From: Candidatus Woesearchaeota archaeon
Lineage (GTDB): Archaea; Nanobdellota; Nanobdellia; Woesearchaeales; GW2011-AR9
NCBI GenBank assembly: GCA_018676855.1
Contig: JABHDY010000003.1
Coordinates: 316,359-380,358 of the forward strand
Direction of reading: 5' to 3'
DNA length: 64,000 nt
Shown here: piece after piece, positions 1 to 64,000 of the stretch
How the letters are laid out: each line of letters starts with the position of its first letter
How positions within the stretch are numbered: the stretch's first letter is position 1
The notes under the pieces: model-generated
Told to the model about the DNA's origin: nothing
What the model saw: only the letters and a program-made list of their open reading frames with translations
Database searches by the model: none
Program-made: the position numbers and the translations under genes

Positions 1-10308: not shown

Positions 10309-11163
10309 ATGGACAATAGACCAATAGGAGTTTTTGATTCAGGAGTTGGAGGGTTAACAGTAGTTAAAGAACTTATGCGAGAACTCCCAAATGAAAATAT
10401 TATCTATTTTGGTGATACTGCAAGGGTTCCCTATGGTTCAAAGTCCATTAAAACCATTGAAAGATTTTCTTTAGAAATTCTTAATTTCTTACTAAAACAA
10501 AATGTAAAAGCCGTTGTTATTGCGTGTAACTCTGCATCGGCAGCTGCACTAAAACTTTTACAAGATATATCGCCAGTTCCAGTTTATGGAGTTGTTGATG
10601 CAGGAGTTTATGCAGCATTAGAAGTAACAAGAAATAACAAAATAGGAATTGTTGGTACAAAAGCCACTATTAGAACGAATGCGCATAGAAACCTCTTTAT
10701 GGAACACAAAACAGGTTTGAAACTTTTCACACAAGCATGCCCCCTTTTTGTTCCATTGATTGAAGAGGGAATGCTTCAATCTCAAATAACAGAAAATGTA
10801 ATTCAAGAGTATCTTAAAGAACTAAAAAACGAAAAAATAGATACATTAATTTTAGGATGTACACATTATCCATTACTTAAAGAGAGAATAGAATCTTTTC
10901 TTGGACCAACAATAAAAACAATTGATCCAGCAATAATGTTAGCAAAACAAATAAAAGAAAACCCATTACTTAATAATGCAAAGAATAAAACTGTTAGTTA
11001 CAAATTTTTTGTAAGTGACGTTCCAGAAGATTTCCTTAGTATAAGTGCCCGGTTCCTTGAAATGGAAAGAATAAATGTTGAGAAGATAGTGTTAGACGAG
11101 ATTCAAATAGAAAAAGTTATGGAAACGTTAGTTCCAGTAAAAACAATTCAAAATGCAAACTAA
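10309..11163 (+). CDS. murI: Glutamate racemase
   Basis: IGVFDSGVGGLTV, FGDTARVPYGSKS, VIACNSASAAAL, LGCTHYPLL signature motifs. Confidence 0.85.
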   Translation: MDNRPIGVFDSGVGGLTVVKELMRELPNENIIYFGDTARVPYGSKSIKTIERFSLEILNFLLKQNVKAVVIACNSASAAALKLLQDISPVPVYGVVDAGVYAALEVTRNNKIGIVGTKATIRTNAHRNLFMEHKTGLKLFTQACPLFVPLIEEGMLQSQITENVIQEYLKELKNEKIDTLILGCTHYPLLKERIESFLGPTIKTIDPAIMLAKQIKENPLLNNAKNKTVSYKFFVSDVPEDFLSISARFLEMERINVEKIVLDEIQIEKVMETLVPVKTIQNAN

Positions 11164-11734
11164 TAATAATAATAAGATAGTTCTGGTTGATTGTGGTAGC
11201 AAGTACATTCAAAGACTTGTAGAGGTACTCAAAACAGATAATAGTAGTGTTGTAAGAATAAAAATTGAAGAACTAGAAAGTCGAGACTTTGATGAAGCAC
11301 ACGGAATTGTAATTAGCGGTTCGCCAACATTATTAACACAAGTTGATTATAGTCATCTTGTAAAAAAAACACAATTATGTGTTGAATCGAAACTCCCAAT
11401 TTTAGGCATCTGTTTTGGACATCAACTTTTAGGATTATATTTTGGAGCAGAAATTACTTTAGGAGAATTAAGAAAAGGAGATGAAGAAATTACTTTGAAT
11501 GAATCTGATTTGTTTAAGAATATTGACAGACAAGTAATTTTGCAAGAAATGCACCGAGAAGATATCACTGTTCCAGACAACTTTGTTCTCATTGGTACGT
11601 CTAATAACACCAAAAATGAAGCGATGAAACATAAAGATCAACCAATTTACGGAACACAATTCCATCCAGAAATATCGGGAGATGTAGGTTCAGTAATAAT
11701 TAATAATTTTATAAAGATTAGTGAAAAACAATAA
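11153..11734 (+). CDS. Class-I glutamine amidotransferase, GMP synthase subunit A (GuaAA)-like
   Basis: ILGICFGHQLL catalytic Cys motif and AMKHKDQPIYGTQFHPE His motif, 193 aa; no adjacent ATP-pyrophosphatase subunit. Confidence 0.7.
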   Translation: MQTNNNNKIVLVDCGSKYIQRLVEVLKTDNSSVVRIKIEELESRDFDEAHGIVISGSPTLLTQVDYSHLVKKTQLCVESKLPILGICFGHQLLGLYFGAEITLGELRKGDEEITLNESDLFKNIDRQVILQEMHREDITVPDNFVLIGTSNNTKNEAMKHKDQPIYGTQFHPEISGDVGSVIINNFIKISEKQ

Positions 11735-11746
11735 TAACACCATACA

Positions 11747-12346
11747 ATGATACCATATATCCAATCAACACCGTACACAACTGCTGCATCATCACTCCTA
11801 ACAATATTACATCATTTGAAAGGCATCCCATTAACGAAAGAGCAAGAATTCAACATTTGGAAAAAGACAGTAAACCTTCCAACAAGGGCCTCGTCAATCT
11901 ACGCATTAGCGTCATATGCACATAAAGAAGGATTAACACCAAAAGTAGTTGTTGAAAAGAAAGAGTACGATTTTCCAGATTATAGATTCTATAAATATAC
12001 AAAGGAAGATATTGACCATGCATCTTTTATAGCAGATTTACACTTAAGAAATGCAAAGAATAATAATATTCAAATTGAGGAACAAGAAATTACAATAAAC
12101 CATATAAAAAATGAATTAGAAAACGATAAAATACTTATACTAAGACTAAACACGAAGCCTATTCGGAATGAAAAAAGAAACACGTCAAATTATGTTGTTG
12201 TTCATGGATATTCAAACCAATATTATCATATAGTTGACCCATTGGTTGGTGGTATATCCGTACCCGAACATGTATTTCATGAATCATTCCAATCGCTTGA
12301 AACGAAAAAATATCGAGATCATCGAATGATTGTTTTCTCAAATTAA
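11747..12346 (+). CDS. Peptidase C39-like (papain-fold) domain protein with predicted catalytic Cys replaced by Thr
   Basis: N-terminus IPYIQSTPYTTAASSLLTILHHLKGIPLTKEQ aligns with the C39-like vPYysQ..ysCGpAslaMvL..g...sqee pattern but has T in place of C; conserved His candidate in VVVHGY. Confidence 0.4.
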   Translation: MIPYIQSTPYTTAASSLLTILHHLKGIPLTKEQEFNIWKKTVNLPTRASSIYALASYAHKEGLTPKVVVEKKEYDFPDYRFYKYTKEDIDHASFIADLHLRNAKNNNIQIEEQEITINHIKNELENDKILILRLNTKPIRNEKRNTSNYVVVHGYSNQYYHIVDPLVGGISVPEHVFHESFQSLETKKYRDHRMIVFSN

Positions 12347-12349
12347 AAA

Positions 12350-13111
12350 ATGTGTCGAATGTTAATTGCCGTTGGAAAAGTACAGATAGGTCCGCTATTA
12401 GATGGAATTACACAAATGGCACTTGATCAGAATTCTACGCATGAATTAAATAAAGATGTTGGACGAGGAAATTTTAAACATCCTGACGGGTGGGGCATCG
12501 CATACATGAAAGACAAAGAATGGGTTATGTACAAATCTACACAAGCAATTTTTGAAGATCCAAAAACGTCAGAGTTACGAGATATTGAAACAGCATGCGT
12601 TATCATTCATGTACGGCAGGGAACAAAGGGAGAAATTGTGAAGGAAAACACGCATCCGTTCAGGTTTCAGAGTGATGAATTGGGAGATTTTATATTTTGT
12701 CATAATGGAACCATCCATAGAGAAATTTCGCATAGTGACCTTTTCAATCCAAAGGGAACAACAGATTCTGAACAACTATTTTATTCAATCCTTACAAAGA
12801 CAAAAAAAAGTTCAATAAAATATGCAATTATAAAAACGTTTGAACAATTTTCTGACCCATTTAGTTCAAACATAATATTTGCATCAAAGAAAAAGTCTTT
12901 CATACATATGAGAGGTACAAAATATCCAACATACTTACAAATGCATATGGGGAAGAAACGAGGACTAAAGATCATCAGTTCTGAACAGTTTCACCATATT
13001 AAGAATATGAAATGGAAAGCATTACAAAACAAAGATTTAATCATAATTAACAATAAAACAGGGAGATGTAAGATCATAAAAATGCGTGAAACCGTCCTCA
13101 CCAAGCACTAA
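12350..13111 (+). CDS. Class-II (Ntn-hydrolase, YafJ/EgtC-type) glutamine amidotransferase-like protein
   Basis: N-terminal MC (Cys2 nucleophile), HPDGWGIAYM, IIHVRQGTKGEIVKENTHPF, FIFCHNGTI motifs. Confidence 0.7.
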   Translation: MCRMLIAVGKVQIGPLLDGITQMALDQNSTHELNKDVGRGNFKHPDGWGIAYMKDKEWVMYKSTQAIFEDPKTSELRDIETACVIIHVRQGTKGEIVKENTHPFRFQSDELGDFIFCHNGTIHREISHSDLFNPKGTTDSEQLFYSILTKTKKSSIKYAIIKTFEQFSDPFSSNIIFASKKKSFIHMRGTKYPTYLQMHMGKKRGLKIISSEQFHHIKNMKWKALQNKDLIIINNKTGRCKIIKMRETVLTKH

Positions 13112-13155
13112 AGTGCCTGGTCTGAACTGAGACGGTTTCTAAACCACGCATTTTT
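13079..13155 (+). terminator. Compound hairpin (10 bp + 8 bp stems with internal sub-hairpin) at the 3' end of the 9.2-13.1 kb operon
   Basis: aaaatgcgtg/cacgcatttt and gaaaccgtc/gacggtttc perfect inverted repeats, inner gcac-taaa-gtgc hairpin, followed by T-run. Confidence 0.4.
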
Positions 13156-13271
13156 AGGACGCCAAAAAGATGGAAAACCATTTATTCACAGACTAAAATT
13201 AGTGGCTTTCTGTCTTTTTGTCTGTAAATAAACACAAAAATATAAAAACAAAGGAGATAATTCAATAAAAA

Positions 13272-13550
13272 ATGGAAGTTACAATATATACAATACCTTC
13301 ATGTCCATGGTGTAAAAAGCTTATTACATGGTTAAAACGGAAAAGGATACCTTTCACTGAATGTGATACGTATGAAGAAAATTCTTGTAGAGAAAGTTTA
13401 CTAAACAAAACTGGCCAGTTAGCGGTACCAACAGTAGACATTGATGGAACGGTAATCATAGGATTCCAAGAGAAACAGTTGAGTAACGCCATTGAAAAGG
13501 CAAAGAAAGCTAAAGTTCCCGAAGTACCTGTTCAGGATTCTTCTGAGTGA
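13272..13550 (+). CDS. Glutaredoxin-like small thioredoxin-fold protein
   Basis: CPWC active-site motif and glutaredoxin-like VPTV..G motif. Confidence 0.65.
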   Translation: MEVTIYTIPSCPWCKKLITWLKRKRIPFTECDTYEENSCRESLLNKTGQLAVPTVDIDGTVIIGFQEKQLSNAIEKAKKAKVPEVPVQDSSE

Positions 13551-14451
13551 AAAGGATATCGTACAAACCTTGAAGTAATGGAATGTTAACGTTAAACCGT
13601 TTTACCAATTCTGGAACACATTGTGCTGTTGTAACACCTTCAGCCACCATTGCCATTCCCTTCAAAACGTCATCTAACAAATTTCCTTTCCCAACTTCTT
13701 GACCAGCAAACCTATTTCGTGAATGTTGACTTGTACACGTCACAATAACATCGCCCATACCCGCTAAACCTAGAAATGTTTCGGGGAGGGCACCCCATTC
13801 AATTCCAACTTGTTGAATTTCTTGAAGACCTTTCGTCATGACAAACGCCTTTGCATTATCGCCAAGGCCCATACCATCAAGCACACCAATAAATACTGCA
13901 AGAATGTTTTTCAGTGCTGCACAAACTTGCACACCAACAAGATCATCACTTAAATCAACTTTGAAAGTATCAGTTTCAAAAATGTCTTTAATCTTTTCTT
14001 TTCCTTCACTACCTGCTAACACAATGCCGCTAAATAATCCTTTACACACTTCTTCTGCATGCGTTGGCCCATATAAACAATACACTTCTGAAGAATATTG
14101 TTTCATAACATCGCTTAACAATTGCGTATTGTTTGCAAACCCTTTTGAACAGACGATTATTGGTTGATTCTTGAGGAACGGTTTTGCTTTTTCCATGGTA
14201 CTTTCTACTTTATCAGATGGAACAACAACTAAAATTAATTCGCTGTCTGAAAGAACGGGTTCCATGTTTGAATAAACGGAAATGTTTTCGGGCAATTTTG
14301 CGTCTGGAAGCAACGGACAGAATCGATCCTGATGCATCTTTTGTGCTTGCTCTTGAAAGAATTCCCACATAGTAATTGTATGATTTTTTTTTGCTAAATG
14401 GACAGCTAATGCCGTCCCCCAACTGCCACCACCAAGAATAGATATTTTCAT
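13510..14451 (-). CDS. gpsA: NAD(P)H-dependent glycerol-3-phosphate dehydrogenase (bacterial GpsA type)
   Basis: MKISILGGGSWGTALA Rossmann motif and GpsA C-terminal domain; start set at internal ATG 14451. Confidence 0.8.
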   Translation of the reverse strand: MKISILGGGSWGTALAVHLAKKNHTITMWEFFQEQAQKMHQDRFCPLLPDAKLPENISVYSNMEPVLSDSELILVVVPSDKVESTMEKAKPFLKNQPIIVCSKGFANNTQLLSDVMKQYSSEVYCLYGPTHAEEVCKGLFSGIVLAGSEGKEKIKDIFETDTFKVDLSDDLVGVQVCAALKNILAVFIGVLDGMGLGDNAKAFVMTKGLQEIQQVGIEWGALPETFLGLAGMGDVIVTCTSQHSRNRFAGQEVGKGNLLDDVLKGMAMVAEGVTTAQCVPELVKRFNVNIPLLQGLYDILFTQKNPEQVLREL

Positions 14452-14491
14452 AACGTGAAAGAATAGATATGCATTTAAATTACTTATGAAT

Positions 14492-14959
14492 TTATTGTAC
14501 AACAATCGTCCCAATCGTCCCGATAACAACTGCATCTACGTACGTATATTCTCCCGATTCAGTAAATGTCCATGTGAATGTATCGGAACTTTCTAAAAAA
14601 CCGCTGTTCATTGAAGATATTTCTCGTACGCCGACAACAAGTGCAGACAATGAAGTCCTATCATTTCTCCAAAGAATTTCTTGCCCTTTATCAACAACAA
14701 TCTTTTTTGGATGAAACCCGTCTTGTGAAATGGTAACTTCCATAATATTGTTAGCATCTTGCTGATTACCACTAATACTATTAAATGAATCAAAAAAAGA
14801 ATCAAACAAACTTATCGGCCTAACAGCTTCATGATTCTGAGAAAAAATAAGGGGAGCAGTAAATATGGTGCCATCATACAATGTAAAGAACATGCTTGAT
14901 GCAGTAACACCATACATCAAAATACAGAGTAATCCAAGAATTGACAAGAATTTTTTCAT
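14492..14959 (-). CDS. Secreted protein (Sec signal peptide), unknown function
   Basis: MKKFLSILGLLCILMYGVTASS signal peptide; last gene of a four-gene surface operon. Confidence 0.45.
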   Translation of the reverse strand: MKKFLSILGLLCILMYGVTASSMFFTLYDGTIFTAPLIFSQNHEAVRPISLFDSFFDSFNSISGNQQDANNIMEVTISQDGFHPKKIVVDKGQEILWRNDRTSLSALVVGVREISSMNSGFLESSDTFTWTFTESGEYTYVDAVVIGTIGTIVVQ

Positions 14960-14961
14960 TT

Positions 14962-15831
14962 CTATTTCACCAATGTTAAGCTATGTTGTTTTGTCCATTC
15001 ATACGTAAAAGTAAAGTCTGCACTTAACGTTGTCATATACGAATCAAGATTTTCAAGTATTGACTTTTTACATATTAACACGGCTTCACGTTCAATTTCT
15101 GTACCTATAATCTTTCGTTTATCTTCCGAACCCTGAAATTGACATTCAAGACGTTTCCCACCAAGTTCAGCGTTCATGAACGTAATGTCTTTTATGTCTC
15201 CCTGTCCACCATTACTAAGGAAAAGTCTAAATTCAACTTCTGGAAAGTCTCCAGGAGTGATTATTTCTTCAACGTGGTTAACCATTAACGGCGAACCCTG
15301 CCCAGAATAAGACATTGTTTCTTCAACTGCACAACCGGCATCATAGACGTCATACAAGTTAGGGTTAATACATACAGTATCAACAAATTCCATTGTTGAC
15401 GTATATTCTGCTTTCAAAATAAAGTTAGTCGAATATTGTTCTGAACCCTGAAACAAATCGTTCGATTTACCATCAAAAATGTCAACAAAGGTTCTTTCAC
15501 CTGAAGGATTAGTAAGACTTCTTCCTAAAAGCGGATCAAAAACCTGTTCATTAGGAGAAACAGTAAAGTATGTAGTGTCAAGACCAATAATTGATACCTT
15601 TCCGTCTGTAACGTCGTACGCTGCCTGATTATCAAGTTCAACAATAAATTTGAATGATGATTGAGGATATATTGTGTCAGGTGGCGCATTATCAAAAAGT
15701 TGTATGTTCAATTCAGGAGTTCCCTGTTTGAAATTGAACTGGGTAGCTTTTTCAACATCAGAACCGCCACAGCCAATAAGAAAAAGTGTAATTAAGACTA
15801 TACAGATACGTAACCCAATCGATTTATTCAT
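14962..15831 (-). CDS. Lipoprotein (lipobox LIGCGG), beta-rich; paralogous to 47220-48173 and 48227-49135
   Basis: Signal peptide plus lipobox Cys; shared NKG-YD/beta-sandwich-like pattern with the other two lipoproteins. Confidence 0.5.
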   Translation of the reverse strand: MNKSIGLRICIVLITLFLIGCGGSDVEKATQFNFKQGTPELNIQLFDNAPPDTIYPQSSFKFIVELDNQAAYDVTDGKVSIIGLDTTYFTVSPNEQVFDPLLGRSLTNPSGERTFVDIFDGKSNDLFQGSEQYSTNFILKAEYTSTMEFVDTVCINPNLYDVYDAGCAVEETMSYSGQGSPLMVNHVEEIITPGDFPEVEFRLFLSNGGQGDIKDITFMNAELGGKRLECQFQGSEDKRKIIGTEIEREAVLICKKSILENLDSYMTTLSADFTFTYEWTKQHSLTLVK

Positions 15832-17578
15832 GGACAGTCACACCCATCTTATCATTTTCAACTACATAATCATACACTAAATCTGCCCAGTATGTCCGTT
15901 TTTCGTATGTATCCGTATCCTTTAAATCGGAAGGAAAATTGCTTAATGTACAACTTGCTAATCCAAACTGTCGTACAGCAGTTTTGTTTAGAGGAAATGT
16001 TGTTCTTTTTGTACTTTGTAAACAATTACCGTTAAAACCTTCCATTGCAATTTTGTATGAATTAATAGCAGCAAGTTTACCGGTACCTAAGTTTTTAACA
16101 GAAACTCCAACTTCAATTGACCTAGAACCGTATATAACTGCTTCTTCAGGAGGGTTACCATATCCAAAAATTAATTGTGCAGGGTCTGATGGTGATTGTG
16201 AAGATTTATATTTAGATTTAAAGTTAGAACCTTCAGCTTCTGTAATAAGTTCAAGAACTTCTAATTCTTCTTCGTATGTTTTATCACCTATAAAAAATCG
16301 TACTGCGTACGCAGACGTTTTGACATTTTTTAATGTTGCAGTGTACACAACTTTATACTTTCCAACAGGAAATTCGCCACTAGGTTCACATGTAACAGAT
16401 TCTGACCGCTTTTCAGCTGTTAAAGAAATCGTTGAGGGGCTAACTTTTCCATCAACTTTTTTAAGAGTTCCCTGATTAAAATGGCATGTAAGTTCTGCCG
16501 TAATGTCTTGTTTTAACGGATTTTCATAATCAAAATTTATTCTGTACCGAGGCGTGCCTAAACTAAGATATGTATCTGAAAAGGTTCCAGGAGGAATAAC
16601 AAACGCAAATTTTGTAGGGTTCAGTTCCCTATCAACAGCACCACTAACTTGAAATGCTGCTTCCGATTTCTTTTTCTGTTCATTTTCTATGCACGTGTTA
16701 AATTCTTCTTTATCTTTTGGATCAATATTTTCAACATGTTCACAGAAAATTTTCAATTCTGATAACTCTTGCCGTTCATTAACACATTCAGTAACGTCTG
16801 CATACCTTCCACCAAATATACATCGAAGGTTTGACCATGCAGGATTTTCTCCCTCTGGAAGTTGTTCACGAAGTCTTGCTTGTGCAGCTTCAAACTCTTC
16901 CGTTCCAGGAAGAAGAGATGTTGCATCGTCATAGCCAACACCTGGAATGGCTGGAATGACTAAGATCGATACAATGTATAAAAGGCCTGCAATTCGTGAT
17001 ATGCTAATAAGTGCATTTGTTCCTTTATTCTCGCCAAACGGCAATGTCATCAATCCAAGGAATGCCCACCATGGCATATAGAGTGCCAAGCTTTCTACAA
17101 GTGGTGTTAAAGGGAGGTGTAATTGTTCTCGTAGAAGAGGTATTAAACCAACATCAAGAAATAAGAATATAATTGGAATAAAACCATATAATAATGGTTG
17201 AACACCTTCTCCTTTTGTGATAGCACCAATTAAAATAAGAACAAAGACACTAATCCCAGCAAAATAGTAAATAAATGGGGTGGCTATTGATGTTTGAAAT
17301 GCGTAAAGCCAAATAGCAAAAATAATCATAGGAACTAATATTACTGCTTTATCTTTCTCAACTTTTGCAGCTAATGCATACCCTGCAATAAAAAAAAGAA
17401 TCAGTGATGTTATTTTGATAATAACAATATCAAAATTAAATATACGTAACAAATAATGTCCTGCACCAAGTAATAGTAATAAGAAACTTGACGCTTTAAG
17501 TGCACCTGCAGCTTGGCTTAACCCTTCCTTAACAGCCGCACCAGCAGAAATCGCTTTTGTTAATCCCACTTTAGACAT
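15824..17578 (-). CDS. Polytopic membrane protein with Cys-containing extracytoplasmic C-terminal domain
   Basis: About 8 hydrophobic helices in the N-terminal half; C-terminal 330 aa hydrophilic with multiple Cys. Confidence 0.5.
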   Translation of the reverse strand: MSKVGLTKAISAGAAVKEGLSQAAGALKASSFLLLLLGAGHYLLRIFNFDIVIIKITSLILFFIAGYALAAKVEKDKAVILVPMIIFAIWLYAFQTSIATPFIYYFAGISVFVLILIGAITKGEGVQPLLYGFIPIIFLFLDVGLIPLLREQLHLPLTPLVESLALYMPWWAFLGLMTLPFGENKGTNALISISRIAGLLYIVSILVIPAIPGVGYDDATSLLPGTEEFEAAQARLREQLPEGENPAWSNLRCIFGGRYADVTECVNERQELSELKIFCEHVENIDPKDKEEFNTCIENEQKKKSEAAFQVSGAVDRELNPTKFAFVIPPGTFSDTYLSLGTPRYRINFDYENPLKQDITAELTCHFNQGTLKKVDGKVSPSTISLTAEKRSESVTCEPSGEFPVGKYKVVYTATLKNVKTSAYAVRFFIGDKTYEEELEVLELITEAEGSNFKSKYKSSQSPSDPAQLIFGYGNPPEEAVIYGSRSIEVGVSVKNLGTGKLAAINSYKIAMEGFNGNCLQSTKRTTFPLNKTAVRQFGLASCTLSNFPSDLKDTDTYEKRTYWADLVYDYVVENDKMGVTVHE

Positions 17579-17614
17579 GTACCCTCTTTTTTATAAATCA
17601 TAAAATAAAAAAAA

Positions 17615-18823
17615 TTATTTTACTAAATCAATATTTAATTTTCGTACTTCTAACGTTTTTCGCGGTTTAATTTTAACTGCATTACTACCACGTTCAATAT
17701 CATCACTAATGTCCATTGCGTACGAAACTTCTTGTGTATCAAAATGTCCAATGTGACCATTAACAATTACATCGCCACGTTTTCGTGTGATGACATCAAC
17801 AAAGTCCAAATTTAAACGAACTTTTCTGTCTTCGTCTACAACTTCTTCGTATTCTTCATTAGACAGTTCAAAGTAATATGTTGGAAAATCTACTTCTTTT
17901 AAATCTGATTCAAGTACAATATGTGATAAGATATACCTACCACGTTCTGTATGGAACGTTATCCTGTTTTCGCCAAGATACACATGGTCTAAAGAAAATT
18001 CTAGTGGAATCATTGCAATATCACAGTCAGGAACACCATTATAAATTTCATTACCGTTAATATCAATCGTTAATTTACCAACAGTTTCATACACACATTG
18101 TGGTTGAAATTTTAATGTAATACGTTCAAGGTTTTTCTTTTCAGTTTCTGAAAGAAGGAAAACGTGTCGTGATGATTGTGCTTCAATACTTGTCACGTCA
18201 GCAACAACTTTAACATTTCGTAGAGATACTTCGTTTGTTTGCCAGAACACAATGCCTGGTGACGTTACTGTAAATTCTATCACATTATCAGCTGACAAAT
18301 AACTTTTTGATAAAATAATTGGAGGTTGTGATCCCGCAACGACAACAGCATTATAAATTTCTTCACCATTTAACGAGATAATAAGTCTTCCGCCCGTAAT
18401 TTCTTCTACCATAAAACTTAAAATGATATTTTGTGTATTCTCAACGTCAGGTACAGCAAAGGGAAATGTACTTACTTCTTCAGAGAAAACACCTTCTTTT
18501 GCATATGCACGAATCTTTTCTGCGAGAACACGCGATTCTGTTTGAGTATAAATCGTAACAACGGGAAGGGGATGTTCAATTTCATTTTGAGCAAGATAAT
18601 CTATTCGTCCAGGACTTTCTTCAAGTAACGATTTTTCAAGTATAAGATCTTCAAGATCGGTATCATCTGATGATACGTCTGTATCGGTGGTTGTTCCTTC
18701 ACCAAGAAGTTCTGCACGATCTGCTGGTGGTAATAAAATGACGAAACCTATTAATACGACAGCAATGATTGCAATCAATACTGCTGCACTCGCTGCCTGA
18801 CCTCTTTTTGTTGCTCGTTTCAT
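17615..18823 (-). CDS. Large surface protein with putative class III (type IV pilin-like) signal peptide
   Basis: MKRATKRG-QAASAAVLIAIIAVVLIGFVIL fits the archaeal prepilin pattern [KR]G|[Q/A] followed by a hydrophobic helix. Confidence 0.5.
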   Translation of the reverse strand: MKRATKRGQAASAAVLIAIIAVVLIGFVILLPPADRAELLGEGTTTDTDVSSDDTDLEDLILEKSLLEESPGRIDYLAQNEIEHPLPVVTIYTQTESRVLAEKIRAYAKEGVFSEEVSTFPFAVPDVENTQNIILSFMVEEITGGRLIISLNGEEIYNAVVVAGSQPPIILSKSYLSADNVIEFTVTSPGIVFWQTNEVSLRNVKVVADVTSIEAQSSRHVFLLSETEKKNLERITLKFQPQCVYETVGKLTIDINGNEIYNGVPDCDIAMIPLEFSLDHVYLGENRITFHTERGRYILSHIVLESDLKEVDFPTYYFELSNEEYEEVVDEDRKVRLNLDFVDVITRKRGDVIVNGHIGHFDTQEVSYAMDISDDIERGSNAVKIKPRKTLEVRKLNIDLVK

Positions 18824-18940
18824 AGAGAATATGGAATATATTAGTATATATAAAGGTATTGTGTTTTTGAAATGTAAATTCTACTCCCAATAGACAAGAG
18901 AAAACAACATTTTTATAACTGAACAGATTCTAAACATTCT

Positions 18941-19990
18941 ATGAACATCATTACATCAAATTTCAAGAAAGGACAAGTACATCTTAGAGTTACAGATAGT
19001 GACGACCTTTGGTACCTGAGCCATATAATTGAACCTGGTGACTTGGTTAAGGGAAAAACTACCAGAAAAATGAAAATTGGTGATTCAGACAATGCAAAAG
19101 TCACTAAGAAAACTATCACGCTTAAGATTGAAGCAGAGACTATTGATACTGGGGCAGGAGCAACAACTCTTCGTATTAACGGCAAAATTAAGGAAGGGCC
19201 CGAAGACATTCCAAAAGATAGTTACCATTCAATTTCTCTTGAAGATGGAAGTGATGTTTGGATTGAAAAACCGCAATGGTTATCATACCAAAAACAAAAG
19301 TTGAAAGAAGCGTCTGAAAAGAAATTTACATATTTAATGTGTATATTTGACAGAGAAGAGGCAATATTTGCGTTAACACAAAAGCAAGGGTATGAAATAC
19401 TTGTTAAGATCACTGGTGACGTACCAAAGAAAAGTAAAACAAATACCATTACAAAAGATTTTCATCAAGAAATAATTAAAGCGCTTGAAACATATGCTGG
19501 ACGGTACCAACCAGAATCCATCATTGTTGCCTCAACAGCATTTTATAAAGATGATTTGTATAAAAAGATAACAAATAAAGACCTAAAGAAAAAAATTGTA
19601 TTAGCAATATGTTCTTCCGTAAGCGAGAGAGCACTTGACGAAGTATTTAGACGGCCAGAACTCGCGAAAACACTTGAACATAGCAGAGCACGTGAAGAAC
19701 AACTTATTGTTGAAGAATTATTAGCAGAAATTGATAAAGAAAATCTTGCAGTGTACGGATGGGACGATGTTTTTAAGGCAGGAAATGCAGGTGCTATTAA
19801 ATCATTAATTGTTACGGACAATTTCATTCAACAAAAAAAAGAAGATAAAAAATATACTGAATTGGACACACAAATGAAACATGTAGACACACTTAAAGGA
19901 ACTATCCACATCATTTCATCCAATTTAGAAAGTGGAAAAAAGGTTGACGGGATTGGTGGAATTGCTGCAATTCTACGATATAAAATATAA
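18941..19990 (+). CDS. pelA: Pelota (Dom34 homolog), mRNA surveillance/ribosome rescue factor
   Basis: N-terminal DLWYLSHIIEPGDLV and eRF1-like domains 2/3. Confidence 0.8.
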   Translation: MNIITSNFKKGQVHLRVTDSDDLWYLSHIIEPGDLVKGKTTRKMKIGDSDNAKVTKKTITLKIEAETIDTGAGATTLRINGKIKEGPEDIPKDSYHSISLEDGSDVWIEKPQWLSYQKQKLKEASEKKFTYLMCIFDREEAIFALTQKQGYEILVKITGDVPKKSKTNTITKDFHQEIIKALETYAGRYQPESIIVASTAFYKDDLYKKITNKDLKKKIVLAICSSVSERALDEVFRRPELAKTLEHSRAREEQLIVEELLAEIDKENLAVYGWDDVFKAGNAGAIKSLIVTDNFIQQKKEDKKYTELDTQMKHVDTLKGTIHIISSNLESGKKVDGIGGIAAILRYKI

Positions 19991-20132
19991 TAAAGTAGTT
20001 CCATTATACACGATAAAAACTTCTCAGAAAGGTATATATTGTAAAACCACAACCTTTTAATAGTAGTGTGATTTACTGATAACGTAGTAACAAAAACATA
20101 TACGTTTACAAAAAAGGGGGGGTTTTGAAAAA

Positions 20133-20927
20133 ATGATTGTAAAAGAAGAATTATTAAGCAAGCTTCGGCGATATTTCGATCTGAACTTGTACGAAGTAAA
20201 ATTATGGACAGCCCTTCTTAGCCGAGGTGTTTCAACAGCAGGTGAACTTTCAGATATCGCTGACGTTCCACGGTCAAGAAGTTATGATGTTCTTGAATCC
20301 TTAGAAAAGAAAGGATTCGTTATAATGAAATTGGGTAAACCAATTAAGTATATCGCAATTCCACCATTGGAAGTTGTTGATAGAGTAAAGAAAAATATGC
20401 ATTCTAATGCACAGGATAAAATCAAACGATTAGATGGTATTAGAGAATCGCCATTAATGGGCGAGTTAGATTCATTACATACAAACGGAATTAGTTTGGT
20501 TGAACCGTCAGAAATGAGTGGATGTTTACGTGGACGAAGTAATTTGTATAATCATCTTGATCTTTTAATCAAGAATGCAAAGAAAAGTGTTAATATCGTA
20601 ACGTCAGATCAGGGTTTCATGCGTAAAGCGGAAGGATTACGGCCAAGTCTTGAACGTGCAAAAAAGCGTGGTGTTAAAATTCGTATTTCTGCTCCCCTTA
20701 CAAAAGAAAACAAAAAGGTTGCTGACAGTCTTAAAGCTATTGCAGAAATTAAACATAATGACAAAATCAAGTCACGGTTTGTAACAGTTGATAGTAATGA
20801 CATGGTCTTTATGACAATGGACGATAAAGAAGTTCATCCTTCATATGATTTAGGTGTTTGGGTTAAAACACCATACTTTACATCAGCAATGGACCAAATG
20901 TTTAACACCGCTTGGGGCCAGAAGTGA
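20133..20927 (+). CDS. TrmB-family transcriptional regulator
   Basis: N-terminal wHTH LYEVKLWTALLSRGVSTAGELSDIADVPRSRSYDVLESLEKKGFV and C-terminal TrmB-like domain. Confidence 0.7.
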   Translation: MIVKEELLSKLRRYFDLNLYEVKLWTALLSRGVSTAGELSDIADVPRSRSYDVLESLEKKGFVIMKLGKPIKYIAIPPLEVVDRVKKNMHSNAQDKIKRLDGIRESPLMGELDSLHTNGISLVEPSEMSGCLRGRSNLYNHLDLLIKNAKKSVNIVTSDQGFMRKAEGLRPSLERAKKRGVKIRISAPLTKENKKVADSLKAIAEIKHNDKIKSRFVTVDSNDMVFMTMDDKEVHPSYDLGVWVKTPYFTSAMDQMFNTAWGQK

Positions 20928-21031
20928 ATTTATAGTTATTTTTTTTAACTTTTTTTTATTTGTTTCTTTTTCTCAAATAAACTGTTTAGTGTTTAATAAT
21001 GTTTAAAAAGTAGTAAAAATCAGTATATTGT

Positions 21032-21625
21032 ATGCAAAAAGTACCATTAGAGAAGCTAGTTCATAATGAACTTTGTACATTAGCTGAACAAGTAAAAGAT
21101 ATGGAAATAGACCAAATTAGTTTCTGGAACCCTACAACATCACGCCAAATAAGTGTTAATCGAAATAATGATGGTAGGGACATTACAGTTAAGGTTGAAG
21201 ATGGATTTTCTCATTTATATACGGTGCGAGTAATGACTGGTGCACATCTTGAACAAGCATATGAAGAATTTATTACAAAAATATTTGGAAAAACAAAAGT
21301 AGAAAATAATGGATATAGAATTAAAGCGCCAAAAATTGTTCGTGTAGGAAAAAATGTAGTGTACACGAAAGAGGGACTTACAGTCTATGCGGGAAATAGT
21401 CAACGAATAAACCGATTTTGTAAGAATAAAAAAGAAGTGTACATTGCTCTTGGAAGTAAAGGTACAGAAAGATTATCTGATAAAGAAATGACATACCTCA
21501 AACTGCAACCATGGTTAAAAACGGAAGGGACTCATGAGAATAGAAGAACAATTGTGGAACATTTAACACTACTTCCAGAGTTAGTATATGATAAAATTAA
21601 ACCTAAACAAGCAACACCTTCTTAG
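21032..21625 (+). CDS. Hypothetical protein
   Basis: 197-aa ORF, no recognisable motifs. Confidence 0.35.
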   Translation: MQKVPLEKLVHNELCTLAEQVKDMEIDQISFWNPTTSRQISVNRNNDGRDITVKVEDGFSHLYTVRVMTGAHLEQAYEEFITKIFGKTKVENNGYRIKAPKIVRVGKNVVYTKEGLTVYAGNSQRINRFCKNKKEVYIALGSKGTERLSDKEMTYLKLQPWLKTEGTHENRRTIVEHLTLLPELVYDKIKPKQATPS

Positions 21626-21692
21626 ATTTAATTGTAATGTATTCATAAATACCCTATAATTTTATAAATATCTCATAATTCTTGTATATCTT

Positions 21693-23213
21693 ATGGATTT
21701 ACAAAAACTCTCGTTAAAACTACATCCACTTGAACGTAAAGTACTTCCTGTTCTTAAGAAAGAAACTGAATTTAATGCCATAACAAAAAAGTCTGGATTG
21801 CAAGAAATTGAAGTCATGCGTGCATTACAATGGCTAGAAAATAAAGAAATTATTGGTATCCATACAGAAAAGAAAAAAATTGTTCTTCTTGACAAGAACG
21901 GTATGAAGTATAGGAAGGAAGGTCTTCCAGAAAAAGCGTTCCTAACAGCATTATCTGATGAGTTTAAAGGATTAAATGTTATTACAAAGAAATCAAAGTT
22001 AAGTAGGGAAGAAGTTAATGCGTGTATAGGATTATTAAAAAGGAAAGTTGCTATTGATGTGAAGAAAGAAGATATTCTTAACGTTAAGATAACTGAGCAA
22101 GGAAAAAAGTTACGTACAGAACCAAGTTTTGAAGAACAGTTCCTTGCGAAAGAGTTTCCAATAGACCTCCTTTCCATTCAGGATCTTGACAAACTTGCAT
22201 TTGACGAATTAAAAAAACGGAAAGATTTTTTAAAAATTGAGGAACAAAAAACTGTTACTGTAACTCTTACAGAAATTGGTCAGAAATTACTTACAACAAA
22301 TTTAACGAGAGATGTTATCAATAGATTAACACCAGCAATGCTAAAAACTGGTTCGTGGCGAAACAAAGAATTTCGAGCGTACGATATTGAAATTAATGTT
22401 CCTACAACGCATCAGGGGAAAAAACATTTCGTGACAGAAGCTGTTGAATACATTACACAAATTTGGTTAGATATGGGTTTTAAGGAAATGTCAGGCCAGT
22501 ATGTTCAGTCAGCATTTTGGGATTTAGATGCTTTATTTGTTCCACAAGATCATCCTGCACGAGAAATGCAAGATACATTTTATGTTGAAGGAGAAGCATC
22601 TCTTCCACCAGTATGGAAAAAAGTTAAGGCAGTTCATGAAAACGGTGGTGATACTGGAAGTACTGGATGGAAATACACCTTTTCAGAAGACGAAACTAAA
22701 AAAATATTATTAAGAACGCACACTACTGTTTTGTCAGCACAAACAATTGCAAACCTTACAAAAGACGATTTACCAGCAAAATTCTTTTCAGTAGGAAAAG
22801 TTTTTCGAAATGAAGCATTAGATTGGAAACATTTATTTGAATTTTATCAGGTGGAAGGCATTGTCATTGATCCAAACGCTAACCTGAAACATCTGAAAGG
22901 GTACTTGACACAATTTTATAAAAAAATGGGTTTTGATAAAGTACGTATGCGACCCGCACATTTTCCGTATACTGAACCAAGTTTAGAAGTTGACGTGTTT
23001 CATCCGGTAAAAAAAGAATGGGTAGAATTAGGTGGAGCAGGAATATTTCGACCGGAAGTTGTCAAACCTTTGTTAGGGTTTGATTGTCCCGTTTTAGCAT
23101 GGGGACAGGGTATGGGCCGTATAATTTCAGAATATTGGAACATAACGGACATCCGAGATTTGTATAGGAACGATCTTAAACAAATACGTGAAATGAAGAG
23201 TTGGTTGAAATGA
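21693..23213 (+). CDS. pheS: Phenylalanine--tRNA ligase alpha subunit (archaeal type)
   Basis: Class II aaRS motifs (FRNEALDWKH.FEFYQVEG, GAGIFRPEV) with archaeal N-terminal extension. Confidence 0.9.
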   Translation: MDLQKLSLKLHPLERKVLPVLKKETEFNAITKKSGLQEIEVMRALQWLENKEIIGIHTEKKKIVLLDKNGMKYRKEGLPEKAFLTALSDEFKGLNVITKKSKLSREEVNACIGLLKRKVAIDVKKEDILNVKITEQGKKLRTEPSFEEQFLAKEFPIDLLSIQDLDKLAFDELKKRKDFLKIEEQKTVTVTLTEIGQKLLTTNLTRDVINRLTPAMLKTGSWRNKEFRAYDIEINVPTTHQGKKHFVTEAVEYITQIWLDMGFKEMSGQYVQSAFWDLDALFVPQDHPAREMQDTFYVEGEASLPPVWKKVKAVHENGGDTGSTGWKYTFSEDETKKILLRTHTTVLSAQTIANLTKDDLPAKFFSVGKVFRNEALDWKHLFEFYQVEGIVIDPNANLKHLKGYLTQFYKKMGFDKVRMRPAHFPYTEPSLEVDVFHPVKKEWVELGGAGIFRPEVVKPLLGFDCPVLAWGQGMGRIISEYWNITDIRDLYRNDLKQIREMKSWLK

Positions 23214-23629
23214 AAATAACAATATGTGGAAGTTTACACTTTATCAAAGAAATGCGACATGTAGAATCTCAACTTAAAGAATTAGAACATGATGTGTTAA
23301 TGCCTGAATCTGCAAAGGAAGGGATGGAAAAAATTAATTGGAACAATCTTAAAAAAGATAATGTTAATGAGTTTTCAAGATTAAGGGGAGAAAAAATATT
23401 ATTACATTTAAATAAAATTGATTCATCTGACGCAGTATTGATACTTAATTATGATAAACATGGAAAGACAAATTATATTGGGCCAAACACGTTTCTAGAG
23501 ATGGGATATGCGTTTGGTATGAAAAAGAAAATATTTACACTTAATCCTCTTCCTGAAGATTCACATAATGACGAGTTAGTATCAATGAATCCAATAAACA
23601 TTAATAACGAGTTACATAATATACAATAA
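23210..23629 (+). CDS. Nucleoside 2-deoxyribosyltransferase/Rcl (DNPH1)-like family protein
   Basis: ITICGS...DAVLIL...GTFLEMGYAFGMKKKIF pattern; ATGA overlap with pheS stop; ORF-track start 23201 is TTG. Confidence 0.5.
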   Translation: MKITICGSLHFIKEMRHVESQLKELEHDVLMPESAKEGMEKINWNNLKKDNVNEFSRLRGEKILLHLNKIDSSDAVLILNYDKHGKTNYIGPNTFLEMGYAFGMKKKIFTLNPLPEDSHNDELVSMNPININNELHNIQ

Positions 23630-23633
23630 TAAA

Positions 23634-24380
23634 ATGGCATCATCAATAGACATTGCACAGTTCCTTAACAAAGAACTCCAGATATATAATGGTATGGAAG
23701 ATAGCTCGTGTAACGGTCTTCAGGTACAAAATACTGGTAACGTTACTAAAGTTGGTTTTGCAGTTGATGCGTGCATGGAAACGTTTCAGAAAGCAGCAGA
23801 AAGTGGATGTCATATGCTAATTACGCATCATGGACTTATCTGGTACGGTATTAAATCTGTAACGAGAAAAAATTATACAAATATTAAGTTTCTTTTTGAT
23901 AATAATCTTGCGTTGTACGGTGTTCATCTTCCTTTAGATATGCATCCGCTATATGGAAACAATATCCAGCTTGCAAAAATGCTTGGATTAAAGGATGTAC
24001 GACCATTTGGCAGATACAAAAAAGAGTATGGGTATGTAGGAAAAACAAACACGACGTTAAAGAAGGTTCAATCAATATTACAAAAAAATGGTATGAAAAC
24101 TGATACTCTTGCGTTTGGTAAGGAAAGAATACGGTCAGTTGCCATTGTGTCGGGTGGAGCAGCAAGTGATACTGATGAAGCAATTAAACGAAACGTTGAT
24201 TTGTTCGTTACGGGCGAACCGTTACATTATGTGTACCACCTTGCAAAAGAAGCAAAGATAAACGTTATCTTTGGTGGTCATTACGAAACTGAAGTATGGG
24301 GAGTTAAAGCACTCATGTCGGTTATTAAAAGGAAGTTTAAGGTTAACGTCGAATTTATCGACGTCCCAACATCAATATAA
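23634..24380 (+). CDS. Nif3-family dinuclear metal protein
   Basis: LITHHGL and FGGHYETE motifs. Confidence 0.75.
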   Translation: MASSIDIAQFLNKELQIYNGMEDSSCNGLQVQNTGNVTKVGFAVDACMETFQKAAESGCHMLITHHGLIWYGIKSVTRKNYTNIKFLFDNNLALYGVHLPLDMHPLYGNNIQLAKMLGLKDVRPFGRYKKEYGYVGKTNTTLKKVQSILQKNGMKTDTLAFGKERIRSVAIVSGGAASDTDEAIKRNVDLFVTGEPLHYVYHLAKEAKINVIFGGHYETEVWGVKALMSVIKRKFKVNVEFIDVPTSI

Positions 24381-24381
24381 A

Positions 24382-26016
24382 ATGCCAACAGTAACATTAA
24401 ACAAAACAGTATTTGAAGAATTGGTAGGAAAAAAACTACCACTTGATGAGTTAAAAGATCGTATCAGTATGTTAGGAACGGACTTAGAACGTATTGAAGG
24501 AGACGAGATAGAAGTAGAAATATTTCCTAATAGGCCAGACATGTTATCTGAACAGGGTTTTGCACGAGCATTTTCAAGTTTTATTGGTGTTAAGAAAGGT
24601 TTACGAGAATATGTTGTTAAGGAAAGTGATTATAACGTTATAATTGAAAATTCTGTTAGTAATGTTCGTCCATACACTGCATGTGCAATAATTAAGGGCA
24701 TACAATTTGACGATGAAAAAATTAAAGAGATTATTCAAATTCAAGAAAAAATGCACGTTACGTTTGGAAGAAACAGAAAAAAAGCGGCAATTGGGTTATA
24801 TCCTCTTAACAAGATAACATTTCCCGTAACATATAAAGCAGAAGATCCAACAAAATTCAAATTTATACCACTTGAATCAAACAATGAAATGACTGGCCTT
24901 CAGATTTTATCACAGCACAAAACAGGCCAAGAATTTGGTCATTTGTTAGAGGGAAAAGAAAAATATCCTTATTTTATTGACGCAAATAAACAAATATTAA
25001 GTATGCCCCCAATAATTAATAGTGATACTGTTGGTAAGATAACGCGAGACACAAAAGATGTGTTTATTGAATGTTCTGGTTTTCAGTATGACGTTTTGCA
25101 CAAATGTCTCAGCATTATTGTTACGGCACTTGCCGACATGGGTGGAGAGATTTATTCTGTTACATTATCATATGGAAAGGAAACAAAAACGTCACCAGAC
25201 CTTACACCTCAAAAGATGACGTTTGATCTAAAATATATTAACAAACGGCTTGGTTTAGATTTACAAGAGAAAGATGCAATTGAATTATTATCAAAAATGG
25301 GCTTTGGCTACGATAATGGAAATGTATTAATTCCAATGTATAGAAATGATATTTTGCACCAGGTTGATTTGGCTGAAGATATTGCCATTGCGTACGGGTA
25401 TGAAAATTTTAAAGAAGAAATACCAAACGTTGCAACGATTGGTGAAGAACTACCAATTAAAAAGTTTGCACGTAAAGTACGTGAGATTCTTACAGGATTA
25501 AAAATGGTTGAAGTTAAGAATTATCATTTAATGACAGTTGACGATTTAAATACAAAAATGAATTTAGAAAACCCACTTATTCCGTTACAGAATGCGTTAG
25601 GTGAACATAACCATTTACGGAATGCCATCTTACCAAGTTTGATAAAAAACATTCGAGAGAATCAACATAACGAATTTCCTCAAAACATTTTTGAAATTGG
25701 AAGGGTCTTTACAAAAGATCCAAATACAGAAACCACTATTAGTGAAAAAGATCATCTTGCGATGGTTTTATGTCATGAAAAAACAGACTTTACAGAAAGT
25801 AAACAAGTATTAGATGCGTTATTAACATCGCTTGGCATGAAATATTCTATTCAAGAAACGCAGCACACGAGTTATATTCCTGGGAGAGTGGGAAACATAA
25901 TTGTTAATGAGAAATCAATTGGTATTATTGGAGAATTATCTCCAGACGTCATAACACGATGGGGTATTCAAGTTCCTATTGTTGTGTTTGAACTTGATTT
26001 GGAGAAATTGATATGA
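24382..26016 (+). CDS. pheT: Phenylalanine--tRNA ligase beta subunit (archaeal type)
   Basis: MPTVTLNK start, B3/4 and B5 domain layout; ATG 24382 preferred over upstream overlap. Confidence 0.9.
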   Translation: MPTVTLNKTVFEELVGKKLPLDELKDRISMLGTDLERIEGDEIEVEIFPNRPDMLSEQGFARAFSSFIGVKKGLREYVVKESDYNVIIENSVSNVRPYTACAIIKGIQFDDEKIKEIIQIQEKMHVTFGRNRKKAAIGLYPLNKITFPVTYKAEDPTKFKFIPLESNNEMTGLQILSQHKTGQEFGHLLEGKEKYPYFIDANKQILSMPPIINSDTVGKITRDTKDVFIECSGFQYDVLHKCLSIIVTALADMGGEIYSVTLSYGKETKTSPDLTPQKMTFDLKYINKRLGLDLQEKDAIELLSKMGFGYDNGNVLIPMYRNDILHQVDLAEDIAIAYGYENFKEEIPNVATIGEELPIKKFARKVREILTGLKMVEVKNYHLMTVDDLNTKMNLENPLIPLQNALGEHNHLRNAILPSLIKNIRENQHNEFPQNIFEIGRVFTKDPNTETTISEKDHLAMVLCHEKTDFTESKQVLDALLTSLGMKYSIQETQHTSYIPGRVGNIIVNEKSIGIIGELSPDVITRWGIQVPIVVFELDLEKLI

Positions 26017-26531
26017 TCCGACATTATAAAGACAAAATACATCTTCTTTCAGACATTATAAAAAATAGAGAAAATATAAAAAATGAACAAGAACAAACAA
26101 TTCTTATTACTGGTTGTTTTGATATTCTTCATCCTGGCCACATTGGTATGTTTCAAGAAGCAAAAGAGTTAGGTGGAAAAGTTTTTGTAGGAATAAAATC
26201 GAACGACGCAATTCATATATCTGAAAAGGGAATAACAGGAAGACCTTTCAATGATGAAAATGAGAGGGCTTTAGTAGTGTCCGGTATTGAAAGTGTTGAT
26301 TATGTATTTGTGTATGATGATTCATTGTCCCTCATTGAAGAAATGAAACCCACTATTGTTGTAAAGGGTCCAGATCATAACGAAACAGTTCAGGGAAAGA
26401 AAGAAAAAGAACGTGTTGAATCGCTGGGTGGTAAATTTCTTACTCTAGGCCCTACAAAAACGTCTGGAACAACGGGAATAATTCAAAAAATAATTGCGTT
26501 TGAAGATAATAATAATAAAAAAGTAAAATAA
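26013..26531 (+). CDS. Cytidylyltransferase-like nucleotidyltransferase (possible FAD synthetase RibL-type)
   Basis: TGCFDILHPGH HxGH motif; start overlaps pheT stop (ATGA). Confidence 0.6.
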   Translation: MIRHYKDKIHLLSDIIKNRENIKNEQEQTILITGCFDILHPGHIGMFQEAKELGGKVFVGIKSNDAIHISEKGITGRPFNDENERALVVSGIESVDYVFVYDDSLSLIEEMKPTIVVKGPDHNETVQGKKEKERVESLGGKFLTLGPTKTSGTTGIIQKIIAFEDNNNKKVK

Positions 26532-26551
26532 TAAGTTAAAAAAAATAAAAT

Positions 26552-27007
26552 TTATTCTTTTGGTTTAACAGGATTTTCGTCTGCTTTTTCAACTACTTCA
26601 GGTGCAGTTTCTTTAGAAACGTCAACTGGTTTCTCCTCAACAGGTTTCTTTACTTCTTTAACAACTTTCGTAGAATCCTTCTTTGTAGGTTTTTTAGTTG
26701 ATTTTTCTTCAGCAGCACGCGCTTTCTTTACTCGGCGTGGCCTAGCAGCAGGTTTTTTAGACTTCTTATCCCATACAGCTTCTCCCATCTTTTCAAAAGC
26801 AGTTGCAACATCGCTGTGAGATGCTTTGTTTTTAATATCAATAGTTTCCGCTAAAGGTTCAAGATGTCGCGTGTTAACTTTCTTACGTCGAACATTACCA
26901 TCAACAACAACAAACCGATCATCAACAGCTTCAACAACAACACATTTACGTCCTGCGTCACGTCCTGCAAGCTTTACACATATCCGTCCAATACTGAATA
27001 ACGTCAT
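26552..27007 (-). CDS. rpl14e: 50S ribosomal protein L14e with K-rich C-terminal extension
   Basis: IGRICVKLAGRDAGRKCVVVEAVDDRFVVVDG core. Confidence 0.75.
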   Translation of the reverse strand: MTLFSIGRICVKLAGRDAGRKCVVVEAVDDRFVVVDGNVRRKKVNTRHLEPLAETIDIKNKASHSDVATAFEKMGEAVWDKKSKKPAARPRRVKKARAAEEKSTKKPTKKDSTKVVKEVKKPVEEKPVDVSKETAPEVVEKADENPVKPKE

Positions 27008-27276
27008 TTTTGTGACCTCGCTTCCTGTTGTACACGTTTTCGTGTACATGGTGAACATAATATTCCACCATATGGTCTTTCAGGCCTTTTAAGAGTTTTA
27101 GGCATGTTTGCCATTTTTGCTGGCAATTCTCTAGGTACGCCTAAAAGTGGTTTTTTACATGTACTACAAACTGCAGCAGATGGCTTACGCTGTCGATATT
27201 GAACAGTCGTTTTTCCTCCAGGAGTCTTTACAAAGATTTTTCGTAATCGTCCTGACTTATACATTCCTCGTGGCAT
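27004..27276 (-). CDS. rpl34e: 50S ribosomal protein L34e
   Basis: MPRGMYKSGRLRKIFVKTPGGKTTVQYRQRKP...C..C zinc-ribbon motif; start at internal ATG 27276. Confidence 0.8.
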   Translation of the reverse strand: MPRGMYKSGRLRKIFVKTPGGKTTVQYRQRKPSAAVCSTCKKPLLGVPRELPAKMANMPKTLKRPERPYGGILCSPCTRKRVQQEARSQK

Positions 27277-27399
27277 TTTGATATTAACCTCTATATTATT
27301 TTTAAGCGATACAAGAAACACGATACGTGATCCGAGTCGCCTCATAGATCTATCCTAATAGGACATAATAATACTATAATTAAGCTCATTTATAAAGAT

Positions 27400-28158
27400 T
27401 TAGTACAGTTTTAACAATTTTCTTAAACCCATACTAAAGACTATAGAGAAGATAATGTAAAGGCCTAACCAACCAGGTTGCCAACCAAAAATTGATACTG
27501 TTCCTAACGGTTTTAACTTATTTTGATTTATTTGAATTTTTTCAATATCAGAATGGTCAAAAACTTCAAGTGGTTCAGCATACTTGACCTCTGTTGTAAT
27601 AAGAACTTTCTTTGATTGTTCAATATTTTTTGTCTTAACAGTGAGAAGGTGTTCACCCTCATCACTTTTAACGTTCCACGTGACACCACTATTAATTTGC
27701 TGAATAGACTCTGAAATTATTTCTGTTCCGTCGCTTACGATAAGTTCCGCATCTCCCGTGACACCCTCAGCAAAGAGTGCTGTAACGCTATACGTTTCTC
27801 CAGGATAAATTGGTTCATACGTTAAATGGCCAGCCATCCAGCCAAAGATAATAAGGATTGGAATCATAGTAATGAGAGTTGGTTTGAATGATTGTTTCAT
27901 GTACTGCATGTTAAGTTTCATTGCTTCCTTTTGAACTTTCATCATTTCTTCTGGTTTACTTCTCAACTCTTTCATTTCTTTCTGATAATCTTTTTGTTTC
28001 GTTTTCAGTTCTTTCATAAGTTCCTGGTTCGTAACCCATTTGTACACAAACGTTATAATGACAGAAAGTGCAAGTGCTAACACAAGAATAGCAATAAACG
28101 GACTTGAGTTTAAGAGTGGTTGAAGTACAGGACTTAATGCTGAATCTAAAAATACCAT
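27400..28158 (-). CDS. DUF106-like membrane protein (archaeal YidC/Oxa1/EMC3-like) with inserted beta-rich domain
   Basis: TM1, coiled-coil, TM2 architecture at conserved position between SecY and L34e; about 100-aa hydrophilic insertion before the last TM. Confidence 0.45.
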   Translation of the reverse strand: MVFLDSALSPVLQPLLNSSPFIAILVLALALSVIITFVYKWVTNQELMKELKTKQKDYQKEMKELRSKPEEMMKVQKEAMKLNMQYMKQSFKPTLITMIPILIIFGWMAGHLTYEPIYPGETYSVTALFAEGVTGDAELIVSDGTEIISESIQQINSGVTWNVKSDEGEHLLTVKTKNIEQSKKVLITTEVKYAEPLEVFDHSDIEKIQINQNKLKPLGTVSIFGWQPGWLGLYIIFSIVFSMGLRKLLKLY

Positions 28159-28211
28159 TATATGTCTCTTAATTTGTTTCTATTTTATAAACGTTATGGA
28201 TTAATTCAATC

Positions 28212-29120
28212 CTATACAAATAGACTTTGATTAGATTCTATAACGGTGTCTACATGCCCATGAAATTTATATGGAAGTCCCGATTTTAGTTGATATCCAT
28301 AATCATCATCAAGTGGAACTTTATGTAATCGTAAGTACACAATTCGCCGTATTAACGGATGATATAATGATTGATTATGTTGTATTCCAGGAACTGTAAG
28401 ATTAGTAGTATTTTCTTGTTCAGGTAGTAATGAATTCTCAAACGGTCGAACAATTCCATCATCAGGTAAACAAATGTTAAAATATTCTGGAGTGTTATAT
28501 CCCTGTGGTAAAGTATCAAGACCCAATTTGGCAACTTCCTCGGGCCGTAAGTCATACAATGATTTACAGACAGGTTTAAACCATCGTGCACCCTGCGCAC
28601 CTTTAACGGGAGTAGCAATGGAAATAATTAAGTCAAATAATGTTGGCCATACTTTTGACGCACCTAATAATGTTAAGCCACCCAAACTGTGACCAATCCC
28701 GATAAGGTTATCTTGATCTTTCTCTTCCGACATTTCGTCAACTTTTTCTGCAAGGCGTGAAACTCGTTTTTTCCATGGTGCAAGAAAGTTGTACTGGCGT
28801 AAATTAATACCAAATCCTGGAAAAACATCTTTCACCCAAGATTTTCCAACAGATGCAGGAATACCAAAACCGCATCGGAAAAAGATTGTAGGATCTCCTT
28901 CTCTATTATAATTCATAGCATCACCATTAAGAAAATTAAAAGATATTGGAGAAAGATCTTTCAGATTTAACCGTACAAACTCTGCAGAATCTTTAGGACT
29001 TAATAACCATGGTGCAACGACACGGGCAGATTTTGGCCCTTCTTTTGCGAGATGCGTAATATCATCCAAGAATTGTAGCGCTTCTCCAGATGCATGTCTC
29101 ACAAGATCCAGTAGGCCCAT
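28212..29120 (-). CDS. Alpha/beta-hydrolase (lipase/esterase-like, GHSLGG nucleophile elbow)
   Basis: GxSxG motif IGIGHSLGGL; occupies the slot usually held by adenylate kinase after secY. Confidence 0.55.
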   Translation of the reverse strand: MGLLDLVRHASGEALQFLDDITHLAKEGPKSARVVAPWLLSPKDSAEFVRLNLKDLSPISFNFLNGDAMNYNREGDPTIFFRCGFGIPASVGKSWVKDVFPGFGINLRQYNFLAPWKKRVSRLAEKVDEMSEEKDQDNLIGIGHSLGGLTLLGASKVWPTLFDLIISIATPVKGAQGARWFKPVCKSLYDLRPEEVAKLGLDTLPQGYNTPEYFNICLPDDGIVRPFENSLLPEQENTTNLTVPGIQHNQSLYHPLIRRIVYLRLHKVPLDDDYGYQLKSGLPYKFHGHVDTVIESNQSLFV

Positions 29121-29200
29121 AATAAGATAAGATTAAGCGAAGTTTATAAATGTTCTCAGAATTAACTATCTTAGAGTAGTTTCAATAATAAACATTAAAC

Positions 29201-30589
29201 TTATTCCATAAATTTACGCATTGCAGGATGCATGTCCATCATATGTTGCTTTGCAATTTCTTCGTATAACTTATAGACAATCATAACTGCTAACAAAATA
29301 CCCGTTCCATTTGACAATGCTCCAGTAAGATCAGCAACTGCTGCAAGTAATCCGACAGCTGCACCACCAACAATTGTTAATGGCCAAATGTATCTTTTAA
29401 GGATCTTTTCTAATACTCTTTCATCTCGTCGGAAACCAGGTATTTGTAATCCAGATGACATAATTTGTTTTGCTTGACTTGCTGCATCCATACCTGCAGT
29501 TTGCATCCAAAAGATACTAAAAATGACGGAACCAATAATAAATACTAAAATGTATGTTAATGCTTGAAGAACCATATTAAACGAAAAACTTCCCTGAATA
29601 ATACTTTGAACAATATTTGGTGAAGATACCCAGTACACAATTCCACTAATAGGAGTATTACCTGAAAAAGTTCCCAGAAGTGGTAAACCCCAATTTTCTA
29701 ATAATCGTGCAAATAGTTGAATATTCGCCATTAACGCTGCGATAAGAATAACGGGAATGTTAGACGTATAAAAGAAATTTAATGGCCATCGCATACCGTA
29801 CCCACGAACCTTCCCAAACGATAATGGAATCTCAACTTTCATTGCCTGACCAAATACACAAATGGCAAACACTAATACGGTTGAAGTTATTGCAGCAATT
29901 TGTAAAGCTGCCGTTGTGACGTCGCCAATGGCAAGTGATTGAAACAATGCGGGAATTGCTCCTGCGGCAATCTCTGGATTGGTAGGAGATGGAAGAAAAT
30001 TAAACGTTCGAATAAATATTTGTTGTGCAACTCCTGCCGCAATGAAAAGACTAATACCTGAACCGAAGCCCCATTTTGAAACAACTTCATCCATGAACAT
30101 AATAACAAGACCACCCAAGATAAGCTGAAATATAAGTAAGATTTGTAACTGACCATATAACGGCGTTCCTGTAAGTGCAGCTGAAGGTGCTAAACCACCC
30201 ATAAGAACATAAATACCACCTTCTAAGACGATAAAAAAGATAGATAAGAGTTTCTGTAATCCTTGAAATCGCTGACGACCTTCAGTCGTCGTTGTATCCA
30301 TATTAAGAATGCCCGTTCCTGATAAAAGTTGTAGTACAATGGATGATGTAACAATAGGTCCAATACCTAAAGATATAATGCTACCAAACGATGCACCAAG
30401 AATAATGGAAAGGAATTCAAATTGTTGTAACGCATTTTCTCCTAACCCAAATAGGGGAATAAGACCCATTACAAAGAATAGTACAAGAATAATTAATGTC
30501 CATTTAAGTTTTTCTTTAAACGGAAGTCTTTTCTGCTGAGGACCTTTAACCTCTGGCAGGTACGTTATAAACTTATCAAGTAACCCCAT
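29201..30589 (-). CDS. secY: Preprotein translocase subunit SecY
   Basis: 10-TM SecY family features, conserved position after uL15. Confidence 0.9.
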   Translation of the reverse strand: MGLLDKFITYLPEVKGPQQKRLPFKEKLKWTLIILVLFFVMGLIPLFGLGENALQQFEFLSIILGASFGSIISLGIGPIVTSSIVLQLLSGTGILNMDTTTTEGRQRFQGLQKLLSIFFIVLEGGIYVLMGGLAPSAALTGTPLYGQLQILLIFQLILGGLVIMFMDEVVSKWGFGSGISLFIAAGVAQQIFIRTFNFLPSPTNPEIAAGAIPALFQSLAIGDVTTAALQIAAITSTVLVFAICVFGQAMKVEIPLSFGKVRGYGMRWPLNFFYTSNIPVILIAALMANIQLFARLLENWGLPLLGTFSGNTPISGIVYWVSSPNIVQSIIQGSFSFNMVLQALTYILVFIIGSVIFSIFWMQTAGMDAASQAKQIMSSGLQIPGFRRDERVLEKILKRYIWPLTIVGGAAVGLLAAVADLTGALSNGTGILLAVMIVYKLYEEIAKQHMMDMHPAMRKFME

Positions 30590-30600
30590 TTTGTATGTTT

Positions 30601-31146
30601 TTATTCGGATTCAGATGTTGGATCTGATTCAGATGAAGCAGCAGGTTTAGATGAAGTCGTCTCAGACTTTCCAGATTTTCCAGACTTTGCGGATTTTCCA
30701 GGTTTCTGTAACGATTCAACACGTCCACCAGCAGCTTTAATTTTTTCTTCAGCGCGAGAACTGTACTGTGAAACACTAAGGTTTAACTTTACCGTTGGAT
30801 TTCCCGCACCTAACAATTTTGTATATCCTAATAATGATAAATCAATTGAATATGAATCGCCGTCTTTAACAGCTTTGCCTTTTGCAACAAGTTTTTCTAC
30901 AGTTTGAAGAGTAAAGTGTCCTACGTTAACCGGAACAACGGGAGCAACATCACGTCGCGGTCTGAAACCTCGCTTACCAGTAATCACAAATATACCACCT
31001 GCTTTCTTTTGCCCTGCACGTTTACCTGAACCTGCTCGGCCTCTACCACCACGACTACCTGCACCACGCCTTTTCTTACGATGTCCACCGCCATGCGTAG
31101 TATGAGCACGGTACTTGACAACTTTTTTTCGTTTTGTGATAACCAT
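30601..31146 (-). CDS. rpl15: 50S ribosomal protein uL15 with KSGKSGKS acidic tail
   Basis: Gly/Arg-rich N-terminus typical of uL15. Confidence 0.85.
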   Translation of the reverse strand: MVITKRKKVVKYRAHTTHGGGHRKKRRGAGSRGGRGRAGSGKRAGQKKAGGIFVITGKRGFRPRRDVAPVVPVNVGHFTLQTVEKLVAKGKAVKDGDSYSIDLSLLGYTKLLGAGNPTVKLNLSVSQYSSRAEEKIKAAGGRVESLQKPGKSAKSGKSGKSETTSSKPAASSESDPTSESE

Positions 31147-31168
31147 AGTAGTATAACCTAATTTGTCA

Positions 31169-31639
31169 TTATAACATTCGTTTAATTAAATCGTTAATTT
31201 TTTCTTTTCTATCGCCCAGAGCGCCACCAACTTTGAACGCCACTTTGATACCTTTTCGTCCAAATCCTTTCTGTGGAGGGTTCAGTCTGAAATATGGTTT
31301 ATACTTTTTACCATCAACATCAAATGTTTTATAAGAATATTTTTGTTTTGAATCTGTTGTTCGACCCCTATATTCATGACCACGTTTCTCGACAAGATCC
31401 TTGAATGTTGTATCGTCCAATGTACCCCATGTGACATAATCTTTTACTTTTATGAGCATACCTTTATTTTCTGGAGTATCATTAATAATAACACAATTAT
31501 TTTTTCGAAGTAAGCGAAGCATAGCTAACGTGTTCTTAACATCCGCAGAGACATTAACTAAACCACGAACTAATATTACAGCAATTCTTGTACCTGTAAC
31601 TTTTTTGTCCTGTTTTGTAGGTGTAGGTTGTTCACTCAT
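31169..31639 (-). CDS. rpl30: 50S ribosomal protein uL30
   Basis: Family-level match and operon position. Confidence 0.85.
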   Translation of the reverse strand: MSEQPTPTKQDKKVTGTRIAVILVRGLVNVSADVKNTLAMLRLLRKNNCVIINDTPENKGMLIKVKDYVTWGTLDDTTFKDLVEKRGHEYRGRTTDSKQKYSYKTFDVDGKKYKPYFRLNPPQKGFGRKGIKVAFKVGGALGDRKEKINDLIKRML

Positions 31640-32592
31640 TTCTTTTCTTCTCCCGATTTTGATAATGATTCTTTTTGTTTTTCAGTAGATTCAACTGGTT
31701 CAACAGGTTTTGTTGATTCATCAGATGATTCTGTAACAGATGATTCTGTAACAGAGGGTTCTGTAACAGATGGTTCAACGGATTCAACGGATTCAACGGG
31801 CTCTACTATTTCAACTGGTTCAATAACGTCAGCAGCTTTAATTTTTCCTTCAACAACGCCCAGTTTTGAAACGTCACCTGGTTGAATTTTAACTTCAGAC
31901 AATTTTCTTAAAGCGTCAAGAAGTGCTTTTATTAAATTAAGTTTTGTTTTTGTTTGACCTTTAGTTTTACTCCAAATGTCAGTTATTCCTGCCATTTCAA
32001 GAATCTTTGCACATTCCTTTTCAATACATAATCCCTTTCCTTTAGGAGCAGGCATAAGTGTTATTCTAACAGATCCACATTTTCCTTCGACAGCGAACGG
32101 AATTGAATTTGCGTCACGTGTATCAGTTTCCCAACTTCCACATCCTCGCCGTATACGCATAAGATTTAATCGTGCTTTTCGTTTTGCTTTATCACGTGCA
32201 GGAACGGTTTCTTTACTTTTTCCCGTTGCAACGCCAACAAACCCGTTTTTGTTACCGACAACTGCACATGTCATGAAATGAATTTTGTTTCCTTCACACG
32301 TCTTTTTTTGTGTCTGACGAAAAATACGTCTCTGGCCACCGCCAAACTTACCCTTAGCTTGACCAATAAGAAGTAAATCTTCTTCTAAGCCAGGCATTAA
32401 ACGATTTACAATTTCTGGTTCAAGGATTGGAAGTCCCCTATCAAATATTTCGTTAATATCAGTAATTTCTTCACTCTTTACCATTTTTCCAAGAACAGTT
32501 GTTGGATTCCACTCTACTTCTGGTACTGGAACGTCATCTCGAGGAGTTCTCCGCTGTTGTCTTTTATCGTAAGGTTTTCTTTTGTCTACCAT
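31636..32592 (-). CDS. rps5: 30S ribosomal protein uS5 with repetitive acidic C-terminal extension
   Basis: uS5 dsRBD and C-terminal domains in residues 1-235; tail EPVEIVEPVESVESVEPSVTEPSVTESSVTESS. Confidence 0.85.
   Translation of the reverse strand: MVDKRKPYDKRQQRRTPRDDVPVPEVEWNPTTVLGKMVKSEEITDINEIFDRGLPILEPEIVNRLMPGLEEDLLLIGQAKGKFGGGQRRIFRQTQKKTCEGNKIHFMTCAVVGNKNGFVGVATGKSKETVPARDKAKRKARLNLMRIRRGCGSWETDTRDANSIPFAVEGKCGSVRITLMPAPKGKGLCIEKECAKILEMAGITDIWSKTKGQTKTKLNLIKALLDALRKLSEVKIQPGDVSKLGVVEGKIKAADVIEPVEIVEPVESVESVEPSVTEPSVTESSVTESSDESTKPVEPVESTEKQKESLSKSGEEKK
31690..31810. repeat. Short in-frame tandem nucleotide repeats (gatgattctgtaaca x3, ttcaacgga x3) inside the uS5 tail
   Basis: Direct repeats visible in sequence 31722-31800. 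Confidence 0.5.
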
Positions 32593-33179
32593 TATTGTGC
32601 CTTTGAAATTAATTTTTGTTTTATTTTTTCAAATTCTGCCGTAATATTCTCAGGCAGAACCTTGTTTTTTAAATATTGCGTAAATTGGAATGAAGAACCT
32701 TCCTTTTCTGCAACAACTTTGCCATAATTTTGAATGTGCGCACCTGAAAGTCTTGCATCATCAGGGAAAATAGAATCATCGCCGTGAGGAACATTAAGTC
32801 CCGCATCACATAATCCTTTCAAGAATGCGTATGCTTTTCCTCGCCGATGTGGTGTTTTAAATCCAGTATCAAAAACAGCGTCTGTGATTTTGTGTTCAAG
32901 AGCAGATTTTCCTAAAGATAATCCCGTTAAATATGCTGCAGGAATGTTCTTGTAAGAATATTTCCACCCATGTTTTGCAAGGAATGTTGAATCGACACCT
33001 ACTAAGACTTTATCTCCTTTAGGTTCAAAACTTACAATTTGTCCAATAATTTTGTTGTTTGTACTACGGAATACAACACGAGGTTTTTGTGAAAGTAATA
33101 ATGTACGTCGTTTTTTGTAATCGGTCTTCCGTTCTCTTCGACGCCGGTACAATACTGATTTAGGTTTATTTCTTGCCAT
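32592..33179 (-). CDS. rpl18: 50S ribosomal protein uL18
   Basis: Family-level match and operon position. Confidence 0.85.
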   Translation of the reverse strand: MARNKPKSVLYRRRRERKTDYKKRRTLLLSQKPRVVFRSTNNKIIGQIVSFEPKGDKVLVGVDSTFLAKHGWKYSYKNIPAAYLTGLSLGKSALEHKITDAVFDTGFKTPHRRGKAYAFLKGLCDAGLNVPHGDDSIFPDDARLSGAHIQNYGKVVAEKEGSSFQFTQYLKNKVLPENITAEFEKIKQKLISKAQ

Positions 33180-33185
33180 TGTAAT

Positions 33186-33632
33186 CTACTTTTTCTCCCA
33201 TAAATTATGTTCTGTGACGTACAATTTAATGTGACGTCTGTTTCTAAAATATCCACCCTTACTTTTTGCATACAGGGACCTATAATTGGTAGGTGTTAAT
33301 AACTTTCTTTCACGTAAATCTTTAAGGAAAACACGTTGAGCACGAACTTTTTTCATCCATAACTCTTTCTTACTTACTGTTGAATACTTACTTCCCTTTC
33401 TGCTTCCTTTTCCTTTCTGTCGACCTTTCTTTTTCTGAGCAGCTATTTTACGTGCTCCTGATCGTGATTGAAGATTTTTTGTACTTTTAACAACTTTTTT
33501 AGTTGCAATAAATCCGCGAATGTCTGAACGTGTAATTGCTTTTTTAATATCTTCAAGAGCGTCAGCTACAAAACGTACCTTACTTGGAGATACTTTCAAA
33601 ATCTTTGCCGCCATTCGTTTTTTTGATTTCAT
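33186..33632 (-). CDS. rpl19e: 50S ribosomal protein L19e
   Basis: Family-level match and operon position. Confidence 0.85.
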   Translation of the reverse strand: MKSKKRMAAKILKVSPSKVRFVADALEDIKKAITRSDIRGFIATKKVVKSTKNLQSRSGARKIAAQKKKGRQKGKGSRKGSKYSTVSKKELWMKKVRAQRVFLKDLRERKLLTPTNYRSLYAKSKGGYFRNRRHIKLYVTEHNLWEKK

Positions 33633-33659
33633 TTTATATGTGTATGATAATATTGTTTA

Positions 33660-34283
33660 TTATTGTCTTTTCGTTATTGTCTTTTCAGCATTTTTCTTAT
33701 CTTCTGTATCTTTAATAGTATCTTCGACGGAACTAGCTTCACTTTCTTTATCGCTTTCTTTACTTTCTTTTTCTTTTTCTTTTTGCGCTTTTTCTTCAGC
33801 TTTTTTCTTCCGTGCTTCTTCTTTTTTACTTTTTACTGTTAGTTTTACTTCTTTTAATTTTTTTCGTTCTGTAATTTTTTTTGTAATGTCCTCAACATAT
33901 GCTGAAGGATCTTTCATGTTTAGTAACGTAATGTTTTTTTCTTGAGCCAATTTGATTAATGCAACTTTTTTCTTTTGACCCGTAACGGATCGAATAACGG
34001 CACCTTCAGTTTTTGGATCAATAGTATTCATGTCACGAATTCCTGATACAATAATTGGTTTCAGACCAGATGAATGAAGACCACGAACAGATGCGGGCGA
34101 GCCATATCCTGGCTGAGGAAGAGCTGGCCGTCCTTTTTCATGCTGACGTACCGCTGAGTGTTTACCTCGTGGGAAACGCCATCGTTTTTTTACGCCAGAC
34201 GTAAACTTAGATTCTTTAACAACAAAGTTAGGTTTCCGTTTCTTTGCGCTTTTCCGTAATTGTAATGCTTTTTCGTTTACCAT
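33660..34283 (-). CDS. rpl32e: 50S ribosomal protein L32e with K/E-rich extension
   Basis: Family-level match and operon position. Confidence 0.85.
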   Translation of the reverse strand: MVNEKALQLRKSAKKRKPNFVVKESKFTSGVKKRWRFPRGKHSAVRQHEKGRPALPQPGYGSPASVRGLHSSGLKPIIVSGIRDMNTIDPKTEGAVIRSVTGQKKKVALIKLAQEKNITLLNMKDPSAYVEDITKKITERKKLKEVKLTVKSKKEEARKKKAEEKAQKEKEKESKESDKESEASSVEDTIKDTEDKKNAEKTITKRQ

Positions 34284-34288
34284 TTTTA

Positions 34289-34834
34289 TTATACAATATC
34301 TTTTCCTGCTTTATGAATAATGTAACATCCATCTTGAAAAATTCGTCGATCCCTATTGGTTATTCGACACATAGTTTCAATGCTTCCTGCTGTTTGACCA
34401 GCAACTTCTTTATCGACGCTCGTCACAACAATTTCGCTACCATCAATTTTAACATTTGCTTCTTTGTTGAATGTGATTTTTCGTGGAACTGCTTCGCCCA
34501 AAAAGTTTTTAATGATAAAGTCATTACCTGAAACTGAAACGTTCATAGGAAAATGACCTGAACAAATTTTGAGTTTGTATATGAACGGTTCCTGGACACC
34601 TTTCACCATGTTTTGAATATGAATTCTGAATGAACTGATAATTTTTTTCTCACGTTTTGTTGATTTAGGTGATTGTAATGTTATCTTTCCTGAATCTACA
34701 GATAATGCAATTTTAGGGTGATTGAAAACACGTTGAACGGAACCTTTTGGTCCTTGTATTGTTAAGAGACCAGTATCTAACACTGCTGTAACCCCTGCGT
34801 CAAGTACAACTTCCTGTGTAATGTCTTCTTTCAT
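34289..34834 (-). CDS. rpl6: 50S ribosomal protein uL6
   Basis: Family-level match and operon position. Confidence 0.85.
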   Translation of the reverse strand: MKEDITQEVVLDAGVTAVLDTGLLTIQGPKGSVQRVFNHPKIALSVDSGKITLQSPKSTKREKKIISSFRIHIQNMVKGVQEPFIYKLKICSGHFPMNVSVSGNDFIIKNFLGEAVPRKITFNKEANVKIDGSEIVVTSVDKEVAGQTAGSIETMCRITNRDRRIFQDGCYIIHKAGKDIV

Positions 34835-34838
34835 ATTC

Positions 34839-35228
34839 TTAATAACAGTATACTAACAGTTTTCCTCCCGTGTTCTTATCTTTTGCTTCTGTATGAGTCA
34901 TAATACCATTTGGAGTTGAAATTAAAATCAAACCGAAATCTTTTGCAGGAAGGTATCGCTTTTCCCACTTTTCAAATTCACTTTTCTTTACTGAAAATCG
35001 TGGTTTGATAACGCCACACTTGTTAATGTTTCCAAGTAAATTAACTTTAAGGACACCATTTAATCCCTCAGGAAGTTCTTCAAAAGTTCCAAGATAATTA
35101 TTTTCGTTCATAATACGAAGTACTGCTTTTATCATTTTTGAGGTAGGTCTAATGACTACTTCACGCTTACCAACACGTTCTGCGTTGATTATTTTCGTCA
35201 GGGCCGCTGCAAGTGGATCGTTTAACAT
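34839..35228 (-). CDS. rps8: 30S ribosomal protein uS8
   Basis: Family-level match and operon position. Confidence 0.85.
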   Translation of the reverse strand: MLNDPLAAALTKIINAERVGKREVVIRPTSKMIKAVLRIMNENNYLGTFEELPEGLNGVLKVNLLGNINKCGVIKPRFSVKKSEFEKWEKRYLPAKDFGLILISTPNGIMTHTEAKDKNTGGKLLVYCY

Positions 35229-35252
35229 TTTGTATTCACCATTAAATTATCA

Positions 35253-35483
35253 TTAATTATATTTTTTGAAGCCGAGCTCCGTTGCCATTTCTCTGAAACA
35301 TTGCCTGCATAAGTGGAGACCATATTTGTTAATATGTCCACGCATTCTGCCACAATTTTTACATTTTCGTAACGCAATGCCGCATGATCGTTCTTTTGGA
35401 GCATTAAATCTGAGGTACTTTATTTTCTTGATAGGTTTCGCATTAAGTTGCGTAAACATTTTTGTATGATTGCTCGTTGTCAT
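35253..35483 (-). CDS. rps14: 30S ribosomal protein uS14 (zinc-binding type); true start may be an internal Met
   Basis: [25 protein letters not shown] zinc-ribbon motif. Confidence 0.75.
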
Positions 35484-35484
35484 T

Positions 35485-36015
35485 TTACTCAGTAACCTCC
35501 ACTCCTAAACTACGGACAAAATTGATTGCATCATTTTTTGTAAGACTATGATATTTTCCAACTTTTGATGTTTGTAATCGTCTTTGCTTAACTCTATACC
35601 CTGGTCTTTGTAATGTAACAGCAACTTCAAGTCCCATTATTTTCAAATCAGGATCATATTCAAGACCTTGGATATCAATATATTCAGGAATGCCAAACGA
35701 AAAGTTTCCATGTACATCAAAGTTTTTTTCTAACAATGTATTCATTTTTGCCACTAATAACCTTTTAAGGAGTTCCTCAGTACCCTTTCGTATGGTAACT
35801 TTACATCCGATAGCTAAACCTGGCCGTAAACCCCATCCGGGAATTCGTCTTCGAGTTACTGTCTTCACAGGTGATAATGGTGATAATTTTTTTAATAATA
35901 AAAGTCCTTTCTTTAGCATAGACTCATCTTTTCCAACGCCAATGTTAAGAGTCATTTTTTCAATATGAACACGTTTCATTGGGTTCTGTACAGTTTGTTT
36001 AGTTTCGTCAGTCAT
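35485..36015 (-). CDS. rpl5: 50S ribosomal protein uL5
   Basis: Family-level match and operon position. Confidence 0.85.
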
Positions 36016-36045
36016 TTTTGATGTAATATTATTATTGTAAATTCA

Positions 36046-36738
36046 TTATTCTTTTCTGAGAGTTATCTGTGTTTTTCCTTTTAACCCAACAACAAAAAGG
36101 TATCCTTTTGCCGTTTCAACGTCAACATTATCTTTGGTGTACAATGCATTATTATCTTTAAATTCTTTAAGGACGCCAACGTCTCCTGAATGTTTACCTT
36201 GAATAAGGAAAATTGTTGCGCCCGGATTAAGACTTAATACACTTTCAACTTCTTTTGTGGGAAGGGTAACAACAAAACTATCGCCAACACGAGCATCTTT
36301 ATCACTTATGATGTTCTTTCCATCATGTAAATTGAACTGTATTTTACCTTTCTTCAATATTGTTTTACCAACAATTTTACATATTTTATGTGTACTCTCT
36401 TTAGCGTCAATTTCAATCAATTCTAATCGACCTTTTATATCTAATACTATCCTATATTGTTTTTCTATGTCTGGAAGTGAAATAACGTCAAACAAACCAA
36501 CAATACGGCGATGATCTTTTACTCGTGAACCGTCAACAAGGACATTTTTTGAATTTAATATTTTTTTTGCTTCACTCATTGTTGATGCGACATGTAACAT
36601 ATCTCGTAAAATAACGCCTAATGAAATACCATGTTCAAATGAATGTGCTCCTGGTTTAGGTCGTGTTATGAACGTATTACTCTTTCTATTGATAAGCCAT
36701 GTACGTGGCGATGCAATTCTTTTCAAATGATTTTTCAT
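36046..36738 (-). CDS. rps4e: 30S ribosomal protein S4e
   Basis: Family-level match and operon position. Confidence 0.85.
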   Translation of the reverse strand: MKNHLKRIASPRTWLINRKSNTFITRPKPGAHSFEHGISLGVILRDMLHVASTMSEAKKILNSKNVLVDGSRVKDHRRIVGLFDVISLPDIEKQYRIVLDIKGRLELIEIDAKESTHKICKIVGKTILKKGKIQFNLHDGKNIISDKDARVGDSFVVTLPTKEVESVLSLNPGATIFLIQGKHSGDVGVLKEFKDNNALYTKDNVDVETAKGYLFVVGLKGKTQITLRKE

Positions 36739-37229
36739 TGTGTTTCTCCCTGTGATTTTGTATCTTGTGTAGGCGCACTTTGTTTTGGTACGTCTTGTGC
36801 TTGTGGAACATTTTTAGGTGTTGTTTTTGGTGAAGATTGAGCAGTGGCATTATTTTCAAGCTTCTGCTTTCTCTTCTTATCGCCCAAATCAACAGCAATA
36901 ATCATAATATTTGATGGTGTGAATGCAACAGGAATTTTTGTACCGTCCTTTTTAATAAATTCAACTCCCGTAATGAAAAGTTTTCCCTGTTTAAGGTTAA
37001 CCCTTTCAACCTTTCCTTCTTTCTTTTTGTACTGGCCACGTAATATCTTAACTTTATCACCTTTCTTTACTTGTACTCTACGTGTTCCATACTTTTTCTT
37101 TAATTCGGATGAAAGGTGAACATGAACCATTGTTTGTTTTGTATGAAGTGGCGCATTATATACATATTTACGCTGCTTTCGCGGTTGCGTGCTACTTTTC
37201 CATCCTGTTGAAAATGTGTTTTTTACCAT
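36735..37229 (-). CDS. rpl24: 50S ribosomal protein uL24 with low-complexity C-terminal extension
   Basis: KOW motif GDKVKILRGQYKKKEGKV. Confidence 0.85.
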   Translation of the reverse strand: MVKNTFSTGWKSSTQPRKQRKYVYNAPLHTKQTMVHVHLSSELKKKYGTRRVQVKKGDKVKILRGQYKKKEGKVERVNLKQGKLFITGVEFIKKDGTKIPVAFTPSNIMIIAVDLGDKKRKQKLENNATAQSSPKTTPKNVPQAQDVPKQSAPTQDTKSQGETQ

Positions 37230-37267
37230 TTTTATACGTGTAATTTGTGTGTATTTGAATATCTTTT

Positions 37268-37669
37268 TTAGACAACAATATTTGCTACTTTAGCAACTGC
37301 AGGCCATCGTTCAGCAACTTCTTTTGCTATTGGCCCTTTGAATATTGTCCCCTTTGGATTTCCTTTCATATCTTTTAATACGACTGCAGCATTATCTTCA
37401 AACTTAACTCGCGTACCGTCTGGCCGTCTGAATTCTTTTTTCTGACGCACAATAATGGCTGGGACTACAGTTTTTCTCATCTCAAGCTTACCCTTCTTAA
37501 CTGATGCAAGTACTAAATCGCCAACTCCCGCTGCAGGAATTCTTCCCTTAACTGTCTTGTGACCTTTTACAGAAACAATTTTAAGCATTTTTGCTCCTGA
37601 ATTGTCACATGTTGGTACAAATGCTTGCACTGGCAAAGCACGGGTAATACTACTCTTGATTGGTTTCAT
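37268..37669 (-). CDS. rpl14: 50S ribosomal protein uL14
   Basis: Family-level match and operon position. Confidence 0.9.
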   Translation of the reverse strand: MKPIKSSITRALPVQAFVPTCDNSGAKMLKIVSVKGHKTVKGRIPAAGVGDLVLASVKKGKLEMRKTVVPAIIVRQKKEFRRPDGTRVKFEDNAAVVLKDMKGNPKGTIFKGPIAKEVAERWPAVAKVANIVV

Positions 37670-38150
37670 TGTTGTTAATTATTTCTTCAGGTTTATCTTC
37701 ATTAGTTTCTTCCTGAGAAACTTGTTCCTCGCTCTGAAGTGTTGTTTCCTTTTTTGGTTTACTTTTAGTTTTTGTAGTTTCTTTTGACTTTTTGTCAGAA
37801 ACTTGAGCAACATTCGTAATACTTTCAGACGATTCTAAAATCTGAATAATAACATGATTTTTTGTTTTACTGATAGGTCGTGTTCGTGCAACTAATACTG
37901 TCTGACCAATTTCAACTTCAAGACATGGTGGATTATGAACTCTCATTCGTGATCGTCGCACTTCAAACCGTTCATATTTTGGAACAGAATGTGATCGAAG
38001 CCATTCAATGGTCGCAGATCTATTCATGTCCTTCTTGACAACTTTTCCTTTAAACAACTCGTCTTTAACTGCAAGTTGTCCGTGGAAAGGACAGTTTTTA
38101 TCAGTACATTCCTTCTTTGGTGCGTTTATGTGTAAAACTTTTTGTTTCAT
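37650..38150 (-). CDS. rps17: 30S ribosomal protein uS17 with acidic C-terminal extension
   Basis: Family-level match and operon position. Confidence 0.8.
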   Translation of the reverse strand: MKQKVLHINAPKKECTDKNCPFHGQLAVKDELFKGKVVKKDMNRSATIEWLRSHSVPKYERFEVRRSRMRVHNPPCLEVEIGQTVLVARTRPISKTKNHVIIQILESSESITNVAQVSDKKSKETTKTKSKPKKETTLQSEEQVSQEETNEDKPEEIINNNETNQE

Positions 38151-38159
38151 TTTGTATTT

Positions 38160-38438
38160 TTACCCTTTTAACCTGTCTTCAGGTCGTTTTGATACGTCTC
38201 TCCCAGTAATTTCCTTACCAGTTTCAGTGAGAGCGATGGTAACATTATTTTTGAGTATGGTTTTCATTCCTTTATCAGTTTCTATGACAAAGGTATTCTT
38301 TGTTTCATCAACAAGCGTTCCAGTTATTCCCAGGTTTGCACTGTTTAATGAAGCAACAACCCGTACATTCTTCCCGATAAGTTCGTGTGGATATGTCGTA
38401 GTTCGTGCCATCTCATGTTCCTCCATCAAAATCATCAT
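38160..38438 (-). CDS. rnp1: RNase P protein component 1 (Rpp29/Pop4)
   Basis: LIGKNVRVVASLNSANLGITGTLVDETKNTFVIET motif; conserved position between SUI1 and uS17. Confidence 0.75.
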   Translation of the reverse strand: MMILMEEHEMARTTTYPHELIGKNVRVVASLNSANLGITGTLVDETKNTFVIETDKGMKTILKNNVTIALTETGKEITGRDVSKRPEDRLKG

Positions 38439-38459
38439 TGGTTTTGATGGTGTTATCAG

Positions 38460-38765
38460 TTACTTGATTTCTATGGTTTCTTCAGGAAAACCAAGTTCAA
38501 CAAGAATTGCTTTAATTCTTGCTTTGTGATCGCCTTGAAGTTCAATTTTACCATCTTTCGCGGTACCGCCACATGCAAACTTTGACTTCAATTTTTTGAC
38601 AATTTCGCCAACGTTTGCTTCCTTCTTTATTCCGCGAATAACCGTATATTTCTTTCCGAACTTCCTTTTCTCGATCATGACAGTGATTTTTTGTTGTTCA
38701 CGCGCAATTGTTTCACAGACACAAAGGTCTTGCGGTAAACCACATTGATTACATACGCCAACCAT
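38460..38765 (-). CDS. sui1: Translation initiation factor SUI1 (aIF1)
   Basis: KLKSKFACGGTAKDGKIELQGDH motif. Confidence 0.85.
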   Translation of the reverse strand: MVGVCNQCGLPQDLCVCETIAREQQKITVMIEKRKFGKKYTVIRGIKKEANVGEIVKKLKSKFACGGTAKDGKIELQGDHKARIKAILVELGFPEETIEIK

Positions 38766-38769
38766 GGTG

Positions 38770-38970
38770 TTATGCTTTTGCCTCCTTTTCTTTCCGTAAC
38801 GTTAATATCCGGGCAATATTTTTTTTTGTTTGTTTTAACTTTCCAGGATTTGACGTTTGTGCTCCGGTTGATGCTTGAACATTTAGTTTAAGGAGTTCTT
38901 TTTTAAACTCTTGCAATCTGTTCTGTAATTCCTCTGCAGACAAATTCCGTAATTCTTTTGTAACTTTCAT
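38770..38970 (-). CDS. rpl29: 50S ribosomal protein uL29
   Basis: Family-level match and operon position. Confidence 0.8.
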   Translation of the reverse strand: MKVTKELRNLSAEELQNRLQEFKKELLKLNVQASTGAQTSNPGKLKQTKKNIARILTLRKEKEAKA

Positions 38971-39881
38971 TGTTGTGTTTTGTCAACTGCTTTTTCGTCG
39001 GTTGGCTTTTCAGTAGTTTCAGGAGTTTCATTAACTTCTTTTGGTTCTTCTGTTGAAGTAGGTTCTATAGCTGGTGCTTCTTCTTTCACTTCAATTTTAG
39101 CTTTTTCTTCTTCTTTTGGAACTTCTTTTTTCTCTTCAACAGGTTCAGCAACAGGAACTTCTTTTGATTCTTCCTTTTTAGGAGTTGCTTTCTTTGTTGA
39201 TTTTGTCGTTTTCCTTTTTGTTGTTTTCTTCTTTGCAGGTTTCTTTTCTGCCTTTTCAGGAAGTTCTTCAACAATTTGTATTGGTTCGTCAAGGATAACA
39301 ACATGATCAGGAAGGACAATGTCAGGTGGCATGATGGAAACTTTAATACCAATAACTCCACTCTTTAAAAGAGCTGTCCGTTTAGCTTTTTTTACGCCAC
39401 TTACCGCAACATCACCACATTTTTTAAGATAACCCTGATAAAATCGCCAATTCTTTGCACGTGCACCAGGAATCTTACCTGAAAAGATTAATTCAACACC
39501 TAACGCACCTGAATTAATAACATTTCCCATAACTTTATGGCCAACACCTTTAAATCGTGCAGAGCCAAAACGTTCAAGTGAACCTACGATACGTTCCGCA
39601 ACAACATTTGCGTCAAGGAAAAGATTTTTCACTTCAATAATTTCAATTTGTGGATTTTCAAGTTTAAATTCTATCTTCAAATGTTTTGTAAGATCTTTAA
39701 TATTTGCACCTTTTGAACCAACGATTAAACTTGGTCGGCTAGTATGAATGATGATTTTTTCTCCTAAAGGAATCTTTTTTAATCTTATTTGTGAAATACC
39801 TACGCCACGAAGTTTTTTTTCAATATACTTCTTAATGTAAAATTCCTTAGTTTTCTGTGATATGAATTCTCGCTCAATCAT
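38967..39881 (-). CDS. rps3: 30S ribosomal protein uS3 with long K/E/P-rich extension
   Basis: KH and uS3 C-terminal domains in the first ~210 aa; ~90-aa low-complexity tail. Confidence 0.85.
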   Translation of the reverse strand: MIEREFISQKTKEFYIKKYIEKKLRGVGISQIRLKKIPLGEKIIIHTSRPSLIVGSKGANIKDLTKHLKIEFKLENPQIEIIEVKNLFLDANVVAERIVGSLERFGSARFKGVGHKVMGNVINSGALGVELIFSGKIPGARAKNWRFYQGYLKKCGDVAVSGVKKAKRTALLKSGVIGIKVSIMPPDIVLPDHVVILDEPIQIVEELPEKAEKKPAKKKTTKRKTTKSTKKATPKKEESKEVPVAEPVEEKKEVPKEEEKAKIEVKEEAPAIEPTSTEEPKEVNETPETTEKPTDEKAVDKTQQ

Positions 39882-40810
39882 TGTGCATCACCTTTTCTTT
39901 CTGCAGCATCGCGAAGGGTACCCTTCTTTTTTAATGCGTCATATAAATTTTCTACTTCTTGAACATTTTCATCTTTCACTTCTTTCTTTTTAAGTTCGGC
40001 AGCTTTTGATTGTGCCTGTTTTAATAAATCTGAAGATGAAACTTCTTTAAGGAGGATATCTTGAACGGGTGCAGGTTCTGCAACTGCTTCTTGTGGTTTC
40101 TCAGGAACTGCTTCAGGTTGCGGTTTTTCTTTAGGTTCTTCCGGTTTCTCTTGAGGAGGAACTTCTGGAGTAGGCTCTTGAACAGGCGTTTTTTCGATAA
40201 CCGGTTCTTCTTTAGGTTCCTCAATAGGTTCGGGAACGTCTTGAATAGGTTCATCAATTGACTTTTCTTCTACAACTGGAACTGGTTTAACCACAGGTAT
40301 TTCAGTAGGAACGTCAACTTTTTTCTCTTCAACATGAGGAACTTCTTTCTTTACCTTTTTCTCTTGAACTTTCTTTTTACTTCCTGGAAGTTCACGAACA
40401 ACAATTTCTATATGTGCCCGTTTTGTACTTCGACGCATTCTTCCACCCGTTACAGGCGTTGATGCTTTATTTGCAAGTATTGTAATAATTTTAAGTTCTG
40501 ACGTGTTCAACCCTTTTACTTGTGCATTTGCCTCAACAGACTTTATAAGTTTAAGGAATTCTTTTGCAGCTTTCTGTGGAAAACGACCAGCAGCCATACC
40601 CTTCTTATGGCCCATATCACTATTAAATTTCTTAAATGGAACTGCCCTTTTTAACCCGATAACTTCTTCCAAAAACATTTTTGCAAATGACGTTCTTTTA
40701 TACCTCAGACTATTACTGATTTCAACGCATTGTTTTGTTGAAACCGGAATATTGAGTGCTTTCGCAAACGCACAATGTTCAGGTTTTATGTCGTTTTGTG
40801 TTATTTTCAT
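39878..40810 (-). CDS. rpl22: 50S ribosomal protein uL22 with ~150-aa P/E/K-rich C-terminal extension (310 aa total)
   Basis: uL22 core in N-terminal half; tail is PEP/KE-rich and ends in a short helical segment. Confidence 0.8.
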   Translation of the reverse strand: MKITQNDIKPEHCAFAKALNIPVSTKQCVEISNSLRYKRTSFAKMFLEEVIGLKRAVPFKKFNSDMGHKKGMAAGRFPQKAAKEFLKLIKSVEANAQVKGLNTSELKIITILANKASTPVTGGRMRRSTKRAHIEIVVRELPGSKKKVQEKKVKKEVPHVEEKKVDVPTEIPVVKPVPVVEEKSIDEPIQDVPEPIEEPKEEPVIEKTPVQEPTPEVPPQEKPEEPKEKPQPEAVPEKPQEAVAEPAPVQDILLKEVSSSDLLKQAQSKAAELKKKEVKDENVQEVENLYDALKKKGTLRDAAERKGDAQ

Positions 40811-40830
40811 TGTTTTTGTTTTTTTTAGGT

Positions 40831-41214
40831 TTATCGTGCAGAGACAGACTTACTTGACCGTGTTGCGCCTACTCCTGCAGAACTGTGCGATACAGATTTC
40901 CGTGTATGAGCAAACTCTCCAAGGTAATGTCCAACCATTTCTGCTGTTATTGTAATAGGGAAAAAATCTTTTCCATTATATATTCTAAGTAATTTATCGA
41001 TCATTGATGGAAGAATGATCATGTTCCGACAATGTGTTTTAATATTATTTTCGCCAGCGTCAATACGTTTCAGAAGACTTTTCTGTGAATCAGTAAAACC
41101 ACGTTTTAACGATCTTCTTTGACGAGCAGGAACGAGTTCAATGAACGTATCCATGTCCATCTGCTTTAATTCATCTTCCGTTTTTCCGTTCCATTTAAAT
41201 TCTTTTATTGCCAT
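40831..41214 (-). CDS. rps19: 30S ribosomal protein uS19
   Basis: Family-level match and operon position. Confidence 0.85.
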   Translation of the reverse strand: MAIKEFKWNGKTEDELKQMDMDTFIELVPARQRRSLKRGFTDSQKSLLKRIDAGENNIKTHCRNMIILPSMIDKLLRIYNGKDFFPITITAEMVGHYLGEFAHTRKSVSHSSAGVGATRSSKSVSAR

Positions 41215-41236
41215 TGTAAATTATGATTTTTCCTCT

Positions 41237-41941
41237 TTATTTTTTTCTTCCTGTCCGCCGTGGTGCAATTTTTCCAACTTTTCGACCAGGAGGAGCACTT
41301 CGCGGTGCAAGGGTTGGTCTTCCTTTAATGTGTGAACAACCACTTCCGAAAGGATGGTCAACAGCATTCATTGAAATTCCACATACTTTTGGATACAATT
41401 TATTTCGTGCACGCATTTTAAACATTCTTGTACCTGCTTTCATGAACGGTTTGTCCGTTCTTCCAGAACCAGCAATTACGCCGATTGCTGCTCGACAGTT
41501 TGGAATAAACTTCTTTTCTTTTTTTGAAGGAAGCACAACACGAACAACTTTATCAGTTTTTGCAACAACTTTTGCAAAGGTACCAGATGATCTTACTAAT
41601 TTTCCACCGTCACCAGGACGAAGTTCAATATTATGAATAAGTGTTCCCTCAGGAATATCTTTTAATGGTAAAACATTTCCACGTGTAACTTCACTCCCAC
41701 TACCAATCGTAACACTGTCACCAACTTTTGTTCCGTACGGAGCAGCAACAAGTGCAGTATCACCAGTAACAAACGAAACTCTCATAAGGGGCGCTGAATG
41801 ACCAGCACAATGAAGAATTTCTGTAATCGTTCCAATAGAATCTTTTGATGGATGCCGTATTGCTCCTTTAAAGCGATGGCTAGGTGAACGATACGTGTTT
41901 GTTCCTCGTCCTCTTCGCTGTGAAATGATTCGTTTTCCCAT
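41237..41941 (-). CDS. rpl2: 50S ribosomal protein uL2
   Basis: Family-level match and operon position. Confidence 0.9.
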   Translation of the reverse strand: MGKRIISQRRGRGTNTYRSPSHRFKGAIRHPSKDSIGTITEILHCAGHSAPLMRVSFVTGDTALVAAPYGTKVGDSVTIGSGSEVTRGNVLPLKDIPEGTLIHNIELRPGDGGKLVRSSGTFAKVVAKTDKVVRVVLPSKKEKKFIPNCRAAIGVIAGSGRTDKPFMKAGTRMFKMRARNKLYPKVCGISMNAVDHPFGSGCSHIKGRPTLAPRSAPPGRKVGKIAPRRTGRKK

Positions 41942-41957
41942 TTTGTAATTATTATAT

Positions 41958-42281
41958 TTATATTAATCCTAAATCTGCACTTACGTCAGATGCAATACTT
42001 TCAGGCCCTAACTTTACAAATGCTCGTTTTTGACCCTGAAATGCATTATGAATATTAACACGTGAAACTTTAACCTTAAACAACATTTCAACTGCTTTCT
42101 TAACATCTTTCTTGGTTGCCCGTGGATGAACAGCAAATACTAACTTATTATCAAATTCTATCTGTCTGATACTTTTTTCTGTTGAAAGTGGAAATTTAAT
42201 TATTTGATATGGATCAAACTCGTGTGAAAGTTCAGGTTGTGCTTCCGGTTCCATTTTCTTTTGTGGTTTATTGTTTGCCAT
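41958..42281 (-). CDS. rpl23: 50S ribosomal protein uL23
   Basis: Family-level match and operon position. Confidence 0.85.
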   Translation of the reverse strand: MANNKPQKKMEPEAQPELSHEFDPYQIIKFPLSTEKSIRQIEFDNKLVFAVHPRATKKDVKKAVEMLFKVKVSRVNIHNAFQGQKRAFVKLGPESIASDVSADLGLI

Positions 42282-42283
42282 TT

Positions 42284-43090
42284 TTACATGAATAATTTTT
42301 TCTCTGTAAGTACATCAACAGCTTTCTCTGTCATAAGTGTAACACGACCAGGCATTGCGCCAGGTGCAAGGACTTCTGCGTTAAGTGAAGATACTGGAAC
42401 AATATCAATACCTGCAAGGTTAGATGCAGATTTTTGAAGTGAACATGTATCACTGACAACAAGTAAGATACCCTTTTTACGTTGGTATCGTCGTCCACGC
42501 ATTGTTCCTAAACCAGCACGAACTTTCTTTAATAATGATCGTTTCAATTCATCTTTAAATCCTAACGTTTGTAAAACTGTTTTAACTTCTTTTGTTTTTG
42601 TAAGATTCTCAAAATCTGATGTGATAATAAATGGGTACGTTTCTGGAACTGAATGGCCTCGTTCAAGAACCATAGTTCTGTTAAGTGTTGCTGTTAAAGC
42701 AGAACAAATAGCTTTACGATTTTCTTTCTTATTAATTTTTTGATCGAACTGTTTAGACGCTTTTGGTGGATGTGATCGTCTTCCGCCCCTTGTCTGAGGA
42801 GATGTTGCTCCAACCCAATAAAAACGTGTTCCTCGACGTGAAAGAATTTTTCTATCAACACGGCTAATACCGAAACCGTAACAACCACGATATTTTCGTC
42901 GTCGCTTACTTATATTTGAAGAATGACGTTTTCCGGCTTCAGGATGTGCGCCGTACGCTTGACGAGCAGAACTTTGTAATGCGTGTACTGCCCTTTTGAT
43001 AATGTTTGGTCTATATGCTTCACGACACTGCAAAGGCAATTCTTTATCGCCAGACTGTACATTTTCCAAATTTATAATATGTAATTTCAT
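42284..43090 (-). CDS. rpl4: 50S ribosomal protein uL4
   Basis: Family-level match and operon position. Confidence 0.85.
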   Translation of the reverse strand: MKLHIINLENVQSGDKELPLQCREAYRPNIIKRAVHALQSSARQAYGAHPEAGKRHSSNISKRRRKYRGCYGFGISRVDRKILSRRGTRFYWVGATSPQTRGGRRSHPPKASKQFDQKINKKENRKAICSALTATLNRTMVLERGHSVPETYPFIITSDFENLTKTKEVKTVLQTLGFKDELKRSLLKKVRAGLGTMRGRRYQRKKGILLVVSDTCSLQKSASNLAGIDIVPVSSLNAEVLAPGAMPGRVTLMTEKAVDVLTEKKLFM

Positions 43091-44052
43091 TGTTGTGTTG
43101 AGATTGATTCCATTGTAAATGCTTCTTTATGTACTTTTCGAGGTCTGATAGCAGCTGTAAGAACAACTGCACGATTCACGGGACCAGTAACTGAACCATG
43201 AATTAAAAGATAATTATTTTTGACAACACCATATCGTCCAAATCCACTTTTTGGCGTAATTTCTTTTCCATCAGTACCAATTTTAAGTATTTGACTATTA
43301 TATTTAGTTCTCATATGATATCCCATTTTTCCTGGCTGAGGTACAGTATATTGTACACGTTTAGGCGTCCATGCTCCCAAGTTTCCAATACTACGTTTAG
43401 CTTTCTCACTTTTATGTTGTAATATTGGAACGCCATACCGCTTAACTGTTCCCTGAAATCCTTTTCCTTTTGTAATACCATGAACATCAATTAATGTTCC
43501 TTCTTCAAAAATGTCAGATAATGAAAGTTCTTTACCGAGAATGTCTTTTGCATATGTTTTCTTTTCGTCTAATGAACCGCCAAGTGCAATTTCAATAAGA
43601 ACAGGTTTTTTTGATCCTGTTGACGTTTGTTTAGGATTTGAATGAACCAATAAACAAAGGTCGATACATTCTGTAACATCATCAAACTTCTTTAATGCCT
43701 TTTTTGGAAGTGAAGTCTTCCTCTTAAGATCTTTTGATAATTTTTCAGCGAGAATTGTTGAACATTTTTCTCTTCCTAATAATCCTTTTCTATAGAAACA
43801 GACGCCAGCAACAGTCATCCCAGGACAGTCGATAACAGTAACGGGAAGTGAAAGAGTTTCATCTTTTGTAAGAGACTTAGGACGATTATCAGTTACCATT
43901 GCATGTGCCATACCAGCTTTATATCCAACAAATCCTAATGGTTTAACTTTAGATTCTGTAGCCCACGACCTAATTCGTGCTCGTGACTGTTTTGACCTTT
44001 TCCGTGGCCAGAACTGCATACTTCCTCGTCGTGGATTGCTTTTTGATGACAT
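43087..44052 (-). CDS. rpl3: 50S ribosomal protein uL3
   Basis: Family-level match; first gene of the cluster. Confidence 0.9.
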   Translation of the reverse strand: MSSKSNPRRGSMQFWPRKRSKQSRARIRSWATESKVKPLGFVGYKAGMAHAMVTDNRPKSLTKDETLSLPVTVIDCPGMTVAGVCFYRKGLLGREKCSTILAEKLSKDLKRKTSLPKKALKKFDDVTECIDLCLLVHSNPKQTSTGSKKPVLIEIALGGSLDEKKTYAKDILGKELSLSDIFEEGTLIDVHGITKGKGFQGTVKRYGVPILQHKSEKAKRSIGNLGAWTPKRVQYTVPQPGKMGYHMRTKYNSQILKIGTDGKEITPKSGFGRYGVVKNNYLLIHGSVTGPVNRAVVLTAAIRPRKVHKEAFTMESISTQQ

Positions 44053-44296
44053 TGGTATGTACCTTTTGTTTGTAACAACCTATACGGGATCCCATCGAAG
44101 AAAATCCTCGATGATGGTCACCTTCTCAGGCCACTATACTATGGTTATTTAATCAGTCATGCTGATCAGTGTAATCATAGCATTTTCATCACTTTTAATG
44201 AAAGTATCAACTATTTATGGAGTTTATTTATAAAGATATCGGTAGAAGAAAAAGAAACATGTAATAGTTGTAAGGACTATATAATTAATAAAAAAC

Positions 44297-44539
44297 CTAA
44301 AACTCTTGAACTTTCTTGACAATAGAATCTATAGAATCACATTTACATTCAACAGCATCGTCATGACCAGAACCGTCAAAATCTAATTTAATAAGATTTT
44401 TTTTGCCACATTTTGAACATAGTGCATTTTTGTAATGTCTTTCCGCATGTTCACACCATTCAGAAGTCCAATCATTTTTCTCAATAAGATGACCACAATA
44501 ACATTTGTCCCCTTTAAGCTGATTCGTAATATGTTCCAT
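44297..44539 (-). CDS. Small Cys-rich (zinc-ribbon-like) protein
   Basis: CxC...C and CxxC...CxC spacing in 80 aa. Confidence 0.4.
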   Translation of the reverse strand: MEHITNQLKGDKCYCGHLIEKNDWTSEWCEHAERHYKNALCSKCGKKNLIKLDFDGSGHDDAVECKCDSIDSIVKKVQEF

Positions 44540-44601
44540 ATTCCCTATTTAAAAAAAATGTTTGGATAAGGTTTATATAACTTACGAATTTTAAGAATAG
44601 A

Positions 44602-45453
44602 ATGAAATATCTCTTCAAACACATGCTTGGAAATGTCATTATTGATGATACTGGAAATGTCATTGGTACTGCTAAGTCAGATACAAAACTTGAAGAGTTA
44701 CCATACGACCTTGTTCAAACAGTGTTAGAAAATTTTAAACAAACAAAATATTATTCTCAACTATATACAAAAAACGTTGCAATAACCAAAAAGGCGATTA
44801 AAGAATCTGTCAATGAAGATAATGTAATAGTACAAACGATAAGTACTATGACAGAAGTAGACAGAACAATTAACTTATTTACAAAAAGATTACGTGAATG
44901 GTATAGTGTATATTACCCAGAATTGTCTCAAGAAGTTTCTAACCATCAAAAATTTGTTGATATGGTTTTAACGCAAAAACGTCCTAAAGAAACTATGGGT
45001 GCCGATTTATCTAACAAAGATGTTACAGAAATGAAAAGGTTGGCAAAACATATTCAATCACTGTTTCAGTTACGATATGAACATGAAACATATTTAGAGA
45101 GTATAATGAAAACATATTGTCCTAACATTACGGAATTGGCAGGTGTAACAATAGGTGCTAAACTGATTGAGTTAGGTAAAAGTTTGAAACATTTAGCAAT
45201 GTTACCTGCATCAACTATTCAACTGTTTGGTGCTGAGAAAGCATTATTTCGCCATCTGAAAACGGGAGCCAGATCTCCTAAGTATGGTATAATATATGAA
45301 CATCAACTAATTCAGAAAGCAAAGAAAAGTTTACGCGGTAAGATTGCTCGTGTTCTTGCTGATAAGTTATCATTATGTGCTCGGTTAGATTATTTTAAGG
45401 GCGAATTTAAAGCTAAAGAGTACAAGAAAGATTTAGAGAGGAAGTTCGGATGA
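44602..45453 (+). CDS. nop5: C/D box sRNP protein Nop5 (Nop56/58 homolog), short form
   Basis: EWYSVYYPEL and Nop domain LPASTIQLFGAEKALFRHLKTGARSPKYGIIY. Confidence 0.8.
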   Translation: MKYLFKHMLGNVIIDDTGNVIGTAKSDTKLEELPYDLVQTVLENFKQTKYYSQLYTKNVAITKKAIKESVNEDNVIVQTISTMTEVDRTINLFTKRLREWYSVYYPELSQEVSNHQKFVDMVLTQKRPKETMGADLSNKDVTEMKRLAKHIQSLFQLRYEHETYLESIMKTYCPNITELAGVTIGAKLIELGKSLKHLAMLPASTIQLFGAEKALFRHLKTGARSPKYGIIYEHQLIQKAKKSLRGKIARVLADKLSLCARLDYFKGEFKAKEYKKDLERKFG

Positions 45454-46115
45454 GCAAACCACAACCACACAAAATATTTGGAATTTTTGGAGATCGGCGA
45501 CGTATTTATACAAAGAACATCATTAAAGGCATGACACATTTTGAAGAAAAAACTGTAAAAGATGGAAATGTTGAGTATAGAGAATTCGATCCACGACGAA
45601 GTAAATTAGCAGCAATGATTACGAAGGGTTGTACAAATATAGGTATTCGAAAAGATGACATTGTTTTGTATTTAGGAAGTTCGCATGGGTACACCCCATC
45701 TTTTGTAAGCGACATGGTTGAAAAAGAGGGTTTGATTTTTGGCATTGATCCTGCACCACGAGTTATGCGAGATTTTGTGTTTTTAGCTGAAAAGAGAAAG
45801 AATCTAATCCCCATTTTAGGAGATGCGTTCCATCCAGAGAGGTATATGGATAAAGTTTGTGCAGTTGATATAGTATATCAGGACGTAGCTCAAAGAAACC
45901 AAACAGCAATATTCATTAAAAATTGTAATATGTTCCTTAAGAAAGGTGGATATGGATTACTTGCAGTAAAGGCACGTAGTATTGACATTACAAGGAAACC
46001 GAAACAAATCTTTGTTGAAGTTCGTACAGAATTAGAGAAAGTGTTTACAGTAATTGATTATAAGATACTTGAACCATTTGAAAAAGACCATTGTATGATA
46101 ATTGTAAAAAAATAG
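45450..46115 (+). CDS. flpA: Fibrillarin-like rRNA/tRNA 2'-O-methyltransferase
   Basis: VLYLGSSHGYTPSFVSDMV and SAM-MTase motifs; overlaps nop5 stop. Confidence 0.85.
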   Translation: MSKPQPHKIFGIFGDRRRIYTKNIIKGMTHFEEKTVKDGNVEYREFDPRRSKLAAMITKGCTNIGIRKDDIVLYLGSSHGYTPSFVSDMVEKEGLIFGIDPAPRVMRDFVFLAEKRKNLIPILGDAFHPERYMDKVCAVDIVYQDVAQRNQTAIFIKNCNMFLKKGGYGLLAVKARSIDITRKPKQIFVEVRTELEKVFTVIDYKILEPFEKDHCMIIVKK

Positions 46116-46164
46116 TAATTGACACTAGAAATGATTAAATAGTTCAGTACAGTTCTTTATTTTT

Positions 46165-46581
46165 ATGCCTGAAAAACATTTAACGGTTGAAAATGTTATA
46201 GAGAAAGTTCAAAGAGCAGCAGCACGTAGTGGCATTGATGATGTTGTTTTTGTTCCAGGTAATTTAACTAATTGTTGTTTGCCAACTTCTGGTGCTATGA
46301 GACAAAGTCAGTATGTTCCAGATGGAGAAGTTCGTGGTGATAGAAATTTTGATTTGGGATATATTGTTGCTCCGAATGGAAATGTTGATAGAGAATCTTT
46401 TAGACATAACATAGTGGCATTTGCTCCAGAAAGATTAAGTCGGTTTGTCAAAGCTTTAAATGAAGAAGGACTTCAACCAACACGATATGAACCTATGAGA
46501 GGGGAACACTTTTATTTTCTTACAGATGAAGATTTTAGAGTACAAGACCAAATAGATGCTGGAAACGTTTTGTATAAATAA
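46165..46581 (+). CDS. Hypothetical protein
   Basis: 138-aa ORF with normal, not low-complexity, composition; no family recognised. Confidence 0.4.
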   Translation: MPEKHLTVENVIEKVQRAAARSGIDDVVFVPGNLTNCCLPTSGAMRQSQYVPDGEVRGDRNFDLGYIVAPNGNVDRESFRHNIVAFAPERLSRFVKALNEEGLQPTRYEPMRGEHFYFLTDEDFRVQDQIDAGNVLYK

Positions 46582-46615
46582 TCAAATTTATATATTCTAC
46601 AAATATACTGAAGAT

Positions 46616-46894
46616 ATGACATTATCTAATGAAGCTGCATACTTGTACATTTATTCTAAAGAATTGGCAAAAGTCAACAAAAAATTGCATAAGTTAAGTA
46701 AAGATGCTGAAAAGGAAGTAAAGAAACATCAAAAGGCAAAAACTGTTGAGCAGAAACTTAAACATAAAATTGAACATACAAAAATCACTGGCAAAATTAA
46801 AGAACTGACAACTGAACATAATAAATTTGTGACAACGTTAAAACATCATTCTATAGCATTTTCACATTCCCTACGGAAAGAACATACACTTTAA
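46616..46894 (+). CDS. Small lysine-rich hypothetical protein
   Basis: ORF from internal ATG; helical K-rich sequence. Confidence 0.3.
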   Translation: MTLSNEAAYLYIYSKELAKVNKKLHKLSKDAEKEVKKHQKAKTVEQKLKHKIEHTKITGKIKELTTEHNKFVTTLKHHSIAFSHSLRKEHTL

Positions 46895-47130
46895 TTTTCT
46901 TTTTCTTTAACACTAATAATATCAACTGGACATACATCAGCAGCTTCTTGGTTAATAACACGTGCTTCTTCAGTATCAATACCTAATGTCCACAAATCAT
47001 TAGATTCAATTGACTTTTTCAAATGTGCCATTCCTTCATCATCCATTTCCCAATAATCTGGAGCAACAGCAGCGCATGCGCCACAACTTATACATTCTTT
47101 CTTTTTATGAATAACAACATATTTTGCCAT
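46891..47130 (-). CDS. fdx: 4Fe-4S ferredoxin
   Basis: CISCGACAAVAP and CPVD cluster-binding motifs. Confidence 0.8.
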   Translation of the reverse strand: MAKYVVIHKKKECISCGACAAVAPDYWEMDDEGMAHLKKSIESNDLWTLGIDTEEARVINQEAADVCPVDIISVKEKEN

Positions 47131-47219
47131 TGTTCACTACCTGAAAAGGTTTTGATATATAATATTTTCTACACAAACCACCAAAAAGCTTATATACGAT
47201 TTTTAATTACTTTCTAAAC

Positions 47220-48173
47220 ATGAAAAAAGGTTTGCTGGTGATGTTTATACTATCTGTTTCTATACTCTTACTTACAGCATGTGGCCCTCAGGTTCCAGCA
47301 GGTGAACAACCTATTGAAACAGAAGCCGCATTACGGTTGGTACAAACGGGAACCGAAGGAGTGGTAGCGCAACCGCTTGCAAACTATCCTCCAGACATTT
47401 TGTACGATCAAAATGAATTAATTGCTATTGTTGAAGTTCATAATAAAGGAAATTATGATGTTGATCAACAAAATTGTTTTGTGCAAGTAACAGGTTTTGA
47501 TGAAAACATATTAGGGACGGGTTTGAGTACACCACGATCATGCGCAGAAAATTTTGGCGTCCTTGAAGGAAAGAACGTGTATAATACCTTAGGAACAATG
47601 AACCAGATAGAGTTTAGGTCACCAAACGTTATCCTTCCAAATAGGGTTTTTGAATATAATCCAACACTAAATTTTGTAACATGTTACAATTATCATACTG
47701 TTGCTAATCCAGAAGTGTGTGTAGACCCATTATTTTATCAAGTAACCTCTGAACAAAAAACGTGCGTTCCAACAAACGTTGGAATGGGTGGTGGACAAGG
47801 AGCACCAGTAGGCGTAAGTTATGTTGGCGTTGATATGGTTGGTAGCAAAGCCATTTTTGAAATTAATGTTGTTAATAATGCTGGCGGCCGAGTGTTAAGT
47901 CCATACTCAGACATTAGAAGTTGTGGCCAAGCATCTTTAGATTATACTGATCTTGACAAAGTATATTATACAGTTGATATGTTAGGTGGTAGTATAATTG
48001 ATTGTAAACCGCGAGACGGTTTTGTACGGCTGAATAATGGAAATGGAAAAATTGTATGTAGTTTTAACATTCACGGATCTGCAGCATTTACAACACCTCT
48101 CCTTATAGACTTAGATTACAATTATGTGAATTCTTTCACAAAACCCATTAAGATTATTAAAACTCCAGAGTAA
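47220..48173 (+). CDS. Lipoprotein (lipobox LTAC), beta-sandwich-like; paralog family
   Basis: Signal peptide plus Cys lipobox; similarity to 48227-49135 and 14962-15831. Confidence 0.55.
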   Translation: MKKGLLVMFILSVSILLLTACGPQVPAGEQPIETEAALRLVQTGTEGVVAQPLANYPPDILYDQNELIAIVEVHNKGNYDVDQQNCFVQVTGFDENILGTGLSTPRSCAENFGVLEGKNVYNTLGTMNQIEFRSPNVILPNRVFEYNPTLNFVTCYNYHTVANPEVCVDPLFYQVTSEQKTCVPTNVGMGGGQGAPVGVSYVGVDMVGSKAIFEINVVNNAGGRVLSPYSDIRSCGQASLDYTDLDKVYYTVDMLGGSIIDCKPRDGFVRLNNGNGKIVCSFNIHGSAAFTTPLLIDLDYNYVNSFTKPIKIIKTPE

Positions 48174-48226
48174 GGTTTAAATACCATAAGACTTTAATTC
48201 TTTTCATATAAGCAAAAGAGGTATAT

Positions 48227-49135
48227 ATGATGAAATCCACAACAGTTATTATGTTTATTCTTGTAGCACTATCTTTAGTATTAACAGCATGTGATACAGA
48301 AGATACCACCGTCCAAATTGCGGGAGCGTTCATTGGAGGCACGCAAGGCATTGTTGCAGAATTTGAACCGTTCGGAGTTGAGGAAGACGGAGTGTCAGCA
48401 ATTTTTGATACGGAAACGTTCCTTGTTGAAGTTACTCTACGTAATAAGGGTGAGTACGAAATTCAACCTGGAGATGTTATAGTAAAGTTATTAGGACCTT
48501 CACAAAGTGAGTTTGGTGGCATCGCTGATTGGGAATTACAAAATTCTGGCGTTGTCGAAAAGATCTCTGAATTGGTTGAATCTGGTGGAGAAGAAACAAT
48601 TTCATTTGCAGATAATGCAGCTTATGAAGGAGAAGTTAACGGTTTACTAGACAGGGAATGGTTTGCAAATGTTGAGTACAAATATAACACGTTCTTAGTT
48701 GTTCCAGAAGTATGTTTAAAGGAAGATCTTACTGATGATAGAGTGTGTGATGTAAAAGAATCTAAACCACATTCAGCATCAGGCGGTCCTATAACTGTTA
48801 CAAGTGTTATAGAAGATACTGCTGGTAAAGGAATCATTGCATTAAAAATAGGTATTAAGAATAGTGGTGTAGGAAGAGTTACAATGCCAGATGCAGAGTT
48901 CAGTTCACGTAAAAACACTTTATCTTTCTCTTTAGATGATGATGCATGGGAATGTAAGTCTAGCGGTAAAGTTAACGAAGCACGACTAATTGACGGTGAA
49001 GCAGAAATCTTATGTAAATTATTAGTACCACTTACAGAAGATACGCTTGAAACCAAAAAAGTTAAGTTAACAATGGATTATAAGTATCGAGACATTATTC
49101 AGGAAACGCTTAGAATCAAAGAAAGTGCTGAATAA
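48227..49135 (+). CDS. Lipoprotein (lipobox LTAC), tandem paralog of 47220-48173
   Basis: Same N-terminal lipobox and shared VEV..NKG.Y motifs. Confidence 0.55.
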   Translation: MMKSTTVIMFILVALSLVLTACDTEDTTVQIAGAFIGGTQGIVAEFEPFGVEEDGVSAIFDTETFLVEVTLRNKGEYEIQPGDVIVKLLGPSQSEFGGIADWELQNSGVVEKISELVESGGEETISFADNAAYEGEVNGLLDREWFANVEYKYNTFLVVPEVCLKEDLTDDRVCDVKESKPHSASGGPITVTSVIEDTAGKGIIALKIGIKNSGVGRVTMPDAEFSSRKNTLSFSLDDDAWECKSSGKVNEARLIDGEAEILCKLLVPLTEDTLETKKVKLTMDYKYRDIIQETLRIKESAE

Positions 49136-49142
49136 ACTTTTT

Positions 49143-49802
49143 TTATTTTATTATTTCTTTTTTTATTAAGAATTCTTTGATTTTTTCATATATGAGTTCA
49201 TATCCTTCAGAATTTGGATGTAATCCATCTTCAAATAATGATGAAGTATTATTATCATTAAAAGAACCAAGAATATCTAAAAACAAAACTTTATTTTCTT
49301 CACAAGCTTCTTTAATTGTGTTGTTAAATAATTCTACTCTTTCATTAGTAAAATGATATTCTCCTTCAAATGGAGAGGTTAACTTTTCATCAACTGGTGG
49401 AATCCCAACAAAAACAATCTCTGCTGGATTCTTTTTAGCTTTTTCAATTATAGAGTTAATATTCTTCCTAAAGTCTTCAATAGAAATCTTTGGCACTTTA
49501 TTTTCAAAATCTTCCCAACGACAATCATTTGTCCCGATAGACAAAATAATTACAAATTTATCTGTTGGTCTTTTAATTCTGGATCTAGTTTTAGTTTCAG
49601 CCTCTATCCTTTCTAATAAATCAAACGAATTGTGACCAGGAAATCCTAAATTAACAACATAATTAAATTGGTCTTTTGTTTCGTGATGTTCTTTTAATCT
49701 TCCTACCCACCCCGAAGTTGGTCTTTCTCCTACTCCAAAAGTGATACTGTCTCCGAAACATAATATACCAAACATCTTACCTATTCCCAACCAATACCGC
49801 AT
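49143..49802 (-). CDS. SGNH/GDSL-family hydrolase
   Basis: FGDSIT block I, GTND block III, DGLHP block V. Confidence 0.7.
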   Translation of the reverse strand: MRYWLGIGKMFGILCFGDSITFGVGERPTSGWVGRLKEHHETKDQFNYVVNLGFPGHNSFDLLERIEAETKTRSRIKRPTDKFVIILSIGTNDCRWEDFENKVPKISIEDFRKNINSIIEKAKKNPAEIVFVGIPPVDEKLTSPFEGEYHFTNERVELFNNTIKEACEENKVLFLDILGSFNDNNTSSLFEDGLHPNSEGYELIYEKIKEFLIKKEIIK

Positions 49803-50733
49803 ATGCTAAAAAGCTTTCTAATTGAATGTATTCATCAGAACCTTCAACCATTCTAAATTCAACTTCGCCACACTTATCTACTAATTCAACTTTCTTGCGA
49901 TCATCCAATTCAACTTTCCAAATCTCTCGTTGAATTTGTTTGATTACATCTAACCCAGACAAACCATAATTAAGCATTAAATCTAACAATTTCTTTCGAG
50001 ACGTTTGAAAATCTCCCGTAACAGCAACCGATAAAATGTCATTAACTTCCTTTGGTTTAGCAACAGATGCCATTGAATAGACAAGTTCAGCATCAATATC
50101 ATTTTTTATCACTGCACAACTTTGCATAATATTTTCTAACCTTCGACAATCGCCACCACATACAACAAATAATGCTTTCTTTGCATCTTCCGATACAGTA
50201 AGTGATTCTTTCGCAGTAATTGTATCAATCATTTGAAAGATCTCTTCTTCAGATAACGGTTTAAATCTAAATACTGCACATCTAGATTGAATAGGATCAA
50301 TTATTTTAGAACTATAATTACATGATAAGATAAACCTACACGTCTTTGTGTAATTCTCCATAGTACGTCTAAGAGCCTGCTGTGCATCTTTCGTAAGAGC
50401 ATCACACTCGTCAAGATATATCACTTTAAATGGTACATCGCCTATAGCTCTTGTACGAGCAAAGTCCTTAACCTTAACACGAACAACATCAATACCACGT
50501 TCATCTGATGCATTCAATTCTAGAACGTTTTGATGCCAGCTATCGCCAAACAATTGTTTTGCTATTACCAAAGCAAGGGTAGTCTTCCCAACACCGGCAG
50601 GACCGCTAAACATCAAATGAGGCATACTTCCTGAACTCACAAACGCTTTTATTTTAGCAACTATTGCTGTTTGACCTTTCATTTCATCAAACGTTTGCGG
50701 TCTGTACTTTTCTGTCCATATTGTTGACGTCAT
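49777..50733 (-). CDS. rfcS: Replication factor C small subunit
   Basis: WTEKYRP, GPAGVGKTT, DECD, SRC motifs. Confidence 0.9.
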   Translation of the reverse strand: MTSTIWTEKYRPQTFDEMKGQTAIVAKIKAFVSSGSMPHLMFSGPAGVGKTTLALVIAKQLFGDSWHQNVLELNASDERGIDVVRVKVKDFARTRAIGDVPFKVIYLDECDALTKDAQQALRRTMENYTKTCRFILSCNYSSKIIDPIQSRCAVFRFKPLSEEEIFQMIDTITAKESLTVSEDAKKALFVVCGGDCRRLENIMQSCAVIKNDIDAELVYSMASVAKPKEVNDILSVAVTGDFQTSRKKLLDLMLNYGLSGLDVIKQIQREIWKVELDDRKKVELVDKCGEVEFRMVEGSDEYIQLESFLAYAVLVGNR

Positions 50734-50775
50734 AGTAAAATTAAGATTGTAGGTTCTTTATAAGTTTTATCACAC

Positions 50776-50967
50776 TCAAACTACCCATAACACAATATTC
50801 ATTGCCCAATCAAATATTTGGTCAAATGTATAGCCAAAGAAGAACATCATAATAAGAAGAAATACTATTGCAAATAATGCAAACTTAAGAACGTAGGATA
50901 ATACTCGACTTAATAATACGGCAAGTAACACTGCCAAAATTATTCCAATTACTGTAATAATATCCAT
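50776..50967 (-). CDS. Small two-helix membrane protein
   Basis: 63-aa hydrophobic ORF. Confidence 0.3.
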   Translation of the reverse strand: MDIITVIGIILAVLLAVLLSRVLSYVLKFALFAIVFLLIMMFFFGYTFDQIFDWAMNIVLWVV

Positions 50968-50992
50968 ATAAGCATAAAAGAAACACGTTTAT

Positions 50993-52060
50993 TTAATTAT
51001 TTCCATCCTTCTTAAGATATATTGTCTGTGTTGGAAATGGAATACCTATATTTTCTTTACGTAAAGCTTCATAAATTTTCTGAGTAGCCTCTAACTTTTT
51101 ACCGTACGCTTCGTCCCATCTCTCAACCCAAAATAATGCTTTAAACTGTAACGCAGAATCTCCCATTGAAAGAAATTGGACATCTGGAGCGGGATCAGAT
51201 AACACACCTAACTTTTTAATAACAGTAAGAACAACTTTCTTCACAGTATCAACATTACTTCCATACTCAACACCAAACTCAACTTTCGCTCTAACTATAG
51301 GTGTTGGTCGTGTATAATTCTGTATACTGGAATTTGCTAAATATCCGTTTGGAATATAAATAACTTCGTTATCATACGTTTGCATTTTTGTACTTCGTAA
51401 GCCGATATCTAATACTGTTCCAACGTTACCACTTTCAAGCTTGATTTTATCACCTACCTGATACGTTTTGTCAAGTAATAATGTTACACCACCAAGGATG
51501 TTCTTTAACGAATCTTGAAGAGCTAACCCAAGTACAATTCCGGAAATACCTACACCTGCTAAGTACGGTGCAATGTTAACTTCCCAAATGTCAAGTATCC
51601 ACATAAGTGCAATAAGAACAAACACAACACGTGTAGCTTTATGAAATAATGGTAACAAAATATCGTCCAATTTTGTTTGTGTCTTTTTTGCAAATGTCAT
51701 TCCCCATGCATCAATAATAATATCAATTGCACGAATAATAATCAAAACAAACACTAAAGCCATGACTGTATTAACAGTTTTTGAAACAACACCGTTAAAA
51801 CCAAGATTTAATATTGCTAACTTAAACCCGTATGCAAGGATCAAATAAAATAACGGTTTTTTAGTTCTGTCAAAAATAAGGTCATCAACTTTAGTTTTTG
51901 TATTCTTTGCAAATTTCTCAAGAAATCTACTAAATATAAAGAGAAGTAACCACGCAGCAAGAATAGATATTACAATAATGATACCAGAAAGAACGTATTG
52001 GTTCTGAAGATACGTGCCATATGGTAATGTCCCTAATAAATCTACAATATATTGTTTCAT
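50993..52060 (-). CDS. Mechanosensitive ion channel, MscS family
   Basis: Three TMs then MscS beta-domain (GDKIKLESGNVGTVLDIGLRSTKMQTYDNEVIYIPNG). Confidence 0.8.
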   Translation of the reverse strand: MKQYIVDLLGTLPYGTYLQNQYVLSGIIIVISILAAWLLLFIFSRFLEKFAKNTKTKVDDLIFDRTKKPLFYLILAYGFKLAILNLGFNGVVSKTVNTVMALVFVLIIIRAIDIIIDAWGMTFAKKTQTKLDDILLPLFHKATRVVFVLIALMWILDIWEVNIAPYLAGVGISGIVLGLALQDSLKNILGGVTLLLDKTYQVGDKIKLESGNVGTVLDIGLRSTKMQTYDNEVIYIPNGYLANSSIQNYTRPTPIVRAKVEFGVEYGSNVDTVKKVVLTVIKKLGVLSDPAPDVQFLSMGDSALQFKALFWVERWDEAYGKKLEATQKIYEALRKENIGIPFPTQTIYLKKDGNN

Positions 52061-53343
52061 CTTGCTCTTGCCTTAGGCTTAACTTTTGTTTTAATCTCTT
52101 CCACAGTTTCAGGCATCATTCTTTTTGTAATGAATACCCTTACTGAACTCAAAATAATTGTTCCCGTGATAGTAACATAAACAATCTTTACAAGGAACCC
52201 AGCAATAGGAATACCTGCCTCAAGTGCAAGGTGTGCAACTGCAGCAGCAGCTAATCCTCGTGCAAAAACTGAATTAACAACTGACCTATTATGCGGTTCC
52301 ATTTTTGTAGTAAGGACAAGAGAACCCATTCTTGACAACATTATAACTAATGAAAGTACCCCGCCGATAGCCAACGCTTTCCAATCAGAAAGGTCAATAA
52401 GTACACCAATATACACAAAAAAGAACGTTTTTAAAAAGAACGAAATTTGATGATAAAAAAATTGTTCGGATGGCGTTGTAATGCTAACACCCAATTCTCC
52501 TTTTAACGCTTTCTTTTTCTCTCTTTCTTTTGTTGTTGTTATTCCATGAATAATGGACGAAAGTTGTTTAGAATTTTTAAGGATTAACCCGAAAAAGAGT
52601 GCAGCAATAGCACCATTTCCGTTAAGAAATTCTGTCAGAACATAAATTAAAAGGAGGTATGCAATCGCAATCATATAATTATGTTCTTTGAAAACTCGAA
52701 GGACAAGAATTATCCAAACTACTCCTCCAATAAGTCCTACCAACCCTGCAACGGCAAAGAGTGATGAAATTTGAATAAGTGTTCCCTGAATTCCAAATGC
52801 TCCCAACCTCATAATTTCTAGTACTGTAAGAGAAAATACGATACAGAAAACGTCCGTAAGTGCAGATTCAAGAGTAAGAAGAGAATATAGTTTCTCTCCA
52901 ACCCTCATTCCTTTAAGAACAGGAATCGCAAATGATGATGAAACACCGCCAAGGATTAATCCAGTCAATAACGCAATAAGAAATGTAATCCCTTCTATCC
53001 ACATACCTATAACAAGCATAATACCGGTAACAATAATTGTTGATACAAAAAAGTTAAACAATGTTAACACAAAACTTTGAGAAAATTCGCGAATTAATGA
53101 TGCAAGGTTAATGTTAAACGCACCGTCAAACAATAAGAATAATAATGTAAATGTTGTAAATACTGGAGCAATCGTTATTAAACTATCCGGATGAACAATA
53201 TCTAACACGTGCGGACCTAAAACAAATCCAAGAATGATAAGGAATAATACGTCAGGAATACTAATTTTTCTAAAAATGAATTCTGCAAAGAATCCAAAAA
53301 ATAAGATTAAACTTACCGCCAATAAAACAAGTACGACATCCAT
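52057..53343 (-). CDS. Cation:proton antiporter (Na+/H+ exchanger family)
   Basis: About 12 TMs, CPA-family N-terminal motif. Confidence 0.8.
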   Translation of the reverse strand: MDVVLVLLAVSLILFFGFFAEFIFRKISIPDVLFLIILGFVLGPHVLDIVHPDSLITIAPVFTTFTLLFLLFDGAFNINLASLIREFSQSFVLTLFNFFVSTIIVTGIMLVIGMWIEGITFLIALLTGLILGGVSSSFAIPVLKGMRVGEKLYSLLTLESALTDVFCIVFSLTVLEIMRLGAFGIQGTLIQISSLFAVAGLVGLIGGVVWIILVLRVFKEHNYMIAIAYLLLIYVLTEFLNGNGAIAALFFGLILKNSKQLSSIIHGITTTKEREKKKALKGELGVSITTPSEQFFYHQISFFLKTFFFVYIGVLIDLSDWKALAIGGVLSLVIMLSRMGSLVLTTKMEPHNRSVVNSVFARGLAAAAVAHLALEAGIPIAGFLVKIVYVTITGTIILSSVRVFITKRMMPETVEEIKTKVKPKARAR

Positions 53344-53480
53344 CTTTTTGTATAAGAAAATAAAAGTTTAAATAAGTTTCGTTATGCTGCAATCGTTATG
53401 TACTCATCAAACTCCTCACTAATGCCCTGAACGAACTGATAGTGAAGCAAATCCTGTACATATTTTTGATATCGCATTGT

Positions 53481-53774
53481 TTATTCTTCCTTTTCTTCCA
53501 TTGGTCCAGAACTTGGAACAGCACTACGAGAAATGATAAGGATGTCACCTACCGCTTTAACAAGCTGATGAGGAACAATAACGCCCTTTGCACTGCCGAG
53601 AACCCTACTTAGGAAGGAATTCTTTGTTGCTTTAATTTTCCAGCCAGAAATTTTATTACTTGCAACAATACTATCTTCAATATCGCCGAAGTAATCACCG
53701 GAATCAGTAAAAACCTTTAAATCATATGTATCCGAAACTTTTTTCATCTTGAGCATGTAAACCACCTCATGCAA
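53481..53774 (-). CDS. PRC-barrel domain protein
   Basis: KVFTDSGDYFGDIEDSIV pattern. Confidence 0.5.
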   Translation of the reverse strand: MHEVVYMLKMKKVSDTYDLKVFTDSGDYFGDIEDSIVASNKISGWKIKATKNSFLSRVLGSAKGVIVPHQLVKAVGDILIISRSAVPSSGPMEEKEE

Positions 53775-53819
53775 CTAAGTTGGCGTAGGTTTAAATACTT
53801 TTCTGTTGTATAGTATTGT

Positions 53820-54506
53820 ATGCCCCTACAGATTATAGGAACGTCCCATATTGCGGCACAAAGTGTCCAAGAGATTGAAAGGGCAATAGAACAACAAAAA
53901 CCAGACATCATCTGTGTTGAATTAGATATACAACGAGCATCAGCACTTCTTGATGAAAGAAAAAGAAAAATAACTGTTGCCCAAATTCTTCAAATAGGTG
54001 TCAAAGGATACGTGTTTGCAAAGGTTGGTCAGTACGTTCAGCAGAAACTGGGAAAAGTTGTTGGTGTTGCTCCAGGATCTGACATGAAGACAGCGTTAGA
54101 GATTGCACGAAAAACAAAAATTGATGTCGCGTTCATTGACCAACCAATACAAATTACACTTAAAAAGTTCTCAAAAGCACTTACCTGGAAAGAAAAAATG
54201 CGTTTTGTGATAGATTTTTTTAAAGGTATTTTCTCACCAAAGAAACAAATGAAAAAGTTAGGGTTACAAAATCTAGATTTACGAAAAGTGCCTAAAGATG
54301 AACTTATTCTCAAAATGATGGGCCAAGTACAAGAACGGTACCCATCTATTTACAAAGTTCTTGTTGAAGACAGAAATAAGTATATGGTAAAAAAGCTAGT
54401 TATATTGTTACGTAAACATCCTGATAAAAAAATTCTTGCAGTTGTTGGAGCAGGACATGTTTCTGGTATGAAAAAGTTATTGTTAAAAATTGATATTCTG
54501 AAATAA
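53820..54506 (+). CDS. TraB/PrgY/GumN-family protein
   Basis: IIGTSHIAAQS...PDIICVELD N-terminal motif. Confidence 0.65.
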   Translation: MPLQIIGTSHIAAQSVQEIERAIEQQKPDIICVELDIQRASALLDERKRKITVAQILQIGVKGYVFAKVGQYVQQKLGKVVGVAPGSDMKTALEIARKTKIDVAFIDQPIQITLKKFSKALTWKEKMRFVIDFFKGIFSPKKQMKKLGLQNLDLRKVPKDELILKMMGQVQERYPSIYKVLVEDRNKYMVKKLVILLRKHPDKKILAVVGAGHVSGMKKLLLKIDILK

Positions 54507-54575
54507 AAAGATTCTACAATTATATTCTCAAATAGCAATATTCTTAATAAGCACCATATTTCTTTAGGAGTAAAA

Positions 54576-55151
54576 ATGGGAAAAATAATAACAGATCTGA
54601 GTTTGAAAGATGTTTTGAAATATGGAAGTGGACCTACAAATCATGGTTCGGACACAGTTTATTTTAACTTAAAAGGAGTAGACCATGTTGGTCTCTTACG
54701 TATTACAATTTCTGATATAAACAAAGGTGCTTTTGATGAGTATGAACAAGGACACCTTCAGTTTGCTGGAGACTATAGTTTTGATTCTCTTAAAAGTACG
54801 GGTGATCAAGAAGAATGGTTACGGGATATAAACAGAAATCGAGCCAGATTTCTTGAAAAAACTCGGGAAAGAGAAAGAAGAGAAGGAGAATCCCTAAGTC
54901 CAGAACAATTCTTTTTCAGAATTCTTGAAAGGAAAACAGATCCAGGTGAAAGAAACCTTTTTGTATTTTATCATAATAAAGATTTACGATATAAAACTCC
55001 TCTTATCCACATAGTTCCTCAAGAAGTAAGACTACGTGGACTTAAATATGATTCAGAAGTGGTACGAAAAATTCTTACACCATTTGTAAAAGAAGATGGT
55101 CTTGACGAGTTAATGGCAACATTAGAAAAATCCTGGCATTTTGATAAATAA
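54576..55151 (+). CDS. Hypothetical protein
   Basis: 191-aa ORF, no motifs recognised. Confidence 0.4.
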   Translation: MGKIITDLSLKDVLKYGSGPTNHGSDTVYFNLKGVDHVGLLRITISDINKGAFDEYEQGHLQFAGDYSFDSLKSTGDQEEWLRDINRNRARFLEKTRERERREGESLSPEQFFFRILERKTDPGERNLFVFYHNKDLRYKTPLIHIVPQEVRLRGLKYDSEVVRKILTPFVKEDGLDELMATLEKSWHFDK

Positions 55152-55177
55152 TTAAAAAAAAGAAAAAGAAAAAAATA

Positions 55178-58003
55178 TTATTTCTTCTGTCTCACGAAGT
55201 ACACAATTCCGCCACCAATCACTATTGCTGCTATGATTAACAGTATCCAAAGCCAGAGAAGACTTGATTCTGAAACGTCTTCGCCCTCAGCTTCTTCTTC
55301 ACCAACAACTGGCTCTTCTGCAACTACTTCTTCAACAACAGCTTCTTCTGTAACAGGAACAGCACCATTCTCTCCAATAAGGAAATAACTGAATCCTGGC
55401 GTCGTTGCTGTGTAATGGATATACGTGCCGTCGTCTTCACCCATAGTTGTTGGAAGTTTATTCCATTCGCCGTCAGCGTACCGGAACAGAGCCATAGCAT
55501 TGTTTGCAAGACCATTTTCTGCAAGCCACGTTTTTGCAACAGTAAATTCAATTGTTGGATTGGTCATAACATCGTCGGTTAACGTTGAACTTCGTGTTAT
55601 TTGAATGTTTTTGTACACACTTTTTTCAAACGTTGCAACATTTCCAGGTAATTCATCAACTTTAGCAACTCTTAACCATGCGCCGTACGTTTTTTTGTTA
55701 ACACCAAACGTAACAGCTGAAATGCCTACCTCACCATTGTTAACATCAACAGTTGATTCAGTACCTTCATCAATGGAATTCCAGATTACTTTTGAAAATT
55801 CTCCAGTTATTTGACTTGATGCAGTTCCGCCACTACCACCACTACTGCTACTTGAACTTGACGATGTACTTGCAGCTGCAGCGTCTGATGCTTTTGTTGT
55901 TCCTGAAAGTGTTGTACTAGTACCGGAGAAGTGTGGTAATCGTACCCACATCCGATCATTTTCAAGATCTACTGCGCATGGACTTGATGCGTTAATCTGA
56001 ACAGAAGAACTCACAGTTGCTTTTGTACAATTAACACCACCCATTAACGTGTCCCAACTATCATTGTACGTTGCAAAGTGTGAATAATTTGCTGCAAAGT
56101 TTGTCATGTTCGTTCCGTTATCACTAACGTTCCATACAATGTTCCAATCTTCATCATAAAATGTAGGAAGGGAAACATTCATGTCCGCTGATTCGTCAAC
56201 TCCTGTTCCAGCATCTGAAGAGTATGGAACTGAAATCAAAATGTAATCGTAGATTGTTGGTCCTGATGAACCGAATCGTAACGCTTGATCAAATGTTGCA
56301 GCTTCACTAGTTACACCACTATTATCTTCAAATAACGCATCTGGTGGTCCTGAAGCTAACAAATCTACGTTAACATAATGTACATTAACACCGTTAACGC
56401 CCATCCTGAAACTCATTGCGCCACCACCAATTATTGAAGATAATGGACTAAATGTTTCCATCGTAGCCGTATCTTCTAAATTACAATTTGATGGAGGATT
56501 TGGAACATCGCACGTTTCATTAGATCTATAAAGAGTAATATCTACATTTGAAGATGCGATTTCTGCTTGTCCAGGCATTCCACTTCCACCAGGTCTGAAC
56601 GCTTTAAGAGTAATATTAGTATCTGATATTAACTCATCAGCGTCCCTTTTTGACATTCCTGAAGGTGCATATGAAGTTGAGTAAACGTCAATGTCATCTA
56701 TTCCTGTTACGTTTAACAAAGGCATGTTAAATGAACCAGTTGTTGTTGTAAGATCTTCGATAAACGTAAATTTTATCGCACTAAAATTGGAATAATCAAC
56801 ATCAACTTCAATATGTGCAGTGATATTTTCCAATGTAGCATTTGATGCATTAATCAAATAAAACGTTTCTACTTTGGTACTAACATTAGCAGCATCTCCA
56901 CTTCCTGGACTTGATAATGAAAGGTTAGTTTCATTTCCAAGTAAGCCGTATAGAGTAAAGTTAAATCCCTGTAAATCAGCGGAAACAGTAATGTTTCTAT
57001 ACCCACCAAGATATTCAGAACCGTTTCGTACGCCTGCAAATAAAAGATATTGAACAGTTTCAGAATCAATGTATGGCAGTGTTATGTTAAACCAGCCCGT
57101 CGTTGCATCATATGTATCAGACTTACTAGTTCCACTACGCCATGAACTAGTATTGAATGGTAGAGTTCCTGCTGACCTATACACGATAGATCCTGCTTCT
57201 AATGCATAGACAGCAATTTTGAATTCGTCCCAACTAGCATATGGAACGCCATCTGAGTTGTTAGTATAATTTATCCATCCAGAAATCCATGCATATTGTT
57301 CAGTAACGTTAAACTGTTTATGTAACGTAAATGTTTCATTATTATACCATGAAAGGTTTGTTGTTGATAGATTGTATGAACTTGCTTCAGAAAAATTATT
57401 CCATGTATAACTTGAAGGAACAAAATTGTTTGGATCATTATCATCCGGATAAATCATGATTGAATAGTTTCTATTTCTTGGAACATTAATTACAATCCCC
57501 GTTTGAATATTATTCTCGCCAGATGCAACTTCATAACCTAACAAAACATCTTTAACAACGTACGAGAAATTAATCCAATCATTAGTACTATTGATTACAG
57601 TAATGTTAATTGTTGCCCCAGGTTGCATAAAAAAATTTACGTTTGAAATGCTAGAAAATTCAGAATGTGGAAGTGTTGGAAGAGATTGGCCAACATAATC
57701 AATAGACGTGCTAGACGTATTTGCACTAAGAACTGGTTTATACATGTATCCTGCATCTTCTGAAACAGAAAGGTTGAACCATCCTGATGCGTTTGAATAT
57801 GTTGCATTTGCACCAACGAATGTCGGACCCGACGCAGTAAATTGATACACAGTTAGGTTTACAAGAACATTTCCTAATACAGATCCTGTCGAATTATATG
57901 TTGTTCCGTTAAATTCTAACGCTGAAACGGAACTCATTAAAAACACTAAAGTCAATAGACTTATAATAATCACACTACTTTTTTTCATCACAACCACCTT
58001 CAC
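55178..58003 (-). CDS. Large cell-surface (S-layer-like) protein with Sec signal peptide, Ser-rich linker and C-terminal TM anchor; very rich in N-x-S/T sequons
   Basis: 941 aa; N-terminal signal MKKSSVIIISLLTLVFLMSSVSA; C-terminal LWLWILLIIAAIVIGGGIVYFVRQKK; dozens of NxS/T sites. Confidence 0.6.
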   Translation of the reverse strand: MKVVVMKKSSVIIISLLTLVFLMSSVSALEFNGTTYNSTGSVLGNVLVNLTVYQFTASGPTFVGANATYSNASGWFNLSVSEDAGYMYKPVLSANTSSTSIDYVGQSLPTLPHSEFSSISNVNFFMQPGATINITVINSTNDWINFSYVVKDVLLGYEVASGENNIQTGIVINVPRNRNYSIMIYPDDNDPNNFVPSSYTWNNFSEASSYNLSTTNLSWYNNETFTLHKQFNVTEQYAWISGWINYTNNSDGVPYASWDEFKIAVYALEAGSIVYRSAGTLPFNTSSWRSGTSKSDTYDATTGWFNITLPYIDSETVQYLLFAGVRNGSEYLGGYRNITVSADLQGFNFTLYGLLGNETNLSLSSPGSGDAANVSTKVETFYLINASNATLENITAHIEVDVDYSNFSAIKFTFIEDLTTTTGSFNMPLLNVTGIDDIDVYSTSYAPSGMSKRDADELISDTNITLKAFRPGGSGMPGQAEIASSNVDITLYRSNETCDVPNPPSNCNLEDTATMETFSPLSSIIGGGAMSFRMGVNGVNVHYVNVDLLASGPPDALFEDNSGVTSEAATFDQALRFGSSGPTIYDYILISVPYSSDAGTGVDESADMNVSLPTFYDEDWNIVWNVSDNGTNMTNFAANYSHFATYNDSWDTLMGGVNCTKATVSSSVQINASSPCAVDLENDRMWVRLPHFSGTSTTLSGTTKASDAAAASTSSSSSSSSGGSGGTASSQITGEFSKVIWNSIDEGTESTVDVNNGEVGISAVTFGVNKKTYGAWLRVAKVDELPGNVATFEKSVYKNIQITRSSTLTDDVMTNPTIEFTVAKTWLAENGLANNAMALFRYADGEWNKLPTTMGEDDGTYIHYTATTPGFSYFLIGENGAVPVTEEAVVEEVVAEEPVVGEEEAEGEDVSESSLLWLWILLIIAAIVIGGGIVYFVRQKK

Positions 58004-58089
58004 TTTTTTTTAATAATAATAATGGTGTTAATCTCGGAATGTTTATAAATATTTTGCTGTTTCATAAACTTTAAAAAGGGACAAAAAGG

Positions 58090-58098
58090 TTTATAAAA
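58090..58098 (+). promoter_or_regulatory. TATA box (tttataaaa) about 27 bp upstream of the predicted RNase P RNA 5' end
   Basis: Archaeal TATA consensus at appropriate spacing. Confidence 0.35.
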
Positions 58099-58120
58099 CA
58101 GGTTAATTCTAAAGTATATA

Positions 58121-58473
58121 GGTAGTAGTGGCAGTTGGCGAAGGGTCTTTATGACTCAGGAAAGTCCGCCCACCATGAAACGTTGCCCTTGTTTAAGGGA
58201 TGGAGAAATCCATGGCTCTGGCTCAGAAACGACACGTCCATAACCGAGAATGATTTTATGTAAGGATTGAAGTTAAACTCTTCATTCTTGCTGGCGAAGT
58301 GTTCAGTAATGAACATCAGTTAACCCAATGACGTTGGTTATGGGAACGATGAAACGGCGAATCCCAATGGGTGCAAGTCAGTATGACGCATAGTAGAATG
58401 CCAATATGAACCATCGTTGTTCATTCATGAACAATTTGGGTTCAACAGAAGGCGGCTTATGTCACTCTACCCA
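58121..58473 (+). ncRNA. rnpB: RNase P RNA (archaeal type A-like)
   Basis: P4 strands AGGAAAGUCCGCCCACC and ACAGAAGGCGGCUUAUG with compensatory CCGCC/GGCGG changes relative to the bacterial CCGGG/CCCGG; terminal P1 pairing GGUAGUAGUG/CACUCUACC; ORF-free, GC-enriched 350-nt region. Confidence 0.7.
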
Positions 58474-58493
58474 ACTTTTTAAAAAAAAGTTGG
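58471..58493 (+). terminator. Perfect palindrome ccaacttttt-aaaaaaaagttgg at the 3' end of the RNase P RNA
   Basis: Inverted repeat with a central T/A tract. Confidence 0.3.
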
Positions 58494-58576
58494 ATCAAAA
58501 ACCTCGCTGAATTTATATTTAAAAAATTTTTAAATTCCAAAAACCTTATAAATTCTTAATCAAAAACAATAATTAA

Positions 58577-58744
58577 ATGGCAAAAGATAATAAGATTCGT
58601 ATGCCTTCCGGTCAGGGAGGATTGACACGATACTTTGACGAATTTAAGTCAAAGATAGAATTTTCACCGGGCGCAGTCATTATTTTCTGTGTTATAATTA
58701 TGGTAATTATTATTGTTCTTCACGTATGGAGTCCGTTGATATAA
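58577..58744 (+). CDS. secG: Preprotein translocase subunit Sec61beta (SecG, archaeal)
   Basis: 55-aa ORF MAKDNKIRMPSGQGGLTRYFDE then one TM; below the ORF-track cutoff. Confidence 0.7.
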   Translation: MAKDNKIRMPSGQGGLTRYFDEFKSKIEFSPGAVIIFCVIIMVIIIVLHVWSPLI

Positions 58745-58745
58745 G

Positions 58746-59093
58746 ATGTTTCCCGGAATGAATCCCAGAAAAGTACAGCAAATGATGAAGCAGATGGGAG
58801 TTCAGCAAGTTGATATTCCTGCAACTGAAGTTATTATAAAAACTGATGAGAAGGAAATTATCATTACAAGTCCGTCCGTTGCGAAAGTAAACATGATGGG
58901 ACAGGAAACATTTCAAATTTCTGGAACGATTGAAGAACGAGCATTACTTACAACCCCTGACATTTCTGAAGATGATGTTAATACAGTCATGGAACAAGCA
59001 CATGTTGATAAAGACACTGCACAGAAAGCCATTGAAGACCATAACGGCGATTTAGCAGAAGCAATCATGAGTTTACAGAAATCAGACGAATAA
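58746..59093 (+). CDS. nac: Nascent polypeptide-associated complex protein (NAC alpha) with UBA domain
   Basis: QMMKQMG, NAC beta-barrel, C-terminal UBA-like (DHNGDLAEAIMSL). Confidence 0.8.
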   Translation: MFPGMNPRKVQQMMKQMGVQQVDIPATEVIIKTDEKEIIITSPSVAKVNMMGQETFQISGTIEERALLTTPDISEDDVNTVMEQAHVDKDTAQKAIEDHNGDLAEAIMSLQKSDE

Positions 59094-59173
59094 AATATTT
59101 AAAACATATCTTTCTAATGATTATTATTGAGGAGGTAAATACTTTTATAGTTATTTTATATTTATTGTTATAA

Positions 59174-59506
59174 ATGGGAAATCATAAATTTAGAATAGCA
59201 CCAACTTTTGTTAAAAAAGAAGGAGAAGATCAAGGTCAGCTTGAAAAAGCAGTCGAACTTGTACGCGGACATGTTGAGTTCAGTAGAACTAACTTTACCT
59301 ATAATCTTCCAGTTAAAGTTGAATATTTGCGACCAGAAGCAATAATAATTTCTCCAATAGGAGAAGATGTCCCTACCGATCTTTGTTTTGTTATGTCTTG
59401 TACTGAATCAGAAACAACACTTGATAAAGTTGGAGTAGAAAGAGAAGGAACGTATCGACTCAAAGGCGAAGGATTAGATATTTATTTATTGTCACATCCA
59501 AAATAG
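59174..59506 (+). CDS. Hypothetical protein
   Basis: 110-aa ORF. Confidence 0.35.
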   Translation: MGNHKFRIAPTFVKKEGEDQGQLEKAVELVRGHVEFSRTNFTYNLPVKVEYLRPEAIIISPIGEDVPTDLCFVMSCTESETTLDKVGVEREGTYRLKGEGLDIYLLSHPK

Positions 59507-59556
59507 TTCAACAAAACCAACGAATAATTTTTATAATTCACGTCCTTTCTTATTCT

Positions 59557-60033
59557 ATGGCAGCAGATTATGAAGAATCACTACATAATGCCAGAATTCA
59601 ATACGATGCAGCATTTCATCTTCTCAATGTCACGTATCCTCTTATTAACGATCCGAAATTATTACCTGGAATATTAACAAACATCTTCCTTTCTCTTGAA
59701 GCAAGTATGGACGCCATTTTACAATTTGAACGGCAATTGAAACTCGTCCCCATATATAACAACAATTTTCAAAGTAAATTTAACATGTTTAGGTACAAAC
59801 CTGTACGAAGACACAAAATTTCGCAGACATATATCGATTTAATTCAGAACCTTAAAGAAATGCTTGATCTTCACAAAAAAAGTCCAATGGAATTTCAACG
59901 AGGTAATAAGTTTGTCATGTGTGATAAAAATTATCGAATACAATCTATATCAACAAAGGATATTAGAGAGTATTGTACCCTAACAAAAGAGTTTATTGAT
60001 ACCATAAATACAATCATTAATAGAAAAGCATAA
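59557..60033 (+). CDS. Hypothetical alpha-helical protein (paralog A; possible HEPN-like Rx4-6H motif)
   Basis: 158 aa; motif RYKPVRRH; similar length and pattern to the next ORF. Confidence 0.4.
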   Translation: MAADYEESLHNARIQYDAAFHLLNVTYPLINDPKLLPGILTNIFLSLEASMDAILQFERQLKLVPIYNNNFQSKFNMFRYKPVRRHKISQTYIDLIQNLKEMLDLHKKSPMEFQRGNKFVMCDKNYRIQSISTKDIREYCTLTKEFIDTINTIINRKA

Positions 60034-60073
60034 AAAGGGAAGCACATTTCTTTATCTACTTACAGGGAGTGGT

Positions 60074-60553
60074 ATGGAAGACTATTTATTAGAAGCGCGG
60101 GAAGAACTTAAACGGTTAGAACACATAATCTATGTTAGTTTGAAATACACGCGAACCGTAGACGTGATTATCAATGCAATTCAACGTATGGTAAACAATT
60201 TTGATTTGATCATTGAAGCATTTCTTGAAAAAGCGCGTGAAGAGGAAAAGATTGAAACCCTTCCAAAAAGTCCCGCATTACGAGCAACCCGTGTGGCCAC
60301 ATTATACCCAGACGATATGGAACTTGCTAAAAATCTTACATTCTATGCATTCCTTAAAAACATTTTAAATTCTAAACATGGCCGCCGAGAAGAATTTCGA
60401 CGACATGTAACACTTATCGTAGAATTAGAAAACTCTACTGTTGAAATGACCATTGATAATCTTATGAACTGTGAAAGGTTTATGCACAGGTTCTTTACAT
60501 ATGCATGGGAAACTCTCATAGGAAAACTTGAAGAAGATGAAGACGTTATATAG
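60074..60553 (+). CDS. Hypothetical alpha-helical protein (paralog B; possible HEPN-like Rx4-6H motif)
   Basis: 159 aa; motif RREEFRRH. Confidence 0.4.
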   Translation: MEDYLLEAREELKRLEHIIYVSLKYTRTVDVIINAIQRMVNNFDLIIEAFLEKAREEEKIETLPKSPALRATRVATLYPDDMELAKNLTFYAFLKNILNSKHGRREEFRRHVTLIVELENSTVEMTIDNLMNCERFMHRFFTYAWETLIGKLEEDEDVI

Positions 60554-60617
60554 GTTCTTAGAACAAAAAGATTAAATACCACACCTAATTCATGTATAGT
60601 AAAAGGGGAGAAAGATT

Positions 60618-61337
60618 ATGACAAAATTTATTGCGGTTGTGTCAGGAAAAGGCGGTGTTGGAAAAACAACGAGTGTTCTTAACATTGCGCATGCTATTGT
60701 ACAGAAAGGAAAAAAGGTTATTGTTGTTGACGCAAATCTTGCCACGCCAAACATTTCTATTCAACTTGGATTAATAGACCCACAGGGTACATTGAACAAA
60801 TTTCTGAGAAAGGAAAAAGGGTTGAAAGACATAACATATCTTCATGAAAGTGGAATATCTATAATTCCTGCATCTCCTTCCTATAGCGAATTTCAAAAAA
60901 CCAATTCACAGAATTTGCATGAAATATTTGATCATCTTGATGAAGGTGCAGATTTTGTTCTTATTGATTCACCAAGTGGATTGGGATATGATATTAACCA
61001 AATATTAAAACATAGTGATGAATCTGTTATTGTAACAAATCCTAACCTTAGTTCTGTCATGGACGCCCTGAAAACTGTCCAAGCGGCACGTGCAAACAAC
61101 AATACTGTTGTGGGAGTTATATTAAACATGACGCATAGAGGCAAACATGAATTGTCACCAGAGGAAGTCAAAAATATTCTTCATTATCCAATCCTGGCAA
61201 ATGTACGAAGGGACAGAAAAGTGCACAAGTCAGTGTACCGTCATGCGCCACTCCATTATTTATATCCACGATCACATTCTGCAAAACAGTTTAGAAACGT
61301 TGCAGAATATCTATGTTTAGATAAGCCAGTAGAATGA
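60618..61337 (+). CDS. MinD/ParA-family P-loop ATPase
   Basis: Deviant Walker A GKGGVGKTT. Confidence 0.8.
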   Translation: MTKFIAVVSGKGGVGKTTSVLNIAHAIVQKGKKVIVVDANLATPNISIQLGLIDPQGTLNKFLRKEKGLKDITYLHESGISIIPASPSYSEFQKTNSQNLHEIFDHLDEGADFVLIDSPSGLGYDINQILKHSDESVIVTNPNLSSVMDALKTVQAARANNNTVVGVILNMTHRGKHELSPEEVKNILHYPILANVRRDRKVHKSVYRHAPLHYLYPRSHSAKQFRNVAEYLCLDKPVE

Positions 61338-61831
61338 AACCAAAACGAAAAGACGAATTGAAAGAGAAAGGGTGGGACACAAGCGATATCAAAAACGCTG
61401 AAGAAATTTTAGAAAGGTCAACACGCCATGACGTATTTCTTTCTACTCTTGTGTTCTGGAGTGCACTTGTTGTCATTATTTTTGCAAACGTTGTTGTTTC
61501 TTTTGTTTTAGTTCCTTTTTTAGTTGTGTTTGATATGTGGGTATTGTACACAATAATAATCTTGTTAGCTGGAGTTGTAGGATTTTTGTACCATTTTCTT
61601 ATTTCGGACATTGGCCATCTTGAAACTAAACATCATATATTAGCGAGTATTATCGTTCCCGTTCTTGCCCTTGCAAATATGATTGTTGTTGTGGTAGTAT
61701 CAAACAGGTTTATTGAAGGCGTAGAAATAAAAAACATACCTCATAACCCTTATATTATTGCGATTGTATTTGCGGTTGCGTTTATTCTTCCAACAATAGT
61801 GTTACAAATAAAAAATAAGATTACGGGATAA
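61334..61831 (+). CDS. Membrane protein (4 TM) translationally coupled to the MinD-like ATPase
   Basis: ATGA overlap with upstream gene; four hydrophobic helices. Confidence 0.5.
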   Translation: MKPKRKDELKEKGWDTSDIKNAEEILERSTRHDVFLSTLVFWSALVVIIFANVVVSFVLVPFLVVFDMWVLYTIIILLAGVVGFLYHFLISDIGHLETKHHILASIIVPVLALANMIVVVVVSNRFIEGVEIKNIPHNPYIIAIVFAVAFILPTIVLQIKNKITG

Positions 61832-61836
61832 GATAT

Positions 61837-62178
61837 CTAACTTCCCACGCCAATCAATATTACACCACAGATTATACCAATAAGGCCAAACACTTTCCAT
61901 TTGTTTAACTTTTCTCCCAGAAACTTCATAGAAAGAAGCGTTATCCAAATATATGTTGTTGAAACTAAAGGATAGACAACACTTAGTTCTTCCCGTCGAA
62001 GAGCAAACACATAAAAAAATACTGACGCACCGTATAATACAAGGCCTGTCCAGAGAGAGAAACTTTTCCACAATTTAAAAAATGAAAATTTGTCTGCACC
62101 ACGTTTTAGTTCTAATGCACCGAATGCGCCAATAATTGATCCAAAAAGTACAAGGACGAATGCAACCATATCAACCAT
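61837..62178 (-). CDS. 4-TM DMT-superfamily (EamA/SMR-like) half-transporter
   Basis: EELSVVYPLVSTTYIW and GVILIG motifs. Confidence 0.6.
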   Translation of the reverse strand: MVDMVAFVLVLFGSIIGAFGALELKRGADKFSFFKLWKSFSLWTGLVLYGASVFFYVFALRREELSVVYPLVSTTYIWITLLSMKFLGEKLNKWKVFGLIGIICGVILIGVGS

Positions 62179-62551
62179 GGTGCGCCACCTTCTTATGAGA
62201 ATTTCCTAAACCAAGCACACTCACTGAAATGAGAATGATAATAACGCCGGCCCATTTCAAAGGATTCATAAAATCTGTTGGAAAAAGGAGTGGAGAAAGG
62301 ATACTTACCCACACATAACTTGTCGCAACAATGGGGTAGAGAACACTTAATTCTCCTTCTTTAAATGCTATTAAAAGAAACATGGCACCTAAACCGTATG
62401 CAACAAAACCAAGAATGAATGGTATGTTAAGGAGTGTAATTAAATGATCAAAGTCAATTCTAATAACTCCATACTTCCATAATATCTGTCCTACTGACGT
62501 AAATATTGTACATAGTATTGTTAAGATAATAGCTTTTTGAGTTGTCTGCAT
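62171..62551 (-). CDS. 4-TM DMT-superfamily (EamA/SMR-like) half-transporter, partner of 61837-62178
   Basis: GELSVLYPIVATSYVW motif; 8-nt overlap with partner gene. Confidence 0.6.
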   Translation of the reverse strand: MQTTQKAIILTILCTIFTSVGQILWKYGVIRIDFDHLITLLNIPFILGFVAYGLGAMFLLIAFKEGELSVLYPIVATSYVWVSILSPLLFPTDFMNPLKWAGVIIILISVSVLGLGNSHKKVAHHG

Positions 62552-62614
62552 GTAATGAAAGTAAAAAAAGAAGGTATTTAAAGATAATGGAACAGAAAAA
62601 AAATGTTGTAATCT

Positions 62615-64000
62615 TTATTTCAACAACTTTTCAATAATGGCTGCGTACGCAGGCCGTGCAATAAGAACTCCAAATGAAATACCTGCAATTGTAGTTAATG
62701 CAAAACCTTTCAATAATCCTGCACCTGCCCATAATAATGGTAACATACCCGCAAACGTGGTAAAGTATGCACCCATAACAATAAACATTGCGTTTTTAAT
62801 ACGTTTCTTCCAATCAGATATTTCTTCTCCACGAAGAGTTTCATCAGTAATAACAATTAAATGGTCAACACCAGTTCCCGCAACAACAATAATACCTGCA
62901 ATTGATGCTAAATCTAAATTCCACCGTACAAGTGACGCAAAACCAAGTATCAAGACTAATTCAGATATTAATGTAAATACCATTGGTAAGACAACTTTAA
63001 GATTTCTATATCTAATAAGTACAACAGTAACAACTGCAATAATAACAAGTAAACCAACAAGCAAAATGTTGTTAAGAAACTCTTCTCCTAAAGAAGGAGA
63101 AATGGTATCCATTTTAACAACATCTAATTTAACGGGAAGACTTCCCGTGATAAGAATAGTTTGTAACCGCTTCATATTTTGCAGAGTGTTCGTTACTGCT
63201 TCCTGTTGTGTAATTCCTGCACCAGAACCAGAAATTTGAATGTTCGTTGTTGCCCGTCCTTTTAATTCTGAACCTATACGTAACCTATCAACTTCTGAAT
63301 CGTCTAAAAATAATACTAAATCATCGCTAAGATAATTACCATCTTCTTCAGAAAGTACAGTTAATGGCGTTGTTAATTCTGCTTGCCGTTCTGCCGCTTC
63401 AGGACTTAATGTAATGGAAAAGAAAAATCTGCATGCATGGCCATCACCTGACGGAGAACATCCAACTCTTGGATCAATTCCTGAACAATCAGCACTACGA
63501 CATACGTACGTAACATCTTTTTTACCACCAAAGAAAACAGTTTCATTTCCAATCATAGCTTCAAACTTTCCTTGTCTTGCAAGTAAATCTTTTACTTCTT
63601 GTTCTGTAACACCTGCAATTTCTATTAATATAAAATGGTCACCTGACAAATCTGATGCTGCACGAACAACAATATCGCCTAAACCGTACACGTTCAATCG
63701 TTCTTTAAGATTATCAATAGTAATTTCTAAATCTTCCTCAGAAACAGCTTCTGCTGGTTTAAGAAGAACACGTGTTCCGCCTTCTAAATCTAATCCCTTT
63801 TGAATGTTCGATCCTGGCGCTTCTGAAACTTTAACACCAAAATCGACAATACCATCGTGGCCCGTTCGTGTTTGTAATGTATAAAAACCATCACTGGTTT
63901 CTACACGAACAGTTTGATTATCCCTCAATTCTGTAAGGGTTGCATAATATTCTTCAATGGACGAAACTGGCTTATTATTAATTGAAAGTATTCGTTCACG
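62615..64000 (-). CDS. secD: Protein-export membrane protein SecD (SecD/SecF family), 5'-partial (continues past window end)
   Basis: C-terminal SecD/F 6-TM domain; frame stays open upstream of the TTG listed in the ORF track through position 64000. Confidence 0.7.
   Translation of the reverse strand, partial: RERILSINNKPVSSIEEYYATLTELRDNQTVRVETSDGFYTLQTRTGHDGIVDFGVKVSEAPGSNIQKGLDLEGGTRVLLKPAEAVSEEDLEITIDNLKERLNVYGLGDIVVRAASDLSGDHFILIEIAGVTEQEVKDLLARQGKFEAMIGNETVFFGGKKDVTYVCRSADCSGIDPRVGCSPSGDGHACRFFFSITLSPEAAERQAELTTPLTVLSEEDGNYLSDDLVLFLDDSEVDRLRIGSELKGRATTNIQISGSGAGITQQEAVTNTLQNMKRLQTILITGSLPVKLDVVKMDTISPSLGEEFLNNILLVGLLVIIAVVTVVLIRYRNLKVVLPMVFTLISELVLILGFASLVRWNLDLASIAGIIVVAGTGVDHLIVITDETLRGEEISDWKKRIKNAMFIVMGAYFTTFAGMLPLLWAGAGLLKGFALTTIAGISFGVLIARPAYAAIIEKLLK

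Follow-up and report, generated by a model that had tools for sequence, protein, structure and literature searches.

What function, if any, can be assigned to a small protein of the papain fold that belongs to a family of peptidases and yet lacks both the catalytic Cys and the catalytic His? This question is raised by a gene in the window analyzed here, the whole stretch of 64,000 nucleotides from a Candidatus Woesearchaeota archaeon (G+C content 35%). The relatives of the encoded protein, denoted C39L, carry public names such as “peptidase C39 family protein” and “predicted double-glycine peptidase”.

11747..12346, forward strand: C39L, standalone DUF3335/C39-like papain-fold protein without the Cys-His dyad; ATG-to-stop open reading frame, 199 aa

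The translation of C39L opens MIPYIQSTPYTTAASSLL and contains no cysteine over its entire length. The protein matches the Pfam family PF11814 (DUF3335, “Peptidase_C39 like family”) with 51.4 bits and E=1.3e-13, passing the gathering threshold of 25, and the match aligns residues 4-167 with positions 4-167 of the 206-position profile; the C-terminal half also produces a weak match to PF03412 (Peptidase_C39), and no Pfam match to PF05023 (phytochelatin synthase) was found at E≤1. A sequence search of the PDB yielded 6mpz as the sole match, a marginal one restricted to the C-terminal part. A papain/C39-like fold had been claimed in the preliminary description of this DNA, and structure prediction bears out that claim: the AlphaFold2 model, built with 58 homologues, is very confident (pLDDT 96.7, pTM 0.92), and Foldseek assigns this model to the papain/C39-like fold with a probability of 1.0. 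The hallmarks of the Ntn/Thr-nucleophile hydrolases, that is, a Thr at the mature N-terminus and an alpha-beta-beta-alpha fold, are absent; the Thr at position 12 of C39L (Thr12) is internal, on helix 9-25 of the papain fold. C39L is cytoplasmic and standalone, and fusions to partner domains were not detected among the subfamily members found by profile search, all of which are no longer than 246 aa. The family of C39L orthologues is basic, with a median pI of 9.1.

The catalytic positions were mapped by aligning the profile to 6mpz and by running hmmalign on 72 distant canonical DUF3335 proteins, a set selected for having both Cys and His; the residue counts for C39L cover 121 orthologues.

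11762..11764, forward strand: Gln6, oxyanion-hole Gln position of papain-like enzymes, kept; Gln in 111 of 121 orthologues and 67 of 72 canonical DUF3335 proteins
11780..11782, forward strand: Thr12 (ACT), catalytic-Cys position; aligns with the Cys of 6mpz and with Cys in 72 of 72 canonical DUF3335 proteins (a set selected for Cys and His)
12188-12190, forward strand: Asn148, catalytic-His position; aligns with His101 of 6mpz and with His in canonical DUF3335
12203..12205, forward strand: His153; His in 57 of 121 orthologues, otherwise Tyr, Thr, Lys, Asn, Ser, Phe, Leu, Gln and others
12236..12241, forward strand: Asp164-Pro165, third triad position (the C39 “DP” motif), kept; Asp in 120 and Pro in 118 of 121 orthologues, compared with 56 and 65, respectively, of 72 canonical proteins

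In the alignment of the profile with 6mpz, “tsfTTaassl” pairs with “EALECGAASL” and “NtsNyivv” with “NFNHFVVL”; similarly, the canonical DUF3335 motifs Q..FTCGP, PHWVVV and DP fall in the same columns as Q..YTTAA, SNYVVV and DP of C39L. Thus, C39L is a divergent sub-clade of PF11814 that lacks the catalytic motifs of the bulk of the family, with both Cys and His replaced; furthermore, the Gly that follows the nucleophile in 62 of the 72 canonical proteins is replaced by A13 in the C39L clade. The spacing between Asn148 and Asp164 is 16 residues, and the His-Asp spacing in the C39 domain ComA-PEP is also 16 residues. The replacement of the catalytic Cys by Thr reported in the preliminary description is confirmed by these alignments, whereas the retention of a His candidate, asserted there as well, turned out to be wrong. 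The residue in question is probably His153, which is located five residues past Asn148, off the catalytic position, and is not conserved; given that the His column is occupied by Asn148 in 109 of the 121 orthologues, His153 can be ruled out as the catalytic His.

A search of 5.8 billion proteins with C39L as the query produced 172 homologues; the 120 that were listed have lengths near 200 aa and share no less than 55% identity with the query, and among these the named sources are Woesearchaeota, Nanoarchaeota or unnamed archaea. A genome scan additionally delineated 45 species-level loci. Many of the records that contain a Woesearchaeota-type C39L locus (L002, L005, L007, L009 and others) are titled “uncultured Methanosarcinales archaeon”, which looks like a taxonomic misassignment of DPANN bins.

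Position 12 is occupied by Thr in 92, Cys in 26, Asn in 1 and Ala in 1 of the 121 orthologues, and the corresponding codon in the 45 species genomes is ACN in 36, TGT in 6, GGA in 1 and GCC in 1. Position 148 is Asn in 109 orthologues, Lys in 5, Ser in 4, Gln in 2 and His in 1. All 26 Cys12 orthologues carry Asn148 and the lone His148 is paired with Thr12, so that the Cys-His pair is never present among the 121 orthologues of the crown clade, and a compensating pair in the Cys12 proteins is ruled out. Cysteine-free proteins account for 54 of the 121 orthologues. The Cys and Thr lineages are interleaved: for three Cys proteins, the nearest Thr protein (69-73% identity) is at least as close as the closest other Cys protein. 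No correlation between the Thr or Cys state and the neighboring genes was apparent across the 45 loci. Under the preliminary description, orthologues with Cys at this position would have suggested a strain-specific substitution; such orthologues do exist, yet Thr is the majority state in the proteins and in the species genomes alike, and Cys recurs in a smaller number of them. The substitution therefore extends across the clade, and a strain-specific origin is ruled out.

A profile search of 1.84 billion representative sequences yielded 220 matches, about 32 of which, at E<1e-30, comprise the C39L subfamily. In its deeper members, position 12 is Gly, Ser, Ala, Asn, Leu, Thr or Cys, and position 148 is Lys, Arg, Ser, Gln, Thr, Asn or His; three intermediates (P0128, P0147 and P0153) keep both Cys and His, and the more remote matches are canonical Cys/His/Asp proteins. 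P0128 combines the intact Cys/His pair with a new YKFPAYRF motif, which implies that the YRF motif is older than the loss of the dyad. A rough neighbor-joining/Fitch reconstruction places Cys/His at the root and counts about 18 changes for position 12 and about 20 for position 148. The open reading frame of C39L is full-length in 44 of the 45 species genomes. In the remaining locus, L044 (8001-8602), the orthologue, with Ala at position 12, is broken into two open-frame segments, 8001-8183 and 8207-8602, which probably reflects either pseudogenization or a frameshift introduced in assembly.

The loss of the dyad is accompanied by conservation elsewhere in the protein. Across 58 sequences with 54-69% identity to C39L, 17 alignment columns show no variation and a further 34 reach at least 90% conservation, and two segments stand out.

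11966..12004, forward strand: subfamily loop Y74-x-F-P-D-Y-R-F-Y-[RK]-Y-[TK]-K86; F76, P77, D78, Y79, R80, F81 and Y84 invariant in 121 of 121 orthologues
12143..12190, forward strand: R133-N135-K137-R140-K143-N145-S147-N148, remodelled strand-loop-strand just ahead of the strand that once carried the catalytic His; R133, N135 and N145 invariant

The loop has no regular secondary structure (DSSP coil for residues 70-85 of the AlphaFold2 model), and its FPDYRFYRY.K motif is not found in canonical DUF3335; those proteins show no more than a weaker Arg/Lys signal in this region. In the second segment, K137, R140, K143 and S147 are at least 95% conserved in the C39L orthologues, whereas the canonical proteins have Leu at the column of residue 133, Pro at 147 and His at 148. 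The residues common to canonical DUF3335 and C39L (Q6, T8, T11, L17, E34, I37, W38, L54, A55, A58, G62, L124, D164 and P165) comprise the scaffold and the periphery of the cleft. The clade-specific residues that are invariant or nearly so include A13, P45-T46-R47, the loop Y74-K86, R133, N135, K137, R140, K143, N145, S147, N148 and K187-K188-x-R190, and, judging from the secondary structure of the model, several of these belong to the strand-loop-strand directly preceding the former His strand. Ten invariant residues are polar or charged, and seven of these, T46, Y79, Y84, R133, N135, N145 and K188, have no conserved counterpart in canonical DUF3335. From their sequence positions and the predicted secondary structure, we infer that the new invariant residues line the old cleft.

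Another line of evidence comes from the gene neighborhood. In the 45 loci, C39L occupies a syntenic slot, with a metallophosphoesterase gene and rpS3Ae on one side, a variable island that includes C39L, and a glutaredoxin gene followed by GpsA on the other side.

12350..13111, forward strand: GAT2, standalone class-II (Ntn) glutamine-amidotransferase-like amidohydrolase, starting MCRM; PF13230, E=7.6e-24
13272..13550, forward strand: glutaredoxin-like gene at the downstream edge of the island, a conserved boundary; the 45 loci share the order S3Ae, island, Grx, GpsA
13510-14535, reverse strand: GpsA, after the glutaredoxin-like gene; conserved island border

GAT2, which begins 3 bp past the stop codon of C39L, is the most common neighbor (27 of the 45 loci); its best NCBIfam match is EgtC (1.8e-12, below the cut-off) and its closest PDB entry is 1te5. 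Genes for GCS2-type glutamate-cysteine-ligase-like proteins are present in 21 of the 45 loci and a longer GCS form in 4 more (PF04107/PF03074); an Asp/Glu racemase (PF01177, 2.4e-43) is encoded in 6 loci and an M55 D-aminopeptidase in 4. Other island genes encode RimK-like, GshB-like and ATP-grasp_3 ligases, an S66 LD-carboxypeptidase and several unknown families, such that at least one ATP-dependent amide ligase, either GCS2-type or ATP-grasp, is found in about 30 of the 45 islands. Among the unknown families, X433 (4 loci), c15 (about 404 aa, 4 loci) and c21 (about 331 aa, 3 loci) produced no Pfam match even at E≤1, and X433 displays only a faint ATP-grasp-like stretch, “R.D....G.KVVEVN”; X341 is weakly related to the GshB-like ATP-grasp ligases. 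The island genes without a Pfam assignment include L006 6674-7975, L021 3302-4603, L024 5036-6250, L005 7009-8004 and their relatives.

A gene of the GH3 family is convergent to the island in 20 of the 45 loci and has no match within the window; its product is NagZ-like (PF00933, 7.8e-34) and membrane-anchored, for example, in L011 (10797-12248). In 17 loci, a 116-aa transmembrane open reading frame is also convergent to the island. The S66 LD-carboxypeptidase is encoded at L040, and a weak Amidase_3 match is located beside P0128 (L047); together with GH3 and M55, this set resembles a muropeptide-recycling toolkit. In L009, L013 and L017, two class-II GATase genes flank C39L, each beside its own GCS2-type ligase, an arrangement that suggests duplication of ligase-amidase pairs.

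Upstream of C39L in the window is a three-gene module identified from Pfam, NCBIfam and PDB matches.

9237..11734, forward strand: three-gene module upstream of C39L
9237-10304, forward strand: Ddl-like ATP-grasp ligase
10309-11163, forward strand: glutamate racemase MurI; TIGR00067, 242.7 bits against a cut-off of 146.65
11153-11734, forward strand: class-I GATase (GATase-I)

GATase-I is most similar to the archaeal GMP synthase subunit A (2lxn, E=6e-29), under the NCBIfam cut-off. The frames of MurI and GATase-I overlap by 11 bp and the remaining junctions of the five-gene row are 3-12 bp long, a spacing that is consistent with co-transcription. The catalytic residues of the neighbors are kept: MCRM in GAT2, GICFGHQ...HPE in GAT1, and ACNSAS and GCTHYP in MurI. 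The combination of the three upstream genes suggests ATP-dependent ligation or amidation of D-glutamate. An ATP-grasp protein identical to that of the window is on record from a “Candidatus Woesearchaeota archaeon”, in line with a DPANN origin of this DNA. The module is rare, with just 9 homologues of the ATP-grasp ligase at E≤1e-10 among 5.8 billion proteins and no occurrence of the trio in any of the 45 species loci; it recurs with C39L and without GAT2 in L050 (4354-6846), and without either in L051 (1418-3901) and in a 537-kb contig. Therefore, the placement of C39L between the GATase-I and GATase-II genes, pointed out in the preliminary description, is accurate, but the operon of which it spoke is only partly a fixed unit; a fixed five-gene operon is ruled out, and the trio behaves as a module separate from C39L.

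Taken together, these observations are best accommodated, in our view with a probability somewhat above even, by a reading in which C39L is a dyad-less pseudo-protease and a putative binder of a small acidic or gamma-glutamyl/D-amino-acid peptide that serves the enzymes encoded next to it. Under this scenario, the capacity for peptide-bond cleavage by the papain mechanism would have been lost with the replacement of Cys by Thr12 and of His by Asn148, whereas the framework of the cleft (Gln6, Thr11, Glu34, Trp38 and Asp164-Pro165) is retained. The largely basic and aromatic invariant residues that are adjacent to the old active site in the sequence, namely, the FPDYRFYRY.K loop, R133, N135, K137, R140, K143 and N145, could then make C39L a specific binding subunit that holds, presents or sequesters a small anionic peptide; the basic median pI of the family fits an acidic ligand. 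As the likely ligand we envisage a peptide with gamma-glutamyl or D-amino-acid residues that the neighboring GCS2-type or ATP-grasp amide ligases would produce and the neighboring amidohydrolases would trim; chief among the latter, and the putative partner of C39L, is the class-II GATase directly after it. Residue 12, Thr or Cys, would not be a nucleophile but would offer a compact side chain for hydrogen bonding at the N-terminal end of helix 1. Several observations run against this reading. Position 12 in the crown clade is nearly all Thr or Cys (118 of 121), with Ser, Ala, Gly and Val nearly excluded, and the change from ACN to TGY takes two substitutions, so the constraint is tighter than expected for a passive helix cap; Gln6 and Asp164 are kept as well; and there is no obligatory neighbor, given that GAT2 is missing in about 40% of the loci and the ATP-grasp/MurI/GATase-I module also occurs without C39L.

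The same restriction of position 12 to residues capable of acting as a nucleophile is the principal argument for an alternative that we regard as unlikely but not negligible, namely, that C39L is an amidase or transacylase in which Thr12, or Cys12 in a fifth of the orthologues, is the nucleophile and the base is not His. An invariant Lys or Arg might act as the base, forming a Thr-Lys-Asp-like set, with an activated compound such as an acyl-phosphate or thioester supplied by a neighboring ligase as a possible substrate. Compatible with this possibility are the interleaving of the Cys and Thr lineages, where the path from Thr to Cys requires Ser or a double hit, the conservation of the oxyanion Gln6 (111 of 121) and of Asp164 (120 of 121), and the precedent of the papain-fold proteins BtrH and CtaG, transacylases that work with ATP-grasp ligases. 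However, His is missing from the base position in 120 of the 121 orthologues, position 12 is Gly, Ala, Leu or Asn in sister lineages that have kept the FPxYRF motif, and the Gly after the nucleophile (62 of 72 canonical proteins) is Ala in the C39L clade. Moreover, Thr is not known to serve as the nucleophile in any enzyme of the papain fold. The preliminary description had offered two options, an inactive binding domain or a Thr/Ser-nucleophile variant. The former is the better supported, considering that Asn148 accompanies Cys12 in all 26 cases and that position 12 also tolerates Gly, Ser, Ala, Asn and Leu deeper in the subfamily, whereas the latter relied on a His that is missing.

Somewhat less probable still, we believe, is a neo-functionalised enzyme in which the papain scaffold is reused and the chemistry is performed by D78, Y79, R80, Y84, R133, N135, N145 and K188, without involvement of residue 12. 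That seven of the ten invariant polar or charged residues lack a canonical counterpart is typical of catalytic or tight-binding sites, and P0128, in which the YRF motif coexists with Cys and His, places the motif before the loss of the dyad; nevertheless, no known catalytic constellation could be recognised among these residues, and ligand binding fits the pattern equally well. Arguably, the boldest proposition, which we consider rather improbable, is that the clade consists of papain-fold enzymes with a rebuilt site, made up either of Thr/Cys12 together with invariant Lys, Arg, Asn and Tyr residues or of FPDYRFYRY.K, R133, N135 and N145 alone, that catalyze hydrolysis, transpeptidation or amidation of a gamma-glutamyl or D-amino-acid peptide made by the island ligases. 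If this were true, the C39L clade would provide the first Thr-tolerant or His-independent catalytic mechanism on the papain fold and would mark an undescribed small-peptide pathway in DPANN archaea.

That C39L is a genuine C39 peptidase that cleaves double-glycine bacteriocin leaders, as the fold, the weak PF03412 match and the public names would have it, appears highly improbable: the catalytic Cys and His are missing, and the protein is cytoplasmic and standalone, not fused to an ABC transporter, and neither transporters nor precursor peptides are encoded in its vicinity. The island contains no ABC transporter in the window or in most of the loci; three loci include, at a distance of 0.2-4 kb, an FtsX/MacB permease pair for which no ATPase was seen, and this is not a C39-type exporter. 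The least credible of the alternatives, a decaying, functionless remnant, can draw on the lost catalytic residues and on the frameshift-split orthologue in L044, but is hardly tenable in view of the full-length reading frame in 44 of 45 species genomes, the 17 invariant and 34 near-invariant columns, and the newly fixed polar residues that are absent from the canonical relatives.

The annotation of these proteins of about 200 aa from Woesearchaeota and Nanoarchaeota as C39 or double-glycine peptidases is misleading, given that they cannot act as such with the catalytic Cys and His missing. Pseudo-proteases in general are common; what the subfamily offers is a clean natural series for the origin of a pseudo-enzyme, in which the triad is at first intact, the loop is then added to the intact triad, and finally the dyad is gone and the site is rebuilt and invariant. 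In addition, C39L is a marker of a hyper-variable island whose place on the chromosome is fixed and in which amide ligases of two or more folds, racemases, D-aminopeptidase, LD-carboxypeptidase and gamma-glutamyl-type amidohydrolases are shuffled. Such a gene content points to a so far uncharacterised pathway for small gamma-glutamyl or D-amino-acid peptides in DPANN archaea with reduced genomes, a pathway that could involve a thiol cofactor, an envelope peptide or the salvage of bacterial muropeptides. The dyad-less, remodelled DUF3335 clade was found here only in archaeal assemblies of the Woesearchaeota/Nanoarchaeota type, and a standalone clade of this kind, in a ligase/racemase/amidase island, appears not to have been described previously. 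The literature on DUF3335/PF11814 that we found consists of a classification paper and a passing mention, and a literature search on Woesearchaeota or DPANN with glutamate racemase or Ddl returned nothing relevant.

Among the known systems, the closest sequence relatives of C39L are the canonical DUF3335 proteins of the same Pfam family, such as the bacterial GNAT-DUF3335 fusion P0169, with which it shares Q6, T11, E34, W38, D164 and P165. Unlike C39L, these proteins keep Cys, His and Asp (Cys and His in 72 of 72, a set selected for both), frequently occur as fusions with GNAT, AstE/AspA or nucleotidyltransferase domains, and lack the FPDYRFYRY.K loop and R133/N135/N145. An intact bacterial GNAT-DUF3335 fusion is flanked by an RLAN/RimK-type ATP-grasp ligase and an AstE/AspA deacylase, which makes the link between ligase, DUF3335 and amidohydrolase a property of the wider family. 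The GNAT fusions of DUF3335 and its kinship to PF09778 have been noted previously (PMC10318531).

The C39 peptidase domains of PCATs (PCAT1, LahT150 6mpz and ComA-PEP) are active Cys-His proteases fused to ABC transporters; C39L, in contrast, is longer by about 70 residues, with 128 of its 199 aligned, and has neither the dyad nor a transporter. The primitive phytochelatin synthase Alr0975 (2btw/2bu3) and the pseudomurein endoisopeptidase PeiR (8z4h) are active Cys-His-Asp enzymes; no membership of C39L in their families was detected at the sequence level, and the likeness to Alr0975 is structural only. The papain-like transacylases BtrH and CtaG depend on the Cys-His-Asp triad, the C11A, H128A and D144A mutants being dead, and act on substrates bound to carrier proteins, whereas C39L has no dyad and no carrier protein encoded nearby.

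If C39L is indeed a pseudo-protease, its closest functional analogue is the C39-like domain (CLD) of the RTX-toxin ABC exporters (HlyB CLD, PDB 3zua). The HlyB CLD is fused to an ABC transporter, binds the unfolded protein substrate and has only the Cys replaced, by Tyr, with the His kept; C39L has lost both residues. The CLD is an N-terminal transporter domain, whereas C39L is a standalone member of the DUF3335 branch encoded among small-molecule ligases and amidases; common to the two are the C39 fold and the loss of the nucleophile, and a binding role is predicted for C39L.
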